In this document: positions 1 through 36,820 of the stretch, one piece after another
Position numbering within the stretch: the first letter of the stretch is position 1
Layout of the letters: every line of letters starts with the position of its first letter
DNA from: Candidatus Azotimanducaceae bacterium
GTDB taxonomy: Bacteria > Patescibacteriota > Minisyncoccia > Phycocordibacterales > UBA918
DNA: 36,820 nt
NCBI GenBank assembly: GCA_047616585.1
Contig: JBLHGD010000002.1
Coordinates: 1-36,820, forward strand
Reading direction: 5' to 3'
Notes under the pieces: generated by a model
What the model was told of the DNA's origin: nothing
Seen by the model: the letters and a program-made list of their open reading frames with translations, nothing else
Database searches by the model: none
Program-made: the position numbers and the translations under genes

Positions 1-5
1 TGCCC

Positions 6-113
6 ATATCATCAATGATATAGAGACTGTTGCGTACATTTTGATATCATTGATGATATAAAACCCACTACCCACTGTTACATTCTCGGATTTCTTTATA
101 TCATTGATGATAT
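6..113. repeat. Cluster of three 16-bp inverted-repeat boxes ATATCAT-NN-ATGATAT
   Basis: Exact boxes at 6-21 (centre CA), 44-59 (centre TG) and 98-113 (centre TG). The 7-nt arms are identical to those of the eight boxes at 14181-14952. The spacers resemble those of the 14762-14857 cluster. Confidence 0.9.
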
Positions 114-191
114 TATGTTGTGATATTTAAAGAAGTATTTGTCTATAGGGAAAACTTGAAACCCAACACTAACACGCGCACCGATAGATAT

Positions 192-220
192 TTGTAACTG
201 ATCGCATGGTCGTATATAGT
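192..220 (+). promoter_or_regulatory. Putative sigma-70 promoter for hisS
   Basis: TTGTAA (192-197), 17-nt spacer, TATAGT (215-220), about 28 nt upstream of the hisS ATG. Pattern match only. Confidence 0.25.
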
Positions 221-247
221 TAATACATACTTAATTTTTCTGACAGG

Positions 248-1516
248 ATGAACAAATCTAACAAAGAGCTATCAACTGATCCATACAAAGGTGTGCGGGA
301 TTTTTATCCGGAGGATATGGCAGTGCAGCAGTATATGTTTGATGTGTGGAGTAAGACTGCTGAGAGTTTTGGGTTTGAACGGTATGATGCTTCGATTCTT
401 GAGCCGTCAGCCCTGTATAGAAGCAAAGGAGCGGTAAATGAAGAGATGGTCAATGAGCAGACGTATACCTTTACTGACAGAGGTGATCGTGAGGTGACAC
501 TTCGCCCTGAAATGACACCGTCTGTTGCGCGCATGATCGCAGGCAAGCATAGAGAGCTCTCCTTCCCTGTTCGGTGGTATTCAATTCCAAATCTGTTTCG
601 ATACGAACGTATGCAGCGAGGGCGCTTGCGCGAGCACTGGCAATTGAATTGCGATATTTTTGGTGCCGAACACATGTCTGCTGATGTTGAATTGATAGCA
701 CTTGCACATCAGATATTTATAAACTTTGGGGCTGATTCTGACATGTTCGAAGTGAGGATCAACAGCAGAAAGGCGCTTGACGCGCACTTTGAAACATCAG
801 GAATCACAGACTCGGAGACAATTGCAGCTGTGACCAATATCATTGATAAAAAAGCCAAGATGTCAGAAGAAGAGTTTGCGACGAAACTAACTGAGGCTGC
901 AGGTGGTGAGTTCGCACTTCCCGATTCGACCCCAAAAGAAGTATCCGATGTACTAGATGCACTTTCAGAACTTGGCATTACTAACGCAGTACACGACCCT
1001 TCAATTGTGCGTGGATTTGACTACTACACAGGAACTGTCTTTGAAATCTTTGACAAGAATCCTGAGAACAATCGCTCAATGATGGGCGGAGGGCGCTACG
1101 ACAACCTTACAGAGATGTTCCTGCCTGCCGGACAGGCGGGTGGTGGTGAGCCGATTACAGGAGTTGGGTTTGGATTTGGTGACGTGACACTCCGTAACTT
1201 CCTTGAAAGCAATGATCTACTGACTTCCAACATTACTTCCCCGTCACTTATGGTCATTCCTACAGATACCGAGTTTAACCTCGAAGGACAAAAAATCGCA
1301 AAAGCATTCCGTGATGCTGGCATGAGTGTTTCTGTGGACATATCAAATCGAAAAGTTGGCAAGAAAATATCTGCTGCCAGTGACGCATTAGCTGAATACG
1401 TTCTGGTACTCGGCGAAGATGAGATCAAATCACAAAACTACACACTAAAAAATCTTATTGAAGAAACTGAAGAATCCGGGACGCTAGACACACTTATAGC
1501 TCAACTCACCAACTAA
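248..1516 (+). CDS. hisS: Histidine--tRNA ligase
   Basis: 422-aa ORF with class II HisRS motifs (GVRDFYPED, LRPEMTPSVAR, FRYERMQRGRLREHWQ, GGGRYD) and a C-terminal anticodon-binding-like region. Confidence 0.95.
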   Translation: MNKSNKELSTDPYKGVRDFYPEDMAVQQYMFDVWSKTAESFGFERYDASILEPSALYRSKGAVNEEMVNEQTYTFTDRGDREVTLRPEMTPSVARMIAGKHRELSFPVRWYSIPNLFRYERMQRGRLREHWQLNCDIFGAEHMSADVELIALAHQIFINFGADSDMFEVRINSRKALDAHFETSGITDSETIAAVTNIIDKKAKMSEEEFATKLTEAAGGEFALPDSTPKEVSDVLDALSELGITNAVHDPSIVRGFDYYTGTVFEIFDKNPENNRSMMGGGRYDNLTEMFLPAGQAGGGEPITGVGFGFGDVTLRNFLESNDLLTSNITSPSLMVIPTDTEFNLEGQKIAKAFRDAGMSVSVDISNRKVGKKISAASDALAEYVLVLGEDEIKSQNYTLKNLIEETEESGTLDTLIAQLTN

Positions 1517-1551
1517 TCCCCTCCCCGATAGGATACGTCGTTTGTCATTGT

Positions 1552-1578
1552 TAAAGTAAGGGGTTTAACCCCTTACTT
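1552..1578 (+). terminator. Hairpin downstream of hisS
   Basis: AAAGTAAGGGG / CCCCTTACTTT 11-bp stem with a 5-nt loop, about 36 nt after the hisS stop. There is no long T-run. Confidence 0.5.
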
Positions 1579-1632
1579 TAGTTAATCCATGTTACTGCAG
1601 AAGGTTTTTGGAGAATCCCCTAGCATGGACTC

Positions 1633-1670
1633 TTGACACAACGACCTTGCGAAAGTATGATATTATCATA
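1633..1670 (+). promoter_or_regulatory. Promoter plus palindromic operator of the toxin-antitoxin operon
   Basis: TTGACA (1633-1638), 17 nt, TATGAT (1656-1661). The 15-nt palindrome TATGATATTATCATA (1656-1670) overlaps the -10 element. Confidence 0.6.
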
Positions 1671-1693
1671 TTACTTTATAATACATTAATTAT

Positions 1694-1897
1694 ATGACTA
1701 CTATCTCAGTCCCCTTGCCAGCTCATCTTGAAGAGTTTGTTACTAAACTCGCTAAGGAACGAGGTTCAAATAAAGCTGCTGTCGTGCGATCAGCACTCGA
1801 CCTGTTGGCTGAAGAAGAAGCGGTACAGGCGGTGCTGCAAGCACAGAACGAACCGACGCTAAAGGGCGACCTTCGCGAGCTGATGAAGAAAATCTAA
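1694..1897 (+). CDS. Ribbon-helix-helix (CopG/ParD-like) antitoxin
   Basis: 67-aa ORF. It has an N-terminal strand (TISVPLPAHL) followed by helices (KAAVVRSALDLL), typical of RHH proteins. It ends 6 nt before the toxin ORF. Confidence 0.7.
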   Translation: MTTISVPLPAHLEEFVTKLAKERGSNKAAVVRSALDLLAEEEAVQAVLQAQNEPTLKGDLRELMKKI

Positions 1898-1903
1898 TAT
1901 AGT

Positions 1904-2164
1904 ATGAAAGTTCACTATAAACCATCATTTATAAGACGCTTAAAACGTCTCGATCCAAAGTTGCAAGAAGAAGTGATTGAAAAAATTGAACTATTCAAAA
2001 CTGATCCTGAGCATCCCCAACTTAAACCACACAAACTCAAAGGAAAGTTTCGTGGATGTTATAGTTTCTCTGTAAATTACAAGATACGCATTTTGTTTGA
2101 ATACGTATCTGAAAATGAGGTAGTACTGCTCGTTGTAGGAAGCCATGCTGTGTATCATGCATAA
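1904..2164 (+). CDS. RelE/ParE-superfamily type II toxin (YafQ/RelE-like)
   Basis: 86-aa ORF with the pattern PHKLKGKFRGCYSFSVNYKIRILFEY..EVVLLVVGSHAVY, characteristic of RelE/YafQ mRNA interferases. Confidence 0.75.
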   Translation: MKVHYKPSFIRRLKRLDPKLQEEVIEKIELFKTDPEHPQLKPHKLKGKFRGCYSFSVNYKIRILFEYVSENEVVLLVVGSHAVYHA

Positions 2165-2232
2165 TAGAGATGCTACCTCATGAACACTACAAACCGCGAA
2201 CATAAACAACTTTAAATTAGCAACTACACGAT

Positions 2233-2808
2233 ATGCGGTACATTGTCTTTGATATAGAAACACAGAATATTTTTCAGGACGTTGGGTCAAATGACCCAAC
2301 AGCTTTGGATATTAGTGTGGTTTCTCTCTACGACAGCGAAACAGAAAAATACACTACAGTAGATCATGAGCACCTACATGAACTGTGGCCGATATTTGAG
2401 AAAGCAGATGCGCTTGTTGGATACAACAGTAACCACTTTGACATTCCCCTTTTGAATAAATACTATCCAGGAGACTTAACACACATTAAGAGTATTGATC
2501 TGCTTGATGATATACGGGAATCGCTCGGGCGGCGTCTACGCCTTGATTCGGTGGCGCAGGCCACTGTGGGAGCTAAGAAATCCGCTGATGGCCTACAAGC
2601 TGTTCGTTGGTTTCGTGAAGGAAAAATTGATGAGATCAAGAAATACTGCGAACAAGACGTAAAAGTGACTAAGAAAGTATTCGAGTACGCTATGGAACAC
2701 GGTCACGTGAAATTCAAAGACGGCTACCGCAAAAAAGACATCCCAATAGATACCTCACGATGGACTCAAAAAGAAGACTCCTCAATGACCCATTCTTTGC
2801 CGTTCTAA
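2233..2808 (+). CDS. DEDD-type 3'-5' exonuclease (RNase H-like fold)
   Basis: 191-aa ORF with FDIET (Exo I), GYNSNHFDIPLL (Exo II) and YCEQDVKVT (Exo III) motifs. Confidence 0.75.
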   Translation: MRYIVFDIETQNIFQDVGSNDPTALDISVVSLYDSETEKYTTVDHEHLHELWPIFEKADALVGYNSNHFDIPLLNKYYPGDLTHIKSIDLLDDIRESLGRRLRLDSVAQATVGAKKSADGLQAVRWFREGKIDEIKKYCEQDVKVTKKVFEYAMEHGHVKFKDGYRKKDIPIDTSRWTQKEDSSMTHSLPF

Positions 2809-3614
2809 CCGTAAAGCACAACAAAGATAACAAAAGCAGCAAGAATGATCCTATACCAAATAAACGGCCAAAGCGTGTGTTTGCGGACAAATGAAATCAT
2901 GAAATGGACGGCAAACAGACCTGTGAGGAATGCTGTGACTGCTCCCACCCCAACAGCAGTCCACTCTACCCCCACATCACTCACAATAAGCTCCAAAAGC
3001 TTTTTCATCCCTGCACCAAGGATAACCGGGACCGCAAGCAAAAAAGCAAAACGAGCTGCCTCACTCCTGGTAAAACCAAGCAACATGGCTCCTGCTATGG
3101 TTGATCCTGATCGTGACATGCCTGGAATCAGCGCCAACGACTGAAACAAACCAATTTTAAAACCCTTTTTTACAGTCAAATCATTTGCTTGATGGTTGTG
3201 CATGTATACCCACTCTGCATACATAAAAAAGATAGATCCGGCGATAAGCACAAGAGCTACCAGCAAAGGGTGTCTAAAATAGCTTTCCATCATAGACTCG
3301 AATGACAGACCCAGGACAACGGCTGGAATCGTACCAATCAAGATTGCATACAGAAGTGTCAGATCAGACTGATTAACTGGCAAACGGCTTAGCTTACGCA
3401 GCGCAGTGTTGATCAGCACCAAAATATCCTTCCAAAAATAGACAATGACTGCTGCTGCGGTTGCTAAATGCAAAATCGCATCGAACGCAAGCGCATAACT
3501 ATCGTCAACGTGAAACAATTCGCGTGCGAGGATGAGGTGACCTGTTGAAGATACAGGCAAAAACTCTGTTAAACCCTGAACCACACCCAGTGCTATTGCT
3601 TCAAAAACTCCCAT
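2805..3614 (-). CDS. uppP: Undecaprenyl-diphosphate phosphatase
   Basis: 269-aa polytopic ORF with the BacA/UppP signatures EFLPVSSTGH and PGMSRSGSTI. Confidence 0.95.
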   Translation of the reverse strand: MGVFEAIALGVVQGLTEFLPVSSTGHLILARELFHVDDSYALAFDAILHLATAAAVIVYFWKDILVLINTALRKLSRLPVNQSDLTLLYAILIGTIPAVVLGLSFESMMESYFRHPLLVALVLIAGSIFFMYAEWVYMHNHQANDLTVKKGFKIGLFQSLALIPGMSRSGSTIAGAMLLGFTRSEAARFAFLLAVPVILGAGMKKLLELIVSDVGVEWTAVGVGAVTAFLTGLFAVHFMISFVRKHTLWPFIWYRIILAAFVIFVVLYG

Positions 3615-3711
3615 ATAGATTTATTGGCGATTATACCACGCAGAGTAATAATCTGAGTATGTACAATATGATATGATGTACCCTACATAAAATAAAGTAA
3701 CAATAATTGTC

Positions 3712-4488
3712 ATGGAAGAAACTCAATTTACATCAAATCAAAATACTGGAGTACAGAAAACACAATCATTAGCTATACCCATTTCTATTATTCTAGGATT
3801 CGGACTTATTGCAGCTGCAATATTCTTTAGTGGAAAAGGTGCAGGCGCTCCTGTTGTAATGCCAAACATTGGAGACACACCAAGCCCTACAGAACAAGGC
3901 TCACCCGAAGCGATTAATCCAGTGACTGAAGACGACCACATCCGCGGGAATCCAAACGCACAGTTGGTACTTGTTGAGTACTCTGACTATGACTGCCCAT
4001 TTTGTAAAAACTTCCACGAAACTATGAATCAAGTGATGGAAGAGTATGGTGAGGATGGTCGAGTTGCGTGGGTGTATCGACACTTCCCGCTTGAACAACT
4101 ACACCCGAATGCACCTCGCATCGCACAGTCTGCAGAGTGTGTTGCGAAGCTCGGTGGCAACGACGCATTTTGGTCATTTTCTGATCTCATATTTGGAGAG
4201 AGGGAAACTAATGCACAGACAAACCCAGTACTTATTCCAGACTTCGCGGTTGCATCGGGTGTAGAACTTGATGCGTTCAACTCATGTCTTGAAAGTGGTG
4301 AGACAAAAGGCGAAGTTGAGGAAGATTTCACAAACGCAATTGCTATTGGAGGACGTGGTACACCACACACCATTGTGATGGTAGGTGGTCAGCAAGCACC
4401 TATAAATGGCGCCCAGCCGTTTGAAGTTGTGAAGACAATGATCGATAATCTCCTCGCACAACTAGACGGAGGTAGTGTCGCACAATAG
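3712..4488 (+). CDS. DsbA-family thiol:disulfide oxidoreductase, membrane-anchored
   Basis: 258-aa ORF with an N-terminal TM helix and a thioredoxin-fold CPFC active site (YSDYDCPFCKNF). Confidence 0.85.
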   Translation: MEETQFTSNQNTGVQKTQSLAIPISIILGFGLIAAAIFFSGKGAGAPVVMPNIGDTPSPTEQGSPEAINPVTEDDHIRGNPNAQLVLVEYSDYDCPFCKNFHETMNQVMEEYGEDGRVAWVYRHFPLEQLHPNAPRIAQSAECVAKLGGNDAFWSFSDLIFGERETNAQTNPVLIPDFAVASGVELDAFNSCLESGETKGEVEEDFTNAIAIGGRGTPHTIVMVGGQQAPINGAQPFEVVKTMIDNLLAQLDGGSVAQ

Positions 4489-4500
4489 ACCGTGCGTCCA

Positions 4501-4539
4501 ATACAAAAGACCGGCAACACAGTTGCCGGTCTTTTGTAT
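4501..4539. terminator. Bidirectional terminator hairpin between convergent genes
   Basis: ATACAAAAGACCGGCAAC / GTTGCCGGTCTTTTGTAT stem with an A-run on one side and a T-run on the other. It lies between the DsbA-like stop and the helicase stop. Confidence 0.8.
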
Positions 4540-4541
4540 TA

Positions 4542-7500
4542 TTAATCCCCCACCAACATAGTGACTAAATCACAATAATCGGACACATTAGGATCACAGG
4601 GCTCCCCGAGAAACTTCCCAGAAATAATTTCCTTCACTACAGCAATGATCTCAGTGTGCAACGCAGCAATTTCATCATCAGTAATGGTATACGCTTCTTC
4701 ATGAATCACTCCTTTACTGTCCGGCTCAAGAAACGCAAGAACTCCTTCTCTACAGGCATATCGTTCATCACCGTACAACTCTAACAATAATGCATAAAAT
4801 GTAAGCTGGCGCTTATATCCTCCATCAGAGGTTTTGGTATTCCCTTCGATGACATTTCGGGTCTTCGGCTTCCCTGTTTTGTAATCAATAACTCGCACAA
4901 CGTTTCCGTCACTATCGAAATCTAATCTGTCGAGTTTACCAGTAAGTATCAACTCGGGAAATTCAGGAATGCCTGTATCCATAGTTACTCGCACACTAAA
5001 CTCTTCAGAAGTTTTCTTTGGATACGAAGGAGCCGTATGCTGGATATAAGCATGCAATGCCTCTAGGCCCCGTTCATGTCTGCGAACATACTCTTCTTTA
5101 GAGATTGGCAAACGAGAGAGCTCTTGCTCTAAAAGTTTTTGTATCTCTGTATCAGTAGAAAGTTTCTGTTCTCTTGTGTGGAATGCCGTTACTTTCTCCA
5201 TCACGTTATGCATCGCTGTGCCAAACTGCATATGCAACGGCTGTACCTCAGGCACGCGCAACACATTGCGATAGAAGTAATCCCACGGACTTTTCAAATA
5301 ATTATTCAATGCAGTAGCTGAAAGTCCACGCTCAGACAATACCTTCTTGAGAAATTCAATTTCAATTTTTGGTGCAGGGTGTGACTGAGCCAAACTAGAT
5401 ACAGGATTATACGCATCTTCTTCTGCAATAGTAGTGCACGTAACACAATAGGCATCATCGATGTCCTCAAAGAGTCGAGACGGGGCTAGCTCTTTCCCAA
5501 GCGCATTAGTTGCCGAAGACGACATGCACAGACTCTTTTTTGCGCGAGTCATGGCAACATATAAAAGCCTACGCTCATCATCAAGCTCATCAAGTGTAGA
5601 TACGTCGATATGTTTCGTCAGTGGAATATCAAAGTATGATCGCTTCTTTGATCCGCCATACTGTGAATCAGTCACATGAGGGATCAAGACAGTGTCGAAC
5701 TCCAGGCCTTTAGACTTGTGAGCTGTCATAACCTGCACCGCCTGCGTGCTTGTTGCTATAAATGGTGCGTTAATCGGAAGTTTGTATTCGGCACTTTTCT
5801 TGAATGCTGCACTGACATCTGTAAGAGTTGCCAAATTATCGCGAGTAACCATAGATTCAATTTCGTCATAGACTCGTCGCAGCACGCGCGTACCCTCAAA
5901 AGGATCAGTGGCTATCACATGGTCCAGAAATCCACTTTCACGTAATACAAATTCTAAAACGCGATGTGGCGCGTCGGTCGCTTCCTTACTGCGAGCAGCT
6001 TCCAGAACTCTCGTCACACGTACTACAGCATCACTGTCGTGCACACCAATTTCAGAAAGCTTCTGCTCATCTGAGATAATCTCAAGGAGTGTCGTACCAT
6101 ATCTTTGTGCGCTGACGATCTTCACCAAATCATTCTTAGAGACACCCCAATATGAGCCGTGTAACACAGTGAACAACGAGCGTTCGTGCCTAGTTTCCAC
6201 AATCGCACTCATGATACTCAGAACACTGTGCGTAATTGGATGCGACAACACGTCTCCATCAGCGCTCGCATGCACCTGTACCCCATGTTTGCGCAGCAAT
6301 AATGCAATCTGCTCTACTTCCCTATTTGTACGCACAATAACCGCTATTTCTTGCGGCTGCGTTCCTGTCTCAATTGCCGTTTGCACACTCGTGCGTATCC
6401 ATGCATCTTCAACAACTTCATGCGAAAAATGTCGCTGCTCTACTACTGCAGAAAATGTATGCGCGGACGTAAGCGGAACACGGAGTGCTGCAGCAGGCCC
6501 TTCATCTATATGAATGAGACTATGCGAGGCATCAAGTACCATCTGTCCCGACCGATAGCTTTCAGTGAGTGCTATCGTCGTCGTGTTCGGGAACTTCTCT
6601 TCAAAATAAAGAAAGTTCTCCAGTGATGCACCTTGGAATCTATAGATTGCCTGCTTCTCATCTCCTACAACAAAAATATTAGGACTTTCATGATAGGAAG
6701 CCAGTAATTCAAGAATGCGATTTTGCGATCCATTAACGTCCTGGTGTTCATCAGCCAAAAGATACTGGTAGGTTTCCTGAAGATCACGAAGCATATCTTC
6801 GTTATCTTGCAGGGCCTTTACCGTCTCCACAATCATGTCTTCAAAGTCATATAAATGCTGCTCTTTCAGAAGAGTTTCGTACTGACGGTAGATATATAGA
6901 AGTTCACGATTCTTCTCAATACCCTTCTCTTTTTTGGTGTACTCGCCTCGAACCTTACCCTTATGGGCTCCTTTTACATGAATTTTTTCAATTCCAAGTA
7001 GCTCAGTATCTTGTTGCGCAATCACGTCTGCAAACAAGTCTGGGGTGAGATACTCCTGCTTGAGAGTACCTAACATGCGAAGTATATGATTGATGTAGTA
7101 CGATGGGTCACCAGCTGGACGCAAAATTTTTATCTCTGTATTTTCAAGGATTGTCTCAATACACTCGATCTTCTCAAGCTCAGTCGCAGGCCTACCACCA
7201 ATTACTTTCGTGTACGCGTCAGGATAACTTCGAATCAGAAACTCTGAAAAACCATGGAAGGTGAAAATATTGACCCGATATGCATCCGCACCAATATACC
7301 GTCGTAATCGCTCACGCATTGCCTTGGCCCCACTTTCGGTAAACGTAAGCGCGAGGATATTCGAAGCGGCAATATCTGTCCGCAAAAGTATATTCGCTAT
7401 GCGCAACGTTAGAATTTGTGTCTTTCCTGTACCGGGACCCGCTACGACCATGACAGGTCCTTCAATTGTATCCACAGCCTGTTTTTGAGCTGCATTAAGT

Positions 7501-7562
7501 TGTGAATAAGCTTCACTAAACGCAGTGCTCACAGAGTCTCCGATTTCATTGGGTTTTGACAT
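4542..7562 (-). CDS. UvrD/PcrA-type SF1 helicase fused to a C-terminal PD-(D/E)XK (RecB/Cas4-like) nuclease
   Basis: 1006-aa ORF. It has Walker A (AGPGTGKT), the UvrD motifs (LLADEHQDVN, TAHKSKGLEF, YVAMTRAK), and a C-terminal DRLD...VIDYKTGK...YKRQLTFYALL nuclease core. Confidence 0.85.
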   Translation of the reverse strand: MSKPNEIGDSVSTAFSEAYSQLNAAQKQAVDTIEGPVMVVAGPGTGKTQILTLRIANILLRTDIAASNILALTFTESGAKAMRERLRRYIGADAYRVNIFTFHGFSEFLIRSYPDAYTKVIGGRPATELEKIECIETILENTEIKILRPAGDPSYYINHILRMLGTLKQEYLTPDLFADVIAQQDTELLGIEKIHVKGAHKGKVRGEYTKKEKGIEKNRELLYIYRQYETLLKEQHLYDFEDMIVETVKALQDNEDMLRDLQETYQYLLADEHQDVNGSQNRILELLASYHESPNIFVVGDEKQAIYRFQGASLENFLYFEEKFPNTTTIALTESYRSGQMVLDASHSLIHIDEGPAAALRVPLTSAHTFSAVVEQRHFSHEVVEDAWIRTSVQTAIETGTQPQEIAVIVRTNREVEQIALLLRKHGVQVHASADGDVLSHPITHSVLSIMSAIVETRHERSLFTVLHGSYWGVSKNDLVKIVSAQRYGTTLLEIISDEQKLSEIGVHDSDAVVRVTRVLEAARSKEATDAPHRVLEFVLRESGFLDHVIATDPFEGTRVLRRVYDEIESMVTRDNLATLTDVSAAFKKSAEYKLPINAPFIATSTQAVQVMTAHKSKGLEFDTVLIPHVTDSQYGGSKKRSYFDIPLTKHIDVSTLDELDDERRLLYVAMTRAKKSLCMSSSATNALGKELAPSRLFEDIDDAYCVTCTTIAEEDAYNPVSSLAQSHPAPKIEIEFLKKVLSERGLSATALNNYLKSPWDYFYRNVLRVPEVQPLHMQFGTAMHNVMEKVTAFHTREQKLSTDTEIQKLLEQELSRLPISKEEYVRRHERGLEALHAYIQHTAPSYPKKTSEEFSVRVTMDTGIPEFPELILTGKLDRLDFDSDGNVVRVIDYKTGKPKTRNVIEGNTKTSDGGYKRQLTFYALLLELYGDERYACREGVLAFLEPDSKGVIHEEAYTITDDEIAALHTEIIAVVKEIISGKFLGEPCDPNVSDYCDLVTMLVGD

Positions 7563-7698
7563 ATCTTGTACAGTATATCACTGTGCATAATCAGTCTATA
7601 CAAATAGCAAAAGAAGAGTATTATGCGTCCCATTACACTATTATGAAACCTTCGAGAACCTCTCGATTTTATCAGAATGAGGTGTATAATCATATTAT

Positions 7699-8157
7699 AT
7701 GGAAGTAAAAGATATTCTCAAAGAAGCAGTCACCATATCCGAAGAGGCCTCGTTTACACAAGCCATCGGTGCAATGATTGAAAAGCAAACAAACACACTT
7801 CTCGTAACCGACACGGATGGTTTACTCGTTGGGGTCGTGAGTGTTGCTGATCTACTCGATGCTATTGTCCCTGAATATCTCGATGGAGACAGCATTGCAG
7901 CGCACTTCGCAACCGAAGATATGTTTAAAGAAGCTGTAAAAGACACCCAAGAAAAGCAAGTGCAATTCTTCATGTCTCACGACTTCAGCACTGTTGAAAT
8001 GGATGACGGGCTTATGGCCGTTGCAGCTACCGCAATCGCGCATCAGCGCGGACGAATCCCAGTAGTTGATACGGACGGACGTCCGGTTGGTATCATTTCA
8101 CGCCAGGGCCTAAAACACATCATTGGCAACTTCCTCGGAATTAAGGACTCTGCATAA
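7699..8157 (+). CDS. CBS domain pair protein
   Basis: 152-aa ORF with two CBS-like repeats (LLVTDTDGLLVGVVSVADLL and IPVVDTDGRPVGIISRQGL). Confidence 0.8.
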   Translation: MEVKDILKEAVTISEEASFTQAIGAMIEKQTNTLLVTDTDGLLVGVVSVADLLDAIVPEYLDGDSIAAHFATEDMFKEAVKDTQEKQVQFFMSHDFSTVEMDDGLMAVAATAIAHQRGRIPVVDTDGRPVGIISRQGLKHIIGNFLGIKDSA

Positions 8158-8225
8158 ATTATTAATCTAAGACAAGCAAGGCACGTGAGTGTACCTGGCT
8201 TTTTTATTGAACACAATCAACGACT

Positions 8226-9581
8226 ATGGAAACGACAGAACTCATCGCATTAGTAATTTTCGGAGTGACATTCTTTTTTATACTCACCGAACGAATCCAT
8301 CGAACGGTTGTTGGTCTTTTTGGGGCCATGACTATGGTCTTAGCTGGAATGTATTTTGATTTCTACCATCCAGACCAATTACTGGGAGTCATCGACTTCA
8401 ACACACTAGGACTGCTCTTCGGTATGATGCTTTTGGTTGGGATGCTCGAACAAACAGGGGCCTTTCAATATTTAGGTATCTGGACCGCGAAAAAGACCGG
8501 AGGGAGTCCGTGGAAGCTTATGGTTGCGCTTTCAGCAATCACTGCAGTCCTGTCAATGATTCTAGATAACGTCACCACGATCATCTTGATCGTACCAATC
8601 ACGATCATCATCGCTGAGATGCTGAAGATCAACCCGACGCCAATTCTGATGGCTGAAGCACTCTTATCTAACGTTGGTGGTACAGCAACCTTAATTGGAG
8701 ACCCACCGAACATCATGATTGGTTCAGCAGCGGCCTTCTCTTTTAATGACTTTTTAATTCATGCACTTCCAGTTGTACTGGTTACCTGGGTCTTTACACT
8801 TATACTCTTTAAATTCCTCTTCAAAAAAGATCTAGCGCAAAAACCACAAAACGTAGACCAACTGATGAAAATGGACGAAAAGCAAGCCATCAAGGAGCCT
8901 AAGATTCTCAAGAAACTTCTCTTTGTGTTTGCGCTCGTTATCTTCCTATTTTTCACACACGGATACTTCCATCTGGCTCCTGCAATGGTTGCGCTGATCG
9001 GTGCTGCGTTGGCACTTATGGTTATCGCTCCTAAGCACGACCCTCAAAAAATGCTCGAGAAGTGTGAGCTGTCAGTACTACTGTTCTTTGGTTCACTGTT
9101 TGTGATTGTCGGAGGTCTTGAGCACGCTGGAGTTTTAGAGCGACTTGCAAACCTCCTTACTGCCGGAGCAAGCGAGAACCTCCTTATGACTGCGATTATC
9201 ATTCTATGGTCCAGCGCCATTCTCTCTGCTTTGGTTGATAACATCCCCCTTACCGTTGCGATGATTCCAATTATTGCCTACTTGGGTACGCAAGGTGTGC
9301 CAATTGATCTACTTTGGTGGGCACTGGTATTTGGGGTTGGATTCGGCGGAAACGGTTCACCAATTGGATCTACTGCTGGAGTTATCGTTGTGTCAAAGTC
9401 TGAAAAGACTGACAATCCAATTTCATTCATCGACTGGATGAAACAAGGTGTACCTACAATGATCATCGGACTTATCGTTGCCACTATAGCTCTTACAATC
9501 GCAACCCCATGGTTTGAAACCTCAGAAGCAGACCTGCTCGCTGAAGCTGTCCAAACAGAGGAAGCCCCGACCTCACACTAA
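8226..9581 (+). CDS. ArsB/NhaD-superfamily (SLC13/CitMHS-like) permease
   Basis: 451-aa polytopic ORF with duplicated halves and the family-typical NVGGTATLIGDPPN segment. Confidence 0.8.
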   Translation: METTELIALVIFGVTFFFILTERIHRTVVGLFGAMTMVLAGMYFDFYHPDQLLGVIDFNTLGLLFGMMLLVGMLEQTGAFQYLGIWTAKKTGGSPWKLMVALSAITAVLSMILDNVTTIILIVPITIIIAEMLKINPTPILMAEALLSNVGGTATLIGDPPNIMIGSAAAFSFNDFLIHALPVVLVTWVFTLILFKFLFKKDLAQKPQNVDQLMKMDEKQAIKEPKILKKLLFVFALVIFLFFTHGYFHLAPAMVALIGAALALMVIAPKHDPQKMLEKCELSVLLFFGSLFVIVGGLEHAGVLERLANLLTAGASENLLMTAIIILWSSAILSALVDNIPLTVAMIPIIAYLGTQGVPIDLLWWALVFGVGFGGNGSPIGSTAGVIVVSKSEKTDNPISFIDWMKQGVPTMIIGLIVATIALTIATPWFETSEADLLAEAVQTEEAPTSH

Positions 9582-9610
9582 GTACCAAACAAGAGACTGG
9601 GAACAACGAC

Positions 9611-9634
9611 GGCTCAAGCAAACATGCTTGAGCC
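9611..9634 (+). terminator. Terminator of the permease gene
   Basis: GGCTCAAGC / GCTTGAGCC 9-bp stem with a 6-nt loop, followed by TTTCTG. Confidence 0.6.
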
Positions 9635-9658
9635 TTTCTGATCTATACAATTTTAATT

Positions 9659-9814
9659 CTAGACACAATAATAGGTGCGGATTATATGATGCGCCGCGAC
9701 ATCGGGGAAATCTCGCCGTGAACTAGGAGTAAATGAAATAATCTGCTGAGCAGCGATTCCAGCAGCAATGATTGCTTTTCTTACACCTCTCTCAGTGGGC
9801 TCATAGTACGTCAT
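9659..9814 (-). CDS. Hypothetical small protein (51 aa), translationally coupled
   Basis: This ORF is below the track cutoff. Its sequence is MTYYEPTERGVRKAIIAAGIAAQQIISFTPSSRRDFPDVAAHHIIRTYYCV. Its ATG overlaps the TAA of the upstream ORF (TAATG). Confidence 0.4.
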   Translation of the reverse strand: MTYYEPTERGVRKAIIAAGIAAQQIISFTPSSRRDFPDVAAHHIIRTYYCV

Positions 9815-10014
9815 TACACAGAGCGTCTCGGGAATAATCCTGCGCCAAGGAAAAACAGTTGATTCTCAATCCTGAGAGACGTTGACAACATCGACGACCA
9901 AACTAAGACCGCAGAATTAATTCTTTCTTCGAGTGCAGCTTTCACAAATGCTGCACTCTCAGAACCTGGCTCACCTACTACCAAAATATCAATTTCACGA
10001 TGACAGCTGGTCAT
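9814..10014 (-). CDS. Hypothetical small protein (66 aa)
   Basis: An AGGAG (10021-10025, minus strand) lies 6 nt upstream of the second in-frame ATG (10012-10014). The product begins MTSCHREIDILVVGEPGSES. I recognise no family. Confidence 0.5.
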   Translation of the reverse strand: MTSCHREIDILVVGEPGSESAAFVKAALEERINSAVLVWSSMLSTSLRIENQLFFLGAGLFPRRSV

Positions 10015-10087
10015 GATCATCTCCTGGTTGAGAACAAGTTATAGCAACTGCTACTGTACTGTAAAATTTAAAATTAGCAATGAGAAA

Positions 10088-10103
10088 ACCGCCACACGGC
10101 GGC
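10088..10103 (-). terminator. Rho-independent terminator of rpoD
   Basis: The minus strand reads GCCGCC-GTGT-GGCGGT followed by TTTTCTCATT, about 45 nt after the rpoD stop. Confidence 0.7.
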
Positions 10104-10147
10104 TTTCTTATTACTACATACTACTTTCTACCAACTACGGACTAACC

Positions 10148-11500
10148 CTAATAACTTTTCAATCTCCTCGCCTTCTCATGCTGACGGATTTTTTCAAGTG
10201 CTTTTGCTTCAATCTGTCGAATACGTTCACGAGTTACACCAAACTCTTTTCCAACTTCCTCAAGTGTGTGGTACGTGCCGTCCAAGAGGCCGTGTCGCAT
10301 CTCAAGAATCTTTCGTTCTTTTTCAGAGAGTGTATCGAGAATTTCTGTGATCTGATCAGTAAGGATACTGTGTGCAACTTCCTGATCTGGAGAAACGATC
10401 TTATCGTCAGAGATGAAGTCTGAAAGTCGTGATCGGTCATCATCATCGCCAATGGGAAGCTCGAGAGAAATTGTATCCTGTGAAATCTTCTCAATTTGAT
10501 AAATTTTCTCAACCTCAACATCCATTTCAGTAGCGATCTCTTCTGGCATCGGGTCGCGCCCTAGGTCTTGAGCGAGACGTCGCGAGACCTGCTTGTACTT
10601 CGCCATAGTCTCAACCATGTGAACCGGAATACGAATTGTACGTGACTGGTCGGCCAACGCTCGCGTGATTGCTTGCCTAATCCACCATGTTGCGTAGGTA
10701 GAGAATTTAAATCCTTTAGTGTAGTCAAATTTATCAACTGCCTTAAAGAGGCCTAAGTTACCTTCTTGAATAAGATCCAAGAGTGTCAGGTCCGGCGAAC
10801 GTCCAACATACTTCTTAGCGATAGACACAACGAGTCGGAGGTTGGCCCGGGCAAGTAGGTTTCGCGCCTCCTCATCACCATCAACAATACGCTTCGCCAG
10901 TGTACGCTCCTCAAGTGCTGTTAGAAGCGGATACTGTCCGATCTCACGCAGATACATCTGAATAGAGTCATATCCAGAATCATTTCGCTTGTATGAGTTT
11001 TTAGCTGCTAGAAGCTCCTCTTCTTTGTTACTTCCCAAAAATCCTCCGCTTTGCAGCACATCAATGTTTGCAATTGAGAAATTGTCGTACAGATCCTCAA
11101 GAAGCGGCACGTCTTTTTCAATCACAGGGAAAAACTTCAGAATCTCATCGTACGTAACATACCCTCGGTCACGACCCATTTGCATGAGTTCTTTTGTCTT
11201 TTTCGCGAGGTCAAGTTGTGCTTTGGTGAGCTTCTTCTTTTTCTTTGGCGCAGCTTTCTTTACAGCCTTTTTTGGAGCTGCTTTCTTTACAGGGGTTTTC
11301 TTAACAGCTTTCTTTGCGACCTTCTTTACGGCTTTCTTCACTACTTTTTTGCTTTTTACAGCAGTCTTTTTGGCAGGTGTTTTTTTAGCTGAAGCTACCT
11401 TTTTAGGAGCTTTCTTTGCTATTTTTTTGATTGCCTTTTTAGCGGATTTTAAAGCCGCTTTTTTTGCTACTTTTGTTGTTTTTGCTACTTTTTTTGGCAT
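10148..11500 (-). CDS. rpoD: RNA polymerase sigma-70 factor with a Lys/Ala-rich N-terminal tail
   Basis: Regions 2-4 are intact ([71 protein letters not shown]). The start is ambiguous, either ATG at 11500 or GTG at 11530. Confidence 0.95.
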
Positions 11501-11626
11501 TTGTATAAATACAGTTTTACCCAGTACCACTATTTACTTTTATGCAATATAGTGGTGCTGGGCTTGTTGGCACAACTATACATCAATTCTTATAAAATAC
11601 CACCCTATTTTTTACCCCACCCATCC

Positions 11627-11657
11627 AAACTGTCCGACATCCGATGTCGGACAGTTT
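11627..11657. other. Perfect 14-bp hairpin in the dnaG-rpoD intergenic region
   Basis: AAACTGTCCGACAT-CCG-ATGTCGGACAGTTT. Confidence 0.8.
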
Positions 11658-11700
11658 GTTAAAAATAAACAATATTCTATAGTGTCCACAGCAAATCTTG

Positions 11701-11737
11701 CGCCAATTGGTCAACACTGAGTGCTGACCAATTGGCG
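11701..11737 (-). terminator. Perfect 13-bp hairpin just after the dnaG stop
   Basis: CGCCAATTGGTCA / TGACCAATTGGCG with an 11-nt loop, 6 nt from the dnaG stop. No T-run follows, so terminator function is uncertain. Confidence 0.45.
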
Positions 11738-11743
11738 TACCCT

Positions 11744-13531
11744 CTACGTTGGGTTTTCAAACTCTTCTTTTTCGAATATATCTACTAGCACGCTTGCTTT
11801 AGCGAGTTCTTTCTGGAGTTCTGTAGTGCTCTGAAGTAGCGTCTCGACAGTTTTTGCTTGATCTTCTCTTTCGGCAGCGTACAACAGTTCTTTTTGTTCT
11901 CGGAGCTTTTCTCGTAATACCAAAAGTCGTAATTCGTGAATATTTGCATTGAATTCTTCTAAAATAAACCGCAGCTTTTTACCTTCAGTCTCAGACTCCA
12001 TACTAAATAAAAGCTTACTTGACTGCTCAGGAGTGATGCGATCTTTAATGACAGAAAAATCTTCTTTCATAATGTCCGCAACGGCAGATCTGACAATATC
12101 TCGATCTTTTGTATCTAGTAATTCTGACGCGACAACAACATGCTCTAGTAAATCATCCTTACGGGAAAAACTTTTTGCAGGAGCGGTCTCATTCGACACT
12201 ACTGTCTTTTCTTCTGGGGCGGGGCCAGTTGGTTTATTTCGCTCCTGCTCAATGAGTCGCGCCACCTCCAGCTGTACCGCGTCCTTGGTTGTGCCAATTG
12301 CTTCTGCTATCACCCCCTGGAAATGTTCAGCGTCGATCTTATTCTGCATTTTGAGGATGTATGGCAATATTTCATCACGCGCTCGAAGCTTGTATGTCCG
12401 TTCATCCTTTGCCTCATCTTTTAGGACCAGCAGGAGAAACTCGATCACATGGGTCGCCTTCCCAATCACATCTTTAAATTTCTGCGGATCATCCTTGATC
12501 AAGTCAGCCGGATCCTGCCCATCCGGAATATGCGCCACCTTCACATCAATCCCGCGTACGAGCATCAAATCAGCTGCACGCTTTACAGCCGCAATACCGG
12601 CCCGGTCAGCGTCCAGAGCCAGCACAACACGGTTTGAGAGCCTTTGCAGAAGCCCTACATGCTGTTGGGTCAAACCCGTTCCAGAAACCGCTACGGTGTT
12701 GCTGTACCCTGCTTGATGACACAAAACCACATCAAACTGCCCTTCAACAATCAGTGAGAAATCAAACTTCCGAATCCCCTGCTTCGCCTTATCATAGCCA
12801 TACAGCACTTCTGATTTATTGAAAAAATTGGTCTCAGGTGAGTTTACATACTTCGGAGCCTCAGAGTCTTTCTCAAGAATTCTGCCTGAAAACGCAATCA
12901 CCTTTCCTCCCGCATCAAACAATGGAAACATAATGCGGTCTCGAAACAAATCATACGGTTCTTTGCCGTCTACGCCACCCTTTATCAAACCTGTACTAAG
13001 CATCTGTGCATCAGTATATTTCTTCTCACCTGAAAGATGCGCGCGAAGCTCTCGCCACCCACCATTGGGCGGCCCTGGAGCATACCCAATTCGCCACTTG
13101 GCGATTGTCTCAGGTGTAACACCCCGATTTGTAAGATACGTGCCAACCTCTTTGCTTTCACGTCCTTTTTCCTCAAAGAATGATGTGGCGCTATCGAGTA
13201 CAACATACCCCGTCTCCCGCTCTGTTCTTTTCTTCGGATCCTCAGCAACCAACTCAACTCCCGCCTTCTCCGCCAAAATCTTCAAAGCCTCCTTAAAATC
13301 AACCCCCTCCATCGTCTGCACAAACGTAAAGATGTCACCCCCTTGTGAGCTCGAGAAACAATAGTACATCCCTCGGTCGGGTGAAACCATAAACGACGGC
13401 GTTTTCTCATTCACAAACGGCGACTTCCCCTTCATATGCTTCCCCGCCTGATGCAACTCCACATACGGCGAAACCACATCAACTATAGAAAGCCGCTCTT
13501 TAATCATCTGAACCGAATCCCCCGAAGCCAT
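11744..13531 (-). CDS. dnaG: DNA primase
   Basis: It has an EKTPSF zinc-binding-domain remnant, an RNA-polymerase core, and a Toprim domain (IVEGQFDV ... ALDADRAGIAA). The likely start is MASGDSVQMIKERLSIVDVV, and the ORF is open up to 13588. Confidence 0.9.
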   Translation of the reverse strand: MASGDSVQMIKERLSIVDVVSPYVELHQAGKHMKGKSPFVNEKTPSFMVSPDRGMYYCFSSSQGGDIFTFVQTMEGVDFKEALKILAEKAGVELVAEDPKKRTERETGYVVLDSATSFFEEKGRESKEVGTYLTNRGVTPETIAKWRIGYAPGPPNGGWRELRAHLSGEKKYTDAQMLSTGLIKGGVDGKEPYDLFRDRIMFPLFDAGGKVIAFSGRILEKDSEAPKYVNSPETNFFNKSEVLYGYDKAKQGIRKFDFSLIVEGQFDVVLCHQAGYSNTVAVSGTGLTQQHVGLLQRLSNRVVLALDADRAGIAAVKRAADLMLVRGIDVKVAHIPDGQDPADLIKDDPQKFKDVIGKATHVIEFLLLVLKDEAKDERTYKLRARDEILPYILKMQNKIDAEHFQGVIAEAIGTTKDAVQLEVARLIEQERNKPTGPAPEEKTVVSNETAPAKSFSRKDDLLEHVVVASELLDTKDRDIVRSAVADIMKEDFSVIKDRITPEQSSKLLFSMESETEGKKLRFILEEFNANIHELRLLVLREKLREQKELLYAAEREDQAKTVETLLQSTTELQKELAKASVLVDIFEKEEFENPT

Positions 13532-13613
13532 ATTGACCCTAGTATACGCGATTTGTCGATCTAGCGCACAACCATTGACTTTCTTCATATTTCACAGATA
13601 ATGCACTCATCCA

Positions 13614-14024
13614 ATGCCACGAAGATATCCTTCGCGGTCGGATAATGAAAGGAGACTTAGATTGCATCTACTCACTATTACCCGTGACTCAGACAGGAAG
13701 CACGATGTCACGCCAGAGAGTGTCCCGTCCGATTCGGTTGGGTGTGAAGACTATCGGTTGCTTCATAAAGGATCAGGACGATTTATCACAGTGACGACAA
13801 CTGGAGGAACGAGGATTCAATTGGTGAAGTGGTTCCTGAACCCTGAGCAATCCCAGCAGGACCAGATAGCGTTGCTTCTTGAGGTCGCAGATACATATAA
13901 AGAAAAATTCACATTACAGGAGGCTGGCACGCACCCCATTGATGCGATTTTCTTTCGGGTTAACCCCGGAGACGATCCTGATATCAAACTACTAATGGTT
14001 AACCGCCCTACAGAGAGCGAGTAG
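13614..14024 (+). CDS. Hypothetical protein (orphan)
   Basis: 136-codon open frame. An in-frame TTG at 13671 is preceded by AAAGGAG (13657-13663) at 7-nt spacing, so a 117-aa product is plausible. I recognise no family. Confidence 0.45.
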   Translation: MPRRYPSRSDNERRLRLHLLTITRDSDRKHDVTPESVPSDSVGCEDYRLLHKGSGRFITVTTTGGTRIQLVKWFLNPEQSQQDQIALLLEVADTYKEKFTLQEAGTHPIDAIFFRVNPGDDPDIKLLMVNRPTESE

Positions 14025-14050
14025 GGCGACGAACCACCCGGGTAAACCAG

Positions 14051-14100
14051 TCCGACCAGCGCAGTTCTTAAGTACAAATCTATACGCAGCGCTGGTCGGA
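14051..14100 (+). other. 12-bp hairpin downstream of the orphan ORF
   Basis: TCCGACCAGCGC (14051-14062) pairs with GCGCTGGTCGGA (14089-14100) across a 26-nt loop. T-runs follow at 14117-14127. Confidence 0.6.
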
Positions 14101-14180
14101 TTACGGCACAGCGCTGTTTTTCGTTTTTAATACAAAAATAGTTAGTACGATTAATTCCATTGCAATGACACCAAGTTTAT

Positions 14181-14271
14181 ATATCATCAATGATATATAA
14201 CCACTACACACTTTTATATATCATTGATGATATCAAAAGTGCCACATTTTTCTATATATCATTGATGATAT
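14181..14271. repeat. Three ATATCAT-NN-ATGATAT boxes upstream of the TrpR-like gene
   Basis: Exact boxes at 14181-14196 (CA), 14218-14233 (TG) and 14256-14271 (TG). Spacing is 37-38 bp. Confidence 0.95.
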
Positions 14272-14274
14272 AAT
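14266..14274 (+). promoter_or_regulatory. Extended -10 promoter element overlapping box 3
   Basis: TGATATAAT (TG-n-TATAAT) at 14266-14274. The right arm of the box forms part of the -10 element, which lies 28 nt upstream of the ATG at 14302. Confidence 0.5.
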
Positions 14275-14301
14275 GACTTTCTTATAGATAACTATTTGTG
14301 T

Positions 14302-14754
14302 ATGAGTAAAAGTGTGAAGAAATTGAATCCACATGAGAAGAAGATCGTACTGGAATCTTTGTATGCCTGCGCCGAAAACATGAGCGGCAAACACTCCGCT
14401 GTTTCTTTTGTTGATGAATTACTTACCGAGAGCGAAAAAATCACCATCGGAAGACGTATTCTCATTGCACAGATGATACTTGCAGGAGAAACACAGGCTA
14501 AAATCCGTTACAGGTTAGGAGTAAGCCCAAATACATTTACCCGAACTCGTACATGGCTCTCGGGACAAGTCCCCAACTTCGATCAAGCACTCAAAGATTT
14601 TGAACAAACAACAACAGAACGCAAACCCAAACAAAAGAAAATCTCAAAAGAATATATCGACCCAACAAGCTTCACCGGCCTCCGCAAAAAATATCCCGCC
14701 CATTTCCTCCTCTTCAATCTAGCCGAAGAATTACTCACCCGCATTAGCAAATAA
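14302..14754 (+). CDS. TrpR/YerC/YecD-like helix-turn-helix DNA-binding protein
   Basis: About 150 aa. LLTESEKITIGRRILIAQMILAGETQAKIRYRLGVSPNTFTRTRTWL matches the Trp-repressor-like YerC/YecD pattern (LLTp.E...l..R..ia..Ll.g.sy..I....gvS.aTItR). The ORF is also open from a TTG at 14296. Confidence 0.7.
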   Translation: MSKSVKKLNPHEKKIVLESLYACAENMSGKHSAVSFVDELLTESEKITIGRRILIAQMILAGETQAKIRYRLGVSPNTFTRTRTWLSGQVPNFDQALKDFEQTTTERKPKQKKISKEYIDPTSFTGLRKKYPAHFLLFNLAEELLTRISK

Positions 14755-14761
14755 CATCCCC

Positions 14762-14952
14762 ATATCATCAATGATATCGAAACTATTCCCCATTTTTATA
14801 TCATTGATGATATGTAAACAAATTTAGTACTGTTACTTTCTATATCATTAATGATATAGAAATGAGTTTGGTAGTTCGACGTTATATATCATTGATGATA
14901 TATACCCCTATGTACGCTTACTGAATGGGGATTTTGATATCATTGATGATAT
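14762..14952. repeat. Five ATATCAT-NN-ATGATAT boxes downstream of the TrpR-like gene
   Basis: Boxes at 14762-14777 (CA), 14798-14813 (TG), 14842-14857 (TA, a perfect palindrome), 14886-14901 (TG) and 14937-14952 (TG). Spacing is 36-51 bp. Confidence 0.95.
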
Positions 14953-15012
14953 ATAACGTTGTGTATGTTGATTGAACATTAAACGGTGTTTTCGTGTTAG
15001 AAAAAGGCGGTT

Positions 15013-15034
15013 TTACAGTATCCAGATACTGTAA
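15013..15034 (-). terminator. Terminator-like hairpin after lepB
   Basis: TTACAGTAT-CCAG-ATACTGTAA. On the minus strand it is followed by AACCGCCTTTTT. Confidence 0.5.
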
Positions 15035-15050
15035 CTCTGTTACAGACAAG

Positions 15051-15797
15051 CTAAAACAAACTGGGTTTGCCGAGTATCAATTCTTTGCTTACAGGACCGA
15101 AATCACGTGAGTCTCGACTGAACTCTCTATTGTCACCCAACAGATAATATTCGTTATCATCAAGTACAACGTCAGTATCTCCAACAGTGTCCCCTACTAC
15201 ATACGTGTCATCGCGTAATGATTCATTAACATACACCCCACCATCGGCAATACGCACACGGTCTCCAGAAACTGCAACAATTCGTTTAATAGCAAACTTG
15301 GATTCGTCGTCTGGAAATCTAAATATCACAATATCACTCACTGCAAATGACCGATCCAATTTGTTGATAATTATATACGCGCCCTGCTCATACGTAGGTG
15401 ACATTGATAAACCAGAGACTATGAACGGCTCAGCTATAAATAGCCTAAACGGCACTACAGTCACTAGCGTTAAAATTAGGGTTGCAAAAAAATACACTAC
15501 ACCAAGTTTGATGCTTTGTTTTAGTGTCACCGGTGAATACAGTCTATGAATCCAAAAAACGAATAATGCTCCAGCGAGAATGAGCCCCACTATGTCAGAT
15601 ACGTCCGGCACAAGTTTACTCAAACTCATCGTAAGAAGTACTGAAACAATACCGACACTAACGGAATATAGCAGGAGTGTCTTGAACGCATTACCAAACG
15701 ATATAGCTCGTGCTAATAGCTTTGCTGCGATCACTTTAAACAAGTATATGGGAGCAACAAGGATTATTACAGAGACAAAAATAAATACGTATATCAT
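15051..15797 (-). CDS. lepB: Signal peptidase I with an extended N-terminal membrane region
   Basis: GLSMSPTY (catalytic Ser), KRIVAVSGDRV (catalytic Lys box) and GDNREFSRDSRDFGPV. The ORF is open to 15872, but that extension spans the rpoC terminator, so the start at MIYVFIF (15797) is preferred. Confidence 0.85.
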   Translation of the reverse strand: MIYVFIFVSVIILVAPIYLFKVIAAKLLARAISFGNAFKTLLLYSVSVGIVSVLLTMSLSKLVPDVSDIVGLILAGALFVFWIHRLYSPVTLKQSIKLGVVYFFATLILTLVTVVPFRLFIAEPFIVSGLSMSPTYEQGAYIIINKLDRSFAVSDIVIFRFPDDESKFAIKRIVAVSGDRVRIADGGVYVNESLRDDTYVVGDTVGDTDVVLDDNEYYLLGDNREFSRDSRDFGPVSKELILGKPSLF

Positions 15798-15823
15798 ACG
15801 GATTAATTGTACACTAACGCAAG

Positions 15824-15853
15824 AAAAGGCCGGGGCTTTAGTCCCGGCCTTTT
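15824..15853 (-). terminator. Rho-independent terminator closing the rpoBC transcription unit
   Basis: The minus strand reads AAAAGGCCGGG-ACTAAAG-CCCCGGCCTTTT followed by CTTGCG. The GC-rich stem is flanked by an A-run and a T-run. Confidence 0.75.
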
Positions 15854-16076
15854 CTTTGTTCTGTTTTACCACCTCAACCCATCTTTCGATGATCTAGAAA
15901 TTTCAGAATTGGATGCAGTGCGAGGTGAGAAAGTCTGGGAGACTTTCGCAAGACCTTGCCTAATATTTCTTGAATACTTGGAAAGAAATATGGACAAGGT
16001 GTACAGCGTCTGTAAGACGGACGTACTAGTGCATTGAGTGAGCAAACTGCAGTTCCAACGAAGCAGATGAAGTGAA

Positions 16077-19000
16077 CTACGTGTTTTCGTCAGACATGGC
16101 TTTGATCATGTCGTACTTCTTGGACCCCTTGAACCCAGACCCCGCCGGGATCAGACTTCCAATAATTACGTTTTCCATCAATCCTGCGAGATTGTCTTCA
16201 CTTCCTCGCACTGCTGCATTGATCAACACACGTGTTGTGTTCTGGAATGATGCTGCGGAAAGGAAACTCTTTCGTGAGAGAGATGTCTCAGTGATACCCA
16301 TGATGAGCTTGTCAGCCTTTGCTGTTTCACCCCCATCTGCTTTCACTTTATCATTCGCTCCAACGAAGATCCATTCTTCAACAACATCACCCGGTGTGAA
16401 GTGTGTGTCACCTGGCTCAGTTACCTTAACTCGACTCATCATCTGCTTCACAATAAGCTCAATGTGCTTTCGAGAAATAGTCACACCCTGCAACTCATAG
16501 ATCTTGTTAATTTCAGAAATGATGTAGTCCTGTGTGATTTCCTTTCCTCCGTACTTAAATAAGTCTGGAAGATATGCAGAACCATCTGTCATAAGCTGCC
16601 CCTCAGTAACGTCGTCTCCAACAGAAACAGTTGTAACTCGACGGAAACTCACTTCATACTCAAGGCTATCACTCGTCTTCTTAGCATACTTCGCGCCTTT
16701 TTCTGGAGTAACCACAATTACTCTTTCCTTCCCTTCTCGACGAATGTCAGTAACAACACCATTAGTCTTTGAGATCAAAGCTGGTACTTTCGGCAGTCGT
16801 TTCTCAAAGACTTCTTCAACTCGAGGAAGACCTTGCGTAACGTCTCCACCGGCGGCTGATGTACCTCCTAAGTGTTTCGTATTCATCGTAAGCTGCGTTC
16901 CAGGCTCTCCAATAGCTTGGGCTGCAATAGTACCAACAGCCTCTCCAATATCTACAAGGAGGTTTGTTGTCAGGTCGATACCGTAACACTTCCGACATAC
17001 TCCTCGAAGTGTGTCACAAGTCATTGGTGATCGTACAATTACAAACTCACAGGTTGTAGCCTCAACAGCAACAGCGTCTCGACGTGAAAGCATATGTCCT
17101 TTCTTGAAAATAACATTGCCTTTGCTGTCTACAGCGTCTTCCGCTAGTACTCGTCCCTTAATAGCTTTACTAAATGCAATCTCAATACCGGAAGCTGAAA
17201 GACGTCCGATCTGAGTACCTTGTTTTGTCTTACAATTCTCTTCAGTTACAATCGCATCCTGCGCAACAACGAAGAGTCGACGTGTAAGGTACCCTGCTTT
17301 CGCAGTTTGAAGCGCTGTGTCGGCAAGTCCTTTACGTGATCCGTGTGTTGTATTGAAGTACTCAATAGGTGTCATACCCTCTTTCATCGAAGAAAGTACC
17401 GGGAACTCAAGGGTTTCACCTCGCGTGTTCACCATCAGTCCCTTCATACCAACCATCTGAGCAATCTGTCGCATACTTCCTCGAGCTCCAGACTTCCACA
17501 GGTCGTACGCTGAACCATCTTCATCCATGTGAGTTGGAATTACCTCCTCAATCTCTGATTTTGCATTGTGCCAGATCTCAATAATCATTCGTCTTCGTTC
17601 CTCGCGTGCAAGAAGTCCGTCTTCAAAGTGCCCTCGAACAATCGCCTCCGCGTCACGTGCTTTTTTAACAATAGCAGCTTTTTCTTCAGGGACTTTCACT
17701 TCATCAATCCCCCATGTGGTTCCTGACTGTGTTGCGTACTTGAAACCAAATTTCTTGATCTTGTTTACAACGCCCGGAACAATATCAATACCATGGTCAT
17801 CAATCAAATCGATAACAACCGCAAAGAGATCTCGTTGCGACACTACATCGTTCACAAACTTGTGGCTGCTTGGCAAAACTGAGTTGAACAGAAGTCGTCC
17901 AACTGATGTTTCAAACAACTGCCCTTCGAAGTGTGCGTACTTTGGCGTGTCAGTCGCAAGCACTTTGATCTTTGCTCGGAAGTCGATAACTCCAAAATCG
18001 TACGCATTAATAGCATCGTTTGGCGAACTGAAATACTTTCCTTCACCGTGCGCTTTATCTACAATCTTTGTCATCCAGAAAGCTCCCAGTGCCATATCCA
18101 TGAGTGACTCAGACACTACCGGCTCAGCGCTCCCCGGCTTTAGGACGTTCTTGTTTGCTGAGATCATTTCCCTAGCTTCCATCTGAGCTTCATCAGAAAG
18201 TGGTACGTGTACCGCCATCTGGTCACCGTCGAAGTCGGCGTTAAAGGCCTTACACACAAGTGGATGTACCTGAATCGCATTTCCTTCAATCAGTACTGGT
18301 CGGAAAGCCTGGATACCCTGTCGGTGAAGTGTCGGAGCACGGTTGAGGAGGACATGTTTATGCTCAATCACGTTTTCAAGAATTGCCCATACTTCAGGAA
18401 CTCCATCTTCAATGAGGCGTCCCGCTCCACGAATGTTGTATGCAAGCTCTTGCGAGAGCAGTTGCGCAATCACAAATGGTCGAAACAACTCAAGCGCCAT
18501 GTGCTTAGGCAAGCCACACTGGTCAAGCTCCAAGTCAGGACCGATCACAATCACAGAACGTCCTGAGTAATCAACACGCTTTCCAAGCAAGTTCTGTCGG
18601 AAATACCCCTGCTTACTCTTCAGGTAGTCAGAAAGTGACTTCAAAGGTCGACGCTGTGCCTGACTCATTGCTGAGTACGCTGTGTTACCGTGTCGAATAG
18701 AGTTATCAATCAGTGCATCGACAGCTTCTTGAAGGATTCGTTTTTCGTTACGAAGGATCACATCAGGAGCCATAATATCAATCAGTTTCTTCAAACGATT
18801 GTTTCGGTTGATCACACGTCGATAGAGGTCGTTGAGGTCTGATGAGGCATGCCGTCCACCCTCCAAAGCAACCATAGGGCGAAGCGCTGGTGGGATTACA
18901 GGAATGTTCAATAGGAACATCCATTCCGGTCGCACTCCTGCGTGAAGCATTCCTCGGATAAGGGACAGTCGCTTATCAAGCTTTGTTCGCTCTGCCGCAC

Positions 19001-19778
19001 CTGCTGTTTCTCGTTCTTTTTCTAGTCGATCACGCAGTTGTGTGACATCAATGTTTTTAAATAGTTCGTATACGCTCTCAGCTCCAATTTTCGCCTCAAA
19101 AAGGGTCGAGTACTTCATTGAAAATCGGTGGAAGTTTGTCTCATCGAGTACAACACCCGGCTTCACCTTCTCGATTTCCTTCTTTGTCTCATCCATTCGA
19201 CTCTTCAGCTCATCCTTCGCATCATCATTCTGAAGTTCTTTTAGTTTGTTCTTATACTCAGTATCAAGTTCAGACAAAAGTCGTGATCGCTCACTTTCAG
19301 CAACCTTAGTAACAATATATCCAGCAAAGTAGATTACTTTCTCGATGTCAGCTGCAGAGATACCTAGTATGAGTCCAATTCGACTTGGCACTCCTCGAAG
19401 GAACCAAATGTGGGACACTGGCACACACAAATTGATATGTCCCATTCGCTCACGTCGCACGATTGCTCGAGTTACTTCAACGCCACATTTCTCACACGTA
19501 ATACCTTTGTATCGAATACCTCGGTACTTCTTACATGAACATTCAAAGTCCTCAACTGGACCAAAAATACGTTCATCAAACAGACCGTGCTTCTCAGGAC
19601 GCTGTGTTCGGTAGTTAATGGTTTCTGGCTTTGTAATCTCACCGTGTGACCATTCCAGAATCTTTTCTGGTGCAGCAAGCTTAAGGCTCACTCCTGTGAA
19701 CTGCTGTGGAGCATGTTTTGGTCGACTACCTTGGCTACGAGTTGGTCGCATACCTGATGTTTGTTTTTCTGTTTCCAT
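16077..19778 (-). CDS. rpoC: DNA-directed RNA polymerase subunit beta'
   Basis: 1233-aa ORF with a zinc-binding CSCKKYRG...CEKCGVEV segment, the catalytic [12 protein letters not shown] motif, and trigger-loop and bridge-helix regions. Confidence 0.98.
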
Positions 19779-19798
19779 AAATATAATTTAGATAACGA

Positions 19799-22700
19799 TT
19801 AAAACTCGCGTTCTTCTCGAGAGAGATTAACATCAAGCGACAGACCACGAAGCTGATTAATAAGTACGTTGAAGGCTGCAGGCGTATGTGGGTGACCAAT
19901 CTTCTCTCCGCGTACAATCGCATCAAATGCAGCAGAACGTCCAACAATATCGTCTGACTTAATAGTGAGCATTTCTCGAAGCGTGTATGCCGCTCCGTAT
20001 CCAAGAAGTGCCCACACTTCCATTTCTCCAAATCGCTGTCCTCCAATCTGTGCCTTACCGCCAAGTGGCTGCTGCGTAATCAGAGAGTATGGCCCAATGG
20101 AACGCATGTGAATCTTATCTTCAACCATGTGATGCAGTTTCAGGATATACATGTATCCAAGTGCAGTTTTCTGTGCGAACGGCTCACCAGTTTGTCCGTC
20201 TCGCAACTGTAGCTTCCCGTCTTCTGGGAGACCTGCGGCAACAAGCTCTGCTTTCACTTCATTTTCAGTTGCGCCACCAAATGGAGGCACGACGGCTTGG
20301 TAGTTCAGCGTATTTGCCGCCATACCAAGGTGGAGCTCAAGAATCTGTCCCAGGTTCATTCGGGACGGCACACCAAGCGGTGTCAATAGAATATCTACTG
20401 GCTTTCCGTCTTCAGTGTATGGCATATCTTCTTCTGGAAGGATTCGTGAAATAACACCCTTGTTACCGTGTCGTCCTGCAAGCTTATCTCCAACTGAGAT
20501 ATTTCGAACCTGCGCAATAGTGATGTGGATTCGCTTAATGACACCACTGTCAAGATTGTCGCCATTCTCGCGTGAGAATACTTTCACACCAATAACACGT
20601 CCTCGCTTTCCTGCTTCAAGTCGGAGTGATGTGTCCTTCACATCTTTTGCCTTTTCACCAAAGATAGATCGCAAGAGTCGTTCTTCTGGAGTCAGTTGTG
20701 TCTCACCCTTTGGTGTCACCTTACCAACAAGAATGTCTCCAGGACGAACCTCAGCACCAATGCGGATGATTCCGTTTTCATCAAGGTTTCGAAGCTTCAT
20801 TTCTGAAACGTTCGGAATATCAGGAGTAGTTACTTCAGGTCCAAGCTTCGTATCACGTACTGAAGAATCAAGCTCATCCATGTGAATAGATGCAAACTTA
20901 CTGTTCTTAACCAGTCGCTCAGAGATAATAATCGCGTCCTCGTAGTTTGCTCCGTTCCAACTCATGAATGCAACCAAGGCGTTTTGCCCCACTGCCATCT
21001 GACCTTTGTCTGTTGATGATGTATCTGCAATCAAGTCTCCTCGCTTGAGTTTATCTCCCACCGTAACTGCAGGTCGGTGATAAAACGCAGAGAAGTCGTT
21101 GGTTCGTTGGAAGACTGTAAATGGGTAGTCTTTTTTCTTTCCGTCTTTTTGTTTCACTACTACGTGCATCGAATCGCACTCGATAACTTCACCAGCTTCC
21201 ATGGCAGTAATAACGCGACCAGTGTCCAAGGCAGCCATCTTTTCAACACCTGTTGCGACTATCGGCGCCTCCGGGATGATACACGGAGTCGCCTGCTTCT
21301 GCATGTTTGAACCCATCAACGTACGGTTCGCATCATCGTGATTCAAAAATGGAATCATTGATGTTGCAACAGAGAATGCCTGATTCGTCGCGATGTCCAT
21401 GTAGTCAATCTCTTTAGGAGATACTACTCGTGGCTCACCACCGCGCCTCGCTTCTACAAAGTCTGTTTTAATCTTTCCTTTATCGTCAACTTCAACAGCC
21501 GCGTGCGCGATGTTAAAGCCTTCTTCTTCGTGCGCATTAAGGTACGTTACTTCACTTGTTACAATACCCTTTTCTACCTTTACGTATGGTGTCTCGATAA
21601 TACCGAATCGGTTTACTCGAGCGTACATCGCAAGACGAAGAATCAAACCAATGTTTGGTCCTTCTGGAGTATGGATAGGACACAGACGTCCATAGTGAGA
21701 GGTGTGTACGTCACGAACCTCAAACCCTGCTCGCTCTCGGGTAAGTCCTCCAGGACCCAAGGCTGACATAGTTCGTAAGCCTTCAAGTTCAGCAAGAACG
21801 TTCTGCTGTTGCATGAACTGTGAAAGCTGGTTGGTTGTGAAGAATTCCTTAATCGCAGCCTGCAATGGTCGCGGGTTTAGGATCTGGATTGGGAGTGACG
21901 TTTCAGCTTCGATAGTAGACATTCGGTCCTGGATGTTTCGCTTCATACGAGTCATACCAACACGAACGCGTTGCTGTACCATTTCACCGAAGTATCGGAT
22001 TCGACGGAACCCAAGGTGGTCAATATCGTCAGGCAACGCGTCTGGAGTATGGTTCTTCACCATGATTGTGGAAAGGATGATTCGAAGGTCCTCAAGCGAG
22101 ACAGTTCGCTCATCAGTTGCCTTCTTGTCAATTGGTCGGCCATTTCGCTCATTGAAGTGATGCCGTCCGATTTCAGAGAGATCATATCGCTCTGGAGAAA
22201 AAATTGACTTCACAAATTCCTTTGCGTTATCAACGGTTGCCAAGTCACCATCACGAAGTCGCTTGTAGATCTCTACAAATGAGTCGTCCGTAACTACAGC
22301 AGTGTCCTTAGCAAGAGTTGCCTTGATGTATTCTTCACCTCGTTCAACATCTTTGAACAATGCAATCATTTCTTTTTCAGTCTCAAGACCAAATACTCGC
22401 AAGAGTGACGTAATTGGGAATTTCTTCTTTCGGTCTATCTTCACGTAGATGGCCCCATCGTGCTCTGACTCGATCTCAACCCATGCACCACGCGCAGGAA
22501 TGATTTTCGCACCAAAGAATGTTTTACCTTTTTGTTCTTGTGAGGTAAAGAAGATACCGTACGATCGTGCGAGCTGTGGGACGATCACTCGTTCAACACC
22601 ATTGATGATGAATGTACCGTGATCAGTCATCACAGGGATGTCCGCAAGAAAGATCTCTTGATCCTTCTCAGACTCAAATGTTTTGTTCTTCAAGATGACA

Positions 22701-23005
22701 GTCGCTCGAAGTGGCGCGTCATATGTAAGCTTGTTCTCCTTCGCAAAGTCTGGAGTGCACTTTGGATTGCCAAGCTCATACTTCTTAAATACCAACTCGA
22801 ACTTCTTATCAGAGTAGTCAGCAATTGGTGAAAACTCTGTAAATACCTCCTTCAAGCCAGTTTCAACAAACCATCGGAATGATTCTCGTTGTGGTTCGAT
22901 CAGGTCTGGAAGCTCCACAAGTGGAGCTTTAAACTTACTGAATGTCTTAGTTGGAAGCGATCCGACTGAAACATCAGAATTTACTGCATCATGTTCTGTC
23001 TCCAT
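19799..23005 (-). CDS. rpoB: DNA-directed RNA polymerase subunit beta
   Basis: 1068-aa ORF with conserved segments RFGEMEVWALLGYGAAY, GRHGNKGVISRILP and LGPGGLTRERAGFEVRDVH. Confidence 0.98.
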   Translation of the reverse strand: METEHDAVNSDVSVGSLPTKTFSKFKAPLVELPDLIEPQRESFRWFVETGLKEVFTEFSPIADYSDKKFELVFKKYELGNPKCTPDFAKENKLTYDAPLRATVILKNKTFESEKDQEIFLADIPVMTDHGTFIINGVERVIVPQLARSYGIFFTSQEQKGKTFFGAKIIPARGAWVEIESEHDGAIYVKIDRKKKFPITSLLRVFGLETEKEMIALFKDVERGEEYIKATLAKDTAVVTDDSFVEIYKRLRDGDLATVDNAKEFVKSIFSPERYDLSEIGRHHFNERNGRPIDKKATDERTVSLEDLRIILSTIMVKNHTPDALPDDIDHLGFRRIRYFGEMVQQRVRVGMTRMKRNIQDRMSTIEAETSLPIQILNPRPLQAAIKEFFTTNQLSQFMQQQNVLAELEGLRTMSALGPGGLTRERAGFEVRDVHTSHYGRLCPIHTPEGPNIGLILRLAMYARVNRFGIIETPYVKVEKGIVTSEVTYLNAHEEEGFNIAHAAVEVDDKGKIKTDFVEARRGGEPRVVSPKEIDYMDIATNQAFSVATSMIPFLNHDDANRTLMGSNMQKQATPCIIPEAPIVATGVEKMAALDTGRVITAMEAGEVIECDSMHVVVKQKDGKKKDYPFTVFQRTNDFSAFYHRPAVTVGDKLKRGDLIADTSSTDKGQMAVGQNALVAFMSWNGANYEDAIIISERLVKNSKFASIHMDELDSSVRDTKLGPEVTTPDIPNVSEMKLRNLDENGIIRIGAEVRPGDILVGKVTPKGETQLTPEERLLRSIFGEKAKDVKDTSLRLEAGKRGRVIGVKVFSRENGDNLDSGVIKRIHITIAQVRNISVGDKLAGRHGNKGVISRILPEEDMPYTEDGKPVDILLTPLGVPSRMNLGQILELHLGMAANTLNYQAVVPPFGGATENEVKAELVAAGLPEDGKLQLRDGQTGEPFAQKTALGYMYILKLHHMVEDKIHMRSIGPYSLITQQPLGGKAQIGGQRFGEMEVWALLGYGAAYTLREMLTIKSDDIVGRSAAFDAIVRGEKIGHPHTPAAFNVLINQLRGLSLDVNLSREEREF

Positions 23006-23243
23006 AACACTTGTATATTAAAATAGTAAATTTGTGTACAAAAACATCTATACGAAAAAAGCACGCGGAAAACCACGTTTCGTTCGAATATTTATTTTTG
23101 CACGGTTGCTAATAGCATCACTGTTGTGATTTTTGAAAATAGTCCTCCAACTATTTAACTTGAAAGGTATCAACTTTCATTCCCACTCACATCCCAATCC
23201 AGCAACCGTGACTCATTCGGATAGAAAAGCGTTTGTGGGCGAG

Positions 23244-23272
23244 ATTATACAGTATTGAGCATATTTTGCAAG
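23244..23272 (-). promoter_or_regulatory. Putative sigma-70 promoter for rpoBC
   Basis: The minus strand reads TTGCAA (23267-23272), 17 nt, TATAAT (23244-23249). This would give a leader of about 230 nt. Confidence 0.4.
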
Positions 23273-23369
23273 GGGTTATTTTGGATAAACCGAAATGTGT
23301 TACCCTCACCCAGCGCTTAAAAAAGAATAACGTAATTAATAGCCCAATTGATTACATCATTCTTTTAGA

Positions 23370-23404
23370 GTTTGTGTACAGACTTCTTTCTACTGTACAC
23401 AAAC
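23370..23404 (-). terminator. Hairpin after the DUF4870-like gene
   Basis: GTTTGTGTACAG / CTGTACACAAAC 12-bp stem with an 11-nt loop, 6 nt from the stop codon. Confidence 0.55.
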
Positions 23405-23410
23405 CTGATA

Positions 23411-23860
23411 CTATTTAAGAAGTGTGAACCCTCCAATAAGTGGCATTCCCTTCATTGTGCCTTTTGAAGCATTAATGATACCTATGATGGCTAGCGCTAA
23501 GAAAGCCAGATTGACCGTTTGCATGACGAACATACCTGCGAACATAAATATTGAAAACAACACACTATGCAGAAGAAACACCGCAATAGCAGCGACCAGA
23601 AGAATCAAGTGTTGATTTGCATGAAATCGTGCATACGGATTGTTTTTACTGCTTTCGTTCATGAGCGGTAGAAAAAATAGAAACGGCAAAATGTATCCCA
23701 AAATGGCATATGTCTTGTACTTGTCTACACTCGCAGCATCTTGTGGTGTACTACCAGCTTCTCCTGAATCCTGCTGCGGTGCTGACTCTTGATTCAAACT
23801 TTCGCTCGCTGTACTCACGTCAGGTACTGCCCCATTAGATGTGTCATTGTTCTCTTCCAT
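23411..23860 (-). CDS. DUF4870-like small membrane protein
   Basis: 149 aa. An acidic/polar N-terminal tail is followed by the pattern YAILGYILPFLFFLPLMNESSKNNPYARFHANQHLILLV and about 3 TM helices. Confidence 0.65.
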   Translation of the reverse strand: MEENNDTSNGAVPDVSTASESLNQESAPQQDSGEAGSTPQDAASVDKYKTYAILGYILPFLFFLPLMNESSKNNPYARFHANQHLILLVAAIAVFLLHSVLFSIFMFAGMFVMQTVNLAFLALAIIGIINASKGTMKGMPLIGGFTLLK

Positions 23861-23905
23861 ATATATGTGTAATTAGAATTATTAGCACTCTCCTCTAATG
23901 GTACC

Positions 23906-24733
23906 TTATTTTGTAGCAACCCTCAGAAGATTCTCAAAAAGTGACGCGACTGTCATTGGGCCAACTCCTCCCGGCACTGGCGAGATGGTGATGTCCATGT
24001 CTTTAACTGAATCAAAATCTACATCTCCCACAAGCTTCCCAGCATCATCAGCACCAATACCTACATCCACTACCACTTGTCCATCGCGCAGGTGTTCTTT
24101 TGTAATAAACTTCTGCTTTCCTATAGCCACGATCAGAATGTCTGCTGTTTTGGTAATCTCAGACAGATTTTGAGTCCTACTGTGACACATCGTGACGGTC
24201 GCATTATTGTTGAGCATTAACAGCGAGACACTCTTCCCTACCAAGCGTGAGCGTCCGAGCACTACAACACGTTTCCCTTCTATTTCTACATCGGACTCTT
24301 GCAGTAGCGTAAGGATTCCACGTGGAGTTGCCGGCACAATACCTTCCTGTTGGGAAAAAAGTCTACTGATATTTGTATCTGTCAGACCGTCAACATCCTT
24401 CGCTGGCAGTATTGCATTAATCACTGCCTGAGCAGAAATATGATCAGGCAACGGTAGCTGCAGAATAATCCCATGCACAGAGGTGTCGTCGTTATATTCT
24501 GAGACAGTTTGTAACAATGATTCTTGTGTGATGTCAGAGCCTAATTCAACGACATGAGCCTTCGCACCGACCCTTTCTGCGTACAAGACCTTTGCTTTCA
24601 CATAGCTCTTTGAATCTGGTCGATCTCCCACACGCACAATCACAAGCGAAGGCACGATACCAAGTTCAGCAATAGCGGCTGTGGTTACATCAGCTCTCAT
24701 CTGTCCAATTTTTGTACCGTTGAGTATCTTCAT
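23906..24733 (-). CDS. folD: Bifunctional methylenetetrahydrofolate dehydrogenase/cyclohydrolase
   Basis: SKSYVKAK, ILQLPLP, DVDGL, PATPRGILTLL, GRSRLVGKSVSLLM, PVPGGVGPMTVA. Confidence 0.95.
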   Translation of the reverse strand: MKILNGTKIGQMRADVTTAAIAELGIVPSLVIVRVGDRPDSKSYVKAKVLYAERVGAKAHVVELGSDITQESLLQTVSEYNDDTSVHGIILQLPLPDHISAQAVINAILPAKDVDGLTDTNISRLFSQQEGIVPATPRGILTLLQESDVEIEGKRVVVLGRSRLVGKSVSLLMLNNNATVTMCHSRTQNLSEITKTADILIVAIGKQKFITKEHLRDGQVVVDVGIGADDAGKLVGDVDFDSVKDMDITISPVPGGVGPMTVASLFENLLRVATK

Positions 24734-24781
24734 AATGTATTGTGAATATAGTACGTGTCTTTCCTAAAAATACCTAGACCG

Positions 24782-25471
24782 CTAATTACCTCTCGTATCT
24801 TTTTCTTTCTGCCACGCTTCAATCAGTTTGTGGTTTCCCTCAAGCAAAACCTTTGGAACAGTGTGTTTTTGCTTTTTCCACTCTAGAACCTCCGGACGAG
24901 TATACAACTCCCCTGATGCAGCACGATCATCTTCAAGAGACTCTGAAGTACCTAACACACCAGGAACCTGGCGAGAGACCGAATCTATGATGGTAAGCGC
25001 CGGCAACTCGCCTCCGGTTAGCACATAGTCTCCTACTGACACTTCTTCAGCTTTGAGAATCTTCTTCACTCGATGATCAATACCTTCATACCTCCCACTG
25101 ATCAAAACCACATGATCATATTGCTTTGCGAGTTTCTTTGCCATAGTCTGGTCAAACACTTTTCCACGTGGCGACATAATAAGCGTCTTTATTTTCTTTG
25201 TGTCGCGTTTCCGTCCAACTGCTTTCTCGTATGCTCGTAAAATCGGCTCTGCAGCCATCACCATCCCTGGCCCTCCTCCATACGGCCTATCATCCACCTT
25301 CTTGTGTTTGTTTTTAGAAAAATCCCGCGGATCATAATACGAAACCGCAATCTTCTTCCCACGAACCTTCGCCCCAACTCCTTTATCAGTCTTCTGCGCA
25401 CGCCCCAAAACCGACGCGTCCGTGTACGCTCTACAAACCTCTGGAAATAATGTGATTACGTGGAAGTGCAT
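24782..25471 (-). CDS. trmD: tRNA (guanine37-N1)-methyltransferase
   Basis: MHFHVITLFPE, DDRPYGGGPGMVM, LISGRYEGIDHRV, GDYVLTGGELPALTIIDSVSR. The start at 25471 lies 1 nt after the upstream NUDIX stop. Confidence 0.93.
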   Translation of the reverse strand: MHFHVITLFPEVCRAYTDASVLGRAQKTDKGVGAKVRGKKIAVSYYDPRDFSKNKHKKVDDRPYGGGPGMVMAAEPILRAYEKAVGRKRDTKKIKTLIMSPRGKVFDQTMAKKLAKQYDHVVLISGRYEGIDHRVKKILKAEEVSVGDYVLTGGELPALTIIDSVSRQVPGVLGTSESLEDDRAASGELYTRPEVLEWKKQKHTVPKVLLEGNHKLIEAWQKEKDTRGN

Positions 25472-25472
25472 A

Positions 25473-25886
25473 CTAAAAGAATTTAACATATGTAGCAATA
25501 CGCTCAGCATCACCCGACATCAATGGTGAAGGTAACGTATCAAGTGTAAACCAACCGATCTCATCATACACTGGTTCAGCAATATGTACGGCTTGCCGAT
25601 CAATTTGAGCAGCAAAAAATATACCTATCCAATGACCATTATCATCAACGAACTCTCGTGTTTCAATCTGCTCCACACAAAAAGGTTCAGTTCCAAATTC
25701 TTCGCGCACTTCCCGGACCAAGGCCACTTCTAAGTTTTCATTTAATTCTACTGCCCCTCCTCCAAACTCCCACTTGCCATAATTGTCACGTGCAGCCATA
25801 CTGCGTTTGCCCATAAGGAAATTACCCTCGCCATCGTGACAAACAGCTGATACGAAAATACCGATAGTATCAATTCCTTTTTTCAT
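25473..25886 (-). CDS. NUDIX hydrolase
   Basis: 137 aa with the Nudix box GGGAVELNENLEVALVREVREEFG. Confidence 0.85.
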   Translation of the reverse strand: MKKGIDTIGIFVSAVCHDGEGNFLMGKRSMAARDNYGKWEFGGGAVELNENLEVALVREVREEFGTEPFCVEQIETREFVDDNGHWIGIFFAAQIDRQAVHIAEPVYDEIGWFTLDTLPSPLMSGDAERIATYVKFF

Positions 25887-26338
25887 AAACGATCTTTGTA
25901 TTCTTCTAATATATACCTCTTAAACAATGGAATTTCCGGTAATACGCTTGAATGTAGTGGAGCTGGTAAATTATCAAACGTAAACCAATTCATCTCATCA
26001 CACATATCAGGTTCAGTTATTGAAATCTGATCCCGGCTAACATGAACGAGAAAGAGAAATCCTATCCAGTGTTTGAGATACTGTTCAACATCAACAATAA
26101 GTTCGTGATGTGTGACGTACGAATACGAGATCGGCGCGACCACGCCCAACTCTTCTTTTAGCTCTCTCAACATTCCCTCTTCAATTGTCTCACCATGCTT
26201 CAAACCTCCTCCAGGAATCTCCCAACAACCATGTTCATCGCGACTATTATTGCTTCGTTTGCAAAAGAGGAAATGACCTTCTCCATCATGACATAAAAAC
26301 ACAACCGCATTACCAACATAATCAACTCCCTTTTTCAT
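25883..26338 (-). CDS. NUDIX hydrolase (paralog)
   Basis: Nudix box GGGLKHGETIEEGMLRELKEELG. The start at MKKGVDYVG (26338) parallels the MKKGIDTIG start of the neighbouring gene. It overlaps the next gene by ATGA. The longer ORF to 26443 would include a terminator. Confidence 0.85.
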   Translation of the reverse strand: MKKGVDYVGNAVVFLCHDGEGHFLFCKRSNNSRDEHGCWEIPGGGLKHGETIEEGMLRELKEELGVVAPISYSYVTHHELIVDVEQYLKHWIGFLFLVHVSRDQISITEPDMCDEMNWFTFDNLPAPLHSSVLPEIPLFKRYILEEYKDRL

Positions 26339-26369
26339 TAGGCAATCGTAGCACAAGAGTGATCCCAGA

Positions 26370-26408
26370 CAAAAGAAAACCGCCGTCCATGGCTTTTTGG
26401 TTTCCATG
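26370..26408 (-). terminator. Rho-independent terminator
   Basis: The minus strand reads ACCGCCTTGCATGG ... CCATGGACGGCGGT followed by TTTTCTTTTG. Confidence 0.65.
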
Positions 26409-26462
26409 CAAGGCGGTGTATACATTTTGCGCCCAGAGTTCAAGTCATCAGGTCCTCAAAGA

Positions 26463-26684
26463 TTATTTTGGCGCGCATTCTTCACGCTCTATCTTACTTT
26501 TGTAGTGTAGCGCAAAATAGTTTTTTGAAGAGTCTCCATTCTTTCCATCTGGATTGAGAATCTCAATATCTGGTTTGCCACACCTTGTGCAAGTACCTTT
26601 CCCGACCAGCGTTGGCAAGGAATCGATAGATTTTTCTGCGCTCACTGAGCTCCCTCCAATTGCGGGCACAAAAGCATGCACCAT
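26463..26684 (-). CDS. Hypothetical small protein with a CxxC motif
   Basis: 73-aa ORF (GTCTRCGKPD) with its own downstream terminator. I recognise no family. Confidence 0.4.
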   Translation of the reverse strand: MVHAFVPAIGGSSVSAEKSIDSLPTLVGKGTCTRCGKPDIEILNPDGKNGDSSKNYFALHYKSKIEREECAPK

Positions 26685-26751
26685 AAATCAGACATACTAT
26701 TTTCGTGCTGAATGTCAATTCAGCTCTCAGAATTTGTGGAGGGTGTGAGAA

Positions 26752-34788: not shown

Positions 34789-34872
34789 GAGGCGTGCGAA
34801 GAAATCATGAGGAGCCGTACTTGGGGTACGGTGACGATTGATTTGCTGAAGCACAACGAAGTCAAGTGCCTC
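34789..34872. other. Structured element B (homologous to 27402-27469)
   Basis: Long imperfect hairpin GAGGC-GTGC-AAATCA-GCCGTAC-loop-GTACGGT-TGATTT-GCAC-GCCTC. AACGAAG lies at 34855-34861. The element abuts the nusB-NUDIX stop codon. Confidence 0.6.
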
Positions 34873-35767
34873 ATTTTTTAGACACCAACATTGTGACGGC
34901 TTTGGTAACGATAGGCAGGATATCTTCATAGAAATTCAACTCCAATATCTCCGCCACCTTAAACCACTGTGCGTCATCAAGCCCGCCTTTCTTTTCAAGT
35001 GTCAGATCTTTGTATTCTGCTTTACCAAGAAAGTACGTCACTTGTTTACGATGCTTGCCGATCTCTGGCTTTGAAGCAACGTATTCATTTTTCCCGAGCT
35101 CTGCTTCGATAACCATATCCAATCCCATCTCCTCTTTGATCTCTCGCAGTGCTCCATCCTTGACCTCTTCTCCTTCTTCAATTTTTCCTTTGGATAGTGT
35201 CCAGTGTCCAAAAATATCGTGCACTAAGGCCAGATAGATATCTCCATCGCTCTCAGCGTACACCACAGCTCCAGAGAGGCGCAAAATTGGCATCTCGTCG
35301 TATGGAACATCTTTGCTTTTTCGTTTACTTGTCTCATTCTTGCCTGGTTCACCGATCTCTTTATAGACAGCACCCAACACACCGTTTACAAACCGGCTGC
35401 TGTTATCTCCTCCAAATTGTTTTGCCAACTCGATTGCCTCGTTGATAGCAACCTTCGCCGGCACTTCGCCGCGATCAGAAAATAATAGCTCGTACAAACC
35501 AAGCCGTAGAATATTTCGATCAACTGGAGAGATGCGATCAATTGGCCACTCGGGCGCTGCCTTTTCAATAACTAAATCAAGTTCACTTTGTTTTTGTAAA
35601 ATGCCGTCAAGGAGCTTACTCATAAACGGAAGATCCGTTTTGTTTGGAGCAAACTCTGCCACGTTGCGATCTAACACTTCTGCTACTTCTTTTTTGTCGA
35701 CACCATTCAAATCCCACTCAAAGAGTGATTGAAGTACTATCGATCTGCTAAGATGCCTATTTGCCAT
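34871..35767 (-). CDS. nusB: NusB antitermination factor fused to a C-terminal NUDIX hydrolase domain
   Basis: Residues 1-135 are NusB-like (SRSIVLQSLFEWD..., DRNILRLGLYELLF, AINEAIELAKQFGGDNSSRFVNGVLG). Residues about 165-298 carry the Nudix box GKIEEGEEVKDGALREIKEEMG. Confidence 0.85.
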   Translation of the reverse strand: MANRHLSRSIVLQSLFEWDLNGVDKKEVAEVLDRNVAEFAPNKTDLPFMSKLLDGILQKQSELDLVIEKAAPEWPIDRISPVDRNILRLGLYELLFSDRGEVPAKVAINEAIELAKQFGGDNSSRFVNGVLGAVYKEIGEPGKNETSKRKSKDVPYDEMPILRLSGAVVYAESDGDIYLALVHDIFGHWTLSKGKIEEGEEVKDGALREIKEEMGLDMVIEAELGKNEYVASKPEIGKHRKQVTYFLGKAEYKDLTLEKKGGLDDAQWFKVAEILELNFYEDILPIVTKAVTMLVSKK

Positions 35768-35838
35768 GAAAATAATGAACTAACTAATCTGTATATATAG
35801 TACCACAGCCAAAATAGCTACATAAAGGTTTATAATCC

Positions 35839-35866
35839 ACAAACTCTCGCATCAGCGAGAGTTTGT
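35839..35866 (-). terminator. Hairpin after rpmF
   Basis: ACAAACTCTCGC-ATCA-GCGAGAGTTTGT, a 12-bp stem 4 nt from the rpmF stop. Confidence 0.6.
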
Positions 35867-35870
35867 TGCA

Positions 35871-36191
35871 TTATTTATCGTCCTTCTTTGTATCCTCTTG
35901 AGTTTCTTCTGGTGCCTTGTCTGCTACTGCCTCTGGTTCGTCTGGATTAACGTCTCCATTTTGAGACTTGATAGCTTCACGCTTTGCGCTCATCCGTTCC
36001 TCTCGTGCCTTCTTCTTAGACGCGAGGTCCATAACCTGTCGGCCCTTATAGAAACCACAGTCAAGACACATGTGATGTGGGCGGTGTGACGCGCCACAGT
36101 TAGCACACGTCGCTAGTTCTGGCGCAGTTAGCGCGTGATGTGATCGCCGGTTCTTTGTATGAGCCCGCGTATGTCGCATTCGAATTACCAT
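35871..36191 (-). CDS. rpmF: 50S ribosomal protein L32 with a long acidic C-terminal extension
   Basis: [21 protein letters not shown]...[25 protein letters not shown] matches zinc-ribbon L32. A tail of about 50 aa follows. Confidence 0.9.
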
Positions 36192-36232
36192 ATGTGCGCA
36201 GAACTATAGCAAATATCCCCAAAAAAGCAATA

Positions 36233-36273
36233 GAAACGGGTCCAAAACAGCAAAACTGTTTTGGACCCGTTTC
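36233..36273 (-). terminator. Rho-independent terminator upstream of rpmF
   Basis: 18-bp stem GAAACGGGTCCAAAACAG / CTGTTTTGGACCCGTTTC with a 5-nt loop. On the minus strand it is followed by TATTGCTTTTTT. Confidence 0.8.
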
Positions 36274-36820
36274 CACACCACTCATTTACAATATAAAAAG
36301 ATCGATATCATGTGCCCCAATAGCCTGATTCGACCCGTGCCATAAACGGCATGTGCCACACATTTTGTATGGTCTTCTTCTGGGGGCCGGCCACTGACTG
36401 TGACATCGGCTCCCCCCTTATATCCTTTTCTCTAGCAACGGCTATTCTGCCACTTCGCTTGGTTCTGGCTGTCTTATTTGCATATTCTTCTTACGCTTAC
36501 CATCCCACTCACTCATGGAAGGGCAAAACGTAAGTCTGGGCATACCCAATGCAAAGACCCGATCCACGCGACAGTGTCCATTTTTACCCCTCAACCAAGC
36601 GACCACCTGACAAAAGACTTGATCTGTGCCGGCAATATCAGGATTAAGGTTTCTCAGACACCCTCTGCACAAATCACAACCAAGTTCACTCGTACTCTTA
36701 TTTTTTTTCTTCTTCAAAACAAACCCCTTATTTTTCGCTCCCTACTGGTGTACCAACTGTCTATCCAACTGGATCTAAATACCCTACAACAGATTCACAT
36801 TTTTGCAATAGCTTTGTCTG

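Follow-up and report, generated by a model that had tools for sequence, protein, structure and literature searches.

TrpR and HisR, both repressors of the TrpR family, bind palindromes and are often autoregulated (PMC9413887). Bacillus subtilis YerC has been identified as HisR, a histidine-responsive member of this family (Ashniev et al. 2022, PMC9413887), so the statement in the preliminary description of the present locus that no function had been described for YerC/YecD-type proteins is outdated. The HisR operator is a 20-mer (cacTTTAn6TAAAgtg), with a TGTAnTA type in proteobacteria, located ahead of his biosynthesis or transport genes, and about half of the hisR genes are autoregulated (PMC9413887). 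The locus described here is part of a 36,820-nucleotide stretch of DNA, which we refer to as the window; it consists of a TrpR-family gene with clusters of an inverted-repeat box on both sides. Lambda cI lies between the OR and OL operator triplets, which are pseudo-palindromic and have variable spacers; one of these clusters overlaps the promoter of the repressor gene, and long-range looping tightens autoregulation. Comparable layouts are also found in the ParR/parC system and in the Tus and RTP genes, which lie beside their Ter sites.

The box, ATATCAT-NN-ATGATAT, was located by exact matching to ATATCATNNATGATAT. We found 11 matches in the window (0 expected), three upstream of the TrpR-family gene, five downstream of it and three upstream of hisS, and 100 dinucleotide-preserving shuffles of the window yielded 0. 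When up to three mismatches were allowed, only four extra matches were obtained, compared with 2.48 by chance in whole-window shuffles. The preliminary description had placed eight boxes around the TrpR-family gene, and exact matching confirmed all of their coordinates as well as the identity of both 7-nt arms in every one of them. The window total is nonetheless 11 rather than eight, the third cluster being the one upstream of hisS. The spacing also stood as described, with start-to-start distances of 37 and 38 bp upstream and 36, 44, 44 and 51 bp downstream and spacers of 20-35 nt, and so did the central dinucleotides of the eight boxes. Cluster C begins 7 nt past the stop codon of the TrpR-family gene and sits between that gene and the convergent lepB. 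Helical phasing was absent, as neither the spacing of the boxes (33-63 bp or more) nor the distance from cluster to cluster (~470-530 bp) followed a pattern. Because a spacing of 33-63 bp lacks such phasing, the case for cooperative side-by-side binding is weakened.

Features of the window. Positions count from the first nucleotide of the window; central dinucleotides of the boxes are in brackets.
Feature	Position	Strand	Basis
Cluster A, 3 boxes upstream of hisS: 6-21 (CA), 44-59 (TG), 98-113 (TG)	6-113	.	exact matches
hisS, histidyl-tRNA synthetase	248-1516	+	Pfam tRNA-synt_His
Cluster B, upstream, 3 boxes ATATCAT-NN-ATGATAT, proposed operators	14181-14271	.	exact matches
Cluster B, individual boxes	14181-14196 (CA), 14218-14233 (TG), 14256-14271 (TG)		exact matches
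Extended -10 element TGATATAAT, right arm of box 3 and the next 3 nt	14266-14274	+	sequence; promoter proposed from consensus
TrpR-family HTH protein gene, 150 aa	14302-14754	+	Pfam PF01371
Cluster C, downstream, 5 boxes starting at 14762 (CA), 14798 (TG), 14842 (TA), 14886 (TG), 14937 (TG)	14762-14952	.	exact matches
lepB, convergent to the TrpR-family gene	15051-15872	-	

A CRISPR array was ruled out, since the repeat is 16 bp long (the criterion being at least 23 nt), cas genes are absent and the boxes occupy matching positions in the window and in a relative, L143. A search of Rfam at gathering thresholds for known RNAs returned nothing, the E-value mode gave only sub-threshold miRNA-hairpin look-alikes, and no tRNA was found in the window. 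The Pfam scan of the tested window ORFs identified rpoD, dnaG, lepB, khpA, rpsP, SMC and others, while rpoC and rpoB were assigned through their similarity to relatives' genes. As the ORF at 13614-14024 has neither a Pfam match nor a counterpart in L143, it was rejected, and the spacer between dnaG and the TrpR-family gene is probably non-coding.

The protein encoded between clusters B and C scored 37.3 bits against Pfam Trp_repressor (PF01371; cut-off 27) over residues 19-99; of the 104 listed homologs, only three lacked this domain. BLASTP against E. coli TrpR gave no alignment, a profile comparison being needed to see the relation (hhalign probability 95%). The AlphaFold2 model (pLDDT 83) contained eight helices, of which those at residues 10-26, 32-40, 43-60, 65-72, 76-89 and 93-107 fit the TrpR fold with its D-turn-E helix-turn-helix. 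This six-helix core (residues ~10-107) is followed by a Lys-rich linker and by two further helices, which form a conserved C-terminal extension of ~50 aa (KKYPxHFLLFNL). The best Foldseek matches were 3FRW, 3KOR, 1TRO and 3G1C, and the top ~40 were all TrpR or HisR structures, with probabilities of 0.91-1.00 and weak E-values (from 8e-3). Scores against the NCBIfam models for YerC/YecD (TIGR02531; 19.6 bits, cut-off 42.2) and for the TrpR equivalog (TIGR01321; 26.6 bits, cut-off 67.25) were below the cut-offs; two relatives scored 21.2 (P0030) and 21.6 bits (P0078) against TIGR02531, also under its cut-off of 42.2, and a third (P0046) gave no match. The initial classification as a TrpR/YerC-like gene of 150 aa is thus upheld for the TrpR family, by PF01371 and by the fold, and not for YerC/YecD proper. 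Because the protein scores under both NCBIfam cut-offs and has a different putative operator, it is, by sequence criteria, a member of a subfamily separate from YerC/YecD and TrpR. The subfamily is large (at least 843 clusters at 50% identity); its named members are from Parcubacteria or Kaiserbacteria, and it has so far been seen in candidate-phyla-radiation bacteria. No homolog was found in a search of phages, plasmids and viral contigs.

Related genes were found to be flanked by the same or a co-varying palindrome, a point that the preliminary description had proposed to check. The core TAT[C/G]AT-NN-AT[G/C]ATA brackets the homolog in 13 loci, the window and 12 other lineages, with protein identities of 33-83%. 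A genome scan added the lineages L001 and L005, its other matches being SAR11 Fur-linked pairs and unrelated repeats, and a metagenome scan with a two-box pattern gave 112 loci, with L072 as the sole added lineage. Most of these 112 loci were rejected as unrelated, having AT at the centre (ATATCATATATGATAT) and lying on low-coding, repeat-rich, eukaryote- or giant-virus-like contigs with no TrpR-like gene. Within 189 kb, 41 of the 47 exact cores lay within 300 bp of the gene ends (2.0 expected), and the remaining six comprised the hisS cluster and three others; the cores are concentrated beside the gene rather than scattered in the manner of REP/MITE elements. The gene neighbourhoods differ, namely dnaG/rpoC, rpsP-khpA/trmD, SET/infC, GH15/PGI, AdoMetDC, FemAB/Mur ligase and L10/RuvC.

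In the L143 locus, where the ortholog is 83% identical, the boxes occupy matching positions and the spacers have diverged, with indels. All three cluster B boxes are retained there, the first with one mismatch, and two intact boxes and one decayed box lie downstream. That the boxes persist while the spacers differ, and that the core flanks homologs down to 33-35% identity, bears out the initial argument for selection as a binding site over recent duplication. Relatives share the inner 14-mer TATCAT-YR-ATGATA as the conserved unit; the outer A/T pair is variable and reads C/G in Kaiserbacteria. All 40 centres in group 1 are pyrimidine-purine steps (TG 18, TA 12, CA 10). The proposed polarity, with CA in the first box of a cluster and TG in later ones, holds within the window and fails in four relatives: the upstream centres of L001 are TG and TG followed by one-mismatch boxes with TA and CA, those of L005 are TG and TA, and L124 and L129 have TA in all flanking boxes. 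Copy number ranges from 1+1 (L127, L131, L132 and L133) to 3+5. In 10 of the 12 loci with exact cores, the first downstream box lies 4-14 nt past the stop codon or overlaps it. L129 contains an extra ORF between the boxes, which is not a paralogue. L139 has a composite site a few nt past the stop codon, its two half-sites being shifted 8 bp apart, which we take to resemble TrpR dimers bound in tandem 8 bp apart; the title of PDB entry 1TRR refers to a tandem-binding complex.

The boxes co-vary with the recognition helix of the protein. The helix VSPNTF(T/S)RT(R/K)KWL pairs with the box TATCAT-YR-ATGATA and the helix VGxDT(V/I)x(R/K)VxxWL with the box TATGAT-AT-ATCATA; where the helix has GxDTVxR in place of SPNTFTR, the C of the box is replaced by G. 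In the two Kaiserbacteria proteins, T80S occurs together with a C/G pair at box position +/-8. In the hhalign comparison the changed helix residues align with Ala80 and Thr83 of TrpR, which contact DNA (PMC9413887). This co-variation amounts to two independent evolutionary events only, and could have its cause in shared ancestry.

The promoter-proximal box appears to contribute to the promoter of the gene. The right arm of box 3 and the next three nucleotides form TGATATAAT, which ends 27 nt ahead of the ATG at 14302; that box 3 is the source of the extended -10 element was confirmed, and the construction is conserved in relatives. In 7 of 9 group-1 lineages (the window, L143, L001, L005, L124, L129 and L131), TGnTAnnnT arises in this way from the proximal box, 8-31 nt before the ATG. 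The promoters proposed for the window and its relatives are consensus matches only.

We consider it likely, with a probability of roughly 0.7, that the boxes are operators through which the TrpR-family protein encoded between them regulates its own gene. We infer that a dimer would read the half-sites TATCAT and ATGATA over a flexible pyrimidine-purine centre, and that protein bound to the promoter-proximal box would cover its own extended -10 element, resulting in repression and hence negative autoregulation; a small-molecule corepressor may participate. The remaining upstream boxes and the boxes past the stop codon would make up one self-contained module of operators, gene and operators, which would travel intact when the gene enters a new neighbourhood. 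In many relatives the outer boxes, at the tips of long perfect hairpins that are followed by U-runs, would double as intrinsic terminators, partly bidirectional, insulating the gene against those next to it. The hairpin extensions of the window would have mostly decayed and its boxes multiplied to 3+5; bound protein may form a roadblock there, or may bring the two clusters together by looping out the ~500 bp that separate them.

This arrangement is like that of lambda CI in that two clusters of similar operators enclose a repressor gene, one of them overlapping the promoter of that gene, and unlike it in that the protein belongs to another family, looping and oligomerisation would be hypothetical here, and the downstream boxes overlap no recognisable promoter. 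HisR and the protein encoded here share the family PF01371, the LTESE...GRR..IA helix signature and a palindromic operator, putative in the present case, and the HisR-type structures 3KOR, 3G1C and 3FRW are the best PDB sequence matches of the protein. In contrast to HisR, the protein is ~150 aa rather than under 100-110 aa long owing to its conserved C-terminal two-helix extension, its putative operator in the window is the 14-mer TATCAT-YR-ATGATA rather than a 20-mer, boxes are present downstream of the gene as well, and the vicinity lacks genes for his biosynthesis or transport, the sole link to histidine being hisS in this lineage. With E. coli TrpR, which acts at the trp, aroH and trpR operators, the protein has in common the six-helix fold (Foldseek probability of 1.00 to 1TRO and 1TRR), the T-x-T-R recognition-helix motif and, as proposed here, autoregulation by a promoter-overlapping operator; the half-site and its spacing differ, and the C-terminal extension is extra.

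Cluster A ends 135 nt ahead of the hisS ATG, and its last box forms TGATATTAT at 108-116. The cluster is complete, as a longer copy of the contig (L011) has no further box upstream. Its spacers are like those of cluster C, with ACTGTTAC common to both, as is the frame of CCC, box and.GA.ACT. In L135/L136 and L137/L138, the two nearest lineages (HisS identity of 74% and 68%; one of the two loci is syntenic with the window), no boxes were found ahead of hisS. Judged by these sequences, cluster A appears to be a copy, specific to this lineage, of the initial part of cluster C, and in this genome alone hisS may be an additional target of the boxes. A histidine regulon, which would combine the identity of YerC as HisR with the boxes before hisS, appears doubtful, as the hisS boxes are not conserved and cluster A resembles a local copy. 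No his operon or transporter was present among the scanned window ORFs.

Another reading is that the boxes are mainly structural hairpins acting as terminators, REP-like or cruciform elements in RNA or single-stranded DNA, with duplex recognition secondary or absent. Many copies form the apex of a perfect palindrome 28-50 bp long, and palindromy runs 5-18 bp past the core with unrelated sequences, so that the lower stems differ from copy to copy and are complementary still. Such extended palindromy is not needed by a duplex-binding dimer and hints at a hairpin or cruciform function; the operator model accounts for it only at terminator-like copies. The first downstream box in relatives, directly past the stop codon where a terminator would be placed, often caps a long perfect terminator hairpin. 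The five box-tipped hairpins folded from relatives were very stable (-28 to -43 kcal/mol, z-scores of -8.6 to -12.4), with a U-rich run after three of them within the folded stretch. However, a terminator does not require a 14-nt apex that is invariant from 83% to about 43% protein identity. Copies close to the promoter are usually extended little or not at all and overlap a -10 element, and most copies in the window barely fold (-2.8 to -10.4 kcal/mol, z-scores of -1.0 to -3.4). Nor do the few copies that 189 kb holds away from the gene flanks resemble the distribution of REPs. RAYT, the tyrosine transposase that accompanies REP elements, is not present, and a REP/BIME element with RAYT was rejected because the gene flanked by the cores encodes an HTH protein without a catalytic domain. 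We regard the mainly structural explanation as unlikely. A further reading, likewise rather doubtful, is an operator-in-terminator module in which the palindrome forms the apex of insulating hairpins on both sides, the protein would control termination, roadblocking or read-through in addition to initiation, perhaps by reading an extruded hairpin or cruciform, and the module itself would be the functional product. If this were true, it would be a self-contained insulator or landmark that has spread through Parcubacteria and that controls, within the DNA sampled, hardly anything other than its own gene.

The boxes could also belong to a different regulator, such as a Fur-family metalloregulator, with the TrpR-like gene as its most conserved target. 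In four SAR11 genomes an identical ATATCAT-NN-ATGATAT pair occupies the same intergenic site beside a Fur-family (zur-like) gene and znuBC-like genes, so a protein of another family could read such a palindrome; we also take the box to resemble parts of the classical Fur box, and the two events of helix co-variation are few. Against this, neither a Fur-family gene nor a metal transporter gene turned up among the scanned window ORFs or the called genes of the relatives' fetched loci, the boxes track the TrpR-like gene through seven neighbourhoods on both of its sides, and the change of box coincides with changes at residues equivalent to the DNA-contacting positions of TrpR; we consider a foreign regulator quite improbable. 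Finally, the array could be a centromere-like, iteron-like or other chromosomal landmark with the protein as its adaptor, a highly improbable explanation overall. Multi-copy arrays (3+5, plus the copied three-box array) surround a probably autoregulated HTH gene, as short-repeat arrays surround the promoter of the small autoregulated DNA-binding gene in ParR/parC plasmid centromeres, and only six exact cores in 189 kb lie away from the gene flanks, a mainly self-regulating protein being odd for a regulator. However, ParR is a ribbon-helix-helix protein and the protein here has a TrpR fold, the family is chromosomal only, being absent from plasmids and phages, and array size is not conserved, the number of boxes varying even between close relatives. 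The scanned window ORFs and the genes called in the relatives' loci included no ParA, ParM or Rep, in agreement with the preliminary description. Since four lineages have one box on each side and a partner NTPase was not found, the centromere or iteron architecture entertained earlier, which would also call for phasing, is unsupported. A replication origin or terminus was rejected because cumulative GC skew is monotonic through the locus and across the window. Rather than a centromere, the layout most likely represents ordinary self-regulation in an unusual form.

There has been essentially no work on the transcription factors of candidate-phyla-radiation bacteria, and a literature search for TrpR-type regulators in these bacteria found nothing relevant. 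The autoregulatory reading would provide a precise, testable regulator-operator pair for a large family, including a predicted switch of specificity by a single base that is linked to specific residues of the recognition helix; operators for the further helix classes GxST and GPNT should be predictable likewise. Operators on both sides of a gene, often fused to terminator hairpins, would be an uncommon way to arrange autoregulation in genomes that are very compact, and would extend the TrpR/HisR family beyond amino-acid biosynthesis operons.

The 16-bp palindrome ATATCATNNATGATAT, referred to here as the box, was found in 11 exact copies in the 36.8-kb window, whereas 100 dinucleotide-preserving shuffles of the window contained none. 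Allowing up to three mismatches added only four matches, with 2.48 expected by chance from whole-window shuffles. The preliminary description had placed eight boxes around a gene encoding a 150-aa TrpR-like protein, three upstream and five downstream. All eight were found at those coordinates, and its account of the central dinucleotides, the spacings and the extended -10 element TGATATAAT at 14266-14274 agreed with ours, but it had overlooked the three copies of cluster A. The cluster is shown to be complete by L011, a longer copy of the contig, where it lies between a DCC1-like gene and hisS.

Positions and sequences of the boxes and of related palindromes
Feature	Locus	Position	Sequence or setting	Remark
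Cluster A boxes	window	6, 44, 98	upstream of hisS (248-1516)	exact match
Cluster B boxes	window	14181, 14218, 14256	upstream of 150-aa ORF 14302-14754	exact match
Cluster C boxes	window	14762, 14798, 14842, 14886, 14937	downstream of 150-aa ORF	exact match
16-mer pair	L002	6210-6256	ATATCAT-NN-ATGATAT	SAR11 single-cell/metagenome-assembled genome
16-mer pair	L003	3675-3721	as L002	as L002
16-mer pair	L007	137-183	as L002	as L002
16-mer pair	L009	753-799	as L002	as L002
Extended palindrome	L129		ctctcttctcc-box-ggagaagagag	
Extended palindrome	L129		cccgtgcttg-box-caagcacggg	
Extended palindrome	L124		aaaaaagcaatttac-box-gtaaattgctttttt	
Extended palindrome	L131		ccccgctactttatg-box-cataaagtagcgggg	
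Composite site	L139	4536-4559 and 5015-5038	CTATGATAT-AATGAA-ATATCATAG, both sides of gene	group-2 lineage

The ORF scored 37.3 bits against the Pfam Trp_repressor model (cut-off 27), and it fell short of the NCBIfam cut-offs for TrpR (26.6 vs 67.25) and YerC/YecD (19.6 vs 42.2). An AlphaFold2 model based on a 22-sequence alignment (pLDDT 83) predicted six helices corresponding to those of TrpR (A-F), then a Lys-rich linker of low confidence and two additional C-terminal helices. The top Foldseek matches in the PDB were the HisR-type structures 3FRW, 3KOR and 3G1C, together with E. coli TrpR (1TRO). In the family alignment, the most invariant residues beyond the core formed the C-terminal motif L-R/K-K-K-Y-P-x-H-F-L-L-F-N-L. 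A profile search returned 843 clusters (50% identity) at E < 1e-10, with full-length coverage in most of the best 150; the relatives with names were Kaiserbacteria, Parcubacteria and 'Patescibacteria group', which assigns the window to a bacterium of the candidate phyla radiation.

In B. subtilis, YerC has been identified as HisR, a member of the TrpR family that represses histidine biosynthesis and transport genes in response to histidine, so the earlier remark that no function has been described for YerC-type proteins is outdated. HisR recognizes a 20-bp palindrome (cacTTTAn6TAAAgtg), controls its own gene in roughly half of the genomes and has been confirmed in vitro in the case of Ruminococcus gnavus; the seven phyla named in that study, mainly Firmicutes, do not include candidate phyla radiation bacteria (PMC9413887). 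Our literature search found nothing relevant on such TrpR-type regulators in the latter group. The subfamily in the window differs from HisR in length, operator and gene context. A link to histidine through hisS is not conserved, as no boxes occur at hisS in either of the two nearest lineages. Cluster A, spacers included, is similar to the first three boxes of cluster C and is therefore probably a recent local copy. Directly downstream of hisS (1694-2164), a small ORF and an ORF for a ParE/YafQ-like toxin probably form a toxin-antitoxin pair; the closest relative (L135) has an antitoxin-like pair upstream of hisS instead.

A two-box pattern scan covering one genome per species identified two genomes of the window's lineage, L001 and L005, in which boxes flank a homolog (54% and 61% identity, respectively). 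A metagenome scan added L072, with a 46% identical homolog, and contigs of further homologs were then fetched. At least one box upstream and at least one downstream of the gene were present in all 12 additional loci, answering the question raised earlier of whether related genes are flanked by the same or co-varying palindromes. The exact 14-mer core occurred 47 times in 189 kb (13 loci), and 41 of these copies were within 300 bp of the gene ends, compared with 2.0 expected if uniform. Thus the element is tied to the TrpR-like gene and, across these loci, does not show the REP- or MITE-like scatter that the preliminary description had set against its own proposal.

Gene neighborhoods varied among lineages. 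The gene is flanked in the window by rpoD and dnaG (divergent) and by lepB, rpoC and rpoB (convergent), the context in its clade being dnaG/[gene]/rpoC; contexts in other lineages were SET/infC, GH15/PGI, AdoMetDC, FemAB/Mur ligase and L10/RuvC. Kaiserbacteria (L124, L127) carry it within rpsP-khpA-[gene]-trmD, unlike the window, where rpsP (28016-28585), khpA (27482-27865) and trmD (24782-25513) lie on the minus strand 10 kb away without a TrpR-like gene. Thus the gene and its boxes have moved as one module.

Comparison with the closest ortholog locus, L143 (83% protein identity), bore out the proposed selection on box sequence. Each of the three upstream boxes has a counterpart at the corresponding position, one with a single mismatch and one with a CA rather than TG center, while the spacers have diverged, including a 6-nt indel. 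Box 3, the -10 element and the leader hardly differ between the two loci. On the downstream side, two boxes are intact in L143 and a third has decayed, compared with five in the window; thus box sequence is conserved, whereas box number and spacing are not.

The general core across loci was TAT[C/G]AT-NN-AT[G/C]ATA, and its two forms paired with different recognition helices. In group 1, helix VSPNTF(T/S)(R/K)T(R/K)KWL pairs with TATCAT-YR-ATGATA (40 boxes in nine lineages), and the centers (TG 18, TA 12, CA 10) are all pyrimidine-purine steps. In group 2 (L132, L133, L141), helix VGxDT(V/I)x(R/K)VxxWL pairs with TATGAT-AT-ATCATA, where the frame is identical and C:G is replaced symmetrically by G:C. 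In the L139 composite site the two good half-sites are spaced 8 bp wider than in L133, which would suit two dimers bound in tandem; an 8-bp shift is the offset of TrpR dimers bound in this way. In the two Kaiserbacteria proteins Ser replaces Thr80, and box position ±8 is a C/G pair instead of A/T. An hhalign alignment placed N77, T78, T80 and R81 opposite A80, T81, T83 and R84 of TrpR, which contact DNA (PMC9413887). No other computational result argues as strongly that the encoded protein would read the box as this co-variation, which comprises only two independent changes.

The right arm of the proximal box and the next three bases formed TGnTAnnnT in seven of nine group-1 lineages, window counted, giving the -10 hexamers TATAAT, TATTAT, TATGAT, TATAGT and TATCAT. 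In L005, L124 and L129 exactly 6 nt separate the end of the candidate -10 from the ATG, which suggests a leaderless mRNA there; in the window and L143 it ends 27 nt before the ATG and the leader would be ~20 nt. This overlap, with promoters assigned from the consensus only, fits repression by promoter occlusion. The first downstream box was 4-14 nt past the stop codon or overlapped it in 10 of the 12 loci carrying exact cores, and the L139 composite site is likewise a few nucleotides past the stop codon.

Many boxes sit at the tip of perfect palindromes that are much longer than the box and have outer stems without sequence relationship to one another; extensions of at least 5 bp were found at about half of the boxes, compared with <0.2% of random positions. 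Five extended hairpins folded as RNA gave -28 to -43 kcal/mol (z-scores -8.6 to -12.4), and a U-rich run followed within the folded stretch in three. In L005 and L129 the hairpins lie between an A-run and a T-run and so resemble bidirectional terminators. Extensions were usually missing at promoter-proximal boxes, and those in the window reach only 0-5 bp past the 16-mer, with weak folds (-2.8 to -10.4 kcal/mol). We propose that outer boxes would be operators doubling as insulating terminators in many lineages, and that in the window the hairpins would have decayed and the number of copies would have increased. Extensions at the promoter-overlapping boxes of L072 and L132 fall outside this proposal and may reflect palindrome growth by mutation or a hairpin/cruciform role.

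Other structures were seen in nearby spacers. A strong hairpin (CCGACCAGCGC...GCGCTGGTCGG) followed by a small second hairpin and a T-run lies at 14049-14125, with ~55 nt between it and cluster B downstream. Conservation in L143 is far higher in its 3′ half and the T-run than in the DNA around them. Two copies of the palindrome CAGCGCTG are present, so alternative pairings are possible. This element had no Rfam match and could be a gene-insulating terminator, a leader or a small RNA. The 136-aa ORF at 13614-14024 between dnaG and the gene had no Pfam match and no counterpart in L143; thus the 713-bp spacer is probably non-coding. In L141, the long spacer from the upstream boxes to the gene (1560-1870) contains two copies each of ...cctgtggtgagcccgccgaatccatc... 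and tatttcgacgagcgagg.

Judged by comparative sequence analysis, the most likely explanation is that a TrpR/HisR-type repressor negatively regulates its own gene through operators on both sides of it, the outer ones often doubling as terminators. That the boxes are merely structural hairpins is unlikely, as this would leave unexplained both the invariant 14-nt apex across deep divergence and the non-folding copies in the window. Slightly less probable still is binding by another regulator: an identical 16-mer pair adjoining Fur-family and znuBC-like genes is conserved in four SAR11 genomes, so such a palindrome is not unique to TrpR-like proteins, but the strict linkage of boxes to the TrpR-like gene and the helix co-variation speak against it. 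The centromere or iteron to which the preliminary description had likened the array is very improbable, given four lineages with 1+1 boxes only, no partner NTPase among the scanned window ORFs, GC skew without a turning point at the locus, and plasmids and phages without family members. As described previously, no ParA, ParM, Rep or transposase gene was found among the scanned window ORFs, and neither was a Fur gene.

Similar palindromes occurred in other settings. The SAR11 pair, with starts 31 bp apart, occupies one shared intergenic site in four Pelagibacteraceae genomes and is probably a Zur/Fur-type box; in L009 it adjoins a Fur-family (zur-like) gene and two ORFs resembling znuB and znuC by sequence, the Pfam scan having covered the Fur gene only. 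Freshwater metagenome contigs (L054, L082, L091, L019, L017 and many others) contain dense arrays in which the perfect palindrome ATATCATATATGATAT is repeated as many as 17 times within 5.7 kb, often with overlaps at 12-bp intervals, between and within repeated ORFs starting MYDII... These contigs have low coding density and a eukaryote- or giant-virus-like look, no TrpR-like gene was found on them, and the arrays are a different repeat family. Long gene-free stretches dotted with the 14 specified bases of the box (centers CG, TC, GA and TG) were seen in L066, which encodes large proteins and one starting MNILMNQEYEHLNWPLYPG... (OTU-protease-like by eye), in L041, which overlaps L066, and in the ORF-poor L059 and L083.

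The TrpR-like gene and its boxes would thus represent a clearly delimited and widely distributed regulatory module in bacteria with otherwise uncharacterized regulation. The putative fusion of operator and terminator is unusual, and is a second point of interest.
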